A stretch of DNA of 64,000 nucleotides from Mobula hypostoma. Lineage: Eukaryota. The translations under genes were made by a program, and so were the position numbers. This document shows positions 1 to 64,000 of the stretch, piece after piece (the first letter of the stretch is position 1; each line of letters starts with the position of its first letter). Under the pieces are notes generated by a model. It did not search any database and was not told where the DNA came from. It saw only the letters and a program-made list of their open reading frames with translations. The stretch lies in the NCBI RefSeq assembly GCF_963921235.1, contig NC_086097.1:5146001-5210000 (forward strand), written 5' to 3'.

Positions 1-188
1 AGGACCCCAGTCTCCTCAGGAAATAGGCATAGGTTTAAAGATTTAATAGGATTTAATAGGAGCTTGAAGGGCAGCTTTTTTTCCTGGGGAGTTGTCAGTA
101 TATATAGTGATTTGCCAAAGTAAGTGGCTGAGGTATGTACAGTAACAACTCTTAAACGACATTTTTTATTTAGAGATACAGCACAGAG

Positions 189-3150
189 ATGGAAACATAC
201 AACTGGCACCTCCTCGGGCTCTGTGAAGCCAGATGGAAGAACGCTGGAGAAGTGCATACTGAGGAAGGACATTTACTCTATTGTAGCAGAGAAGAGAACA
301 GACATGAAAATGGCGTAGGGTTCCTAGTCAACAAATCCATCAAGAACACTGTTCTAGGATGCCAACCAGTGTCAATCAGGCTCATGACCATTCGCCTGTG
401 AGTGAAGCCATTCAACATCACGGTGGCACGAGCCTACGCCCCAACAATAGACTACAACGATGAACACATTGCAGAATTCTATAAGAAACTACAAGATGTC
501 ATTGACAAGGTGGACAAAAAAGATATTTCAATCATTCAGGGTGACTGGAATGCCAAGGTGGGCGCAAGATGAGTTGGGGAAATCTCATCGGCCCCTCATG
601 CAATGACACCTCCAATGAGAGGGGACTACGCCTGCTGGAATTTGCCATTTGTAACAACATGGTGCTGACGAACACACTTGGAGAGAACAAAGAATCCCAA
701 AGATGGACCAGGCATGCCCCCAGTGGTCAACATCACCAGATCGACTACATCCTGGGGCAAAGATGGCACAAATCTGGTGTGAACAGACCGAAGACCAGAA
801 CATTCCCAGGTGCAGACGTGGGCAGTGACCATGACCTTGTCATGATGAACATCAGAGTGCGCTTGAGGAGAATCAACAAGCCAAAAAACAGTCGGCTGAG
901 ATTCAACCTTGAAAAACTGAAAGACCGCGCCATCTCTGAAGAATTTCAGGCAGCAGCTGGGGGGAAGTTTGCACCAATACTCCTCCTTGATGAAGACCTG
1001 GAGACCACCACAAATAACTTTAACACAGTGATGACAGAAACAACAAGCAAGATTCTGGGGAAAAGCCACCGCAAGTCGAAACCATGGGTCACTAACAAGA
1101 TACTGGATATGTGTGACACAAGAAGGAAATTAAAGAAAGATAAAAACACAGCAGAGGGAAGAACAGAATACAGGAAAATCAACAAGGAAATCAGCAGGTA
1201 AATGAAGGAAGCAAAGCAAAGATGGATAGCTGAACAATAGACATAGAAGACATAGAATAGTACAGCACAGTACAGGCCCTTCTGCCCACAATATTTTGCC
1301 GACCCTTAAACCCTACCTCCCATATAACCCCCCACCTTAAATTCCTCCATATACCTCCATATACAATGTGAAGACATTGAAGACAGCCTCTCCAACAACA
1401 ACACAAAGAAGGCATTCCAACTGGTGAAGGATCTTACCAAAGAAAAACAAGCCAAAGTGAACATCATCTAAGACAAAAATGTCAAAAGTCTCCTGGAAGA
1501 AATGGAAAGTTGGACAGAGTACTGTTCAGAACTGTACAACTACCAGAGCAAAGGGGATATAAGCGTGCTGAATGTGCAGGAGTCTTCCAATGAGGAAGAC
1601 TATCCAATCATGCATGAAGAAGTTGAAGCTGCAATACGATCACTCAAGTGAGGGAAGTCAGCAGGAATTGACAACACCCCTGCTGAACTGCTGAAGCAAG
1701 GAGGAGAGGCCACGATAGACATGCTTACCACCATCTGCAATGACATCTGGCAGACAGGTGAATGGCCGACACCTTGGACTCAGTCGCTGATCACTGTGCT
1801 TCCCAAGAAAGGCAATCTCCAACTTTGCCAGAATTACTGTACCATCAGTTTGATCAGCCATGTAAGCAAGGTAATGCTCAGAATCACCTTGAACAGACTG
1901 AGACCTCTGGCAGAAGACATCATTGCCGAGGAACAAGTAGGGTTCTGTAAGGGCAGAAGCACCACTGAGAAGATTTTCAACCTCTGCACCCTCTGTGAGA
2001 AACACCTTCAGCACCAGAGAGAGTTCTACCACATCTTCATAGACTTCAAGAAGGCGTTTGACAGAGTCTGGCATGATGCCTTATGGGCCACCATGAAGAA
2101 ATTCAACATGGGGCAGAAGCTGATTCATACAATCCATCAGCTTTACGCCAAGACAACCAGTGCAGTGCTCGCTCAGGGCATCATCGGGGAGTGGTTCCAT
2201 ACCACTGTAAGAGTTCGTCAGGGCTGCCTCCTCTCTCCCACTCTCTTCAAAGTCTTCCTGGAATGAATCATGAGTGTTGCCTTCGAAGATCATGTGGGCA
2301 CAGTCAGCATCGGAGGGAGGAACATCTCAAACCTAAGATTTGCTGACGACATTGATGGACTTGCAGGAAAAGAGGACTAATTGGCCAACCTGGTCAGCCA
2401 TCTTGATGGAGCCTCCACAAAGTTTGGAGTGGAAATAAGTGCCGAGAAAACCAAGCTCATAGCAAATGCCAACAGAGCCATCACATCTCAGTCCATGGTC
2501 AGAAACTTGAGACAGTGCAGCAGTTTAAATACCTGGGGGCAATCATCAGTGATGAAGGATCAAGACCAGAAATCCTGGCAAGAACCGCACAGACAATGAC
2601 TGCACTATCCAAACTCAAGACAATATGGAGGGACAGCAACATCACCATGAAGTACAAGATCAGACTCCTGTGTGCATTGATATTCTCCATCTTCCTGTAC
2701 ACATGTGAGACATGGACCCTCACAGCAGAGCTACAGAGGAAGATACAGGCATTGGGAATGAGATGCTATCGCAACATCCCGGGCATCCATACTTGGACCA
2801 CATCACTAACGAGCAGGTCCGCAAGACCATCCAGCACCACATTGGCCCCCATGAAGACCTTCTCACAACGGTAAAGAAAAGAAAGCTGAGATGGTCTGGC
2901 CACGTAACAAGATCCAGTGGCCTTGCAAACACCGTTCTACAACGAACTGTGGAGGGGAAAAGAAGGAGAGGTAGACAGAGGGAAAGATGGATGGACAACA
3001 TTAAAGAATGGACAGGGAAAACATTTGCGGTGACCCAGGCTCTGACACACAACCGCAACAGATGGAACAGACTGGTGCAAAGCTTGTCATGACTGCATCC
3101 CGATGACTCCACCAGGAGTTAAGGGCGCAAGGCAAGGCAAGGCAAGGCAA
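189..3150 (+). mobile_element. RTE-clade LINE, near-complete ORF (APE endonuclease + RT), disrupted by stops and frameshifts
   Basis: APE motifs LGLCEARW, GVGFLV, QIDYIL, GSDH (ORFs 189, 569). RT motifs FIDFKKAFDRV, QGCLLSP, LRFADD (~2333-2350). RTE C-terminus KLRWSGHV..VEGKRRRGRQRERW. 3' tail (GCAAG)n at 3127-3150. Confidence 0.93.
1239..1362 (-). mobile_element. Short CR1 3'-end insertion inside the RTE
   Basis: Matches the 3' end of the CR1 at 47082-47205 and the piece at 62449-62555. Flanked by ACAAT (1234-1238, 1363-1367). Removing it restores the RTE reading WIAEQCEDIED. Confidence 0.85.
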
Positions 3151-3307
3151 TTGCTGGAGTCCTACTGGAATTCATTCTTTTAGTAATATTTGAGATGAAT
3201 TTGCCACATTAAATGGACCAACATGACACTCAGTGGGTAAGTAACCAGCTGGAATGAGACTAAATCAAAGATTCAAAATACTATTATTGAAGTATGTATA
3301 CAGAATA

Positions 3308-4150
3308 CATGTTCACTATCCCTTATCTGAAATCCTTGGGGTCAGTTACATTTCGGAATGCAGAATCTTTCAGATCTCAGAACCCCCCCCCCCCCGCCGC
3401 CCCGCCGATACCAAAAAGCACGTATGCTCAAGTCCCTTATTTAACCTGTCTCAGTGTAGTGGAATTTAGGACCCGTTGGCGCACCAAACCTACGCACATC
3501 CTCCCGTATACTTTAAATCATCTCTAGATTACTTAAAATACCTAATACAATGTAAATGCTATGTAAATAGCTGTTAACTGTATTGTTTAGGGAATAAAGA
3601 CAAGAAAAATGTTTATTTCCAACAAAAACATTCAATAAAACATCAAAATATACAGCTTCAAACGAACCGAATCAAACACATGGTAAATGACTTATTGGAA
3701 TACGGTAAATCTAGAACGTCACTGTCACTATAAAACTTCAGTAACTTGTCTGTTTATTTAAATCATATACAGTGGTAGTTCCGACACTATTTTCTTCGGT
3801 AAGACGCCGCACAGACACACCACGATCAAGCTTCTGCAATAACTCCACTTTCTGCGTTATTGATGACAGATGCTTCCTTCTCTTTTTCTCATTGTTACCA
3901 ATAGGAGAATCTGCAGCTCTTTTTGACATTTTCACAGTGAAATTAAACACAAAGTCAACAGTGAACCCAAAATATCAGGGAACAGCAAATGCACGTGTAA
4001 CCAGTAGGAGCGCTGAGCCACAACCGACGTCTGGCGGCCTCTGCTAGTGCCACCACGTCACATCTGAGTGACGTCAGCTGTTGGCGAGAAAAACTTTGGT
4101 TTTTGGAGCTTTTTGGATTTCAGAATTTCGGATAAAAGAATGTGCACCTG
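3308..4150 (-). mobile_element. Internally deleted Tigger/pogo DNA transposon (Tigger4/Zombi-like)
   Basis: TA on both sides (3306-7, 4151-2). Imperfect TIRs catgttcactatcccttatctgaaat / atttcggataaaagaatgtgcacctg. ORF 3738-3950 encodes a CENP-B-type HTH (KHLSSITQKVELLQKLDRGVSVRRLTEE..VGTTTVYDL). Confidence 0.85.
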
Positions 4151-4354
4151 TACAAGCCTAAGCTTCATCCTCCCACAGGCAGCCATGAAACGAAGAAACA
4201 CCATGGACCCCATTCATTTTGTATGCGTTGTCAGAAAAGGATAGTTAAAAAAGATCAGTCTGATGTTTGGATCTCAAGAACTAGGTGTAATGGTGGTTCA
4301 AAATAAGTGTTTCATGGAGTTAGATTTTCCACATACACAGACCTAATTGTATTC

Positions 4355-5236
4355 AATTTCAATAGTTTTCGGATGACTCTGCCATAGTTGGATGCATCAG
4401 CAAGGGAGATGAGGCTGAGTACAGGGCTACGGTAGGCAACTTTGTCACATGGTGTGAGCAGAATTATCTGCAGCTTAATGTGAAAAAGACTAAGGAGCTG
4501 GCGGTAGACCTGAGGAGAGCTAAGGTATCAGTGACCCCTGTTTCCATCCAGGGGGTCAGTGTGGACATGGTGGAGGATTACAATTACCTGGGGATATGAA
4601 TTGACAATAAACTGGACTGGTCAAAGAACACTGAGGCTGCCTACAAGAAGGGTCAGAGCTGTCTCTGTTTACTGAGGAGACTGAGGTCCTTTAACATCTG
4701 CCGGACAATGCTGAGGATGTTCTACGAGTCTGTGGTGGCCAGTGCTATCATGTTTGCTGTTGTGTGCTGGGGCAGCAGGCTGAGGGTGGCAGACACCAAC
4801 AGAATCAACAAACTCATTCGTAAGGCCAGTGATGTTGTGGGGATGGAACTGGACTCTCTCACGGTGGTGTCTGAAAAGAGGATGCTGTCTAAGTTGCATG
4901 CCATCTTGGTCAATATCTCCCATCCACTACATAATGTACTGGGTGGGCACAGGAGTACATTCAGCCAGAGACTCATTCCACCGAGATGCAACACAGAGCG
5001 TCATAGGAAGTCATTCCTGCCTGTGGCCATCAAACTTTACAACTCCTCCCTTGGAGGGTCAGACACCCTGAGCCAATAGGCTGGTCCTGGATTTATTTCA
5101 TAATTTCCTGGCATAATTTACATATTACTATTTAACTATTTATGGTTCTAATACTATTTATTATTTATGGTGCAACTGTAATGAAAACCAATTTCCCCCA
5201 GGATCAATAAAGTATGACTATGACTATGACTATGAC
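4355..5236 (+). mobile_element. Rex1/Babar LINE, 5'-truncated
   Basis: FSDDSAIVGCI..WCEQNYLQLNVKKTKEL and C-terminus FYESVVASAIMFAVVCWG..HPLH..SFLPVAIKLYN. AATAAA followed by a (ATGACT)n tail. Confidence 0.88.
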
Positions 5237-5358
5237 TAGTATGAAGTATGACTGTGCATGAAGTAGCACAGATTAATAATTGTTCTTTGTTGCTTTCTGC
5301 TGATCCTGCCCTCTTTATACCGGCAGTACATTGATGGAAACTGTGAGCGGTTTCAAAC

Positions 5359-5412
5359 TGTAGTGTATTTAATATTTCAGTAATATTTGAGTAATATTGT
5401 AAATATATTGTT
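5359..5412 (+). mobile_element. 5' half of a Gypsy LTR (family A), split by later insertions
   Basis: tgtagtgtatttaatatttcagtaatatttgagtaatattgtaaatata matches the start of the LTR copies at 46188, 49427 and ~61130. Confidence 0.7.
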
Positions 5413-7470
5413 CAATATAGGTTTGTGGATCTTGGGTAGGAGGAAGAAACTGGAGGTGTGGGCTGAGGGAACTTGAGGTTGGTGGCAGTGGATGGGCGAT
5501 CTCCAGTTAATAAGGTTGGTGATCGTGTGGGAGACAATGGCCTGGTGATCCTTAGTGGGATCCTGTTCAAGGGGTAAGTAAGAGGAGGTGTCTGAGAGTT
5601 GTCGCTGGGCCTCAGCAAGGCAGAAGTTAATCCACCAGACTACTACAGCACCCCCATTATCTGTGAGTTTGATGATGAGGTTAGGATTACTGCAGAGAGA
5701 GTGGAGAGCAGTGCATTCAGAAGGAGTGAGGTTGGAATTGGAGAGAGGAGTGGTGAAATTGAGATGGTTGATATATTTTCAGCAGTTAGCAATAGGCCTC
5801 AAAGTGCTCTGTTTCTTTCTAGACTCCAGACTGAACCAGTCCCCCTCTACCACCACTTTCCTCTGTCTGGCAGAACTTGTCCTCACTCTCAATAAATTCT
5901 CCTTCAGCTCCTCCCACTTCCCTCAAACAAAAGGTGTAGCCATGGATACTCGCATGGGTCCTAGCTATGCCTGCCCTTTAGTTAGCAATGTGGAACAGTC
6001 CATGTTCCAAGCCAATACTGGTGTCACTCCTCAACTCTTCCTACACTACATCAACGACTGCACTGGTACTGCTTCCTGTACCCATGCAGAACTCGTCGAC
6101 TTCATCAACTTTGCCTCCAACTGCCACCCAGTTTCAAATTTACCTGGTCCATTTCTGAAACTTCCCTCTCCGTTCTCGATCTCTTGGTCCCTATCTCTGG
6201 AGGCAGCTTTTCTACTGATGTCTTTCATAAACCCTCTGACTCCCACAGCTCCCTGGACTGTACCCCTTCCCATGCTGTTACTTGTAAAAATGCCATCACT
6301 TTCTCTCAATTCCTCCATCTCCGCTGCATCTGCTCTCAGGATGATATTTTTTATTCCAGAACAAGGAGATGTTCTCCTTCTTCCAAGAAAGGGGCTTCCA
6401 TTCTTCCACCATCAACACTGCCCTCAACCACATCTCTTCCATTTCATGTATGTCTGCCCTTGCCCCATCCTCCCACCACCCCACCAGGGATAAGGTTCTT
6501 TTTGTCCTCACCTAACACCCCATCAGCCTCCACATTCTGCACATAATCATCTGTAACTTCCATCGTCTCCAACAGGATCCCACCACCAAGCATATCTTTT
6601 CCTAACCCCACTTTCTGCTTTCCATAAGGATTGCTCCCAGTGTGACTCCTTTGTCCCTTCGTCCCTCCCCACTGATCTCCCTCCAGGCACTTATCCTTGT
6701 AAGCAGAACAAGTGCTTCACCTGCACCAACATCTCCTCCATCACTACCATTCAGGGCCCCGGACAGTCCTTCCAGGTGAGGTAACACTTCACCTGTTAAC
6801 CTGTTGGGGTCATCGACTGTATTCGGTGCTCCCGGTTTGGTCTCCTGTATATCAATGATCTTGACCAAGATTGAAAGACTGCTTCACCGTCCGCTTATGC
6901 TCGGTCGACCAGAAAATGTGGGATCTCTCAGTGGTCCCTTATTTTAATTCTATTTCCCATTCTCATTCCCATCATGGCCTCCTCTGCTGTCGCAATGAGG
7001 CCACACTCATTTTGGAGGTGCAGCAGCTTATATTCTGTCTAGGTAGCCTCCAACCTGATGGCATGAACATCGATTTCTTGAACTTCTGGTAACATCCTCC
7101 CACCCCACCTTCACCATTCCCCATTCCCATTTCCCTCTCTCACCTTATCTCCTTGCCTTCCTATTGCCTCCCTCTGGTGCTCCTCCCCCTTCTCTTTCTT
7201 CTGTGGCCTTCTGTCCTCTCCTGTCAGATTCCCACTTATCCAGTCCTGTATGTCTTTCACCAAACAACTTCCCAGCTCTTTATTTCAACCCCCTCCTGGT
7301 TTCACCTACTTTCTTGTCTTTCATCTTCCCCACCCCCACCTTCTTACTCTGACTGCTCATCTTTTTCACCTCCAGTCCCGATGAAGGGTCTTGTCCTGAA
7401 ATGTCGACTGCATTCTTTTCCACAGATGCTGCCTGACCTGTTGAGTTCCTCTAGCATTTTGTGTGTGTTG
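5413..7470 (+). mobile_element. Penelope-like element with inverted 5' segment (RT + GIY-YIG remnant + hammerhead-bearing end)
   Basis: Minus-strand piece ~5413-5770 encodes FFLLPKIHKP. Plus-strand piece encodes LAELVLTLNKFSF, KGVAM.TRMGPSYA, FLHYINDC, GIY-YIG-like VIDCIRC and terminal LGSLQPDGMNIDF. Confidence 0.85.
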
Positions 7471-7479
7471 CAAGGTAAA

Positions 7480-8975
7480 CTTTAGACTAGTTAGTCTGAC
7501 CTCAGTGGTTCAGAAGTTGTTGGAGTTGATTAGTAAGGAGAGGTCTCAGAGTGCTTGGAGGCACATGATAAAATAGGCTATAGTCAGCAAGATTTCCTCA
7601 AGGAAAAATATTGCCTGACAAATCTGTTGGAATTCTTTGTCTAAATAACAAGCAGGATAGCTAAGATTGTTGTTGTGCAACACACATAAAAGTTGCTGGT
7701 GAACGCAGCAGGCCAGGCAGCATCTCTAGGAAGAGGTACAGTCGATGGTTCAGGCTGAGACCCTTCCTCAGGTCCTGCCGAAGGGTCTCGGCCTGAAACG
7801 TCGACTGCACCTCTTCCTAGAGATGCTGCCTGGCCTGCTGCGTTCACCAGCAACTTTTATGTGTGTTGCTTGAATTTCCAGCATCTGCAGAATTCCTATT
7901 TTTGTTGTGCATTTGGATTTTCAGAAGGCCTTTGACAAGGTGACACACATGAGGCTGTTTAACAAGCTATGAGCCCATGGTATTACAGGAAAGATTCTAG
8001 CATGGATAAAGCAGTGGCTGATGGTAATGGCCAGTGGTATTCCACAGTGTTCTATGTCGGGACCGATACTTTTTACGTTATATATCAATGATCTGGATGA
8101 TGAAATTGATGGCTTTGTTGTATAGTTTGCAGATGATATGGAGGGGCAGGTAGTTTTCAGGAAATAAAGAGGCTACAGAAGGACAAACACAGATTAGGAG
8201 AATGGGCAAAGAAATTGCAGATGGAATACAGTGTCAGAACGTGTATGGTCATGCACTTCAGTAGAAGAAGTAGGTTGACTATTTTCCAAATGGAGAGAAA
8301 ATACAAAAAATTGAAGTGCAAAGAGACTTGGAATCCTTGTGCAAGATCCCCTAAAGGTTAATTTACAGATTGGGTCAGTGGTGAGGAAGACAAATGCAAT
8401 GTTAACATTCATTCCATGAGGGTTATGTAAAAGGCAAGGATGTGATGTTGAAACTTTATAAAGTACTGGTGAGGCCCCACTTGGAGTATTGTGAGCAGTT
8501 CTGGGCCCCTTATCTTTGAAAGATGTACTGAAGCTGGAGAGGGTTCAAAGGAGGTTAACGAAAATGATTCCTGGTTTGAATTGTCATATAAAGAGCTTTT
8601 GATGGCTCTGGGCCTGTATTCACTGGAATTCAGAAGCATGCAGAGTGACGTCATTGAAACCTATCAAATGCTGAAAGACCTTGATTTAGTGGATATAGAG
8701 AGTCCAAGACCAGAGCACTCAGCCTCAGAAAAGAGGGGTGTCCTTTTAGAATGGAGATGAGGAAGAATTTCTTTAGCCAGAGAGTGGAGAACCTGTGGAA
8801 TTTGTTGCCACAGGCAGCTGTGGAGGTCAAGTCGTTATGTATATTTAAGGCAGAGGCTGTTATATTCTTGATTGGTTGGGGCATGAAGGCAGGAGATTGA
8901 GGCTGAGAGGAAAATTGGATCAACCATGATGAAATGGTGAAGCAGACTTGATGGCCCAAATGGTCTAACTCCATT
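7480..8975 (+). mobile_element. CR1 LINE RT/3' fragment, decayed
   Basis: [22 protein letters not shown] motifs and a CR1 3' UTR. Confidence 0.85.
7680..7902. repeat. Fold-back (inverted repeat) PLE-end mini-element
   Basis: Arms ~7678-7772 and ~7773-7869 are reverse complements. TSD TGTTGTGCA at 7671-7679 and 7903-7911. Confidence 0.85.
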
Positions 8976-8984
8976 TTGAGATCT

Positions 8985-9582
8985 CATCAAAGTTGCTGGT
9001 GAACGCAGCAGGCCAGGCAGCATCTCTAGGAAGAGGTGCAGTCGATGTTTCAGGCCGAGACCCTTCGTCAGGACTAACTGAAGGAAGAGTGAGTAAGAGA
9101 TTTGAAAGTTGGAGGGGGAGGGGGAGATCCAAAATGATAGGAGAAGACAGGAGGGGGAGGGATGGAGCCAAGAGCTGGACAGGTGATTGGCAAAAGGGAT
9201 ACGAGAAGATCATGGGACAGGAGGTGTGGGAAGAAAGACAAGGTGGGGGGGAACCCAGAGGATGGGCAAGGGGTATATTCAGAGGGACAGAGGGAGAAAA
9301 AGGAGAGTGAGAGAAAGAATGTGTGTATAAAAATAAGTAACAGATGGGGTACGAGGGGGAGGTGGGGCATTAGCGGAAGTTAGAGAAGTCGATGTTCATG
9401 CCATCAGGTTGGAGGCTACCGAGATGGAATATAAGGTGTTGTTCCTTCAACCTGAGTGTGGCTTCATCTTTACAGTAGAGGAGGCCGTGGATAGACATGT
9501 CAGAATGGGAATGGGATGTGGAATTAAAATGTGTGGCCACTTGACGGAATATAAGGTGTTGTTCCTCCAACCTGAGTGTGGA
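8985..9582 (-). mobile_element. PLE 3' end / pseudo-LTR region
   Basis: Near-identical to 58980-59540 and 62795-63258. Encodes EEQHLIFHLGSLQPDGMNIDFSNFR*. A 35-bp partial duplication lies at 9547-9581. Confidence 0.85.
9039..9075 (-). ncRNA. Minimal type-I hammerhead ribozyme motif (PLE family 1)
   Basis: Minus strand reads AGUC-CUGACGA-AGG GUCUCGG CCU-GAAA-CA-UC-GACU: stem I AGUC/GACU, core CUGANGA and GAAA, stem II AGG/CCU. Confidence 0.65.
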
Positions 9583-9771
9583 TAAACCATTCTTTGTTGT
9601 TTACATAATTCATTGCAGTTATGTAGAAATATGTGAATGGCGTACATCATCACAATACACTACATGATACGTGCATGCCTCGCTTAAAGTACACACCAAG
9701 TTAGACTCTCATCTCTGACTCCGGTGTCTTCGTCTGAATTAGATTAATGTTTTGAAATTATGAAATATAAC
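9583..9771 (+). mobile_element. 3' half of Gypsy LTR family A
   Basis: cattctttgttgtttacataattcatt...tgaatggcgtacatcatcac...ttaatgttttgaaattatgaaatataac matches the remainder of the LTRs at 46188 and ~61130. Confidence 0.7.
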
Positions 9772-9779
9772 GACCAGGG

Positions 9780-11385
9780 CACAGAAATGACTGTCTTTGC
9801 TATTGCAAAGGAGAAGGTGCTTGGCAAGCTACATGGTCTGAAGGTAGACAAGCACATGAACTAGATAGACTACACTCCAGGGTTGTGACAGTGTGTTCTG
9901 ATTGTGGAGGCATTGGTAATGACCTGTCAACAATCAATAGATTCTGGCATGGTTTTCAGGGGACTGGAAAGTTGCAAGTATCACTCCTCTCTTTAAGAAG
10001 GGAGGGAGGCAGAAGAAAGAAAATTATAGGCTAGTTAGCCTGATATCAGTAGTTGGAAAGATATTGGAGTCTATAGTTAAGTTTGGGTTTCAGGATACTT
10101 GGAAGAATGCAACTAAATAGGCCAAAGCCTAAGAATGGTTTCCTTAAGGGGAAATCTTGCCTGAAAAATCTGTTTGGAATTCTTTGAGGAAAAAACAGGC
10201 AGGATAGACAAAGGAGAATCAATAGACCTTATGTATGTAGATTTTCAGAAGGCCTTTGACAAGATGCTGCATGTGAGGCTGCTTGGAAAGTTAAGAGCCC
10301 ATGGTATTCCAGGAAAGATACAAGCATGGATATATTAGTTGCTTATTGGCAGGAGGCAAAGAGTGGGAATAAACGGGGCTTTTTCTGGTTGGCTGTTGGT
10401 AAATAGTGCTGTGGTACAGGGGTTGGTGTAGAAACCTCTTCTATTCACTTTGCATGTTAATGATTTGGATGAGGGAATTGATGGCTTTGGAGCCAAGCTT
10501 GCAGATGATAGAAAGATAAGTGGAAGGGCAGGTAGTGTTAAGGAAGCAGAGGGTCTGTAGAGGGCTTAGACAGATTAGGAGAGTGGGCAAACAATTGGCA
10601 GATGGAATACAGTATCAGGAAGTGGATGGTCATGCACTTTGGTAGAAGGAATAAAAGTATGGACCATTTTGTAAATGGGGAGAAAATTCAATAATCAGAG
10701 TTGCAGAGGCTTTATGCAGGATTCCCTAAAGGTTAACTTGCAGATTGATTTGCTGGTAAGGAAAGCGAATGCAATGTTAGCATTCATTTTGAGAGGTCTA
10801 GAATACAAAAACAAGGATGTAATAGTGAGGCTTTATAAGGTCAGACTGCACTGGTGAGCAGTTTTGGGCTCCTTATCTAAGAAAGGATGTGCTGGAATTG
10901 GAGAGGGTCCAGAGGAATTTTCACAAAAATGATTCCTGGAATATATGAGTTAATGTACTGTATTTGATGGCTCTGTGCCTATGTTCACTGGAGTTTAGAG
11001 AAATGAAAAGGGATGGTATTGAAACCAATCAAATATTGAAAGGCCTGGATAGAGTAGATGTTTCCTCCAGTGGGGAGTCTAGGATGAGAGGGCACAGCCT
11101 CAGAATGAGGGACATTCATTTAGAACGAAGATGAGCAAAAATTTCTTTAGCAAGAGATTGGTGGATCTGTGGAATTCATCGCCACAGGTGGCTGTGGAGG
11201 CCAAGTCATTCAGTACAGGTATATTTAAGTTTAATAAGTTCTTGACTAGTGAGGGAATAGGTTTCTGGGGAGAAGGCAGGAAAATGGGGTTGAGAGGGAT
11301 AATAAATCAGTCATGATGGAATGGCAGAGCAGACTTGATGGGCTGAATGGCCTAAATTTTCTCCTAGGTCTTACAGTCTTATGTT
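9780..11385 (+). mobile_element. CR1 LINE RT/3' fragment
   Basis: NYRLVSL, DFQKAFDK, RKANAMLAFI motifs and a CR1 3' UTR. Confidence 0.85.
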
Positions 11386-11444
11386 GTTAACTCTCCCTTT
11401 CCAGGAAGAATCTAAAGATAAAATCTCGAAGTGAAATTGAGCAC

Positions 11445-11715
11445 CACAGTTGTGTAATAGTCTGCATGATGCTATTACAGTCCGGGTGTTCAGAATTTTG
11501 GAGTTCAATTCAATGCCGGCTGGAAGGATTTTCTTCTGTGTGGGTTTCTCCTGAACTCTGGATTCCCGCCTCCACCCCGCTCCCGACAGGTCAAAGGCGC
11601 ACCAGTTAGTGGGCTAATTGGTTGCTGTAAATTGTCGTGTGTCGTTAACTAGGTGGGTTGCTGCGTGATGAGGCTGGATGCGCCAGAGGGGCCTGTCCAG
11701 CGCTTTATGTCTGAA
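11445..11715 (+). mobile_element. tRNA-derived SINE (HE1-like), decayed
   Basis: Resembles the copies at 18400-18690, 21870-22110 and 63830-63930 (ctattacag..ggagttcaatt..gtgggtttctcc..ttaattgg..tgtaaattgtc). Confidence 0.55.
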
Positions 11716-11999
11716 AAAATTTAAATCAATAACCTATCTATTGAAAATACTCCTGATCATTGCACAAATAATCAAAAATGCCCCTAAGCTCCTTTCAAGG
11801 CCTACCCACAATGGACGATTTCCAAAGGGAAACTCGTTGGCATAAATGAATGTAATAGATGGCAATTCCCCTGTAACTGGATTTGGAATTCACCTTTATC
11901 AGTTTGGTTCAGATCTGTAGGGAAGGCCTATGGTGTCAATGAATTGTGGTTGGAAACACAATTCATAAAGGCAAAGAGAGCAGAGCATTTGTAGGTCTC

Positions 12000-12355
12000 A
12001 TAAGTTTGATCGCTCATTATGTGCGTGTCGTATGACGTGGGCGATCATGATCTTTCCGTGACCATGATTGTTCTCGATAAATTTTTCTGCCGTAGTTTCC
12101 CATTGCCTGTGTCTTTTCAAGATAGGTGATCCCAGCCATTGCCAATACACTTCAGAGACTGTCTGCTTGGCTCAGTGGTTGCATAACCAGGACTTGTGAT
12201 ATGCAGCAGTGAACAACCACCTGCTCCCATGGCTTCACATGACCCTGATCAGGGGACAAGCAGGGCCTACACCTTGCCCAAGCGTGACCTGCAAGCTAGG
12301 GGACGCAAGGAGTGCAGTGCCTTATACCTCCTTTGGTAGAGACATATATCCACTC
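12000..12355 (-). mobile_element. RTE-related non-autonomous SINE-like element
   Basis: Homologous to 23582-23915 (-) and 43812-44040 (+); all share a BovB-like ggcaaaccacttctg-type motif. Confidence 0.6.
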
Positions 12356-12383
12356 TGTGAACCATGTCCCATAAGATCCAAAG

Positions 12384-12487
12384 AAATTAAAACAGCGGCA
12401 GGATTGTAGGTCCTGTAAGTACCAGTGAAATTAATGAAGCAGGACGATTGTAGGTCCCGTAGGTAACAGTGATATTAATGATCAGGA
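12384..12487. repeat. Short tandem repeat, ~43-bp unit, ~2.3 copies
   Basis: gattgtaggtcctgtaagtaccagtgaaattaatga / gattgtaggtcccgtaggtaacagtgatattaatga. Confidence 0.75.
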
Positions 12488-12743
12488 GTCTTGCTTATGT
12501 TGATGATTGATGGAAAAATGTTGACCAGCATATGTTTCTTCTTTACGGTTTCCATGGAGATTTTAATATCAAACAGTTTTTAAATGGTCCTTTGGTCCAT
12601 GAGGGAGGATCCGATGGGCTCAATAGCCTAATCTGCTCTTTCTGTATGTCTTATGGGCTCATGGTCTTCAGGCTCCTGTAGCTGCTTCTTGATGGTGGAA
12701 GTGAGAAGTATGAGTGTCTTATGGCTTTATGGTATCTCTGGAG

Positions 12744-12822
12744 TAGTGGTTCCCAATCTGGGGTCCATGGACCCCTCGTTAATGGTAAGGCTCTATGGTG
12801 TAATAAGGATTGGGAACCCATG
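12744..12822. mobile_element. 79-bp hAT (Charlie-type) MITE
   Basis: Termini tagtggttcccaa / ttgggaacccatg. 8-bp flanks ctctggag / ctctaaag. Confidence 0.65.
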
Positions 12823-12879
12823 CTCTAAAGATTAAAAGAATGAGTGACAATATCATCGAAGTTTACTGGATTCTTAATG

Positions 12880-13303
12880 GGCTTTCTTCTCCGAGTGGAC
12901 CACAACTATGTTGTGGTTTGGAGGCTTGAGTGCTTCACTGAGCCAGAGGGCTCTGTTGACTGGGGTCAGGGATTTACGTTTTGGCTCTTGTTAAGGTCAC
13001 CCATGCCAAATAGGTCAAAGTGAAGAGGCCAAACTAAAAGTGGTCCACCAGTCCTCCTGGTTTGGGGGTTCAGCCAGGGCTAACAACCCTGACTGGTCAA
13101 ACAAAACTGTTACTGTAACAGCAAAGAAGAATCCTTCTACATCAAAGTACGATAGTATTCCTGAGTCTCACCCAGTACTTGATAGCAGTGAAAACCTCGA
13201 GGGAGATACTGACATGATGAAGGAAGCCCTGAACACTGGCAGAGATGGGGGAGCTTCATTGTTGCTCTAAACACCAGCAGTGCAATGGGTAGTAACTAAG
13301 TAA
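12880..13303 (+). mobile_element. Internally deleted RTE-type element (5' UTR joined to 3' end)
   Basis: RTE-like leader gggctaacaaccct...aaaa and 3' end ending taactaagtaa. Inserted in a CR1 3' remnant. Confidence 0.5.
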
Positions 13304-13357
13304 AGGGCTTGCCTAATGAGATGTGGGAGAGATGATTTCCTTGGTTGCAGAACCTAG

Positions 13358-13964
13358 TGTACGGGGTCTTTCTTTTGTTACATTTAAAATGGCGATTTTG
13401 TTATGTTAATCTGGGGAATGTGGCTTTGTTGTGCTTTAACGCGGCAGAGAGTTTGCGCTAACAGTTTGTTTTACTTTAAATGAGATAACCAGGTTCTATT
13501 AGCCAATGGGTGGTTATGTATCGTTTTGTTTTCGGATGCCATGCTGTATGATATGACTGTGGACTGAGTTTTGGCGGGGAGTCGGAGGAGAGATGAGGAA
13601 GACCGCGGACGTGTGGAGAGGCTCCGGTCGATCACTCAGGGTGGTCCCGAGCCGTGAGTCGACGGAATTCGGGTGGTCGTCTGAAGTCGAATTGAGCTCC
13701 AACGTAGCGCGCAGAGAACTTGGACTTTGATAAGAGTTGGCACCTTTTTTTTTCCCTTACTTTCCTCTCTGTATCAAATGTATATTAATGTCATAGAATT
13801 AGTAATATCTATAAAGTGTATTTGTTAAAATTTACTGGGTGTGCTGGCTGATGATTGATGTTGTGATTGATTCGGGCGGCGACCGACCCTGTGGGGAGTG
13901 TTGAGGCGGGTGCTGGGCTGGATTTCCCCGAGACATACACGAGCCAATATAACAGAACGTTACA
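13358..13964. mobile_element. Solo LTR
   Basis: TGTAC...TTACA termini, 4-bp flanks ctag/ttag, CpG-rich interior. Interrupts a CR1 remnant. Confidence 0.7.
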
Positions 13965-14169
13965 TTAGAATGAGAACTCATAGTTCCAGAATAAGGGATA
14001 GGCTGCTTGATACTGGGATAAGGAGATTTTCTTCACTCTGAAGATGAAATTCTTTTACCTCAAGTTCTCCATCATTGTGTTCATTCAAAGCTGGAATTGA
14101 CAGATCTCTGGAAATGAAGGAAATCCAGGTATATGGGGAAAATACTGGAAAATAATGAAAACTGTCAGA

Positions 14170-14520
14170 CCACAAGGCATCAGAGCAGATTTAAGCCACT
14201 CAGCCCATCAAGTCTGCTCAGCCATTCCATCATGGCTGATTAATTAGTCCTTTCAACCCCAGTCTCCTGCCTTCACTTTGTAATCTTTGATGCCCTGACT
14301 AAACAAGAACCTATCAGCCTCCACTTAAATATATCCAATGACTTGGCCCCTTCAGATATTTGTGGCAATGTATTCCACAGATTCACCACAAATTTTCAAA
14401 TTCCCCACATTTCTCTTCATCTTTGTTCTCTAAATGGATGTCCTCTATTCTAAGGCTGTGCATTGTGGTCCTAGACTCCCCCCTACTATAGGAAACATCC
14501 TCTCCACATCCAGCATACCA
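14170..14520 (-). mobile_element. CR1 3' fragment
   Basis: Homologous to 15645-15990. Confidence 0.75.
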
Positions 14521-15644
14521 TTCCATATCTTGTGGCAATGTAACCTCAGTCATCTTGGATGTATTCTTCCTGTATTCATGCACCTGACATCCCTGCTACA
14601 AAGTTGAAAAGTTGCAGTTTTAAACTGTAGACTAGAACAGTTCATAAATCAGGATTAAATAATTCAGTTCAGAATATTATGAGTGTTGACTTATCATGGT
14701 AAGTGCGATGCTCAGCTTCGCTTGTTTGGGAGGATATAAATAGTTTCATAATGCTTACCTGAAGGTAATTAGAGAGTTCTCCTGCCGACCTGGATACGCT
14801 TCAGTAATATATCCAAAATAGATGGATTGATAGTCATCGATCTCCTGAACCAGAGGGAATAACTTCTCTCAATTTCTCTTGCCCCATCAGTGAACTGTTC
14901 CCACAACCTATGGACTCACTATTTACTGTGATTGCGCTCAAGAAAATTATTCTCAAGGTTGTACATGGTGATATATACATACATACTTTGATCATAAATT
15001 TGCTCTGAGCTTTAATGCTTAGCCAAGGTTCTGTTTGGGAGAACATAAATAATTTTATTATGCTTACTTTCAGGTAATTAGGGAGCTCTCCTGCCGTCCT
15101 GGCTAAGCTTCAGTAATATAGCCGAAATAGATTGACCAGTGAGACATCATGTTTGCACCTCTTTGCTCGTAGCAACTTGGATGCCATCCTTAAAGAATTC
15201 ACTGGCAGTGAATAGCTCTCGTATTACGAAACATTTGAACATTGCCAATTAAAAACTAGTTATTATTTTAAGTTGGCATTACCTTGCCTCCAATCTGGCT
15301 AAATTCACTGGAAAATTCCCCTCAGGATTTCAAACTGTTTGACCTGGATCTGATGGGTGGTGTCTCCTACACCCGTCGGAGATATTTACCAGGAGTGTGG
15401 TGTACATAAGGTCCTTAACATTGTCAATATTCCTCCCATTCATCCAACAATCTCTTTTTCACCCACCCCCCCCCCCCCCGCAACTTACCATCAGGCAGGA
15501 GGTTCCATAGTTTCAGGACAAAGACTGCTAGGGTGGGAAACAGCTTCTTCTACCAGACCCTATCACTACTGAAATCCCTGCCACCATCCAGGTCTCATCA
15601 GGTATGAAGCACCAGTACATTATACTGTTTACTTTTTAACTTAA

Positions 15645-17600
15645 GACCATAAGACATAGGGGCAGAATTAGGCCATCTGGCCTATCGAGTCTGCTCTACC
15701 ATTCCATCATGGCTGATCCTTTTTTTAAATCTCTTTCTCAACCCCAGTTCCTGGCCCTCTACCCAGTAATCTTTGATGCCATGTTCAATCAAGAATCTAT
15801 CAATCTCTGCCTTAAATACACCCAATGACCTGGTCTCCACAGCTGCATGTGGCAACAAATTCCACAAATTCACCACCATTTTGCTAAAGAAGTTTCTCCG
15901 CATCTCTGTTTTCTATCCTGAGGCTGTGCCCTCTTGTCCTAGACTCTCCGACCATGGGAAACATCTTTTCCACGTCTACTCTGTCTAGGCCTTTCAACAT
16001 TCGAAAGGTTTCAATGAGAACCCCCCACATCCTTCTGAATTCCAGTGAGTACAGACTCAGAGCCATCAAACGTTCTTCATATGCCAACCCTTTCATTCCT
16101 GGAATCATTCTTGTTAACTCTCTCTGGACCCTCTCCAGTGCCAGCACATCTTTACTAAGATGAGAGGCCCAAAACTGTTCACAATACTCAAGGTGAGGCC
16201 TCATCAGTGCCTTATAAAGCCTCAGCATCACATCCCTGCTCTTGTATTCTAGACCCCTTGAAATCAATGCTAACATGGCATTTGCCTTCCTCACCACCAA
16301 CTCAACCTGCAAGTTAACCTTTAGGGTGTTCTGCACAAGAACTCCCAAGTCCCTTTGCATCTCAGAATTTTGGATTTTCTCTCTATTTAGGAAATAGTCT
16401 GCACATTTATTTCTATTACCAAAGTGATTGACCATGCATTTTCCAACATAGTATTTCATTTGCCACTTTCTTGCCCATTCTCCTAATCTGTTGTTGTCCT
16501 TCTGCAGCCTACCTGTTTCCTCAACACTATCTGCCCCTCCACTAATCTTCATATCATCTGCAAACTTGAAAACAAAACCATTTATTCCCTCACTTAAATC
16601 ATGTATATACTCCATAAAAAGATGTGGTCCCAACACCAAACCCTGCAGAAAACCACTAGTCACTGGCAGCCAACCAGAAAAGGATCCTTTTATTTCCACT
16701 CGCTGCCTCCTACCAATCAGCCAATGCTCCAACCATGTTAGTAACTGTCCTGTAAGACCATGGGCTCTTAACTTGGTAAGCAGCCTTGTCGAAGGCCTTC
16801 TGAAAGTCCAAATGTACAACATCCACTGCATCCCCTTTATCTGTCTTAATTGTAATCTTCTCAAAGAATTCCAGCAAGTTCGTCAGGCAGGATTTTCCCT
16901 TAAAGAAACCATGATGACTTTGTACTATCTTGTCCTATGTCACCAAGTACTCCTTCACCTCATCCTTAACAATTGACTCCAACATCTTCCCAACCACTGA
17001 GGTCAGACTAATTGGTTTATAATTTCCTTTCTTCTGCTTTCCTCCTTTCTTAAAGAGTGGAGTGACATTTGCAATTTTCCAGTCCACTGGCACCGTGCCA
17101 GCGTCCAATGATTTTTGAAAGGTCATTTCTAATGTCACCACAATCTGCAACGCTACCTCTTTCCAGAACCCTAGGGTGTAGTTTATCTGGTCCAGGTGAC
17201 TTGTGTACCTTTAGGTCTTTCAGCTTTTGAGCACCTTCTCTCTTATAATAGTAACTACACCCACTTCTCTTCCTTCACACACTACAACATCAGGCATCCT
17301 GCTAGTGTCTTCCACAGTGAAGACTGATGCAAAATACTCATTTAGTTCATTTGCCATCTCCTTGTCCCCTGTTATTATTTCTCCTGCCTGATTTCCTAAT
17401 GGTCCTATACCCAATCTCATTTCTCTTTTATTTTTGACATACTTGAAAAAACTTTTACTATCCACTTTGTTATTATTTGCCAGCTTGCTTTCATATTTCA
17501 TCTTTTCCCTTCTAATGAATTTTTTAGTTGCTCTCTGTAGGTTTTCAAAAACTTCCCAATCCTCTATCTTCCCGCTAATATTAGCTTTGTTGTATGCCCT
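15645..17600 (-). mobile_element. CR1 LINE, 5'-truncated (RT region)
   Basis: ORFs 15884, 16935, 17220: WKIANVTPLFKKG, NYKPISLTSVVGK, FKFADD, RPHLEYC. Confidence 0.92.
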
Positions 17601-19509
17601 TGTGTCATAAACGCAGCTTATTAAAAAGGCATCTTATTTTCTGTTTCTTATTATATGTTAATTTATTTGTGGTAATATTACTTATGTGTTGTGTGTGAGT
17701 CATATGTACTGTTTTGTGCACGTTGGTCTGGGGAACATTGTTTCATTTGCAGGCATACATATGCGGAGTTGAATGACAATAAATCGAATTTGAACTTTCA
17801 GTTGAACTTGATTTGAAGAATTTATGAAGGAAGATTCATGCAAAACATTGTAACTTTTTTTAAAGATGGGAAATTCTGTACATGCAGGAAATCAAAAGCA
17901 ACACACATAAAATGCTGGAAGAACTCAGCAGGTCAGGTAGCACCTATGGAAATGAATAAACGTTTTGGGCCAACACCCTTCTTCAAGATTGAGAAAGGAG
18001 GGGGAAGATGCCAGAATAAAGAAGGTGAAGGGAGGCTGCCTGGAAGGTGATAGGTGAAACCAGGTATTGTGAATCCAAATATATGGTAATATACCAGACA
18101 CAGAAACAGTTCCTGATCAACCCACCCCACCACACCCCCAACCACCACTACTTTATCATTTCCTGTCAGAGTCACCTTAGGTACAGACACTCCTGTGCCT
18201 AGCATCACTTTATGGACATAAAATAAATCTATGTATATAAGCTATCTTATGTATTTATATTTATTATGTTTTGTATTACTATTGGGTACTTTATCTCATC
18301 ATTTTTTTTTGTGCTGCATCAGATCCCGAGTGACAATTATTTTGTTCTCCTTTGCACTCGTGTACTGGAAATGACATTGATGCTTACACACAATGATTGG
18401 AGGTAGAGTGGTGGTTAGCACAATACAGTACAGTATCGACGACACTGGTTCAGTGCCTACTGCTGACGGTAAGGAGTTTGTAGGTTTTCCCCGTGAGTGT
18501 ATGTGTTTGCTCTGAGTACTCCGCTTTCCTCCCACAGTCCAAAGATGTACTGGTTGATACGTTAATTGATCACTGTAAATTGTCCTGTGATTTAGGCCAG
18601 GATCACGTTGGGAGATTGCTAAGCCTTGCAGCTCAAAAGGCTGGAAGGGCCTATTCTATGCTGCATCTCAATAAATGAATAAATAAATAAATATTCCTAA
18701 TATAGAATATCATAACTAATATAAACTGGACTACCTGAGAAGGCAAATATTATGAGGTCAATAACATGAATTATGCTGACCTGAATATTCCATAATTGTC
18801 TGCTCCGTATATTTGAATCTAATTTATTTTCACTAACACCAGTCTTTTAAAACATTTAGTAGCTGAACACAGTTTGCAATGAATTTATTCTTCACTGAAT
18901 ATGAAAGGAAGCATTGATACCCTTGAAAAGGGTAAGCATTTGCACTTTGGAACTACACTGGCTTTTTAGAGCTGCTGGTAAATAATCATTGGTGAACTTT
19001 AGTCATTTACAAGATCTGAAAGTACGTATGAGCCAAAAGACCAATCCCATAAGAAAACATCATTATTCATGCTGGAATAATTGAATGTAAATTTGCCGAT
19101 AAATCGCAAATGCTGCACTATCCTTTGGGTGAGCCTAAAAGCTATTTAATATGAGGCAGACAAAAAAATACCGATTTAATAGGACAAAGTCTGCAGACGT
19201 ACCAGGGATATAAAAAGACATTTGCTTAAAATCACTGTTCACGTATTTTTGTGTATAATTACTCATCAAACACCTCAACTGAAAGTGCGGAGCGTGGAAA
19301 GAATCAGTAATCAGCTTGAGACTGTGGGTTTCTTTGCTCCGTGCTTTTTGACGGAGTTAGAAATGCTAATATTTGGACATCTGTTTTACTCACTGCAAGA
19401 CCATGATTTTATTAAGCGATGTAAAAATTACCATAGAACCAGAGACCCTCCGTTGGTTGTAGTTGACTACGGATATTGCATCCTAGCTGTTTACATAATT
19501 GATATGCAA

Positions 19510-19866
19510 GCCATAAGATATAGTAGCAGAATTAGGCCATCCGGCACATTGAGCCTGCTCCGCCATTCCATCATGGCTGGTCTATTTCCCTCCGAGCCTA
19601 GTCTTCTGTCTTCTCCCCATATCCCTTCATACCCTGACTAATCAGCAGCCTATTAACCTCTGTCTTAAATATACCCAATGTTTTGGCCTCGATAGCCACC
19701 TGTGACAACGAATTCCACAGATTCACCACTCTCTGGCTAAAGAAATTGCTCCTCACCTCCATTCTAAATAAACACCCCTCTATTCTGAGGCTGTGCCCTC
19801 TGGTCCTATACTCCCCCACCATAGGAAAAATCCTTGCCATATCCACTCCACTGAGGCCTTTCAACG
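19510..19866 (-). mobile_element. CR1 3' fragment
   Basis: RTRGHSLRI..NFFSQRVVNLWNSL. Confidence 0.8.
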
Positions 19867-20289
19867 TGGATCAGCAAAAAAGACAGAGGTGTCCTCACTG
19901 ATGCAAGGAATAATCTAGATACTGGAAATCTAAAACAAAAACAATAATTGCTGAAAACACAGCATTCATTTTTTTGCCTTTAACTACTTTTGGAAGAAGT
20001 TGCACAAAGATTGTTTAACTGTAGAAAGTACAGATTTGTGATGTCCAGTCTTGGAGGGGTGGATTGCCAGGTTTTAAAGCTATCAGGTACACACTGCACA
20101 GCACCAGCATGTCCTTGTCAATAAGAGGAGAATTCGACTAATGGACTGAGAGTCCACTGCAGTGGCTTTTCTAGTAACATCATGGAGGATTCCACCCACC
20201 CTGCTCGTGGACTGTTTGTCCCAGTCCCATCAAGGAGGAAGCCAAGTAGCTTCCACACTGGGACCAACAGATGCAAAAAAAGTTACTTT

Positions 20290-21040
20290 AGAATATAGAA
20301 ATCTACAGCACATTACAGGCCCTTTGGCCCACAATGTTGAACCAACCCTGTAACCTACTGTAGAAACTGCCTAGAATTTCCCTACTGCATTGCCCCTTAT
20401 TTTTCTAAACTCCATGTAAGATCTCTTAAAGGATCCTATAGACGCCACCACTGCCACCGGCAGTGCACTCCATGCACCCACCACTCCCTGAGTGGAAAAC
20501 TTAGCCCTGACATCACCCTTGTACCTACCTCCAAGCATCCTAAAACTGTGCCCCCTCATCTTAGCCATTTCAGCCCTGGGAAAAAGCCTCTGGCTATCCA
20601 CACGATCAATGCCTCTCATCTTATACACCTCTATCAGGTCACCTCTCATCCTCTGTCGCTCCAAGGAGAAAAGGCCAAGTTCACTCAACCTATTCTCATA
20701 AGGCATACTCTTCAATCCAGGCAACATCCTTATAAATCTCCACTGCACTCTCTCTATAGTATCCACATTCTTCCTGTAATGAGGTGACCAGAACTGAACA
20801 CGGTACTCCAAGTGGGGTCTGACCAAGGACTTATGTAGCTGTGTACCAGTACCCCATGGCTTTTGAATGGTTGTTGAATGCCAACACACCATACGCCTTC
20901 TTAACAACACTGTCAACCTGCCCAGCAGCTTTAATTGTCCTATGGACATGGACCCCAAGATCTCTCTGATCTTCCATATTGCCAAGAGTCTTACCATTAT
21001 TATTATATTCTGTCTTCAAATTTGACCTACCAAAATTTAC
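20290..21040 (-). mobile_element. CR1 3' fragment (second subfamily)
   Basis: [28 protein letters not shown]. Homologous to 31689-32580. Confidence 0.85.
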
Positions 21041-22349
21041 ATGTGGATGCTTTAGATTTTTACAAGTAAAGTACTGGGGCTGGATAGTGTGGTGGTGCAA
21101 GGTTCCTTATCGGCCTAGTAGGTTAGTCGTTCTAGTAATTTAACTACAAGGCAATTTATTGTAAAAGATTTTGTAAAGGTTTATTTTTGTCTTACTTTAT
21201 TGTTTCATGACCGAATGTGAATGTAATGGAATAATGTGAATGTGTTAATCTCTGTTCACCAAGCGTGAGCGAGGTGAACTCGTTTCAGGGTCTGGGCCTA
21301 CATGTGTTTGGAAGTTTAACACGTGTGTGCCAATGTGAGTATACCTTTTAGTTAAGATGAGATATATTTTGTCATATTTTTAATATGTATAAGGTACAGG
21401 GTTGGGGAGATTCTAATGTTGCTTGTATTGTTTTTTTTAGAATTGCCACTACCGCATTGGTTCTGTATATTTTGTTTTATTTATTTTCATTCTGCATACA
21501 TGACTAGTGTATGGATTGAAATTAAGCTGAGGTTGTAACAGCAGGAACTGTGTTTTTTTTAAATTCATTTTGTTAATTTTTATTTATGATACCTTCTTTC
21601 TGCATTAAACACCTAAAACAGAGGAATTAAAGATGAGGAAAAGTATTTGTAGTTCTGAAAGTGTATTTTTGCCAGGCTACATAAACAAAACAGCATTTGA
21701 GCAAAATTCAGTTGATCTTGTTAACAGCCTCATACAACGAGGACATCCTCCAACTTAAATCTCTCTGGGATTTGTTTCTTTCATATTAGTATATATTGCT
21801 AAGTAATCATTTAACAAAATAAACTTCTCTATCTGTTATTTATTGTATTTGGAGGTACAGCACAGTAACTCAGTGGTTATCACAATGCTGTTACAGCGTC
21901 AGCGACTGGGGTTCATTGCCCGCTGCTGTCTGTAAGGAGTTTGCACGCCCTCCCCATGATCACATGGGTTACTTTGGGCTGCTCTGGTTTCCTCCTGTGT
22001 TCCAAAGACACTCAGGTTAGTCGGTTCATTGGTCATGTGGCTGTAATTCGTCAGCGCTGACTCGTTAGCCTGGACAGGCCTGTTACTGTGATGTATCTCG
22101 AAATAACTAAATGAGGCCCTTCGGCCCAATGAGCCCGCACTGTTCAGTTACACCCATGTGACCAATTAACCTTGTAAGCAGTACCCTGCTGGACTGTGGG
22201 AGGAGCCCAGGGCACCCAAAGGAGACCCATGTGGTCATGGGGAGAACGTACTGTACCAACTTCTTACCGACAGTGGCAGAATGGAGCCTGGGTCGTGCAC
22301 TGTTATTGCATTGTTATAACCCCTTGAATACATTCAACTTTTAGTTTTA

Positions 22350-23065
22350 TGCAGCTTCTCTACATTGGTGAGACCCATCGTAAATGGGGGGACTGCTTAG
22401 TCTGGTACCTCCACTTCTTCACCCTCCAAAAGCAGAACTTCCTGGTAGCCAAATTTTAATTCCAATTCCCGCTCCTGTTCCGACGTTGTGGTCCACGGCC
22501 TCCTCTTGTGCAAAGATGAGGCCACCCTCAGAGTGGAGAAGCGACACCTTAAATCCTGTGTGGGTGACCTCCAACCCAACTACATCAGTATCAGAATCCG
22601 GTTTATTATCCCCGGCATGTGACGTGAAATTCATTAACTTAGCAGGAGCAGTTCAATGCAATACATAATATAGAAGAGAAAACACCTAAATAAATTTTTA
22701 AAAAATATATATAAATAAATATTGATTTCTCCTTCTGGTGCCCCCTCCCCCTCTCCTCTCCTATTCCCCACTCTGGCCTTTTACCTCTTCTCACCTGCCT
22801 ATCACCTCCCCCTGCATCTCCTCTGGTCCAATCCCCTCTCTATCAGATTCCTTCCTCTCCAGCCCTTTACCTGTCCCACTCACCTGGCTTAACATATCAC
22901 CTTCCGGCTTGTCCCCCTTCCCCTCTCCTCATTTTTAATCTGGCACCTTTCCCCTTCCTTTCCAGTCCTGCTGAAGGGTCTCAGTCCGAAACGTCGACCG
23001 TTTATTCCTGTCCATAGACGCTGCCTGACGTGCTGAGATCCTGCAGCATTTTGTGTGTGTTGCTT
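22350..23065 (+). mobile_element. PLE 3' fragment with a nested LINE tail (~22587-22720)
   Basis: ctctacattggtgagaccc (LYIGET, second GIY-YIG motif). Hammerhead-like ccagtcctgctgaagggtctcagtccgaaacgtcgac at ~22962-22998. Confidence 0.75.
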
Positions 23066-24940
23066 TATTTGTATTCACTGCTAAATGCAGGTGGATTCTT
23101 TGTTCTGCCTTTTTCAATTACACAATGTCTAGCAAAACAAAAAAATGAATCATTTTTAGCATTGAGCATTTAAGCTGCTTCAGGTGAAGTGGAAAACCAG
23201 TCAGGCCACTATATCATCACAGTTCTCAATGTGTAAGCCATTTACCTGTGCCCTTCAGCCAGCAATAAAACACCATTAAACTCTGTATTGTAAAGCAAAT
23301 TGGCCCTGATGTTCACATCCAGAGAAAACCACTGTAATAGAATAGATAATGCTGAAAAAATAAACAATTTCTCTTTAACAGTGGCCTTGCTAGATTTTAT
23401 TTCAATCAATGCTTTTAGCACTCAGTGTCCAAGTATGCTATTGAAAATGATGCAACTCATGTTCTATACAGTAGAGGATCAAACAGTCTGGTTAAGGCAA
23501 GAACTTACTGGTGAAGATAAATTACTGGTGAAGATAAATTAAACCTGCAAATGCTGGACGTTTAAAATAACAATAAACAGTTAGTTAGTTTATTATGTGG
23601 CATGTTGTATGACGTGGGCGATTATGGCTTTTCCATGACCATGACTGCTCTTTGCTAATTTTTCTACAGAAGTGGCTTGCCCTGGCTTCATTCTGGGCAG
23701 TGGCTTTGTAAGACGGGTGACCCCAGCCATTATCTTCAGTGGAGGTGCTTGGTATCAGTGGCCACATAACCAGGACTTGTGATATGCACCAGCTGCTCCA
23801 TGGCTTCACGTGACCCTGACCAGGGAGCTAAGCAGGTACTACACCTTGCTGAAGGGCAGGCTAGTAGAGGGAAGGAGGGCTTTACACCTCCTTCGGTAGA
23901 GACGTATCTCCACCCCACCAGCCTGAAACAGTAAATGATTGAAATTGGGAAGAGAAGCAGAATGAACAGATCAGATTGATGAGCCATTGTCAGAATTGGG
24001 AATGAGAGAATATCACTAGGAGAGTGGGGAGAGGAGATGGTGCAGATGGTCTGGTCCCAAACCAAAAACTGTGGATGAACCAGGAGGTACATCGTCTGCT
24101 GAAGGCTAGATCTGAGGCACTCAAGTCTGACAACCCCGGCCTGTACCAGAAAACTAGGAAAGATTTAAGGAGGGCTATTTAAAGGATGAAGAGTGAAGAG
24201 ACAATTTCAGATGAGGTTGGAGGCGACATCGGATGCACGGCAACTCTGGTAAGATTTGCAAGACATTACTTCCCTACAGAGTGAAACCCAATAGCATCAA
24301 TCTTCATTGGTTAATTGGTCTAAAAAAGATATCACAAATCTTCCAAATTATCAGTGTTTCCAATGAAGACTATGGGAAGGCATTCCATTGTTAGTACCTA
24401 CAGTAAAACTATCTTGTAAGAAGTTTTAAAGTGCTTTATCCTTTTGTATTGCATGGCCCTGAATCTTTTGGAAACAATAATTTTATTGTGCGACTTAACC
24501 CTGAGAAGTTAGAGACAACGATATCACAGGCCGCAGTCATATACATTAATTTCTTTTACTATGACTCCAGCCTGAACCCATTCAACTCTGCCGGTAACTC
24601 CATTCCTCGGGTTCATTACATGCTAAGATGGTATACGGCTGGAATTTATCAGTAACACAGAGCAAACTCTTGCTACCTGCCTGCACCATTCCTCAGAAAC
24701 ATTTTTACTTTTTCAAAAAAAGATTTGATGCTTTACTAAGGCACAGCTTGAGTGTACAGTACACTATTAGTATAAGTTTCAAATTAGTAAAGCAATGCCC
24801 TTTGTAGTAACTTTTACTTAGATGAAAGGCACACTCGACAAATTCATGCCCAAAGAAGCAACTTTATCTCGAACGTCAAAACCGTTGTGTATATACAGAG
24901 GCTTTCACAACCCGTACGGCATGGCAGGAACACTATAAAC

Positions 24941-26284
24941 CAGAGGTAGGCAACATCCAGCCTGCAAGCAAATATTGAGATACTATGCTTATCCGGCCCG
25001 CGAGCGATTTTTTCCTTATTCTGAGTGTTTCACGCGACCACACTGATGGACATGCATGGCGTCTTGTTACACTGGGCCCAGGTTCTGTTTTGTTCCAAAC
25101 CAAACACTGGTATATACGTATGACGGGAAGGCAGACTACCTTATTAATATGTATCAGATACTCTCCGTGCCGCGCAGGTTTTCAGATGGGATCATTCAAA
25201 TTTGTAAACAGAAATGACGTCACCGTGTTTTAACAAGAAATCCACGCTAAACATCCAGATATTTACATGCGCTATGATACTTGTTGAATAACTCGTGTTT
25301 CGAAATAAAATCAAAGAAAAAAATTCCAAAGGCAATGAATGCAAAAGGCAGGAAGGTAGACACTGAGTGCTGAAAAAGCAGTGGAAATGAAGGAAATACC
25401 TGTGCCAGCTACGAAGTCTCAAAACGTATTGCAGAAAAGATGAAGCCTTTTACAAATGGAGAGTTTGTCAAAGTATGTTTACTGGCAGTGGTGGATATTG
25501 TTTTGTCCTGAAAAGAAATCTTTATTTGCATCTATCAGCCTGTCAGCAAGAACGATCACACGGTGAGTTGAAGAAATGTCAGCAGATGTTAAAAGTTGAT
25601 TAAGGGATGCCTGCAACGAATTGCATTTTTTTCTCAATTGCGCCTGATGAGAGTACAGACTTCAGAGACACTGCTCAACTTGTAGTGTTTTTGCAAGGAG
25701 TGACTGTGGTAAACCATATATATGTGTTGTAACTGGGTTAACTGTCTGGACACCCCCCTCTGCTGACTGCCCCTGTGGCTCCTCCCACAGCCCCCTGAAT
25801 AAAAGTGTTTTGCCTTGCCCCTCCCCATCAGTCTGGGGGCAGACATTCACCATGGAGGTCGTATTGTACAGCGAATAAAAGCCTTTCAGTATTTTACACA
25901 ACTTTTCAAATTTTTGAAGAGTTTATTCAATTAATTCCTGTGAAGGACACGGTTACTGGGGCAGACATTTTTTGAAGCTTTGTTAAAAATGATGTCAGAA
26001 ATGAAACTAAATGTGATGAAGCTAATTGGCATCGCAACTGATGGGGCACCAGCACTGGTAGGACAGAAAAACTAAACTGAGTTCTTTGATTACTAAATGG
26101 CATCCTGGTTAAACACAAATGATTTTCTAGCATGTGTTATTCATTAATTTGAGGCAAAACATAACTAGATGTATTTAAATGGATAATTCCAATATTTCAA
26201 GTTTTTTATGGCATTTATCTGGCCCACCGTCCGCTCATTAATACGCGATCCAGCCCACAGAGGTAAAAAAGTTGCCAACCCCTG
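24941..26284 (+). mobile_element. hAT (Buster/Charlie, GTF2IRD2/SPIN-like) DNA transposon, internally deleted
   Basis: TIR cagaggtaggcaac / gttgccaacccctg. TSD ctataaac / ctatatac with central TA. Transposase remnant KPFTNGEFVK..ISLSARTIT..DESTD..DTAQL. Confidence 0.88.
25705..25900 (+). mobile_element. LTR-like fragment inserted in the hAT transposase
   Basis: TG...CA ends, AATAAA at ~25874. Transposase homology stops before it and resumes after it. Confidence 0.55.
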
Positions 26285-27083
26285 CTATATACAAAAGCAC
26301 ACCGGAAGTAAAAGAACGGAAGTGAACCACCCCCCATTATCCTAATTAGTATTAACTTACCTTTAATAATGCTCACATTATGACACTTCTCCCCCTTTAA
26401 AATCCAACATTCCCCAAATGTAAAAAAACTAGGAAACGTGGTGTTATTAACTTGCGTACCCCTGAAAACTGATACTAGTATCTCAGCAACAGTTTATCAA
26501 TACAACACATCTGGAAAACATGACAGACTCAACATTCAATCTAACAAAAACAAAAAAGAAAACTGTCCCGTCAAAGATTCAGTCTGTCAGGAGGTTTACG
26601 AGTGCACTGTGATCTGCGCACTACCCCCGGTGACATAGCAGGCACCGTTGGCGATGGTATTTTGGGTGGATCTGGTTTTGGGGGCGTGAGAGGGGTCTGT
26701 GTGTGTGTGTCTGCGTGAGAATGTCCATCCTCCTCAGGGGACCCTGACCCCTCTGCCAGCATCCCTCCCTCTGGCAAAGTCACTGGTGGAAATGCTTCTG
26801 CAGTAGTCTGTCTCACTTTTGCCTTCATGTCCGGGTGCAACAGGTCCAATCTTGACTTGGGCCTACACCCCATCGGCATCTCTGCTGGAGTGCAGGCAGT
26901 CGTACTCAGTGATGTGAGGAGGTATTTAGACAGGAAACATGAAAGCCGAATGCTAAGAGAGTCCCCTGTCATCCAATTCAGGCCTTCCTTTACTGTCTGA
27001 ACAGCCCGCTCAGCCAAACCATTAGAGGCTGGGTGGAAAGGGGCCGTCCGAATGTGATGAATGCCATTCTGCTGCATGAACTC

Positions 27084-28310
27084 CCGACATTCCTCCTTAG
27101 AGCACCTGGAGAACAAAGACACATACAGAAGGCTCCTTTTCATTGACTACAGCTCTGCCTTTAATACCATCATTCCAAATAAACTGATTCCTAAGCTCCG
27201 GAACCTGGGCCTTAGCACTCAGATCTGCAGCTGGATCTTCAACTTCCTCACAGACAGGACCCAGGCTGCAAAAATAGAGGACAAGCTCTCCTCTACAATC
27301 ACTCTGAGCACCGGTGCCCCACAAGGCTGTGTACTCAGCCCCCTGCTGTACTCACTGTACACCCATGATTGTGTAGCTAAGTTTCCATCAAACTCAATAT
27401 ATAAGTTTGCTGATGACACAACAATTGTAGGCCGTATCTCGGGTAATGATGAGTTTGAGTACAGAGAGGAAATTAAGAACCTGGTGGCATGGTGCGAAGA
27501 CAATAACCTATCCCTCAACGTCAGCAAGACGAAGGAATTGGTTGTTGACTTCAGAAGGAGTAGCGGACCGCACGACCCAATTTACATCATTGGTGCGCAA
27601 GTGGAACAGGTCAAAAGCTTTAAGTTCCTCGGGGTCAATATCACAAATGATCTGACTTGGACCAACCAAGCAGAGTCCACTGCCAAGAAGGCCTACTAGC
27701 GCCTTTACTTCCTGAGAAAGCTAAAGAAATTTGGCCTGTCCCCTAAAACCCTCACTAATTTTTATAGATGCACTGTAGAAAGCATTCTTCTAGGGTGCAT
27801 CAAAACCTGGTATGGAAGTTGTCCTGTCCAAGACCGAAAGAAGCTGCAGGAGATCGTGAACACGGCGCAACACATCACACAAACCAATCTTCCGTCTTTG
27901 GTCTCACTTTACACCCCATGCTGTCGGAGCAGCGTTGCCAGAATAATCAAGGACACGACCACCCAGCCAACACACTTTTTGTCCCTCTTCCCTGCGGGAG
28001 AAGGCTCAGGAGCTTGAAGAGTCATATGGCCTGATTTGGAAACAGCTTCTTTCCAACTGTGATAAGACTGCTGAACAGATCCTGACACGGATCTGGGCCG
28101 TACCCTCCAAATATCCAGACTTGCCTCTTGGTTTTTTTGCACTACCTTACTTTCCATTTTCTATTTTCTATTTATGATTTATAATTTAAATTTTTAATAT
28201 TTACTATCGATTTGTACTCCAGGGAGCGGGAAGTGCAGAATCAAATATCACTGTGATGATTGTACATTCTTGTATCAATTGTTTGGCGACAATAACGTAT
28301 AAAGTATAAA
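27084..28310 (+). mobile_element. Rex1/Babar LINE inserted in the Gypsy integrase
   Basis: [38 protein letters not shown] at 27078-83 and 28311-16. Removal restores integrase [15 protein letters not shown]. Confidence 0.92.
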
Positions 28311-29695
28311 GAACTCACTGAACAGCTCACTGGTGAACGTCGGGCCATTATCAGTGACCAGTGTGTCAGGCAACCCGTGGACTGCAAACACTTGCCTGAG
28401 TTTATCTATGGTTGAGGGGGCTGTGATGTTGCTCATGATGTGAGCTTCGATCCATTTAGAATGCGCATCTACCATTACAAGAAACATCTACTCCATAAAA
28501 GGGCCAGCAAAGTCCAAATGTAGCCTCGACCAGGGGTGGTCTGGCCACTCCCATGGTGCAAAGGAGCTGGTGGTGGCATATTCTGATTAGTCTGACATTG
28601 TGTGCATAATTTTACCTTGTTCTCCAGATCCCGATCCATTCCTGGCCACCAAACGTAGTATCTTGCAAGGCTTTTCTTTCAAGACACCCCTGGATGAGTC
28701 TCATGAATTCCCTCCACAATCTGTGAATGGCCAGGGGGAGGCACGATCACCTTTGCCCCCCCAGAAAATGCAGCCATCCTGTAGACTCTGTTCTGTCTTG
28801 CGTTTGGCATAAGGCCTCAGTTCCTCTCCTTCCACGGCTCTGGGCCAACCTTGTAAAAGGAAAGTCTTGACTTGCGACAGGACTGGGTCCCTCTCTGTCC
28901 ACTGCTTGATCTGGTTTTCCTTTACAGGTGTCTCTGACAGCCTCTCCAATGAAAACACAGTCTCTGGAGGCACATATGTAGTAACAGGTGTCTCGGGTAA
29001 AGGTAGTCGACTCAGTGCATCAGCATTTGCATTATCCCCACCCGCTCTGTACACTATAGTGTACTGATAGGCTAACAATGCTGTATCCTGGCTGAGGTTA
29101 GCGGTGGGATGCATCTAGTCTCACTGAACAGGCTCATCAGTAGTTTATGGTCCATATAAATTGTAAATATGCGTCCATAAAGGTACTGATGAAAGCATTT
29201 GACCACAAAAACAATGGCCAGACCTTCTTTGTCTTGCTGTGAATATCCCTCCTTATCAGCTGTCAGGGTACGCGAAGCAAAACCAATAGGCCTCTCTAAG
29301 CGGTCCTCCATTACATGTGAGAGAACTGCACCGACTCCACAGGGCGAGGTATTGCGTGCAAGGGTGATCTCCTTGTCTGGGTCGTAGTGAACAAGCAGCT
29401 TCGCTGAGTGGAGGAGTTCTTTCACTTCCGTGTAAGCTTTCTCCTGCTCTTCACCCCACTGTCACTTAGTGTCATTGTGAAGCAGCTTATACAGTGGGAT
29501 CAAAACCCTTGAGAGGTCAGAAAGAAACTTGCCATAATAATTCATAATAAAAATTATGCAATTTATAACACCCTTCAATAAGAAAGTAGGAAGCTAATAT
29601 CAAATAAAATCAGCAATCATCATGCACATGATCACTATGCTAATATCCTGCCTCCTTACCCAGAATAAGAATCAGGTTTAATATCACTGGCATAT

Positions 29696-30318
29696 AAAGG
29701 CAGGAGGAGAGAGAGCAGCGCACCGAGCGTGCGCAGCCCTCCGGTGAAAAATGGTATTGTATCCGTTAAATAGGGGCCGTGGACAATAATGATTTGATGG
29801 AAACGGACGTGAAAGCACAAAGGAACACCTGGAGAAATTTCTGAAATGCTTGTTCGCTGCTGTCGTTACTGCACGGTCGGGAAATTTTCGGAGGGAAGGC
29901 ATCAAAATCCCCGGCTTTGCCTGCCGTTGGTGACCGAGATGGAGGTTGAATCGTTCAGATAGAGATGGCGCTCAGTACTTGGTGTCGGAGAGCTGATCAG
30001 AGCTCGAAGTTTTCGGATGACTCAGAGTCGGACCATGGTCGGGTATGGCAGGGAGAGATTTTCTTCCTTCTCCCATCTGCGTGAGATGTGGGATATTTGA
30101 GAGACTGTGAACTTTTACTGTGCTCATGGACTTCTTCATTGAGTTATGGTATTGTTGCACTGTTGTAACTATATGTTATAATTATGTGGTTTTGTTAGTT
30201 TTACCAGTCTTGGTCTGTCCTGTGTTTTGTGATATCACACTGGAGGAAATATTGTATCATTTTTTAATGCATGCATTACTAAATGACAATAAAAGAGGAC
30301 TGCGTGTCTTCATAATCT
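29696..30318 (+). mobile_element. CpG-rich non-autonomous retroposon with LINE-like tail
   Basis: GC-rich head, gacaataaa tail, atat on both flanks, no coding capacity. Confidence 0.45.
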
Positions 30319-30324
30319 ATATGT

Positions 30325-30585
30325 TGTGTCCTTCGTTTTCCTTTCCAGCCATTTACCTTTCCCATCCATATGGCTTCACCTATCAACTTCTAGCTATCCT
30401 CCTTCCCCTCCCCTCCCTTTTTTATTTTGCCACCTTCTCCCTTCTTTTCCAGTCCTGAAGAGGAGTCTCGGCCTGAAACCTCGACTGTTTATTCATTTTC
30501 ATAGATGCTGCCTGACCTGCTGAGTTCCTCCAGCATTTTGTGTGTGTTGTTCTGGATTTCTAGCATCTGCAGAATCACTTGTGTT
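30325..30585 (+). mobile_element. PLE-end fragment
   Basis: ccagtcctgaagaggagtctcggcctgaaacctcgactg...agatgctgcctgacctgctgagttcctccagc. Confidence 0.75.
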
Positions 30586-31223
30586 TAAAAAAGAAAAGCA
30601 TATTTCTAAAATACATAAAAAGAATCCTCAAGGATGCTATTGTGTAGCAAATAAATGTCTCCCATGTGGAGTTCAATGTAGAATATGGAATTATTCAAAG
30701 AAATGCCACTTAAATTGCAGTTAGGAGGATAAATGTAATTGTAGTTGCGACTCTTTTATTTTATTCTGCATTGTCACTATTGTCATTATGTCTAGTCCTA
30801 CTGTTCAAATAATAAATGGCAACTGAAAAGGATATTTTAATATTGTTAATCTAGTTTGTATTGACATAATCCTTTGTTATTTGGGTTACATTAAGAAGAC
30901 ATCTGCATGTGCTCTTTTCAGTTATGCAAACCCAGTGTATGGAGCTTGCAAGGTTCAATATTCTATTGATTTTAGCAGGAATTGAAGTGGCTGATTGAGA
31001 CAAAGTTTCTGTGTGAGTGGTGAAAATTCCTAGAATTTGATGAATTGGTGCTTGTTTTAATTCACAGCAGCGAGTTTAGACTGTTCCTTTGTCCTGAACC
31101 AGAATGCTGGAGTCCAGAAATTCACCATTTTTGGTTTGGGGCATTAAAGTGGTGTTTGCAATCTCTCTGATGTTACCATGGAAACCTTTAAGATTTCAAG
31201 CATTATCATTATTTGAAAAATTA

Positions 31224-32880
31224 ATCTATCCAGCAGGACATGCAAGATGCTCTCTTTTTTTCAGAAAACAAGGTTTCCCTTCCACCATTATTGATGCTGC
31301 CCTGGCCTGTAACTTCTCCCTTTCCTCCATTTCTCTCCTCACCCAACACAACAGGGATAGGGCTCCTCTCATCCACACCTCCCACTCTACAAACTCCAAC
31401 GTCCAAAACACCATTCTTCACAAATTCTACCATCTCCAGTGGAATCTCACCACCAGGCATATCTTTACCTTCCCTAACTTCCATTTTCCATAGGGATTGC
31501 TATCTCTGTCATTCCATTGTCCACTCGTTCCTCCTCACATATCTTCCTCCTGGTACTTATCCCTGCAACCATGCTAAGTGTTACACTTGCCCCTACACCT
31601 TACTCTCACCACCCTTCAGGGCCCTAAGTGGTCCTTCCAGGTGAGGCAGCACTTCACCTGTGAGACTGTCAAGGTCATTTACTGCAGCTTGGGGGTGTTG
31701 TGGATAGTGTGGAGGGCTGTCAGAGGTTGCAGTGGGACATTGATAGAATGCAAAACTGGGCTGAGAAGTGGCAGATGGAGTTCAACCCAGATAAGTGTGA
31801 GGTGGTTCATTTTGGTAGGTCAAATATGGTGGCAGAATATGGCATTAATGGTAAAACTCTTGGCAGTGTGGAGGATCAGAGGGATCTTGGGGTCCGAGTC
31901 CATAGGACACTCAAAGCTGTTACACAGGTTGACTCTGTGTTTAAGAAGGCATACGGTGCATCGGCCTTCATCAATCTTGGGACTGAGTTCAAAAGCCAAG
32001 AGGTAATGTTGCAGCTATATAGGACCCTGGTCAGACCCCCACTTAGAGTACTGTGCTCAATTCTGGTTGCCTCATTACAGGAAGGATGTGGAAACCATAG
32101 AAAGGGTGCAGAGGAGACTTACAAGGATGTTGCCTGGATTGGGGAGCATGCCTTATGAGAATAGGTTGAGTGAACTCAGCCTTTTCCCCTTGGAGAGGTG
32201 GAGGATGGGAGGTGATGTGCTAGAGGTGTATGAGATGATGAGAGACATTGATCATGTGGATAGTCAGAGGCTTTTCCCCAGAGCTGAAATTGCTAGCATC
32301 AGAGGGCATAGTTTTAAGGTGCTTCGAAGTAGGTACAGAGGAGATGTCAGGGGTAAGTTTTTTACGCAGAGAGTGGTGAGTGTGTGGAATGGGCTGCCAG
32401 CGACGGTGGTGGAGGCAGATACGATAGGATCTTTTAAGAGACTCCTGGATGGCTACATGGAGCTTAGAAAAATAGAGGGCTATGGGTAAAGCCTAGGTAG
32501 TTCTAAGGTAGGGACACGTTTGGCACAGCTTTGTGGGCTGAAGGGCCTGTATTGTGCTGTATGCTTTCTTTGTCTTTCTAATGTTTCTATCCAGTGTTCC
32601 CAGTATTGCCTCTGCAACATTGTGGAGACCCATCTCAGATTTAGGGACCATTTTGTTGAGCAGCTTTGTTCCGCTTGCTGCTGCAGCCAGGATCTCCCAG
32701 TATGTACCACTTCTTTTCCTTTTCCATTCCCACACTCGTATGTCTGTCCACAGCCTCCTCATCTGCCGCAATGAGGAAAAATGCAGGTTGGAGCGGCAAT
32801 GACTCATATTCCATCTTGGCAATCCTCAACCTGATGGGATGAATATTGATTTCTGTAACTCCTGGTAACTGCTCCCTTCT
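31224..32880 (+). mobile_element. PLE fragment interrupted by CR1
   Basis: PLE homology 31224-31688 ends at VIYC and resumes at ~32589 (IQCS..VET...LGNPQPDGMNIDF). Confidence 0.8.
31689..32580 (+). mobile_element. CR1 3' fragment
   Basis: WAEKWQMEFNPDKCEVVHFG and FFTQRVVSVWNGLP. Confidence 0.9.
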
Positions 32881-32904
32881 GTTCCGAATTCTACCCCCCC
32901 CACC

Positions 32905-32921
32905 CACACACACACACACAG

Positions 32922-32955
<34 letters not shown>

Positions 32956-32968
32956 ACACACAAACACA

Positions 32969-33005
<37 letters not shown>

Positions 33006-33297
33006 ACATACACACACACACACATACACACACACACACAAACACACATACACACACACACATACACACACACAAACACACACTCACACACACACACACA
33101 CATACACACATACACACACACACATACACACACACATACACACATACACACACACATACACACACACACACACACACATACACACACACACATACATACA
33201 CACACACACATACACACATACACACACATACATACACACACACACACACATACACACATACACACACACACACACACACACATACACACATACACAC

Positions 33298-33382
<85 letters not shown>
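32905..33382. repeat. Long (CA)n microsatellite with TA/AA interruptions
   Basis: Seen directly; ~480 bp. Confidence 0.98.
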
Positions 33383-33386
<4 letters not shown>

Positions 33387-33599
33387 TGTTTCCTTTCATT
33401 CCAGTGGCCGAGCTTGTTAGGATGTTGTTAGGTTTGGTCTGAATCTTGCCCAAGCACCTGCACTGAAGCTTAAAGCTGGTAACAGTTCTTGATGTAAAAA
33501 TCAAAGCTTTCACATTGTGATATTTGAGAGCATTTTGATTTCTGAACTGGAGCAATGAATGACACTGTGTTATTATCTGGTGTGCATCATACTTTCTGA

Positions 33600-34245
33600 G
33601 GAGGTTGAAGAGAGCTGGACTCTGTACATCTATACTCATGTCATTCTACAGAGAGCATCCTAGCAAATTGCATCACTGCATGGGACAGAAGATGCAATGT
33701 AGTGGACAGGAAGACTCTACAACGTGTAGTCAAAACTGCCCAACACATAATCATCAACAACAACCTACTCACTGCTAAGGACATATATAGAGAAAGGTGC
33801 TGAAAAATGGCCAGGAACATCATAAAGGATCCCACACACCCCGCTCATGGACTGTTTGTCCCACTCCCATCAGGGAGGAGGCTACGTAGCATCCACACCA
33901 GGACAACCAGACTCAAAACTAGTTCCTGCTCCAAAGCAGTAACTCTGATCAACACGTCCACCCACTAACCCACACCTCCACACCCCACAACAACCACTAC
34001 TTTATCACTTCCTGTCAGAGTCACCTTATGTACAGACACCCCTGTGCCTAGTGTCACTGTATGAACATACAATCAACCTATGTATTTAAGCTATCTTACG
34101 TACTTATATTTATTGTGTTTTTCTTTTATTATTATGATTGCATTCTTTTGTATTATTTTGTGCTGCATCAGATCCGGAGTAACAATTATTTTGTTCTCCT
34201 TTCCCCTTGTGTACTGAAAATAACATTATACAGTTTTGAATCTTG
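33600..34245 (+). mobile_element. Rex1-type LINE 3' fragment
   Basis: ESILANCITAW..LQRVVKTAQHI..IIKDPTHPAHGLFVPLPSGRR. Tail shared with 18100-18380. Confidence 0.75.
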
Positions 34246-34589
34246 AAGAGGCAGCCAGGTAAGATTTTAAGGCTATCTTCCTGAGAGTAGGATGACCCTG
34301 ATTTTGATGATAAAAGCGGTGCAATCTGTGCGAAAATGTACTTGAGGTTTTCAAGGTTGCAAACGTGAGAGAGGGCTACCTTTTGGAACGATGCCCTGTA
34401 CGGTAGTTTCTCCTGCAGAGTGTATTGAGGGTGTATTCCTGGTGGACAAGGTGTCGGGAGCCATCTCCTTAATCAGGTGTCCTTCTTCTTGTTCCTTACT
34501 TGTTTTCGATGTGCACCGATAGGGAAGCAATGATGTTTTGCTGGATTTTAAAACTCAAAAATTCAAAGTTAATTTATTATGAAAGTACA

Positions 34590-37500
34590 GCACTTAACAC
34601 AATCACTCCTATTGACATGATTGAGAAGCTCCATAACGTGGGCTTCTGTACCACCCTCTGCAACTAGATCCTCAACTTCTTAACTGGAAGACCACAATCT
34701 GAGTGGATTGCAAACAGCGTCTCCACTCACTGACAATCAACACTGGCGCACCACAGGGATGTGTGTGTGTAGCTCATTAATCTACTCTTTCTATACCCAT
34801 GAGTGTGTGGCAAGGCACAGCTACGGCACCATTTATAAATTTACCGATGTTACAACCATTGTTAGCAGAATTTGCCGGTGGTGACAGGTGTGTGTACTGT
34901 AGCAAGATATGGTGATGCAGAAGGGAAAAAGGGAGAAGATGGGAACGGTAGTGATAGGGGACTCAATAGTCAGCAGAACAGACAGGAGGTTCTGTGGATG
35001 TGAACAGGACACCCGAATGGTATGTTGCCTCCCAGGTAACAGGGTCGGGAACATCTCAGATTGCGTTTCTGATTACAGAGAGGGGGAGTAGTCAGATGTC
35101 TTGGTACATATTGGTGCCAGTGACATAGAAAAAAAGAAATGGAAAGAGGTCCTGAAGAGAGAATTTAGAGAGCTAGGTAGAAAGCTGAGAAGCAGGACCT
35201 CCAGGGTAGTAATTTCTGGATTGCTGCCTGTGCCACACTCCAGTGAGAGTAGATGTAGAACGGTTTGGCAGATTAATGCAGGGGGCAGGGGTTCAGGTTC
35301 TTGGATAACTGGGATCTCTTCTGGGGGAGGTATGACCTGTTCAAAAGTGACAGGTTGCACCTGAACCCGAGGGGAACCAATATTCTAGTGGGCAGGTTTG
35401 TTAGAACTGTTAGAGAGGGTTTAAATTAATTTGGCAGAAGGGTGGGAACAGGAGTGAAGAGACTCAAAATAGGACTGATGGTCAAAAAGCAAAAATATTG
35501 TGCAGTCAGACTGTCAGGAAGGGCAGGCAAAATTGCGGCCAGTAGGATGAGTATCAGTGCATTAGGGATGCAGAATCAAAAAGGGTAACAAATGAAGTAT
35601 TCAAAATGTTATATCTCAATGCATGGAGTATAAAAAATAAGGTGGATGATCGATTGTCAGATATGATGTCGTGGCCATTACTGAATGTGGGTTGAAGGAT
35701 GGTTGCAGTTGGGAGCTGAATGTCCAAGGTTTCATGTTGCATCAGAGGGATAGGAAGATAGGCAGAGGGGTTAGCCTGGCTCTGCTGGTAAATAATCCCA
35801 TCAAATCAATAGACAGATGTGACATAGATTGGAAAATGTGGAATCCTTGTGGGTTGAGTTAAGAAACTGAAAGGGTAAAAGGACCCTGATGGCAGTTATA
35901 TACAGGCCTCCCAACAGTAGCTGGGATGTGGACCACAGATTACAACAGGAAATAGAAAATGTATCTCAAAAGGGCAATGTCATGATAGTCATGGGAATTT
36001 CAACGTGCAGTTCGATTGGGAAAATTTAGTTGGTAATGGACCTCAAGAAAGTGAGTTTGTTGGATGCCTATGAGACGGCTTTTTAGAACAGTTTGTCATT
36101 GAGCCTACTAGGGGATCAGCTATACTGGACTGGGTGTTATGTAATGAACTGGGGGTGATTATGGAGTGTAAGGTAAAAGAACCCTTGGGAGACAGTGATT
36201 TTAATGTGATTGAGTCCAGCTTGAAATATGACAGGGAGAAAGTAAAGTCTGACATTGCAGTATTTCAGTGGAGTAAAGGAAATTACAGTGGTATTAGAGA
36301 GGAGTTGGCCTAAGTAAATCGGAAGGAGATGCTGGCAGAGATGACAGCAGAGCAGCAATGCCGCGAGTTTTGTGAAAAATGAGGAAGGTGCAGGACATGT
36401 GTATTCCAAAAATGAAGAAATACTCAAATGCTGAAACAGTACCACTGTGGACAGGGGAAGTCAAAGCTAATATAAAAGCAAAAGAGAGGGCATACAACAA
36501 AGCAAAAATTAGAGGAAAGACAGAGGATTGGGAAGCTTTTAAAAACCTACAGAGAGCAAATAAGAGTCATTAAGAGGGAAGAGATGAAATACAAAAGCAA
36601 GCTAGCAAACAATATCAAAGTGGATAGTAAAAGCTTTTTCAAGTATGTAAGAAATAAAAGAGGGATGAGAATGGATTTAGGACCACCAGAAAATGAGGCT
36701 AGAGATATAATAATTGGGGACAAGGAGATGGTAAATGAACTAAATGAATATTTTGCATCAGTCTTCACTGTGGAAGATACCAGCAGTGTGCCAGATGTTG
36801 AAGGGTGTCAGGGAAAAGAAGTGAGTGCAGTTACTATTACAAGAGAGCTGAAAGACCTAAGGAAACATAAGTCACCCGAACTAGATGAACTGCACCCTAG
36901 GGTTCTGAATGGAAAATTTCAAATGTCACTCCACTCTTTAAGAAGGGAGGAAGACAGCAGAAAGGAAATTATAGACCAGTTAGCCTGACTTCAGTAGTTG
37001 GGAAGATGTTGGAGTCAATTGTTAAGGATGAAGTTATAGAGTACTAAGTGACCCAGGACAAGATAGAACAACACCAGCATGGTTTCTTTAAGGGAAAATC
37101 TTGCCTGACGAACCTGGTGGAATTCTTTGAGGAGATTACAAGTAGGATATATAGAGGAGGTTTAGTGGATGTTGTATATTTGGATTTTCAGAAGGCCTTT
37201 GACAAGGTGCCACACACATGAGGCTGCTGATTAAGTTAAGAGCCCATGGAATTACAGGAAAGTTACTGGCATGGTTAGAGCATTGGCTGATTGATAGGTG
37301 GCAGTGAATGGGAATAAAAGGATCCTTTTCTGACTGGCAGTCAGTGGGTAATGGTGTTCTGCAGGGGTTGGTGTTGGGACTGCTTCTTTTTATGCTGTAT
37401 ATCAATGATTTAGATGTTGGAATAAATGTTTTTGATGCCAAGTTTGCAGATGATATGAAGATTGATTGAGGGCCAGCTAGTGTTAAGGAAACGTGTATGC

Positions 37501-38690
37501 TGCAGAAGAACTTACACAGATTAGGAGAATGGGCAAGAGAGTGGCAAATGGAATACCATGTTGGAAAATGCATGGTCATGCACTTTGGTAGTAGAAATAA
37601 TTATGCAAACTATTTTCTAAATGGGGAGAAAATGGAATTGGGAGTTCTTGTGCAGAACACCTAAAGGTTAACTTGCAGGTTGAGTCGGTGGTGAGGAAGG
37701 CAAATGCAATGTTAGTATTCATTTTAAGAGGTCTAGAATACAAGAGCAGGGATGTGATGCTGAGGCTTTATAAGGCACTGGTGAGGCCTCATCCTGAGTA
37801 TTGTGAACAGTTTTTGGCTCCTCATCTCGGAAAAGATGTGCTCGTATTGGAGAGGGTCCAGTGGAGGTTCACAATGATTATTTTGGGAATGAAAGAGTTA
37901 TCACACGAGGAATGTTTTATTGCTCTAAGTCTGTACTTGCTGGAATTTAGAAGGATGTGGGGCAATCTCATTGAAACCTTTTGAATGTTGAAAGGCCTAG
38001 ACAGAGTAGATATGGAAAGGATGTTTTCCATGGTGGGGGAGTCTAGGACAAGAGGGCACAGCCTCAGGATGGAGGAGTGTTCTTTTTAAAACAGAGATGT
38101 GGAGACATTTCTTTAGCCAGAGGGTGGTGAGTTGGTAGAATTAATTACCACAGGCAGCTTTCGAGTCCGGGTCATTGGGTGTATTAAGGCAGACATTGAT
38201 AGGGTCTTGATTGGACATGGCATCAAAGTCTGCAATGAGAAGGCTGGGGAGTGGGGCTGAGAAGGGAAAGAAGGATCAGCCAAGATGGAGTAACAGAACA
38301 AACTCGATGGGTCGAGTGGCCTAATTCTGCTCCATTGTCTTATGGTCTTATGGTTTTATGATATACCAGCTAGTTGAGTGGTGTTGCAGCAGCAACCTTG
38401 CACTCAGTGTCAGTAAGACCAGAGCTGATTGTGGACTTCAGAGAGGGTAAGAGGAGGGAACACAAAGCGTCCTCATAGAGGGATCAGACTGGAGAGAGCA
38501 AGCAATTTCAGGTTCCTGGGTGTCAGTATCTATGAGGACCTAACTTGGTCCCAACAAATTGATGCAGCTACAAAAAAAAAGCATGACAGCAGCTATATTT
38601 CATTAGGAGATTGAGAAGTTTTAGTATGTCCCAAAACCACTTGAAAATTTCTACAGATATGCTGTGGGGAGCATTCTAACTGCCTGCACA
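34590..38690 (+). mobile_element. Rex1-type RT remnant split by the CR1 at 34911-38359
   Basis: RT motifs at 34590-34910 (KFTDVTTIV) continue at 38360 (QLVEWCCSSNLALSVSKT). Confidence 0.7.
34911..38359 (+). mobile_element. Near full-length decayed CR1 LINE (ORF1 SGNH-esterase remnant + ORF2 APE/RT)
   Basis: VVIGDSIV..VCCLPG..VHIGASD (ORF1 esterase). YLNA.SI.NK, YRPP, LGDSD (APE). DFQKAFDKV and KFADD (RT). (CTTATGGT)-like tail. GATAT at 34906-10 and 38360-64. Confidence 0.9.
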
Positions 38691-41514
38691 TATATATAAT
38701 AGTTAAATAAGTACTACAAAAATTACTACCGGGGAGAAGACAGGAGATTGGGGCTGAGAGGGTAATTGGATCAACCATGATGATATGCCATAGCAGACTC
38801 GATGGGCTAAATGGCCTAATTCTGCTCCTATATCTTCTGGCCAATGGTCTTGTGGTCTAATACACAGAATAAAATGGAAAATGCTAAAAATATTCAACAG
38901 ATCAGACAATACCTATCGGAAGAAGAAGAGAGATTTATCTTCATTTCAAGGCTCTTTCATAAGTGAAACTTGGAACAACTATTATTGGTAACAAGACTTA
39001 AAACTGCAACATTCACTTGACAACTCATCAGTGGTATCACATTGCGACAGGTTAAAGGTGAATACCCATGCTGCTGTAAAAGTATTGAACATTCCCTGAA
39101 TATATTTTTAATTTTTTATTGTGATACAGTATGGAGTAGGCCCTTCCAGCCCTTTGAGCTATGACATCCAGCAATCACTCAACTTATTGGTAGCCTAATC
39201 ACGGGACAATTTACAATGGCCAATTAACCTACCAACTGGTATGCCTTTGGACTGTGGGAGGAAATCGGTGCGGTCACGGGGAGAACGTACAAACTCGTTA
39301 CAGGCAGCGGTGGGAAATGAACCTGAGTAGCCTGTACTGTAAAGCATTGTGCTAAGCACTAACTACAGCACCATCTCACCCCTAATAGTGGACCCTAATT
39401 CATGGTTCTATGAACATAGTGTCAAGTCAAATCTACTGTGATATGCACAATATGGCACGGTACGATGGAATGAAAAACATGCTTGTAGCAGCAGCACAGG
39501 CATGTAGGTTCAGATAACTACTGTCAAGACTCTTGGCAGGGTACTCAACACAGTTTTCAAATGTACAGCATGAAGTTGCTTGCTGAAGGCTGACAAGAAT
39601 CTTTTAAGTCAGGTCGTTCATGCACAGCTGGAGTCCCAGCACTGCTGTACGCTGCCTTTCTTCTGGAGTGTGTGGGTGGAGCCTCACTGGTTGTCAAAGT
39701 CACTCTAAGAAAGTGGCCCATCGCTTGAATCGACACTGCTTCTGGCTGGGATGGGTGATTGCACTGGGTCGGGTCAGGAAGATCCACGGCACTGTCATCC
39801 GCTTTGATCATTCTGAGAAACAGTGGGAACTCATGTGCAGGGGAGAGGCAACATGAACTTTCAATGTGACAGGTAACGCAGAGCTCTGAAAGCAGTGAGT
39901 GATATGGCTTCAAGCCGTGTTAAAGACAAGTTCTCAATAAAATTGCAACCTGCTACTTTAATTTCTGTTTACCTGGGGAAATGATAACCTGTAGATGGCA
40001 GCAATACACTGAATACTGTCATCAGGACAGGGAAATAAGAGTCTCAGAGAATACAGGGGAGCTGGGCTCATTATTACCTTGTACACCATCAGTTTTATGC
40101 CTAGTTTTCAGTCACAGAGCACAGAACCAAACTATTCAACCCAACACGTTCATGCAGATTTTCATGTACTCATCCACAGTAACCAGACAGGAAAACCCAT
40201 GAACCTCACGTGTGGGCAGGCTTATCCGACAGGAACATAGAACAGTATAGTACAGTACAGGAACAGGCCCCTCCATCTACATGTAGTACTGAACCAATTA
40301 GTACTTAGATGGCCAACTAAACCAATCCCTTCTGTCTACACAATGTCCATATCCTTACATTTTCCTCACATTCATGTGCCTATCTAACTGTCCGTTAAAG
40401 GACTCTAATAAAGCTAAAGAAGTTCAGTTCTGAGTGCTACTTGCTTACTTTTTATTGTTTACATGATTTCCTTTCTCTCTACGCATTAGGAGATTGATTG
40501 CCTTTTTTCATAATGGGTTCTATTGGGTTTCTTTTGTTGTAGCTGCCTGTAAGGAGATGAATCTTAAGACATACTTTGATAATAAATGTGCTTTGAACTT
40601 TGAGCTTAATGTATCTGCCTCTACCACCACTCCAGACAACAAATTCCAGTCACACACCACCCTCTGTGTAAAAAAAACTTGCCCCTCACATCTTCCTTGA
40701 CATTACCCCCTCTCACCTTAGATGCATGCTCTCTGGCATTAGCAATACTTGTTAATAGTGAAGATTTCAGGCTCCACTCACTCACTCACTCAGGCAGGGC
40801 ATTCCAGTTTCATCCATACTCCGAGTGAAATAAATATTCCTCACCTCCTTTCTAACCCTCCTACCTTACCTTAAACATATTGTATGTCCTCCAGTTTGAG
40901 ACAGAGCTGCAACGAGGAAACATTTCTTGCAATCTACTCCATCTATGTGCCCAATTATTTTGTATAATTCAGTTAGGGTGCCTGTCCCCTTCCCCTTCAT
41001 TCCATTCTCTTGCACCAGCTAAAACAAATCCTTATTATCCAGTCTTTCCTCATTTCTGAAACATGCTATCCCAGGCAAAATTGTGGTGAATGGCTTCTCA
41101 TTTCATTTTCGTTACTTTAATTTCAGAGGATGTATATATTATACAACCTGAAATTTGTATTCTTCACAGACATCCAGAAAACAATCCCATAGAAAGGATG
41201 ATAGAACATTGAAGCCCGAAGCCCCCCCTGCCCCACCCTCTGCACCAGCAGCAGCAAAAGTATCAACCCCACCTCCCCGCTACTCATGCCAGCAAAAGCA
41301 CTGATGCCCTCCCTCACTGAGCAAGCAACAGCAAAAGGCCCCCAGAGACCTTACAGAGTCTAGCAAAACTACAGTCCATAACCCAGCATCTCATCCAGTG
41401 CAATTACATTCTTGAGGTCTGCTGACCAAACCTTTACGCAATACTCCATCGGGACATAACTGATGTTCTACTATAAATTCCCTACCCTTGTAGTCATACT
41501 TTATACTTTATTGA

Positions 41515-41760
41515 ACCCGGGGGAAATTGGTTTTCCTTACAGTTGCACCATAAATAATAAATAGTAATCAAACCATAAATAGTTAAATAGTAATATGTAA
41601 ATTTATGCCAGGAAATAAGTCCAGGACCAGCCTATTGGCTCGGGGTGTCTGACCCTCCAAGAAAAGAGTTGTAAAATTTGATGGCCACAGGCAGGAATGA
41701 CTTCCTATGACGCTCTGTGCTTCATCTCGGTGGAATAAGTCTCTGGCTGAATGTACTTCT
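41515..41760 (-). mobile_element. Rex1 3' end, same family as 4355-5236
   Basis: Reverse complement of ~4955-5200. Confidence 0.85.
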
Positions 41761-42873
41761 GTATTCAAGCTCTGTTTAGTAAGAGCAAGTACCCAACGTT
41801 CATGGCAATCAAGCACAACTGCAGAAGCCGGAAGTATGACCTGTTAAGTGTATCCAGCATGTTCAATTTTTGATCCAGTATACATGTTAAATACCTTATC
41901 TACCTGGACTGGAGATTTGTGGACTTGCAGACCCATTTCTTGTGTTCCTGTCACTCATTGTACATATCTTAGCTTTTGTAGTTCTCATTGAATGCATCAC
42001 TTAACACTTACATGGATTAAATTCTACCGTCAAGAGCCCCTACCACCCAATACATGCTCTCTTCTCACTGCTGCAATCAAGAAGAAGGCCCAGGAGCCTC
42101 AGGACCCACACCACCAGGTTCAGGAACAGTTATTGCCCCTCAAACATCAGTCTTTTGAACCAACGGGGATAACTTCATGTAATTTAACTTGCTATATCAC
42201 TGAACTGTTCCCACAACCTATGGACTTACTTTCAAGGACTCTTCATCTCATGTTCTTGATATTTATTGGTTATTTATTATTATTTGTATTTGCACAGGTT
42301 GTTGTCTTTCGTACTTTGGTAGTCTGTCCATCCTATTCAGTGCGATCTTTCTTTGATTCTATAGTGTTTCTGGGATTTATTGAGTATGCCCGCAAGAAAA
42401 TGAATCTCATGGTTGTATATGGTGACATAGCTATACTCTGATAATAAATTTACTTTGATCTTTGCATCCACCATGCTCTCCCTATCAGTATCATCCCATA
42501 TCCTCGTTATTCTGCTCACTACTTTGAATGCCACTAATTTTCACATCATCTTCAAACTTATTAATCATACCTCCCACATTCACCATTGATGATCTTTATA
42601 AACATAAAACATAAAATCTTTCTTTACCTTATTTCCAAAAAACACCCCATGGCACTAACAGAAGGGTTTATTAAACTGGATATGTATTGCTAAATGTACT
42701 GTGTGTGCACCTTAGACCATTGTTTCATTTGGTGGGACACTTGTGTAAGGATGAATGACAATAAACTGAACTTGAACTTGAACTTAAATTGTATACTTAC
42801 AGTGTATATCAGGAAATTAACATGATAGAGTTTGATTTGTAGAGCAGTACTGATCTAAACATTGCATTTATAG

Positions 42874-43677
42874 TGTGACGGGGTCCTGAATTACCCCTGT
42901 CAACTGTGCTTTTGAAAAGAGAGAGAGAGAGAGAGTTGTTCAACACCAGACACCTTGTTATTAAGAGAGAGAGGCGAAAACTGCTTTGAGATGGTGTTAT
43001 GGTTTCTCTGCAACTTGTTTACACTTTGCAAGGACTGTCAAATTTTGTGTTCTTACGGAGAGAGAAGGGAGGAGCTTCTTGATGGACAGCTGGTGTTCAG
43101 CACGGTGAGATAAATAGAAGGTCAGCTGATAGACTGACAGACACATGGTGTTGGACACTGAATGAGCTTTGTTGAGCCCACAAGTAAGGCGGGTTTTGGA
43201 GGATCGATCAGTGGCTCTCACAGTGTGAAAAGAGTGTGACTGGTGGGGAGTTATTCTTGTGTCCAACCATCACCTCGGTTGATAATTCCACCACAGAAGA
43301 ACAATCCCCTTTGTTGTGGTCACAGTCAGTGACTTCTAAAGGAATTTGGAGGACAATGGGAAGATCGACGGCATCAGCTCACCTGAAGAACCAAACAGCT
43401 CTCTCTCTCCAACACTACTCAACTCAATACCATGAATTGAACTGAACTTTACTCATCATTGTAAGACTATCTAATTACCCCTAGACTTGAAGAAGCTTGG
43501 TTTTCAGATATTTCCACACTTATACATATCTAATCATTGGTAGCCTGTTTGACATATCTGATTTTATATTACTGTATTGTGCAGTTACTAATAAATACCA
43601 TTAGTTAATAGCAATACCGGACTCCAAGGTGTTTTCCATTTTTGTTGGTTCTTTAACCCGTCACGGGATACGTGACA
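42874..43677 (+). mobile_element. Solo LTR
   Basis: TGTGAC...GTGACA termini, atag/gtag flanks, AATAAA near 43590. Confidence 0.72.
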
Positions 43678-44227
43678 GTAGAATTTATTTTAGGTAGAGA
43701 AATATAAGCACTTATAATGGCACCTTAACCTATGACATTAAAAAGAACTCTGCTCTACTGAGGTGCAGTGTTGTGAGAGCTTTACATTGCTTCAGATGTT
43801 GTTATGCAGCCTAGTGCATATTACAAGTCCTGGTTATGCGACCTCTGATGACAAATAGACAATCTCTGAAGAGTATTGATAAAGTCTGGGGTCACCTATC
43901 TTGTAGAGACACTGCCAGAAGAAGGTCATGGCAAACCACATCTGTAGAAATACTTGCCAAATAAAGTCATGGTCATGGAAAGCCCATGGTCATATGACGT
44001 GGCACATGACATGATCAGGTGACACGGCACATGACAAACAACCGACTGGCACTCACCTTAGCTCAAAACCACTGAGTTATGTTGGAAAAGTCGTCACTGC
44101 TTTAATAAATAAAACACTAAAAATTCCTGCACAGCAGGGAACAGCTTCTGCAAAGCAGACTAGCACTGGGTGGGCAGGGCAGGCAGTAACATGACAATGA
44201 GCTGACAAACTGCTTTACAATGCTGAA

Positions 44228-44400
44228 GAAGAAGGGATAAATACTGACCAGGTCTCTAAAGATAGCTCCATTGTTCATCTTTGAAGTCACACTGCTGGAT
44301 CGTTTGCTCCGTTAGAGAGGGTAGAACGTGGAACAGTCGACTGCATAACAACATCTGAAGCAAGGTAGTGCTCTCACTCCACTGCACCACAGTAGCAGCA
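44228..44400 (-). mobile_element. Ancient Deu-domain SINE remnant
   Basis: agggataaatactgaccagg...ctccactgcac resembles the reverse complement of the Deu/SacSINE1 core as I recall it. Confidence 0.45.
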
Positions 44401-44809
44401 GGGATGCTTTTTAATATAACAGGTTGAAGGTTTATTTTAAAAGAAATAAATATTATTTATTCTCTTTTCTCATTGCCCAAATTAGATTCTCTTATTGCCT
44501 GGCATTATTTATTGGAGTAAAAACAGAAAATGCTGAAAAAACTCAGCAGTCCAATCAACATTTGTACAAAAAGAAACAGTTAATTGAAGCTTGGTTCTCG
44601 ATGGTAAACTCTATTAATGGACACGATTTACGAACCTATGCATCTGTGGGATTGGGGCCAGGGGAGAGCTGAAGACACCCGAGGAATCAATGCTCACAAC
44701 AACCAGTAACCAGGGATACGGGCCAGTCGAGATCACTTAGGTATCCAGTTGGCTGGAACCGAGCAGAGACGAGTGGCCAGCGCAGTAGGCAACTAATCAG
44801 AACTATATA

Positions 44810-45285
44810 ATCAGAATCAGAATCAGCTTTATTATCACCAGCATGTGTTGCAAAATCTGTTAATTTAGCAGCAGCAGTTCAATGCAATACATAATATTGA
44901 AGAAGAAGAAAAAAATAAGTAAATCAATTTACAGTATATGTATATCGAATAGATTAAAAATCATGCAAAAACAGAAATAATTGTATATTAAAAAAGTGAG
45001 GTAGTATCCAAGGGTTCAATGTCCGTTTAAGTATCGGATGGCAGAGGGGAAGAAGCTGTTCCTGAACCGCCAAGTGTGTGCCTTCAGGCTTCTGTATCTC
45101 TGACGCTGCCTTTCTGAGACTCTGCTCCCTGAAGAAGTCCTGGGTACTTTGTCGGCTAATACCCAAGTTGGAACCGACTAAATTTACAACCCTCTGCAGC
45201 TTCTTCCGGTCCTGTACAGTAGTCCCACCCCCACCCCCATACCAGACAGTGATGCAGCCTGTCAGAATGCTCTTCACGGTACATC
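44810..45285 (-). mobile_element. Rex1-type 3' fragment
   Basis: SILTGCITVWYG..KKLQRVVN; (ATTCTG)n tail. Confidence 0.75.
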
Positions 45286-46187
45286 AGAATTTGTGGTGAG
45301 GTAGACAGTGAAAAATATTGTCCAAGTTTATTAAAGAATCTAGATCAATCCAGAAAGTGTGCAAAAGAATAGAAGATAGAATTTAGTTCAGACAAGTGTG
45401 AAGTGATGTGTTCTGAGAAATTAAACAAGGGCAAGATCTATATAGTTTCCGCCCTAAACATCAGCTGTCCATTTCCCTCCGCAGATGTTGTCTGACTTAT
45501 TGAGTACTTATTAGATTTCTAGCATCAGCAGTTTTTAAAATTTCCTGTATTGCTTTTACCCCATTTCCATAAAACTATAATTTTATATGTACGATTCCTA
45601 AATAAAGGGCTAATGTGGCTAATACGAAAGGGTATAATTTTAATGTAATTGGAGGAAAGTATAGGGGGAATGTCCGGGTAATTTTTTTTACGCACAGAGA
45701 GTGGTGGTTGCATAGAACACATGCCAAGGGCAAAGGTAGAGGCATTTAATAAACTCTTAGAGAGATGTAGGCTACACACACAGGAGAATCTTAGTAGGTC
45801 AGGCAGCATCTATGGAAATGAATAAACAGTCGATGCTTCAGATCGAGATTTCTTCAGGACTGGAATGGAAGGGGGAAGATGACAGAATAAGAAGGCAGGA
45901 GGAGGGGAAGGGGGATAGCTGGAAGGTGATGGGTGGAGCCAGGTGGGTGGGAAAGGTCAAGGGCGGGAGAGGAAGGAACCTGATAGGAGAGGAAGGAGGA
46001 TGGGACCCAGGGGGAGCTGATAAGCAGGTGAAATGAGGAAAGAGGCCAAAGTGAGGAGTAGAAGAAGAGCAGAGTGAGAGGAAATTTTTTACCAAAATGA
46101 GAAATCAATATTCATGCCATCAGTTTGGAGGCTACCCAAACAAATATAAGGTGTTGCTCCTGCACACTGAGGGAGGCCTCATCTTGG

Positions 46188-46417
46188 TGTTGTGTATTTA
46201 ATATTTCAGTGATATTGTAAATATATTCTTTGATTAAGCATCTGTTTGTTTACATAATTCATTCTGGGCTATATGTAAAAAGTATGTGAATGGCATACAT
46301 CATTACGCCATCATGTCATATGTGCGCGTCTCGCTAAAGTGAAAACTGAGTCGACATATTTTCCTGGGCTCCCATGTTTTTTTTAAATTAATTTATGGAG
46401 TTACAAAAACATAATAA
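46188..46417 (+). mobile_element. Solo LTR family A
   Basis: tgttgtgtatttaatatttcag...gttacaaaaacataata; homologous to ~61130-61366. Confidence 0.75.
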
Positions 46418-47081
46418 TTGGCATATGTATTACAGAAAAACTGAGGGCTATGTAGGAGGAAAGGGTAAGATTGACCTTAGAGTAGGTTAAAAGTTGGGCA
46501 TAATATCCTGTGCTGAGGGGCCTGTACTGTGCTATAATGTTCTATGTTAATGACCAGGAATGGAGGAGACCATTGCCCTTCCGACCTGGTGGGTCTTATC
46601 GGGTCAGCGTCATGTAACAAAATGAGCCCTCCGTAACAAGTGTGAAACCCTTGGGTGAACATAATGTTAAATTGTCAATTATGGACTGCTCAGGGCTAAA
46701 GTTGCTGGGTTCGAAAGTTTCAGACTTGGGCTGTTTGCTCTGGAGCAGTGGACGCTGAGGGGAGATCTAATGGAGGTTTGTCACATTATGACAGGCAGAC
46801 AGACAGTAGACACACAATACCTTTTTGCCAGGGCTGAAATACCTAATACTAGAGGGCATATATTTAAAGTGTGGGGGTGGGGGGAGGATAATTTCAAAGC
46901 AGATGTGAGGGGCAAGTTCTTTTACAGAGAGAATGGTCGGTGCCTGGAATGTGCTGCCTGGGGTGGTGGTAGAGGCAGTTTTAAGACACATTTAGATAGC
47001 ACATGAATGTGAGGAAAATGGAGGGATATAGGCTGAAGGGATCAGTTTAGTGTGCTATTTGATTGCTAATTGAGTTGGCTT

Positions 47082-48310
47082 AGAACATAGAACATAGAAC
47101 ATAGAATAGTACAGCACAGTACAGGGCCTTCGGCCCACAATGCTGTGCCAACCCTCAAACCTTGCCTCCCATATAAGCCCCCACCTTAGATTCCTCCATA
47201 TACCTGTCTAGTAGTCTCTTAAACTTCACTAGTGTATCTGCCTCCACCACTGACTCAGGCAGTGCATTCCACGCACCAACCACTCTCTGAGTAAAAAACC
47301 TTCCTCTAATATCCCCCTTGAACTTCCCACCCCTCACCTTAAAGCCATGACCTCTTGTATTGAGCAGTGGTGCCCTGGGGAAGAGGTGCTGGCTATCCAT
47401 TCTATCTATTCCTCTTATTATCTTGTACACCTCTATCATCTCTCCTCTCATCCTCCTTCTTTCCAAAGAGTAAAGTCCTAGCTCCCTTAATCTCTGATCA
47501 TAATGCATACTTTCTGAACCAGGCAGCATCCTGGTAAATCTCCTCTGTACCCTTTCCAATGCTTCCACATCCTTCCTATAGTGAGGTGACCAGAAATGGA
47601 CACAATACTCCAAGTGTGGCCTAACCAGAGTTTTATAGAGCTGCATCATTACATCGCGACTCTTAAACTCTATCCCTCAACTTATGAAAGCTAACACCCC
47701 ATAAGCTTTCTTAACTACCCTATCCACCTGTGAGGCAACTTTCAGGGATCTGTGGACATGTACCCTGAGATCCCTCTGCTCCTCCACACTACCAAGTATC
47801 CTGCCATTTACTTTGTACTCTGCCTTGGAGTTTGTCCTTCCGAAGTGTATCACCTCACACTTCTCCGGGTTGAACTCCATCTGCCACTTCTCAGCCCACT
47901 TCTGCATCCTATCAATGTCTCTCTGCAATCTTTGACAATCCTCTACACTATCTACAACACCACCAACCTTTGTGTCGTCTGCAAACTTGCCAACCCACCC
48001 TTCTACCCCCACATCCAGGTCGTTAATAAAAATCACGAAAAGTAGAGGTCCCAGAGCAGATCCTTGTGGGACACCACTAGTCACAACCCTCCAATCTGAA
48101 TGTACTCCCTCCACCACCACCCTCTGCCTTCTGCAGGCAAGCCAATTCTGAATCCACCTGGCCAGACTTTCTGAATAAGCCTACCGTGTGGAACCTTGTC
48201 AAATGACTTACTAAAATCCATATAGATCACATCCACTCCACTACCCTCATCTATATGCCTGGTCACCTCCTCAAAGAACTCTATCAGGCTTGTTAAACAC
48301 GATCTGCCCA
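47082..48310 (-). mobile_element. Relatively well-preserved 5'-truncated CR1 nested in the 3' UTR of an older plus-strand CR1 (46725-48366)
   Basis: [33 protein letters not shown]; (TTCTATG)n tail. Confidence 0.92.
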
Positions 48311-48469
48311 ATCTTGTGGGCCGAAGGGCCTTTTGCTGCGTTGTGCTCTTCTACGTTCTGTGCTCTGATGAGCTCTCAATAGCAAGTGTGCAACTCTTGG
48401 GCCAACATAGCGTTAAATTGTCAGTTGCTGACAGTTAAGAGCTAGATTAGCTGGGGTAGAAAGTTTCAG

Positions 48470-48780
48470 GCAAGAATTGAGCATGCAATCCAGAGAATGG
48501 TGCTACAGGGCAGAGCTGAATGAGAACCTCAGTGCCTGAGTGGTTTTATTTTAAATGAGACATTGAACACTGCCCTCTAAGCACCAGAGAGAGAACGGTC
48601 TCCCTGGAAAAAGAGTGTGGGTTCTTGCACCTTTGCCTCATCTGTTTCTCAACCGAAGTCTCGAGGATGGACTAGCCAGCAATTCATTTTGTTTTGGGGC
48701 ACTAACTGTCTGCGATGTTACAGCAGGGATTACTCTTCAGAAGTACTGACTGTGAAACGCTCTGGAGTGTCCTGACAGGA
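48470..48780 (+). mobile_element. Ancient Deu-domain SINE remnant
   Basis: ttgagcatgcaatccag...atgagacattgaac...actcttcagaagtactgactgtgaaacgctctggagtgtcctga resembles the recalled SacSINE1/AmnSINE core. Confidence 0.45.
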
Positions 48781-49426
48781 GCACAGTAAACACGAACATG
48801 TTCACCCATTCATTGTTCAGGAGACATTGATGGCCAAGGCAAAGTGACAAGTGCTGTGAAAACTCAGGCTCAAAGCAGAAAAGCAGAAGAACATTCAAAA
48901 CACTGTCTTACATTTGTACTTCTTGTTTTCCCCCAAAGCCTGCGTGAGGATATTTCTCTTCCGGAACGTAGCATGCCCTGAAGGTGGAAAGGTATGTAAA
49001 CAGCACCATTAGGTGAACTGAGCAGAATGCTTCGTTCTGTGTAGGTTCTTTGGAATTATCATTGGTAATTCCCCTTTTAAATTTAAGCCTCTGTATTGTA
49101 TGCTCTCAAAGTTCTAAATAAGTGAAGAGAGAGCAAAATATTTAGGACTTTAGAGACCAGGTAGGTAAAATATAAATTTATGAACATTTTTATTTGTTTT
49201 ATATAGAGATACATCGTGAAACTGGCCCTTCCAGCCCAAAGAGCTGCATCACCCAGCCAACTACCTCTTGAACCCTAGGCTACTCACGGGACAATTTACA
49301 TTGATCAACTAAATGATCAGTGATCAATTAAACTGCTAACCGGTGCGTGTTTGGACTGTGGGAGGAGAAAAGAGCACCCAGAGAAAACCCATGCATTCAC
49401 ACCCACGCGTGGAGAGCGTACAAACA

Positions 49427-49649
49427 GTTGTGTATTTAATATTTGAGTAATCTTGTAGATAGTTTAATTAACCATCTTGTTTGCTTAAATTAATTATGGA
49501 TTATATATAAAAATACGCTAATTACATACGTCACCACACACGTGATACATGCATGGCTCACTTAAAGTAAACTTGAACTAAACTTGTACTCCCAGACTCT
49601 GTAACTTGCTTTGAATTAATTTAATGCTCTGAAGTTACAAAACATAACA
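49427..49649 (+). mobile_element. Solo LTR family A inside a SINE
   Basis: gttgtgtatttaatatttgag...gaagttacaaaacataaca. Confidence 0.75.
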
Positions 49650-49689
49650 CTAACACCTTACAGGCAATAGCAGAATTGAACTCTGAAAG

Positions 49690-50345
49690 ATGATGGTGGT
49701 GAATCAGGGCAAGGTTCTACGGGCTGCAGACAATACTTCCAGATATTCCTCTTTCGAATTACTCTCACTGCAATCTGCAGCATGTAATTTCCCTGTTAGC
49801 AATGTACTTTGACATCAACTTAATTATCTGCAGATTTCAAGATCTTTTGAAGGACTTGGCTGACCGAGTAGGTACAGCACCTTTAAGCAGATGAAGGTTC
49901 ATCCCCATGGACAGAAGGAGGAGACTCTGAGCCGGGCTGAAATGCAGAGGGAGGAGGCCCTCTGTACCTAGCATCTTGTTGGCAAATGTGCTGTGCCTGG
50001 AGAACAAAACCGATAACTTAAGGGCAGGACTGCAGTCTGGGAGAGCAATGAGTGATTGTTGTGTTCTACGTCTGAGTGAGACATGGCTTTCTCTTGGCAT
50101 GCTAGATACAGCAATCAAATCGGAAAAGACAAAAGGTGAAGGTGTCTGCTTCATGATAAACTCCCGGACTCGTGTTTCCCTAATCTTGAACACTTAACGA
50201 TCAAATGCCATCCATTCTTTTGATGAACCAAGTTGGTGTGGTCTTTCATTGATTCTGTTATGGTCATTATTCTATGAATTTCTTGGGAATGCCCACAAAA
50301 AATAAATCTCAAGGTTGCAAGAGTTTACTTTGAACTTTGAACTTC
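49690..50345 (+). mobile_element. Rex1-type 5' fragment joined to a 3' tail (internally deleted)
   Basis: PSILLANVLCLENK..CCVLRLSETWL..GEGVCFMIN (APE N-terminus) followed by a (TTGAAC)n tail. Confidence 0.65.
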
Positions 50346-51852
50346 GGAATGAGCAGAGCTGTAAGTGGTATCCTATTTTATTACATACTCATCTACACAG
50401 CGTACAGTAAATGCAGAAATAAGAAAACAAAAATATTATCACAACCAAACTCTTGCAATGGTGTGCTTTTCAGAGTTTCATTTCTATCAGAATGAATGTA
50501 TTAGGACTCAGCAGTTAGAACTCTTAATCTACACAACACATGCTGTGCGCTGCAGGGACGGAAGACTAAAGTATTTGTTCATCATAGTAGAGCCTTGGCA
50601 GAGATTCAGAGAGTGAATCAGAGGGCACCAACATGCGTTGTTGGGTTACAGGTCAACTTTCATTAGTCAGCAAATCCATCCGTCAAATTTACAGCTACAG
50701 AGAGAACGTCTAATGCTGTCTGATTTCTTTTCCAGATAAACTGGATAACTGAGTTATAAGGAAAGATTGAATAGGTTCGGACTTTATTCCCTGGAATGTA
50801 AAAGATTGAGAGGAGATTTGATAGAGATATACAAAATTATGGTAGAATTAATGCAACCAGGCTTCTTCCACTGAAGTTGAGTGGAATTGTAACTGGAGGT
50901 CATGGGAAAGGGTGAAAGGTGAAAGGTTTAAGGGGAACATGAGGAGGAACTTCTTTAGTAAGAGGGTGGTGGGAATGTGGAATGGGCTGCCAGCGCAAAT
51001 GGTGCATGTGATCTTGATTTGGATGTTTAAGAGAAGTTTGATACGTATGGAGGGCCATGGTCCCAGCGCAGGTCGATTGAAGTAGGCAGTTTAAATGGCT
51101 TGGTGCAGACCAGATGGGCTGAAGGGCTGGTTTCTGTGCTGTACTTTTCTATGACTCTATAACTTCACCAATTCTGTTGGCTAATGTGGAATACTGCAAA
51201 TCCAGTTCATTGGTTCATTGGTGAGACTGACAACAGGGGATCTACGTGGCCTTGGCTGTTGCACAAATCAGGCCCTCCTGCCGTGGGGTCATCTGTTGCA
51301 GCCGCCCAGGGGAGGGAACACTGGAGGTGGTGTGGAAGAGAGCAGAGGCACCACTGGAGCCCGTGTGGGTTTCTGGGGGTCGGGGGGGGGGTGGTGGGGG
51401 CACTCCTGTCAGTGCTGCCACCCAGTGTTCACTTTCTGGATTGCATTCATTTGCGCCTGTTCTGGTGCATGATCAGGACTGCTGTGTACTTGTTCTTGCA
51501 GAAACATGGCTCGTGACAACATCCACGCACCATCTATCTACAGGCCACAGCACTCAGGGTCTTGGGCTTCATTATTTTTATGTTTTACTGCTATCGTAAC
51601 TATATGTGCTATACATGCCTTGAACTGTGTGTGACTGGTTGGTTCTGTGTTTTGCACCCTGACCCCAAAGGAACACTGGTTCTTTTGGCTGTCTTCGTGA
51701 TTGAATAACAATTCAACTTGAACTTGAACTATCACAACTAGCAAGAATCTTATGTGAATTGAGTAATATTTAAATTTAATATTAATCTGTATAGAGGTCC
51801 AAGAGCAAAATGCGAAAGGATCTGGTGCTTTCCTGGCATATTTGTTGAATGA

Positions 51853-52172
51853 ATTCTTCTAGGGCCTCCAGCTGGGTAGAGATATTGCTTTTAACTGACA
51901 CTTTATTGACAAACTCTGCCATCTACATCAGGGATGAAGCTGAAGTGTGTCTAGTCCAGCGTTATATATACCCCACCGTCATCCGTCCCTCCTGATTGGT
52001 TAGTCCTCATCCAATCCAATGAGGACTAACTAATCAGGAGGGATGACGATGGGGGTATGCAGTGTGTACCAATGGACTTAATTCCTGTTCAAGATGGCAG
52101 AGTTTGTCATCGAAGCATCGGTTAAAATTGTTAACTGTACTCAGCTGGAAGCCCGAGAAGAGGTTATTGGGC
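51853..52172. repeat. Palindromic element of PLE family 2 with degenerate hammerhead motifs in both arms
   Basis: tcttctagggcctccagctgggta..gacaaactctgccatct versus agatggcagagtttgtc..tactcagctggaagcccgagaaga. Inner hairpin ccctcctgattggttagtcctcat / atgaggactaactaatcaggaggg. Confidence 0.75.
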
Positions 52173-52382
52173 AGAATGCATTCTTTAAGGCTGGGCTAGA
52201 TTAATGTTATTTGAGAAGGTTCATGTGCAAGGGTTATAAGGTCCACTCCTGTAAACTCTTAACTCCTGTTTGTTTCATATTCAACCCTTAACTCTGCTTT
52301 CCTCTTTAAACTACTTACTAACAATTTCATGGAGGCCATGGCAGTGAGTTCTAAAAGCTCAACTGAATTAAATGCACAGAAT

Positions 52383-52603
52383 GCAAACAACAGGAATTCT
52401 GCAGATGCTGGAAATTCAAGCAACACACATCAAAGTTGTTGGTGAACGCAGCCGCCAGGCAGCATCTCTAGGAAGAGGTACAGTCGACGTTTCAGGCCGA
52501 GACTCTTCGTCAGGACGAAGGGTCTCGGCCTGAAACGTCGACTGTACCTCTTCCTAGAGATGCTGCCTGGCGGCTGCGTTCACCAACAACTTTGATGTGT
52601 TGC
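52383..52603. repeat. Fold-back PLE-end mini-element
   Basis: Arms ~52419-52512 and ~52513-52603. 15-bp TSD TTAAATGCACAGAAT at 52368-82 and 52604-18. Confidence 0.9.
52481..52516 (-). ncRNA. Minimal hammerhead ribozyme motif with GUC cleavage triplet
   Basis: GUC-CUGACGA-AGA GUCUCGG CCU-GAAA-CG-UC-GAC. Confidence 0.6.
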
Positions 52604-52719
52604 TTAAATGCACAGAATATTTACTTTGAAAGTCTATTACTGCCTCTTCATTTTTACCAAAATATTATTAACATATTCCTTTCACTGTGATTTATTATTT
52701 ACCACCTAGTTGTAGTTTA

Positions 52720-53110
52720 TAATTGCAAACACACTCTTATTTACAGAGCACTTTTCTTACAGATTATGTAGTTCAAAGCGCTTTACAAAGTGATAAAGTG
52801 AAAACATGAAGACACAATAAAAAACACAAATGCATAAAGAATCACTTTTAAAACAAGGTTAAATGAAAAGGTTTTGAGCTAGTGTTCAAAAGTGTTTAGG
52901 TCTTAGGATTGAATTCCACAGTTTAGCTGACCTGCCAATTATTTTTTGAGGGAGCTTGTTTAAATTTAAGAGACTGACTGAAGAAGACCCGAGAGCTTGA
53001 GCAGGATTATAAAACAAAAACGATTCTATGACCATTAAGAGCTTTAAAAACAAATGAGAGAACTTTATCAGTTATTAAAGATACAGGAAACAAATGCACA
53101 GTAGTTAGGA
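52720..53110 (-). mobile_element. L2 LINE 3' fragment
   Basis: Minus strand ends tgtaaagcgctttgaactac...aaaagtgctctgtaaataa, a typical L2 3' end. Confidence 0.55.
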
Positions 53111-53864
53111 CTCTCAGATTCTAAAAAAAAACATAGAGCTTGTATTAGGTAATTATATGAGTCAAGTGATGGGTATTATGAGGACTATCTGAAGATGATA
53201 AAATTATGAAGAGCAGATTAGCTCACATTACAGTGAAATGGCTAGTCATCTTTAAACTAATTGAGCGTGCAAAAGTTAGTCTGCTGGGCCAGTTCATGTG
53301 TGTTTATTCAGTTGCTAATTTAATAATACAAGATTAAAGATTAGATTTGTCACATCTACAGTACATCGAAACATCAAAACGCACAGTGAAATAGATTGTT
53401 TGCATCAATGACCAACACAGCCCAAAATGTGCTAAAGGGCAGCTTACAAGTGTCGAACTATTTCCAGCATAAACATAACATGTCCACAGCTTATTAACCC
53501 TAACCTATACATCTTTAGAACGTGCATGGAAACTAGTGCAACTGGAAGTCACAAGGAAAACATACAAACTCCTAACAGACAGAGGCATTGAACCCAGGTC
53601 ACTGATTGCTGATGCTGAAATGGTGTTATGCTAACCTCTAGGCTACCATGTTGTCCACTAGAATAGTTCAGGGACTTTTGTTGGTGGTGAGGTGGATAGG
53701 AAGGGGATAATGGAATGTGTTTCAGATGTGGTCCCTGCTACCAGTGAGAAAACAAACAATTCTCGATTCAAGGTAACTGGTTGAGGAGTCAAACATCATT
53801 GGCTATTTCAAAGTGCTAAGTCCAGTGAAATCAGCCTGATAAACAGACCAATTAAATCTGAGCA

Positions 53865-54440
53865 TAGGTCATTGGAGCAGAATTATGCCATTCAGCCCAT
53901 CAAGTCTGCTCCGCCACTCTATCATGGCAGATTTATTGCCCCTCTCAACCCCATTCTCCTGCCTTCTCCTCATAACCTTTGACACCCTGACTAATCAAGA
54001 ACCTATCAGCTACCACTTTAATTATACTCAATAACTTGGCCTCACAGCCATCTGTGGCAATAAGTTCCACCAGATTCACCACCCTCTGGCTAAAGGATTT
54101 CCTCTTCATCTCTGTTCTAAATGGACATCCCGCTATTCTATGGCTATGCCCCTTATTGCAGACACCGCCACTAGAGGAAACATACTCTTCACTTCCACTC
54201 TGTCTCAGCCTTTCAATATTCGATGAGTTTCAATGAGATCCCCTTCACTCTTCTGAACTCCAGCGAGTACAGACCCAGAGTCATTAAACGCTCCTCGTAA
54301 GTTAACCCTTTCATTCCTGGAATGATTCTCGTGAACATCCTCTGGACTCTCTCTAATACCAGCACAGATTTTCTTAGATAAGGAGCCCAAAAGTGCTCAC
54401 AGTAATTCAAGTGGGTTCTGACCAAAGCATTATAAAGCAT
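53865..54440 (-). mobile_element. CR1 3' fragment
   Basis: LVRTHLNYCEHFWAPYLRK..LYSLEFRR. Confidence 0.85.
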
Positions 54441-57400
54441 TATAAAATATTATAAAGCATTATAAAACCTCAGTTTTATGAGACATTTACGATGGTAATT
54501 ATACATCTAACAGACAGAAGATTCATTTATCGATAAAGATGAGCACAGCACTGGACAGACTATCTGGCCCACATTGCCATGCTGATCTTGATAGTACAGA
54601 ATCCTTGTCTTGTGCATTACTCATATCACTCCTTCCCTTCATATTCATGTCTTTGTCTAAAAATATCTCAAACTCCACCAAACTTCCTGACTCCACTACT
54701 AGCTCCAGTAACCAATACTCCCTGCATTGAAAAAACTTGCCCCACACATGACCTTTAAACTCAACCCCCCTTCCCCCATTGTAAAAGCATGTCTTCTGTT
54801 GTTTGACACTTCTACACTGTGGAAAGGATTTTGACTTCTATAATTTTAAAAAATCTCTCACGGCCACCCTCTGCCTCTAACACTTCCAAGTTTGTCCTCA
54901 AACTCATAAAAAAATAGCTGCTGTCATGCCTTCTTTGTAATTGCATCAATATGTTGGATCCAGGATAGATCTTCAGAGATGTTGACACCCAAGAACTTGA
55001 AACTGCTCACCATTTCCACTGTTGATATCTCAATGAGAACTGGTGTGTTCCATCGACTTCCCCATCCATAATCAATTCCTTGGTCTTACTGATCACCGCT
55101 GGTCATAGTCCTCCACCCAGAATAAATGTCTTCCACCTTTACTTTTTGTCTTCTTTGGGCAAACCAGTTCTCAATGCACCCTGGACCCTGTATATCCTTA
55201 TCTTCCGAAATACCTTTTATTACAGACTTTATCAAATGCCTTATTAAACTCCATGTAGATAGTGTCCACTGCCTTGCCATCATCGGCCTCACTTGTTACT
55301 GCCTCAAAAAACTCAAAGTGGCATCAAGTGTAAACTAAATAGTCATAAAGTCAGAACACTGCAGCATAGAAACAGGTCCTTTGGCCCAGTCAGTCCATGC
55401 CGAACCATTAATCTGCCTAGTCCTGTCAACCTGTACCCAAACCATGGTCCTCCACACCCCTCCCATTCTTGTGCATATCCAAAGTTCTCTTTAGAGTTGA
55501 AATCGAACCCACATCCACCACTTTTGCTGGCTGCTCCTTCCACACTTGCACTCTGAGTGAAGAAGTTCCTACTCATATTACCCTTAAATATTTCACCTTT
55601 CACCCTTAACCCATGACCTCTAGATGTAGTCTCACCCAATTTCATTGGAAAAAGCCTTCTTATGTTTACCTTCTGCCTAAATAATTGAAGTTTGAAAGAA
55701 GTGGGTTGAATTCCATACAAATAGAGGTTGTTAGAGATTTTATATAACTTCTGAAATGGCAGGGTCACTTGTGTAAACTTCATTGCTTCAAGGATCAGTG
55801 TTTTGCAATAGAAGTAAAATTAGGTTAGAAGCAGGAAAGCGTAGAATGAGGCCATTCAGCCCATTGAATCCATTCCAGATTTTTGGTGAGCATTCTGCTT
55901 AGCCTTATTCCTCTGCCCTACGAATTAATTTCTGTGGAGAAAGGTCTTGGCCGAAAATGTCGACTTTTTTTTCATTTCCCAAGATGCTGCCTGACCTGCT
56001 GAGCTCCTCCAGCATTTTGTGTGCGTTGCTCAGGATTTCCAGCATCTGCAGGATCTCTCATGTTTATGAACAATTGGTGGTGTTAAAATGAAGAGGATTG
56101 TGTTCAGCCACAGAATAAAATTGATGAGTTTGGTAGAATGACAGAGCAATGACAGATGCAATTTAATCCTCATAAGATATGAGGTGATATACTTTGGGAA
56201 CTCTAGTAAAGCCAGAATATAAGTAATGAATGGTAGAGTCTCAGGAAGTTCTGAGATGCAGGAGATAATTAGTGTACATGTCCTAAAATCCCCAAAGACA
56301 GCAGAACAGATACTAAATGAGATGATTAAAAAACATATGAGATAGAAACTAGGGAATTGGGTTCAGGAACAGGATGGTTAAGGCACAGTGCACAAGTTAT
56401 TAATTAGGCCACAGTTGGAATAATATGTGCAGTCCTAGTGACCATACTGTAGGAAGAAAGTGATTGCACTGATAAAAAGTACAGAACAGATTTACAAGAC
56501 TATTAAACACCAGAGATTCTGCAGAAGCTGGAAATTCTTCCTGAATAACACACACAGAATGCTGGGGGAACTCAACAGGGTTGGCAGCATCTGTAGAAGT
56601 GAATAAACAGTCAACATTTTGAGCCAAGACCCTTCTTTGGGACTGAAAGGGAATGGGAGAGATGTCAGAATATGAAGGTGAAGGGAGGAAAAGGAGGTCT
56701 AGCTAGAAAGTGATAGGTCTAGCCAAGTGTGTGGGAAAGGTAGAGGGTTGGAGAAGAAGGAATCTGATAGGACAGGAGAGTGAACTATGAAAGAAGGGTA
56801 TTTTTAGCGAATTCAAGATGATTACCTTCAGTACCTATTGAAGAACAGTGAGATATTTGAGGTTAAAAAAAAGTGCAGTGAGACATTCGAGTTAAAAAAT
56901 AGCACAGCATGTGTAGAGACAGTTGAGCATAAAAAAAAGGCAGAAAACAGAATTCATGGATTCATGAACAGTGAGTGCTGGGTGATAACAATCATGAAAA
57001 AAGAACAGAAATGGCTGGCTACATCAGAAAGATTGACACAGTTGATTATACAGCAGATAACTGAATTTTATATACTAAATGTATCCAGCAATATTTTAAA
57101 GCAAGTGACAATTTTGTGAATTTTACTGAGTGGATTGGATTTAAAGGCTTACAGTTTGTTTAGCAGCTTGACTGCTCCAAGCAAGCCAGCAGAATTCAGC
57201 GGTCTGAAATCGTGAAAGCAAAGCAGGAACTTTTAGAACCAAAACGATTGTTGATTGTGGAACATTTCAGGTTTCATAAATGGAATCAAAAGAAGGCGGA
57301 GTCCATTTCAGCATACATGGCTGAATTGTCTAAGCATTGTCAGTTTGATAATGAGCTTAATGATGAGCTGAGGGATTGATTAGTTTGTAGAATCATACAA

Positions 57401-58167
57401 GAATATTTTTAAAAAATGGTTCCAAATTGAAGCACGACTTACATTTAAAAGAGCAGTTGAAATAGCTGCATCAATGGAAACCACAGAGCTGCAATTGAGT
57501 TGCAGTCAGGAATGAAAGTGAGCATGAACAAACTTGCAGCACCTAAACAGAAACTGGCCTGCCCCTGTTGTGGCAGGGGCTAACATGCAGATTTAAAGGT
57601 GAAACTTGCAGAAAAGCAACAAAGTAGGACACATACAAAGTGCATACCAGGCAGACAAGAATAAATGGACTGCACAGGGAAGAGAAAAAAAGTAAAAGTC
57701 AAGTTGCAGTTTCAGAAAGAGCAACAATCTGTATGCTATTTATGAAAAATCTGATAATGATAAGAGTGACACGGGACTGAATAGCTTTGAAATTTACATT
57801 GTAAAAACTAACTATTAAGCAATATGGCAGAAGTGAACTGCAAAGTAGTTAATTGGACACTGACTCGACTGTTTCAGTTATGCCACAAAATGAGTTTGAA
57901 TGACATTTCAGAAACACTGAACTGAAGACCGCAGGTACCCAACTAAGAACTTAAACTGGTAAAAAGATAACTCATGTGGGAATGATATTCATAGCAGTGA
58001 TATACAGCAACCAACAAGCTATTTTGGGCTTGCATGTGGTAAAACCAGAAGGGTCAGTATTGTGGGATCCTGATTGGCTGAGACAATTACAACTTGGTTG
58101 GAGATCCATCAACCGTTTGAATGACACATCCCCTGTAAAACAGTCAACTGAAAGTGAATTAAGAAAG

Positions 58168-58518
58168 CAACACACACACAAAAATGCTGGCGAACGCAGC
58201 AGGCCAGGCAGCGTCTATAGGAAGAGGTACAGTCTGACATTTGGGGCCAGGACCCTTCGTCAGGACTAACTGAAAGAAGAGGTAGTAAGAGATATGAAAG
58301 TGGGAGGGGGAGGGGGAGATCCGAAATGATAGGAGAAGACAGGATATCCAAAATCTTTCAAATCTCTTACTATCTCTTCTTTCAGTTAGTCCTGACGAAG
58401 GGTCTCGGCCCAAAATGTTGGCTGTACCTCTTCCTATAGATGCTGCCTGGCCTGCTGCGTTCACCAGCATTTTTTGTGTGTTGCTTGAAATTCCAGCATC
58501 TGTAGATTTCTACACGTT
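58168..58518. repeat. Fold-back PLE-end mini-element inserted in the Gypsy element
   Basis: Inverted arms ~58167-58300 and ~58357-58484. TSD TGAATTAAGAAAG / TGAATAAAGAAAG at 58155-67 and 58519-31. Confidence 0.85.
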
Positions 58519-58598
58519 TGAATAAAGAAAGGACTGGATGATGCCACAACTCTCTCCATGCCATCCACCTAAGCTGTTGCCTCACAGATGGCAAACAG

Positions 58599-60780
58599 GT
58601 GTTGGTGCCACCCTCTGTGCCCCAGGTGGAAAACGTATTGGACCACGGAAGGAAAATGCAACTCAGAAGAAGAGGAATTGATGATAGCAGTGGTCCAACT
58701 GCAACAGTTTTTGTTGGTAACCTATCTGAGAAAGCTTCCGATATGTTAATCAGGCAAATTACTTGCAAAATATGGCTTGGCTTGAGGATGGAAGAGAACC
58801 CAAGGAGCTTCAGGAAGGTTGCAAGCATTTGCCTTTTGCGAGTATAAACAACCAGAATCTACTCTGGGCATTAAGGTGATTGCATGATCTTCAAGTGCGA
58901 GACTAAAAGAAGGTTGTAAAAGTAGATGCAAAGACCAGACACAAGGAAATCTGCAGATGCTGAAAATTCAAGCAACACACATCAAAGTTGCTGGTGAACG
59001 CAGCAGGCCAGGCAGCATCTCTAGGAAGAGGTACAGTCGATGTTTCAGGCCGAGACCCTTCGTCAGGACTAACTGAAGGAAGAGTGAGTAAGGGATTTGA
59101 AAGTGGGAGGGGGAGGGGGAGATCCAAAATGATAGGAGAAGACAGGAGGGGGAGGGATGGAGCCAAGAGCTGGACAGGTGATAGACAAAAGGGATATGAG
59201 AGGATCATGGGACAGGAGGCCCAGGGAGAAGGAAAAGGGGGAGGCGGGGAAAAACCCAGAGGATGGGCAAGGGGTATAGTCAGAGGGACAGAGGGAGAAA
59301 AAGGAGAGTGAGAAAAAGAATGTGTGTATATAAATAAATAACAGATGGCGTACGAGGGGGAGGTGGGGCATTAGCGGAAGTTTGAGAAGTCAATGTTCAT
59401 ACCATCAGGTTAGAAGCTACCCAGACAGAATATAAGGTGTTGTTCCTCCAACCTGAGTGTGGCTTCATCTTTACAGTAGAGGAGGCCGTGGATAGACATA
59501 TCAGAATGGGAATGGGATGTGGAATTAAAATGTGTGGCCACTGGGAGATCCTGCTTTCTCTGGCGGACAGAACGTAGGTGTTCAGCAAAACGATCTCCCA
59601 GTCTGCGTCAGGTCTTGCCAATGTATCGAAGGCCACATCGGGAGCACCAGACGCAGTATATCACCCCAGCCGACTCACAGATGAAGTATCGCCTCACCTG
59701 GAAGGACTGTTTGGGCCCTGAATGGTGGTAAGGGAGGAAGTGTAAGGGCATGTGTAGCACTTGTTCCACTTACACGGATAAGTGCCAGGAGGGAGATCGG
59801 TGGGGAGGGATGGGGGTACGAATGGACAAGGGAATCGCGTAGGGAGTGATCCATGCGGAAAGCAGAGTGGGGGAGGGAAAGATGTGCTTAGTGGTGTGAT
59901 CCTGTTGGAGGTGGCGAAAGTTACGGAGAATTATCTGTTCGACCCGGAGGCTGGTGGGGTGGTAGGTGAGGACCAGGGGAACCCTATTCCTAGTGGGGTA
60001 GTGGGAGGATGGAGTGAGAGCAGATGTGCATGAAATGGGGGAGATGCATTTGAGAGCAGAGTTGATGGTGGAGAAAGAGAAGCCCCTTTCTTTAAAAAAG
60101 GAGGACATCTCCCTCGTCCTGGAATGAAAAGCCTCATCCTGAGAGCAGATGTGGCGGAGACGGAAGAATTGCGAGAAGGGGATGGCATTTTTGCAAGAGA
60201 CAGGGTGAGAAGAGGAATAGTCCAGATAGCTGTGAGAGTCAGTAGGCTTATAGTAGACATCAGTGGATAAGCTGTCTCCAGAGACAGAGACAGAAAGATC
60301 TAGAAAGGGGAGGGAGGTGTCGGAAATGGACCAGGTAAACTTGAGGGCAGGGTGAAAGTTGGAGGCAAAGTTAATGAAGACAGCAGGCAAAGACCAGGCC
60401 TGCTGGATGGATGGAAGACTGGAAAGAAAGGAGTCAATGGAGATACACAAAAAGAGGATTTGTCAGATACTGTTGTGGAGGAGGAATACAGGAGGAGAGA
60501 TCAGATCATAAAAGGAGCATTAGAAGGATTAAGAAGAGAATACTCCAGTGAACTAAATGTACCTTCCCAAGATCCACATGCTCATTCTAGGAAGAAGAAG
60601 GAAGTGGAGAAAAAGAAAGATGAAGTTGAAAAGAAGAGAAGAGATAGAGAGAAAGAACATGAAGGAAAAAGGGAGAGGTGAAAAGAAAGAAGGAATGTGA
60701 GAAAGCAATAGAGTTGGATAAAGAGAAAGAGAAAGAAGCAAGGACCAGGAGAGAAGCAAGGATTGAAGTAGATCCAGAGA
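58599..60780 (+). pseudogene. RBM25: Processed (intron-less) partial RBM25 copy: RRM to ER-rich region, split by a PLE
   Basis: GPTATVFVGNLSEKASDMLIRQ-LLAKYGL..WKRTQGASGRLQAFAFCEYKQPESTL..LHDLQ..VKVDAKT, then LDGWK..RRRDQIIKGALEGLRREYSSELNVPSQ..SRKKK..SRSREKS. Matches vertebrate RBM25 as recalled. Contains frameshifts and stops. Confidence 0.9.
58939..60386 (-). mobile_element. 5'-truncated Penelope-like element (RT thumb + GIY-YIG + hammerhead end)
   Basis: NFHPALKFT..LPFLDL..TDVYYKPTDSHSYL and VIYCVWC..RYIGKT. Hammerhead motif at 59034-59070. 11-bp TSD GCAAAGACCAG at 58928-38 and 60387-97. Confidence 0.92.
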
Positions 60781-62555
60781 GAAAAGCTGAGAAAAGGAGA
60801 AGAAAAATGTCCATAGCTGTGAGAACCATCTCCTGCAATTCCAGAGTCAACTCCTACAATCCTCATAGAGAATGCCCAGAACCTGAGATAGTTTCACAGC
60901 CACCAGTTACACCTGCCAGGCAGAGAGACCCCACCCCCACCCTGTCAGGAAAGATGTTATCCACAAGAGTAACAAATGCCCCAAAGCAATTAAATCTGTT
61001 GGCCTGAATAGGACAATTTTAAATTTACTAAGCTGTGGATGTTCTAAATAATAGTTGTAATATACAGTATGTTGTGTCTAAGTTGAGATGCATTCTATAT
61101 TGAGTTGGAGTTTATAACTAAGCAGGGAGTAGTGTGTGTTTAATGTTTCAGTAAAATTTGAGTAATATTGTATATTTATGATCTGATTAAGCACTGTGTT
61201 CTTTATATAATTCTATGGTTATATGTAGAAATACGTGAATTGCATACATCATCACACTACCATGTGATACATACACGCTCCCCTTAGGTAAACATGGGGT
61301 TAGAATTACATTTTGGACTCCCATCTTTCCCTTTGAATTAATGTTTTGAAGTTACAAAACATACCAAACAGGAAGGAGGAGGGGCACCAGGGGGTGGGGA
61401 GGGGACAGTGATAGGCAGATGAGAAGAGGAAAGAGACCAGAATGGGGAATTGAAGAAGAGGGAAGGAGAAGTTGATGCTCGTGCCTTCAGTTTGGAAGCT
61501 ACCCAGATTGAACATGAGCAGGCCATAAGCTTGGAGGCAACGTTGACTGATTATTCCCATCCTTATGCACTGCCTGACCTGTCGAGTTCCTCCAGTATTT
61601 TGTCTGTGTTCATTAGAATATTACTTAGGATAGAGTATTTCAATTGGAGGAGAGAATGGACAGGTAGCATTTGCTTTCCTTAGAGTGGAAAAATCAGACA
61701 GAAAACTGATCAAGGTACGCAAAATGATGAGAGGCAGAGAAAGAATAGAGAAATGTTTGCCCTTAGCAAAATGTCCTTTGCCAGAAGGTGCAGGCTGAAG
61801 GCAAAGGGTACGGAATTGAGAAGGGTGCCCATGAAGAAATATTTTCACCACGATTAGTTGATAACTGGAATTCTGCCTGAGGGTGTAGAATAGAGTCAGA
61901 CACAAATAAAACATTTTGGGCATGTTCAGGTGTGACCCTGAAATGCTATGGTACAGAAGGCCAGGATATAAGGTGTGGGAAATGGGATGGGATTGGCATA
62001 GATAGACATGTAAAGGTCAATTTAGCAGAGTGGCAACGAGGGCCCATTTCCTCATTCTAAAACTCCATCACTCTGTGACTATGACCAAAAAGAGGTGGAT
62101 GCAGCCCGAATTCATCACAAGAAAAGGCCTCCCCATCATTGAGCACAGCACAAGGAGCACTGCCGCAAGAAAGCAGCATCCATCATCAAGGACCCTGACC
62201 ATCCTGGCCATCCTCTATACTCAACCACTGCCATTGAGCTGGAGGTACTGGAGCCCGTAACATCGACTGTACTCTTTTCCAGAAATGCTGCCTGGCCTGC
62301 TAAGCTCCTTCAGCATTTTGTGTGTGTTGCTTGGATTTCCAGCATCTGCAGATTTTCTCTTGTGTATGTTCAGAATTGTGGTGAATATTAGGCCCATGGG
62401 TTGAGGTATTTGATGATGCACTGTTCGCCGAGCTTGGCAATGAGTCTACATAGAATAGTACAGCACATTACAGGCCTTTCGGCCCACAATATTGTGCCGA
62501 CCCTCAAACCCTGCCTCCCATATAATCCCCCACCTTAAATTCCTCCATATACCTG

Positions 62556-62750
62556 TGACATAGCTTGGTGACATTTCCTCACCAGTCAAGGTGACATCCT
62601 TATCGCGCTGTTGTTGGTGTTTCTCTCTGGGAGTGCTCGCATTTATATAGCCTTCCGTTCGCTTGCTTTGGTCCTGATTGTTTACCCATTCAGCTGGCCT
62701 TTGAATTCTATTGGTTTGCATTTCTTTAGCTGTTAGGTGTTCATAGATGG
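62556..62750 (-). mobile_element. 3' end of a third PLE-like family, tentative
   Basis: Minus strand has tatataaa followed by aggatgtcacc-ttgact-ggtgag-gaaatgtc, a degenerate hammerhead with stem II tcacc/ggtga. Confidence 0.4.
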
Positions 62751-62751
62751 T

Positions 62752-63258
62752 AAACACGAGGAAATCTGCAAATGCTGGAAATTCAAGCCACACACATCAA
62801 AGTTGCTGGTGAACGCAGCAGGCCAGGCAGCATCTCTAGGAAGCGGTGCAGTTAACGTTTCAGGCCGAGACCCTTCGTCAGGACTAACTGAAGGAAAAGT
62901 GAGTAAGAGATTTGAAAGTTGGAGGGGGAGGGGGAGATCCAAAATGATAGGAGAAGACAGGAGGGGGAGGGATGGAGCCAAGAGCTGGACAGGTGATAGG
63001 CAAAAGGGATATGAGAGGATCATGGGACAGGAGGTCCGGGGAGAAAGACAAGGGGGGAGGGAAAGCCCAGAGGATGGGCAAGGGGTATATTCAGAGGGAC
63101 AGAGGGAGAAAAAGGAGAGAGATAAAAATAAATAACGGATGGGGTACGAGGGGGAGCTGGGGCATTAGCGGAAGTCAGAGAAGTCGATGTTCATGCCATC
63201 AGGTTGGAGGCTACCCAGACGGAATATAAGGTGTTGTTCCTCCAACCTGAGTGTGGCT
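62752..63258 (-). mobile_element. PLE 3' end
   Basis: Same family as 8985-9582; hammerhead motif at 62849-62885. Confidence 0.85.
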
Positions 63259-63830
63259 TGTTGTACTTCTATTGACCTTTCATTAATATTCCTCAGAATA
63301 TAAGTGGTGTTTGATGTTCCCTTCCCTTCGACAAAGCCGCACTGTTCTCCACTGATCTCTGGTTTAATTTTGTTTCTTATTCTGAGCATGATGATTCTAA
63401 GTAGAATTTTTGTGATATGTCTCACTAAACTAATTTTTCTGTGTTGTCCACACTCTGTTGCACCTGATTTCTTTGGCAGTGCAATGAATACTGTCTTTAA
63501 AAGATTTTCTGGTACTTTGCCACTGTTGTATATTCTATTCAATAAGATTGTTAATTTCTCTACACCAAAATCTTCTAGCGCTTCATACAGTTCAACTGGA
63601 ATGCTATCTGGTCCTATCTGCCCCTTTTGCACTTTCTTCATAGCATGTTCCACTTCTTCTTTCATTATTGCTGGGCCCTCGTTGTTGTTGCCAATATCAA
63701 ACTTGCCCTCTCGGTCTTTGCTGTTGTATAGGTCTTTGATGTATTCTGACCATCTTTGCAATATTTTTCCCTTTTCGATAATTGTAGAGCCGTCTTTTGC
63801 TTTTACACATCGTGTTGCTGCCCCACTTTT
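63259..63830 (-). mobile_element. RTE LINE RT N-terminal fragment (distinct family from 189-3150)
   Basis: RWSEY..GPDSIPVE..FIALPKK..ISL..KILLRI..EQCGF..GT. Confidence 0.85.
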
Positions 63831-64000
63831 CTTCCGATTGGTGATTAGGCTCGGGTTAAATCGGGGGTCGTTGGGCAGTGTGGCTCATTGGTTCAGATGG
63901 GCCTGTTCCACACTGTATCCCTAAATAAATAGATAACTGAGACCTGGTGAGTAAATCTGTGATCCTGTCACTTAGCTGGATGGGAATAGCTCCAGTGAAG

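What the first reader, a model, noticed from the sequence alone, without database searches (positions are those of the whole stretch)
56798..61366. Gypsy retrotransposon whose pol core is replaced by a spliced host RBM25 mRNA fragment
Seen: gag and protease end just after ELRK-LDDAT (~58548). RBM25 coding sequence follows in the same orientation (58599-~60780, excluding a later PLE). The sequence then returns directly to the Gypsy pol C-terminal tail, PPT and 3' LTR. RT, RNase H and integrase are absent. The RBM25 piece is internal: no N-terminus, no PWI domain, no poly(A), no TSD. It runs uninterrupted across a region that is multi-exon in vertebrates as I recall. Established: LTR elements and retroviruses can capture co-packaged mRNAs by template switching. 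Inference: this is LTR-mediated gene capture rather than an ordinary LINE-made processed pseudogene, and may define a non-autonomous family carrying a splicing-regulator RRM.
Basis: partly seen in the sequence, partly recalled or inferred. Interest (0 to 1): 0.85.

Follow-up and report, generated by a model that had tools for sequence, protein, structure and literature searches.

The report
Retrotransposon family carrying captured RBM25 fragment
This is a decayed copy of a jumping-gene family that long ago swapped its own copying enzymes for a spliced piece of the host's RBM25 splicing-factor gene and then multiplied to more than a thousand copies, an unusually prolific case of a known kind of gene capture.

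Summary
Window 56797-61371 is a Ty3/Gypsy-type LTR element with leader, gag, protease, pol tail, PPT and 3' LTR. RT, RNase H and integrase are replaced by intronless RBM25 sequence. Two later insertions (58168-58519 and 58938-60386, each with a target duplication) interrupt it, and the 5' LTR is missing.

I found the host RBM25 gene on the same contig. The cargo matches nine consecutive exons with all eight introns removed.

- 5' junction: 7-nt microhomology (TGCCACA), followed by three host-specific bases.
- 3' junction: mid-exon, at a 9-nt microhomology (GAGAAGAAA).
- Both junctions keep the reading frame.
- There is no poly(A) tail and no target duplication around the cargo.

This fits two RT template switches, the model of Tan et al. 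2016.

The chimera is a family. The 5' junction pattern occurs 1342 times in the genome and the native PR-RT pattern 2824 times (reversed controls 0). Copies are about 72-82% alike, and the gag-PR tree is a star.

My own idea that splicing made the 5' junction was tested and dropped.

The scan had already found this family on other DNA in this genome (e1-7790852), and noted a SUDS3-carrying relative (not tested here).

Verdict: new member of a known kind, notable for its copy number.

The parts
56797..57163 (+). 5' leader of the element. The 5' LTR that should precede it is absent. A degenerate PBS-like stretch may lie just upstream (about 56775-56796).
   Evidence: L044's 5' LTR plus leader aligns from window 56797 onwards, and nothing LTR-like lies between 49649 and 56797. 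Alignment A1 shows the LTR end (..AAAACATAACA), then G, then a TGG-starting stretch in other copies.
57164..58167 (+). Decayed gag (CCHC knuckle region) and protease, with stops and frameshifts.
   Evidence: 72-80% DNA identity to 46 other genomic places. tblastn of the L045 gag-PR ORF hits 57550-58167, E 6e-36. zf-CCHC is found in relative L048, E 6e-6.
58168..58519 (.). Later insertion of a foldback repeat. Its target duplication is 58156-58167 / 58520-58531.
   Evidence: Inverted arms I3 and I4. The flanks abut in 14 of 18 other copies. The duplication is read from the sequence.
58520..58548 (+). Last bases of the protease/linker coding part (..ELRK.LDDAT), ending in the 5' microhomology TGCCACA (58542-58548).
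   Evidence: Alignment A2. The native continuation GCAGTGTTCAAGG occurs in RT-bearing copies.
58549..58937 (+). RBM25 cargo, first part: ACT from host exon X (58549-58551), the 48-nt alternative exon (58552-58598), RRM exons A (58599-58766) and B (58768-58825), and the 5' part of exon C (58824-58937).
   Evidence: blastn against the host gene at 79-83% identity. Host exon sequences. RRM_1 E 1.7e-10 in copy L014. RBM25 proteins E 8e-44.
58938..60386 (-). It has a 10-bp target duplication.
   Evidence: The duplication 58928-58937 = 60387-60396 is read, and host coordinates overlap by 10 nt. Copies 74-93% alike lie in host introns. Pfam finds nothing. The Atlas gives an HTH_animal lead at score 0.95.
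60387..60805 (+). RBM25 cargo, second part: rest of exon C, exon D, RE-rich exon F and the first ~30 nt of exon G. Exon E is missing in this copy. The part ends in the 3' microhomology GAGAAGAAA (60797-60805).
   Evidence: blastn against host exons at 81-97% identity. Exon E is present in 4 of 21 copies. Alignment A4.
60806..61007 (+). Pol C-terminal tail coding remnant up to the shared stop.
   Evidence: Homologous to the 3' end of RT/IN-bearing L045 and of L044/L048. The frame is open to ..PPQRLNL* in L050 and L016. The window ORF ends at 61007.
61008..61132 (+). 3' untranslated part with a purine run (61120-61129, AAGCAGGGAG) in the PPT position.
   Evidence: Sequence. A comparable run, AAACTGGGAGGAA, lies before the 3' LTR of L050.
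61133..61371 (+). 3' LTR, about 239 bp, TG...CA.
   Evidence: Matches LTRs that flank both ends of complete copies L050 and L051 and lie upstream of gag in L043, L044 and L048.

Best explanation
The locus is one old, dead copy of a non-autonomous Ty3/Gypsy LTR retrotransposon family. The family's founder arose when a spliced RBM25 mRNA was packaged together with element RNA.

Proposed route, inferred from the junction anatomy and the published model:
1. Reverse transcriptase copied the element's 3' end.
2. It switched at a 9-nt match (GAGAAGAAA) into RBM25 exon G.
3. It copied the mRNA back through eight exon-exon junctions.
4. It switched back at a 7-nt match (TGCCACA, at the end of exon X) into the element at the protease/RT boundary.

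The result is LTR - gag - PR - RBM25 (RRM plus RE-rich region, without the N-terminus or the PWI domain) - pol tail - LTR, in frame at both joints. Lacking RT, RNase H and integrase, the chimera must have been copied by the enzymes of RT-bearing relatives, and it reached well over a thousand copies.

Shown here: the anatomy, the exon map, both junction sequences, the copy counts and the RT-bearing relatives. Inferred: co-packaging, the order of the switches and trans-mobilisation.

The window copy later lost its 5' LTR and host exon E, and took two insertions.
For: **Cargo identity and origin**
- The cargo is RBM25. A 140-aa ORF of copy L014 hits RBM25 proteins at E 8e-44 and 70-75% identity, and carries RRM_1 at E 1.7e-10.
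- The host gene lies at C1:99791418-99840630 on the minus strand.
- The fullest copy, L051, maps to eight consecutive host exons at 74-91% identity with no intron sequence. The window maps to the same exons minus exon E.

**5' junction**
- Native copies read ..GATGATGCCACAGCA GTGTTCAAGG. Chimeras read ..GATGATGCCACAACT GTCTCCATGC. Host exon X ends ..CCTGCCACAACT, and the 48-nt exon starts GTCTCCATGC.
- The triplet after the shared bases is ACT in 70 of 100 listed chimera junctions and in 0 of 100 listed native junctions, by my count of the printed rows.
- The 48-nt exon is real. Joints with GT..AG ends link it to upstream exons, and loose ends link it to exon A, in contigs of 4 of 4 runs from one study.

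**3' junction**
- It lies about 30 nt into exon G, at GAGAAGAAA, which is shared with RT/IN-bearing L045.

**Family size and age**
- The 5' junction pattern has 1342 matches, the 3' junction pattern 570 and the native PR-RT pattern 2824, with reversed controls at 0.
- Of the first 100 exact matches to the element-side 15-mer, 29 continue as RBM25 and about 66 as native RT.
- Complete copies with both LTRs exist: L050 and L051.

**Helper elements**
- Relatives carry RVT_1 (E 2e-13) and rve (E 3e-8).
- Their RT matches proteins that sources name Gypsy retrotransposon integrase-like / K02A2.6-like, E 9e-90.

**Reading frame**
- ORFs cross the 5' joint in L014, L050 and L016. In L016 an ORF runs from exon D to the pol stop.
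Against: - The direct exon X to 48-nt-exon splice that the cargo implies was not among the joints listed in the four runs. There the 48-nt exon joins a 30-nt exon that the cargo lacks. Contigs drop rare forms, so this is weak evidence.
- The 9-nt 3' microhomology rests on a single RT/IN-bearing copy (L045), plus two internally deleted relatives that agree only in part.
- No target-site duplication could be read around complete copy L050, and none can be read for the window copy, which lacks its 5' LTR.
- Co-packaging and trans-mobilisation are inferred. No intact helper was shown: all RT/IN ORFs seen are fragments.
- The gag-PR tree does not separate chimeras from RT-bearing copies (0 of 14 inner branches supported). 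A single origin therefore rests on the shared junctions alone.
Confidence: 0.87

Rival explanations
1. Oncogene-style transduction. An element sitting in the RBM25 intron upstream of the 48-nt exon was read through. A cryptic splice donor (GT) at the PR/RT boundary was spliced to that exon's acceptor, which made the 5' junction. Only the 3' junction came from an RT template switch.
For: The first clearly alignable host base beyond the junction is the first base of the 48-nt exon, right after a ..TTTTCAG acceptor in the host. The native element has GT at the break. The exon is a real, spliced exon.
Against: The three bases before the exon read ACT in 70 of 100 listed chimera junctions, GCA in 71 of 100 listed native copies and ACT in 0 of those 100. 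ACT is exactly the end of host exon X, preceded by a shared TGCCACA. So the cargo starts inside exon X, which splicing from the element cannot give. No gag-PR remnant lies in the 100 kb around the host gene.
Confidence: 0.06
2. A DNA-level event. An ordinary LINE-made processed RBM25 pseudogene, or a double-strand-break repair patch, landed inside a Gypsy copy and deleted its pol. That locus then became a source element.
For: Capture of reverse-transcribed mRNA at DNA breaks is reported (title and abstract start of PMC4516963, seen in the listing only). LINE-type RT remnants are common in this window.
Against: There is no poly(A) tail and no target duplication. The cargo is cut at both ends inside exons, has the same orientation as the element, replaces pol rather than being inserted, sits in microhomologies of 7 and 9 nt and keeps the frame at both joints. 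These are the marks listed for LTR-mediated retrocopies (passages of PMC5131818).
Confidence: 0.04
3. The RRM segment is native to this Gypsy lineage, or host RBM25 took it from the element, rather than being captured from the host.
For: None beyond the fact that the segment is repeated more than a thousand times.
Against: RBM25 with the same RRM is found across vertebrates. The host gene splits this sequence over nine exons with GT..AG introns, seen spliced in RNA-like contigs. RT-bearing relatives have RT where the chimera has RBM25. The copies share residues peculiar to this host's RBM25, such as HIGPRKDHAAQRNRESDESSGPTTT.
Confidence: 0.01

Closest known systems
LTR-mediated chimeric retrocopies of animals (Tan et al. 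2016, Genome Res, PMC5131818; passages read)
   Same: An intronless host mRNA piece replaces part of the internal ORFs of an LTR retrotransposon. It is flanked on both sides by the same element, with microsimilarity at both fusion points (their median is 6 bp; here 7 and 9 nt) and no poly(A) tail or target duplication around the cargo. The paper notes that such loci can behave as non-autonomous elements and be retroposed again.
   Different: [quoted passage not shown] Here the chimera is ancient and its 5' junction pattern recurs 1342 times, about half as often as the native pattern. Both joints are in frame.
Bs1 of maize, an LTR retroelement with transduced host gene segments (as described in the review PMC13317346, passages read)
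   Same: An LTR retroelement lacks its own pol and carries fragments of host genes that form a hybrid ORF with element sequence.
   Different: Bs1 is a plant element with pieces of three genes. The low copy number of Bs1 is my recollection, not from a call. The present family carries one gene's contiguous exons and is high-copy in a vertebrate.
Acute transforming retroviruses (gag-onc fusions; the Swain and Coffin 1992 model as cited in PMC5131818; details recalled)
   Same: A replication-defective LTR element in which host coding sequence replaces pol. It is fused in frame to gag and depends on a helper.
   Different: The classical route uses read-through and often splicing for the 5' joint. 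Here the 5' joint lies inside an exon at a microhomology. There is no sign of env or of an infectious virus, and the spread is germline.
SVA subfamily with 5'-transduced host exon sequence in humans (mentioned in PMC13317346; details recalled)
   Same: A non-autonomous retroelement picked up host gene sequence, and the chimera then amplified as its own subfamily.
   Different: SVA is a non-LTR element moved by LINE-1. The capture there came through upstream transcription and splicing, and the copy numbers are tens rather than a thousand (recalled).

Membership tests
Ty3/Gypsy LTR retrotransposon (non-autonomous derivative) | Direct long terminal repeats with TG..CA ends | tested here: met
   Met for the family: the L050 LTR pair is 197/246 identical with TG..CA ends, and L051 has a pair. 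The window copy has only the 3' LTR.
Ty3/Gypsy LTR retrotransposon (non-autonomous derivative) | Domain order PR - RT - RNase H - integrase in autonomous relatives | tested here: met
   In L043, RT ORFs (3525-4289) precede Integrase_H2C2 (4286-4660) and rve (4797-5264). The L046 RT matches polyproteins with RVT_1, RT_RNaseH, Integrase_H2C2 and rve that sources name Gypsy integrase-like / K02A2.6-like, E 9e-90.
Ty3/Gypsy LTR retrotransposon (non-autonomous derivative) | gag with a CCHC zinc knuckle, and an aspartic protease | tested here: inconclusive
   zf-CCHC E 6e-6 in relative L048. No Pfam protease hit was obtained; the protease is recognised only by an ELDTG/LDTDS-like motif read by eye. 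The window's own gag-PR ORFs gave no Pfam hit.
Ty3/Gypsy LTR retrotransposon (non-autonomous derivative) | PBS after the 5' LTR, PPT before the 3' LTR, short target-site duplication | tested here: inconclusive
   A TGG-starting stretch after the LTR and a purine run before the 3' LTR were seen by eye. No tRNA match was tested. No duplication is readable at L050.
LTR-mediated chimeric retrocopy (Tan et al. 2016) | Cargo is intronless relative to a multi-exon parent gene | tested here: met
   Eight intron positions are precisely absent.
LTR-mediated chimeric retrocopy (Tan et al. 2016) | Cargo replaces internal element sequence and is flanked by parts of one element family in the same orientation | tested here: met
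   Both flanks lie in the same RT-bearing relatives, 1-4 kb apart. RT-IN is absent from the chimera.
LTR-mediated chimeric retrocopy (Tan et al. 2016) | Microsimilarity at both fusion points | tested here: met
   TGCCACA (7 nt) at the 5' joint. GAGAAGAAA (9 nt) at the 3' joint, with the native side known from one copy only.
LINE-mediated processed pseudogene | 3' poly(A), flanking target duplication, 3' end of the mRNA retained | tested here: not met
   The cargo ends about 30 nt into an internal exon and has no A-run or duplication.
Read-through/splice transduction (retroviral oncogene route) | 5' joint at a host splice acceptor joined to an element donor | tested here: not met
   Three host bases from the preceding exon lie upstream of the acceptor-defined exon.
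RBM25 (functional gene family member) | RRM plus RE/RD-rich region plus C-terminal PWI domain | tested here: not met
   The RRM is present and the RE-rich part is partly present. The PWI and the N-terminal exons are absent from all copies examined, because the cargo stops in exon G. All copies examined carry stops or frameshifts.

The most novel reading that the evidence does not exclude
The cargo may not have been a passive passenger. Both joints are in frame, so the founder encoded one Gag-PR-RBM25(RRM + RE-rich)-pol-tail protein. An RNA-binding domain fused to Gag could have favoured packaging of its own RNA into helper particles. Alternatively, a PWI-less RBM25 piece could have acted against host RNA processing or silencing. 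If that note is right, this Gypsy lineage repeatedly picked up nuclear regulators and each chimera thrived, which would point to cargo that helps the element.
Probability: 0.07. Interest if true: 0.85.

Novelty: new member of a known kind. Interest (0 to 1): 0.45.

Why it matters
LTR-mediated capture of host mRNAs is documented in animals mostly as single, young loci. This case differs in three ways.

- **Scale.** The chimera became a major repeat family in a vertebrate. It has over a thousand copies, about half as many as its helper lineage at the same site.
- **Annotation.** Host coding sequence, an RRM, has been scattered across the genome. These copies look like RBM25 pseudogenes or 'RRM domain proteins' and can mislead gene annotation.
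- **Mechanism.** Both junctions can be read to the base, which gives a clean natural example of microhomology-guided template switching.

The map also exposed two in-frame alternative micro-exons in the host RBM25 gene. If cargo-bearing families turn out to recur in this lineage, one can ask whether the cargo affects a non-autonomous element's success.

Tried and rejected
1. **Splice-donor model for the 5' junction.** After I favoured this model. I dropped it when the host exon X sequence and the junction triplet counts showed three host bases upstream of the 48-nt exon.
2. **Host RBM25 through Pfam PWI (PF01480).** The 3 matches were other genes, SRRM1-like and PRPF3-like by my reading (names recalled). 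RBM25 was found instead with the C-terminus of a public RBM25 protein.
3. **A 5' LTR for the window copy.** None lies between 49649 and 56797. Other LTR-like hits in the window are no closer to the 3' LTR than unrelated family members.
4. **Target duplication at complete copy L050.** Not readable.
5. **Identity of the 1.45-kb insertion as a Penelope-like element.** Pfam gave nothing on three ORFs. The Atlas gave only an HTH_animal lead. Left open.
6. **Rfam over 55500-63500,** looking for ribozyme-like motifs in the foldback repeat. 0 matches at gathering score.
7. **gag-PR tree** of 10 chimeric and 7 RT-bearing copies, to test a single origin. It is a star, with 0 of 14 inner branches supported, so it is uninformative.
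8. **Sequencing runs.** No RNA holder is listed. The four runs laid are labelled 'RNA?' as a guess, and their GT..AG joints are what I used.
9. **The SUDS3-carrying element noted earlier.** Whether it shares this backbone or breakpoint is therefore untested. Among the first 100 exact matches to the element-side 15-mer, no third recurrent continuation appeared.
10. **A second cargo element between the LTR-like hits at 46188 and 49649.** That stretch holds a LINE-like RT on the minus strand and no gag-PR.

Full report
**What is at the locus**

The window lies at G000:C1:5146001-5210000 in a 3.48-Gb genome. Earlier notes of this scan call it a cartilaginous fish; I did not test that.

On the plus strand, 56797-61371 reads as follows:
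- a leader;
- decayed gag with a knuckle region and protease, up to 58167;
- a 352-nt foldback insertion (58168-58519);
- the last protease/linker codons (58520-58548);
- RBM25-like sequence (58549-58937);
- a 1449-nt insertion on the other strand (58938-60386);
- more RBM25-like sequence (60387-60805);
- a pol C-terminal tail ending at 61007;
- a purine run;
- a 239-bp LTR (61133-61371).

Both insertions carry target duplications, 12 bp (11 of 12 alike) and 10 bp (10 of 10), read. Other copies lack them: the flanks abut in 14 of 18 and 16 of 18 loci. So they came later.

This copy has no RT, RNase H or integrase. An RT/IN-bearing relative (L045) matches it only in gag-PR and the tail, apart from unrelated nested repeats. 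No 5' LTR is present.

**The cargo is RBM25, taken from a spliced mRNA**

A 140-aa ORF from copy L014 found 324 proteins at E <= 0.001 among 630 candidates. The best named ones are RBM25 of many vertebrates, at E 8e-44 and 70-75% identity. It carries an RRM_1 domain, E 1.7e-10.

I located the host gene with the C-terminus of a public RBM25 protein and mapped its exons in 100 kb of fetched DNA.

The window's cargo aligns to host exons at 79-97% identity, with intron sequence absent at each boundary. The fullest copy held, L051, aligns to eight consecutive exons at 74-91% identity:
- the 48-nt exon;
- exons A, B, C, D and E;
- the RE-rich exon F;
- the first 30 nt of exon G.

With the three bases from exon X described below, nine exons are touched and eight introns are gone.

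The copies share residues peculiar to this host's RBM25.

Structural variation among 21 copies:
- Exon E is present in 4.
- No exon F match is found in 7.

At least three structural variants therefore exist, and the window belongs to the one without exon E.

**The junctions**

*5' junction.* RT-bearing copies read ..CTGGATGATGCCACAGCA GTGTTCAAGG (the start of RT). Chimeras read ..CTGGATGATGCCACAACT GTCTCCATGC. In the host, the 48-nt exon begins GTCTCCATGC right after a ..TTTTCAG acceptor.

This first led me to a splice-donor model. But host exon X, two exons upstream, ends ..CCTGCCACAACT. The chimera's ACT is therefore host sequence, preceded by a shared TGCCACA. The triplet is ACT in 70 of the 100 listed chimera junctions, and GCA in 71 and ACT in 0 of the 100 listed native ones (my count of the printed rows). 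The switch thus lies in a 7-nt microhomology inside exon X.

Contigs of four runs from one study show GT..AG joints that link the 48-nt exon to an upstream 30-nt exon. Loose ends link it, and also the 30-nt exon directly, to exon A. So the 48-nt exon is a real alternative exon. The direct X-to-48 joint implied by the cargo was not among the listed joints.

*3' junction.* Host exon G reads AGAGAGAAAAGCCGAGAAAAGGAGAAGAAAAGGGAT. Chimeras read ..AAGGAGAAGAAAGGTGTCCAGAGCTG. RT/IN-bearing L045 reads ..CGTTAGAGAAGAAAGATGTCCAGAGCTG. The overlap is 9 nt, GAGAAGAAA. It is mid-exon and far from the mRNA's 3' end, with no A-run.

*Reading frame.* Reading the codons, GCC ACA at the 5' joint and GAG AAG AAA at the 3' joint are in the same phase in host and element. 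The founder therefore encoded one continuous Gag-PR-RBM25-pol-tail frame. ORFs that cross the joints survive in L014, L050 and L016. By chance this would happen one time in nine.

**It is a family**

| Window part | First-look candidates | Identity of scored matches |
|---|---|---|
| gag-PR | 8863 | 68-80% |
| RRM piece | 2447 | 79-82% |
| 3' piece | 8917 | 71-83% |

Forty candidates were scored in each search.

| Junction pattern | Mismatches allowed | Matches | Reversed control |
|---|---|---|---|
| 5' junction of the chimera | up to 3 | 1342 | 0 |
| 3' junction of the chimera | up to 2 | 570 | 0 |
| Native PR-RT junction | up to 3 | 2824 | 0 |

Of the first 100 exact matches to the element-side 15-mer (1234 in all), 29 continue as RBM25, about 66 as native RT and about 5 as something else. 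No third recurrent class appears.

L050 and L051 are complete, with two LTRs of about 245 bp and TG..CA ends. The L050 pair is 80% identical (197/246) and the L051 pair 69% over 199 nt.

A gag-PR tree of 10 chimeric and 7 RT-bearing copies is a star. None of its 14 inner branches is supported, and its terminal branches are 0.09-0.16 substitutions per site. This indicates an old burst, with capture close in time to the family's expansion. It does not by itself prove one origin; the shared junctions do that.

**The backbone is Ty3/Gypsy-like**

- Relatives carry RVT_1 (E 2e-13), Integrase_H2C2 (weak), rve (E 3e-8) and a CCHC knuckle (E 6e-6), in the order RT before integrase.
- The L046 RT ORF matches polyproteins that their sources name Gypsy retrotransposon integrase-like or K02A2.6-like, E 9e-90.
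- Other internally shortened relatives exist: L044 and L048 have the RNase H start fused to the same tail region.

**Mechanism and comparison**

The anatomy matches, feature by feature, the LTR-mediated retrocopies described by Tan et al. 2016 (passages read). In both, cargo replaces internal ORF sequence, is flanked by one element, shows microsimilarity at both switch points and has no LINE hallmarks. That paper also notes that such loci can act as non-autonomous elements.

I therefore read the origin as two microhomology-guided template switches by RT between co-packaged element RNA and RBM25 mRNA, followed by trans-mobilisation. The co-packaging, the order of switches and the helper dependence are inferred.

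Three things differ from the published animal cases:
- the scale (over a thousand copies against one or a few);
- the age;
- the double in-frame fusion.

Maize Bs1 (review passages) and gag-onc retroviruses are functional analogues.

**Literature searches**
- RBM25 with retrotransposon and shark: none of the 15 listed papers holds RBM25.
- LTR-retrotransposon gene-fragment capture in cartilaginous fishes: none of the 12 listed papers holds 'cartilaginous'.

Neither search turned up a description of this family. These searches cover only the held open-access library.

**Relation to earlier notes of this scan**

Note e1-7790852 describes another copy of the same chimera 564 kb away, with the same reading. 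My work agrees with it and adds the host exon map, base-level junctions, frame and counts. Note e1-7790823 reports a SUDS3-carrying Gypsy family 24 kb beyond the window. I could not fetch that region, so it remains an untested lead.

**Verdict**

The finding is a new member of a known kind and is notable for its amplification. Whether the RBM25 cargo ever helped the element is open, and I rate it unlikely.

Noticed in passing
L037 (G000:C1:99830001-99840000), minus strand: 7504..7474 and 2631..2584: The host RBM25 gene has two in-frame alternative micro-exons (about 30 nt and 48 nt) between the exon ending ..MGIMTPATT and the RRM exon. GT..AG joints and loose ends in contigs of 4 of 4 runs show both inclusion and skipping. 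Neither micro-exon is in the public RBM25 proteins I looked at.
   Followed up: partly
window 5357-5412, 9581-9777, 46188-46413, 49424-49649: Further LTR-like matches to the same Gypsy family, all on the plus strand. The pair at 46188 and 49424 is 3.2 kb apart, but a LINE-like RT on the minus strand lies between them and there is no gag-PR. They are probably solo or broken LTRs.
   Followed up: partly
window 58168-58519 and 58939-59147; also 55938-56068, 56539-56644, 62253-62368: The first insertion is a foldback (inverted dimer) of the same ~170-nt unit that begins the second insertion. The unit is very common in the window and in host introns. No Rfam family matched at gathering score.
   Followed up: partly
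L044:2826-4670 and L048:6469-7652 (minus): Other non-autonomous derivatives of the same Gypsy lineage: the start of RNase H is fused to the pol tail within about 10 nt of where the RBM25 cargo rejoins the element. This may be a recurrent switching or deletion site.
   Followed up: no
L043:6674-7897: A long tandem array with a unit of about 51 nt, open in three frames (..PRPLTWSHISPPSITPL.. repeated), sits just downstream of an RT-bearing copy.
   Followed up: no
window 63165-63884, minus strand: A 239-aa ORF with a weak RVT_1 match (E 2.6e-4, below Pfam's cut-off), a non-LTR-type RT remnant outside the finding.
   Followed up: no
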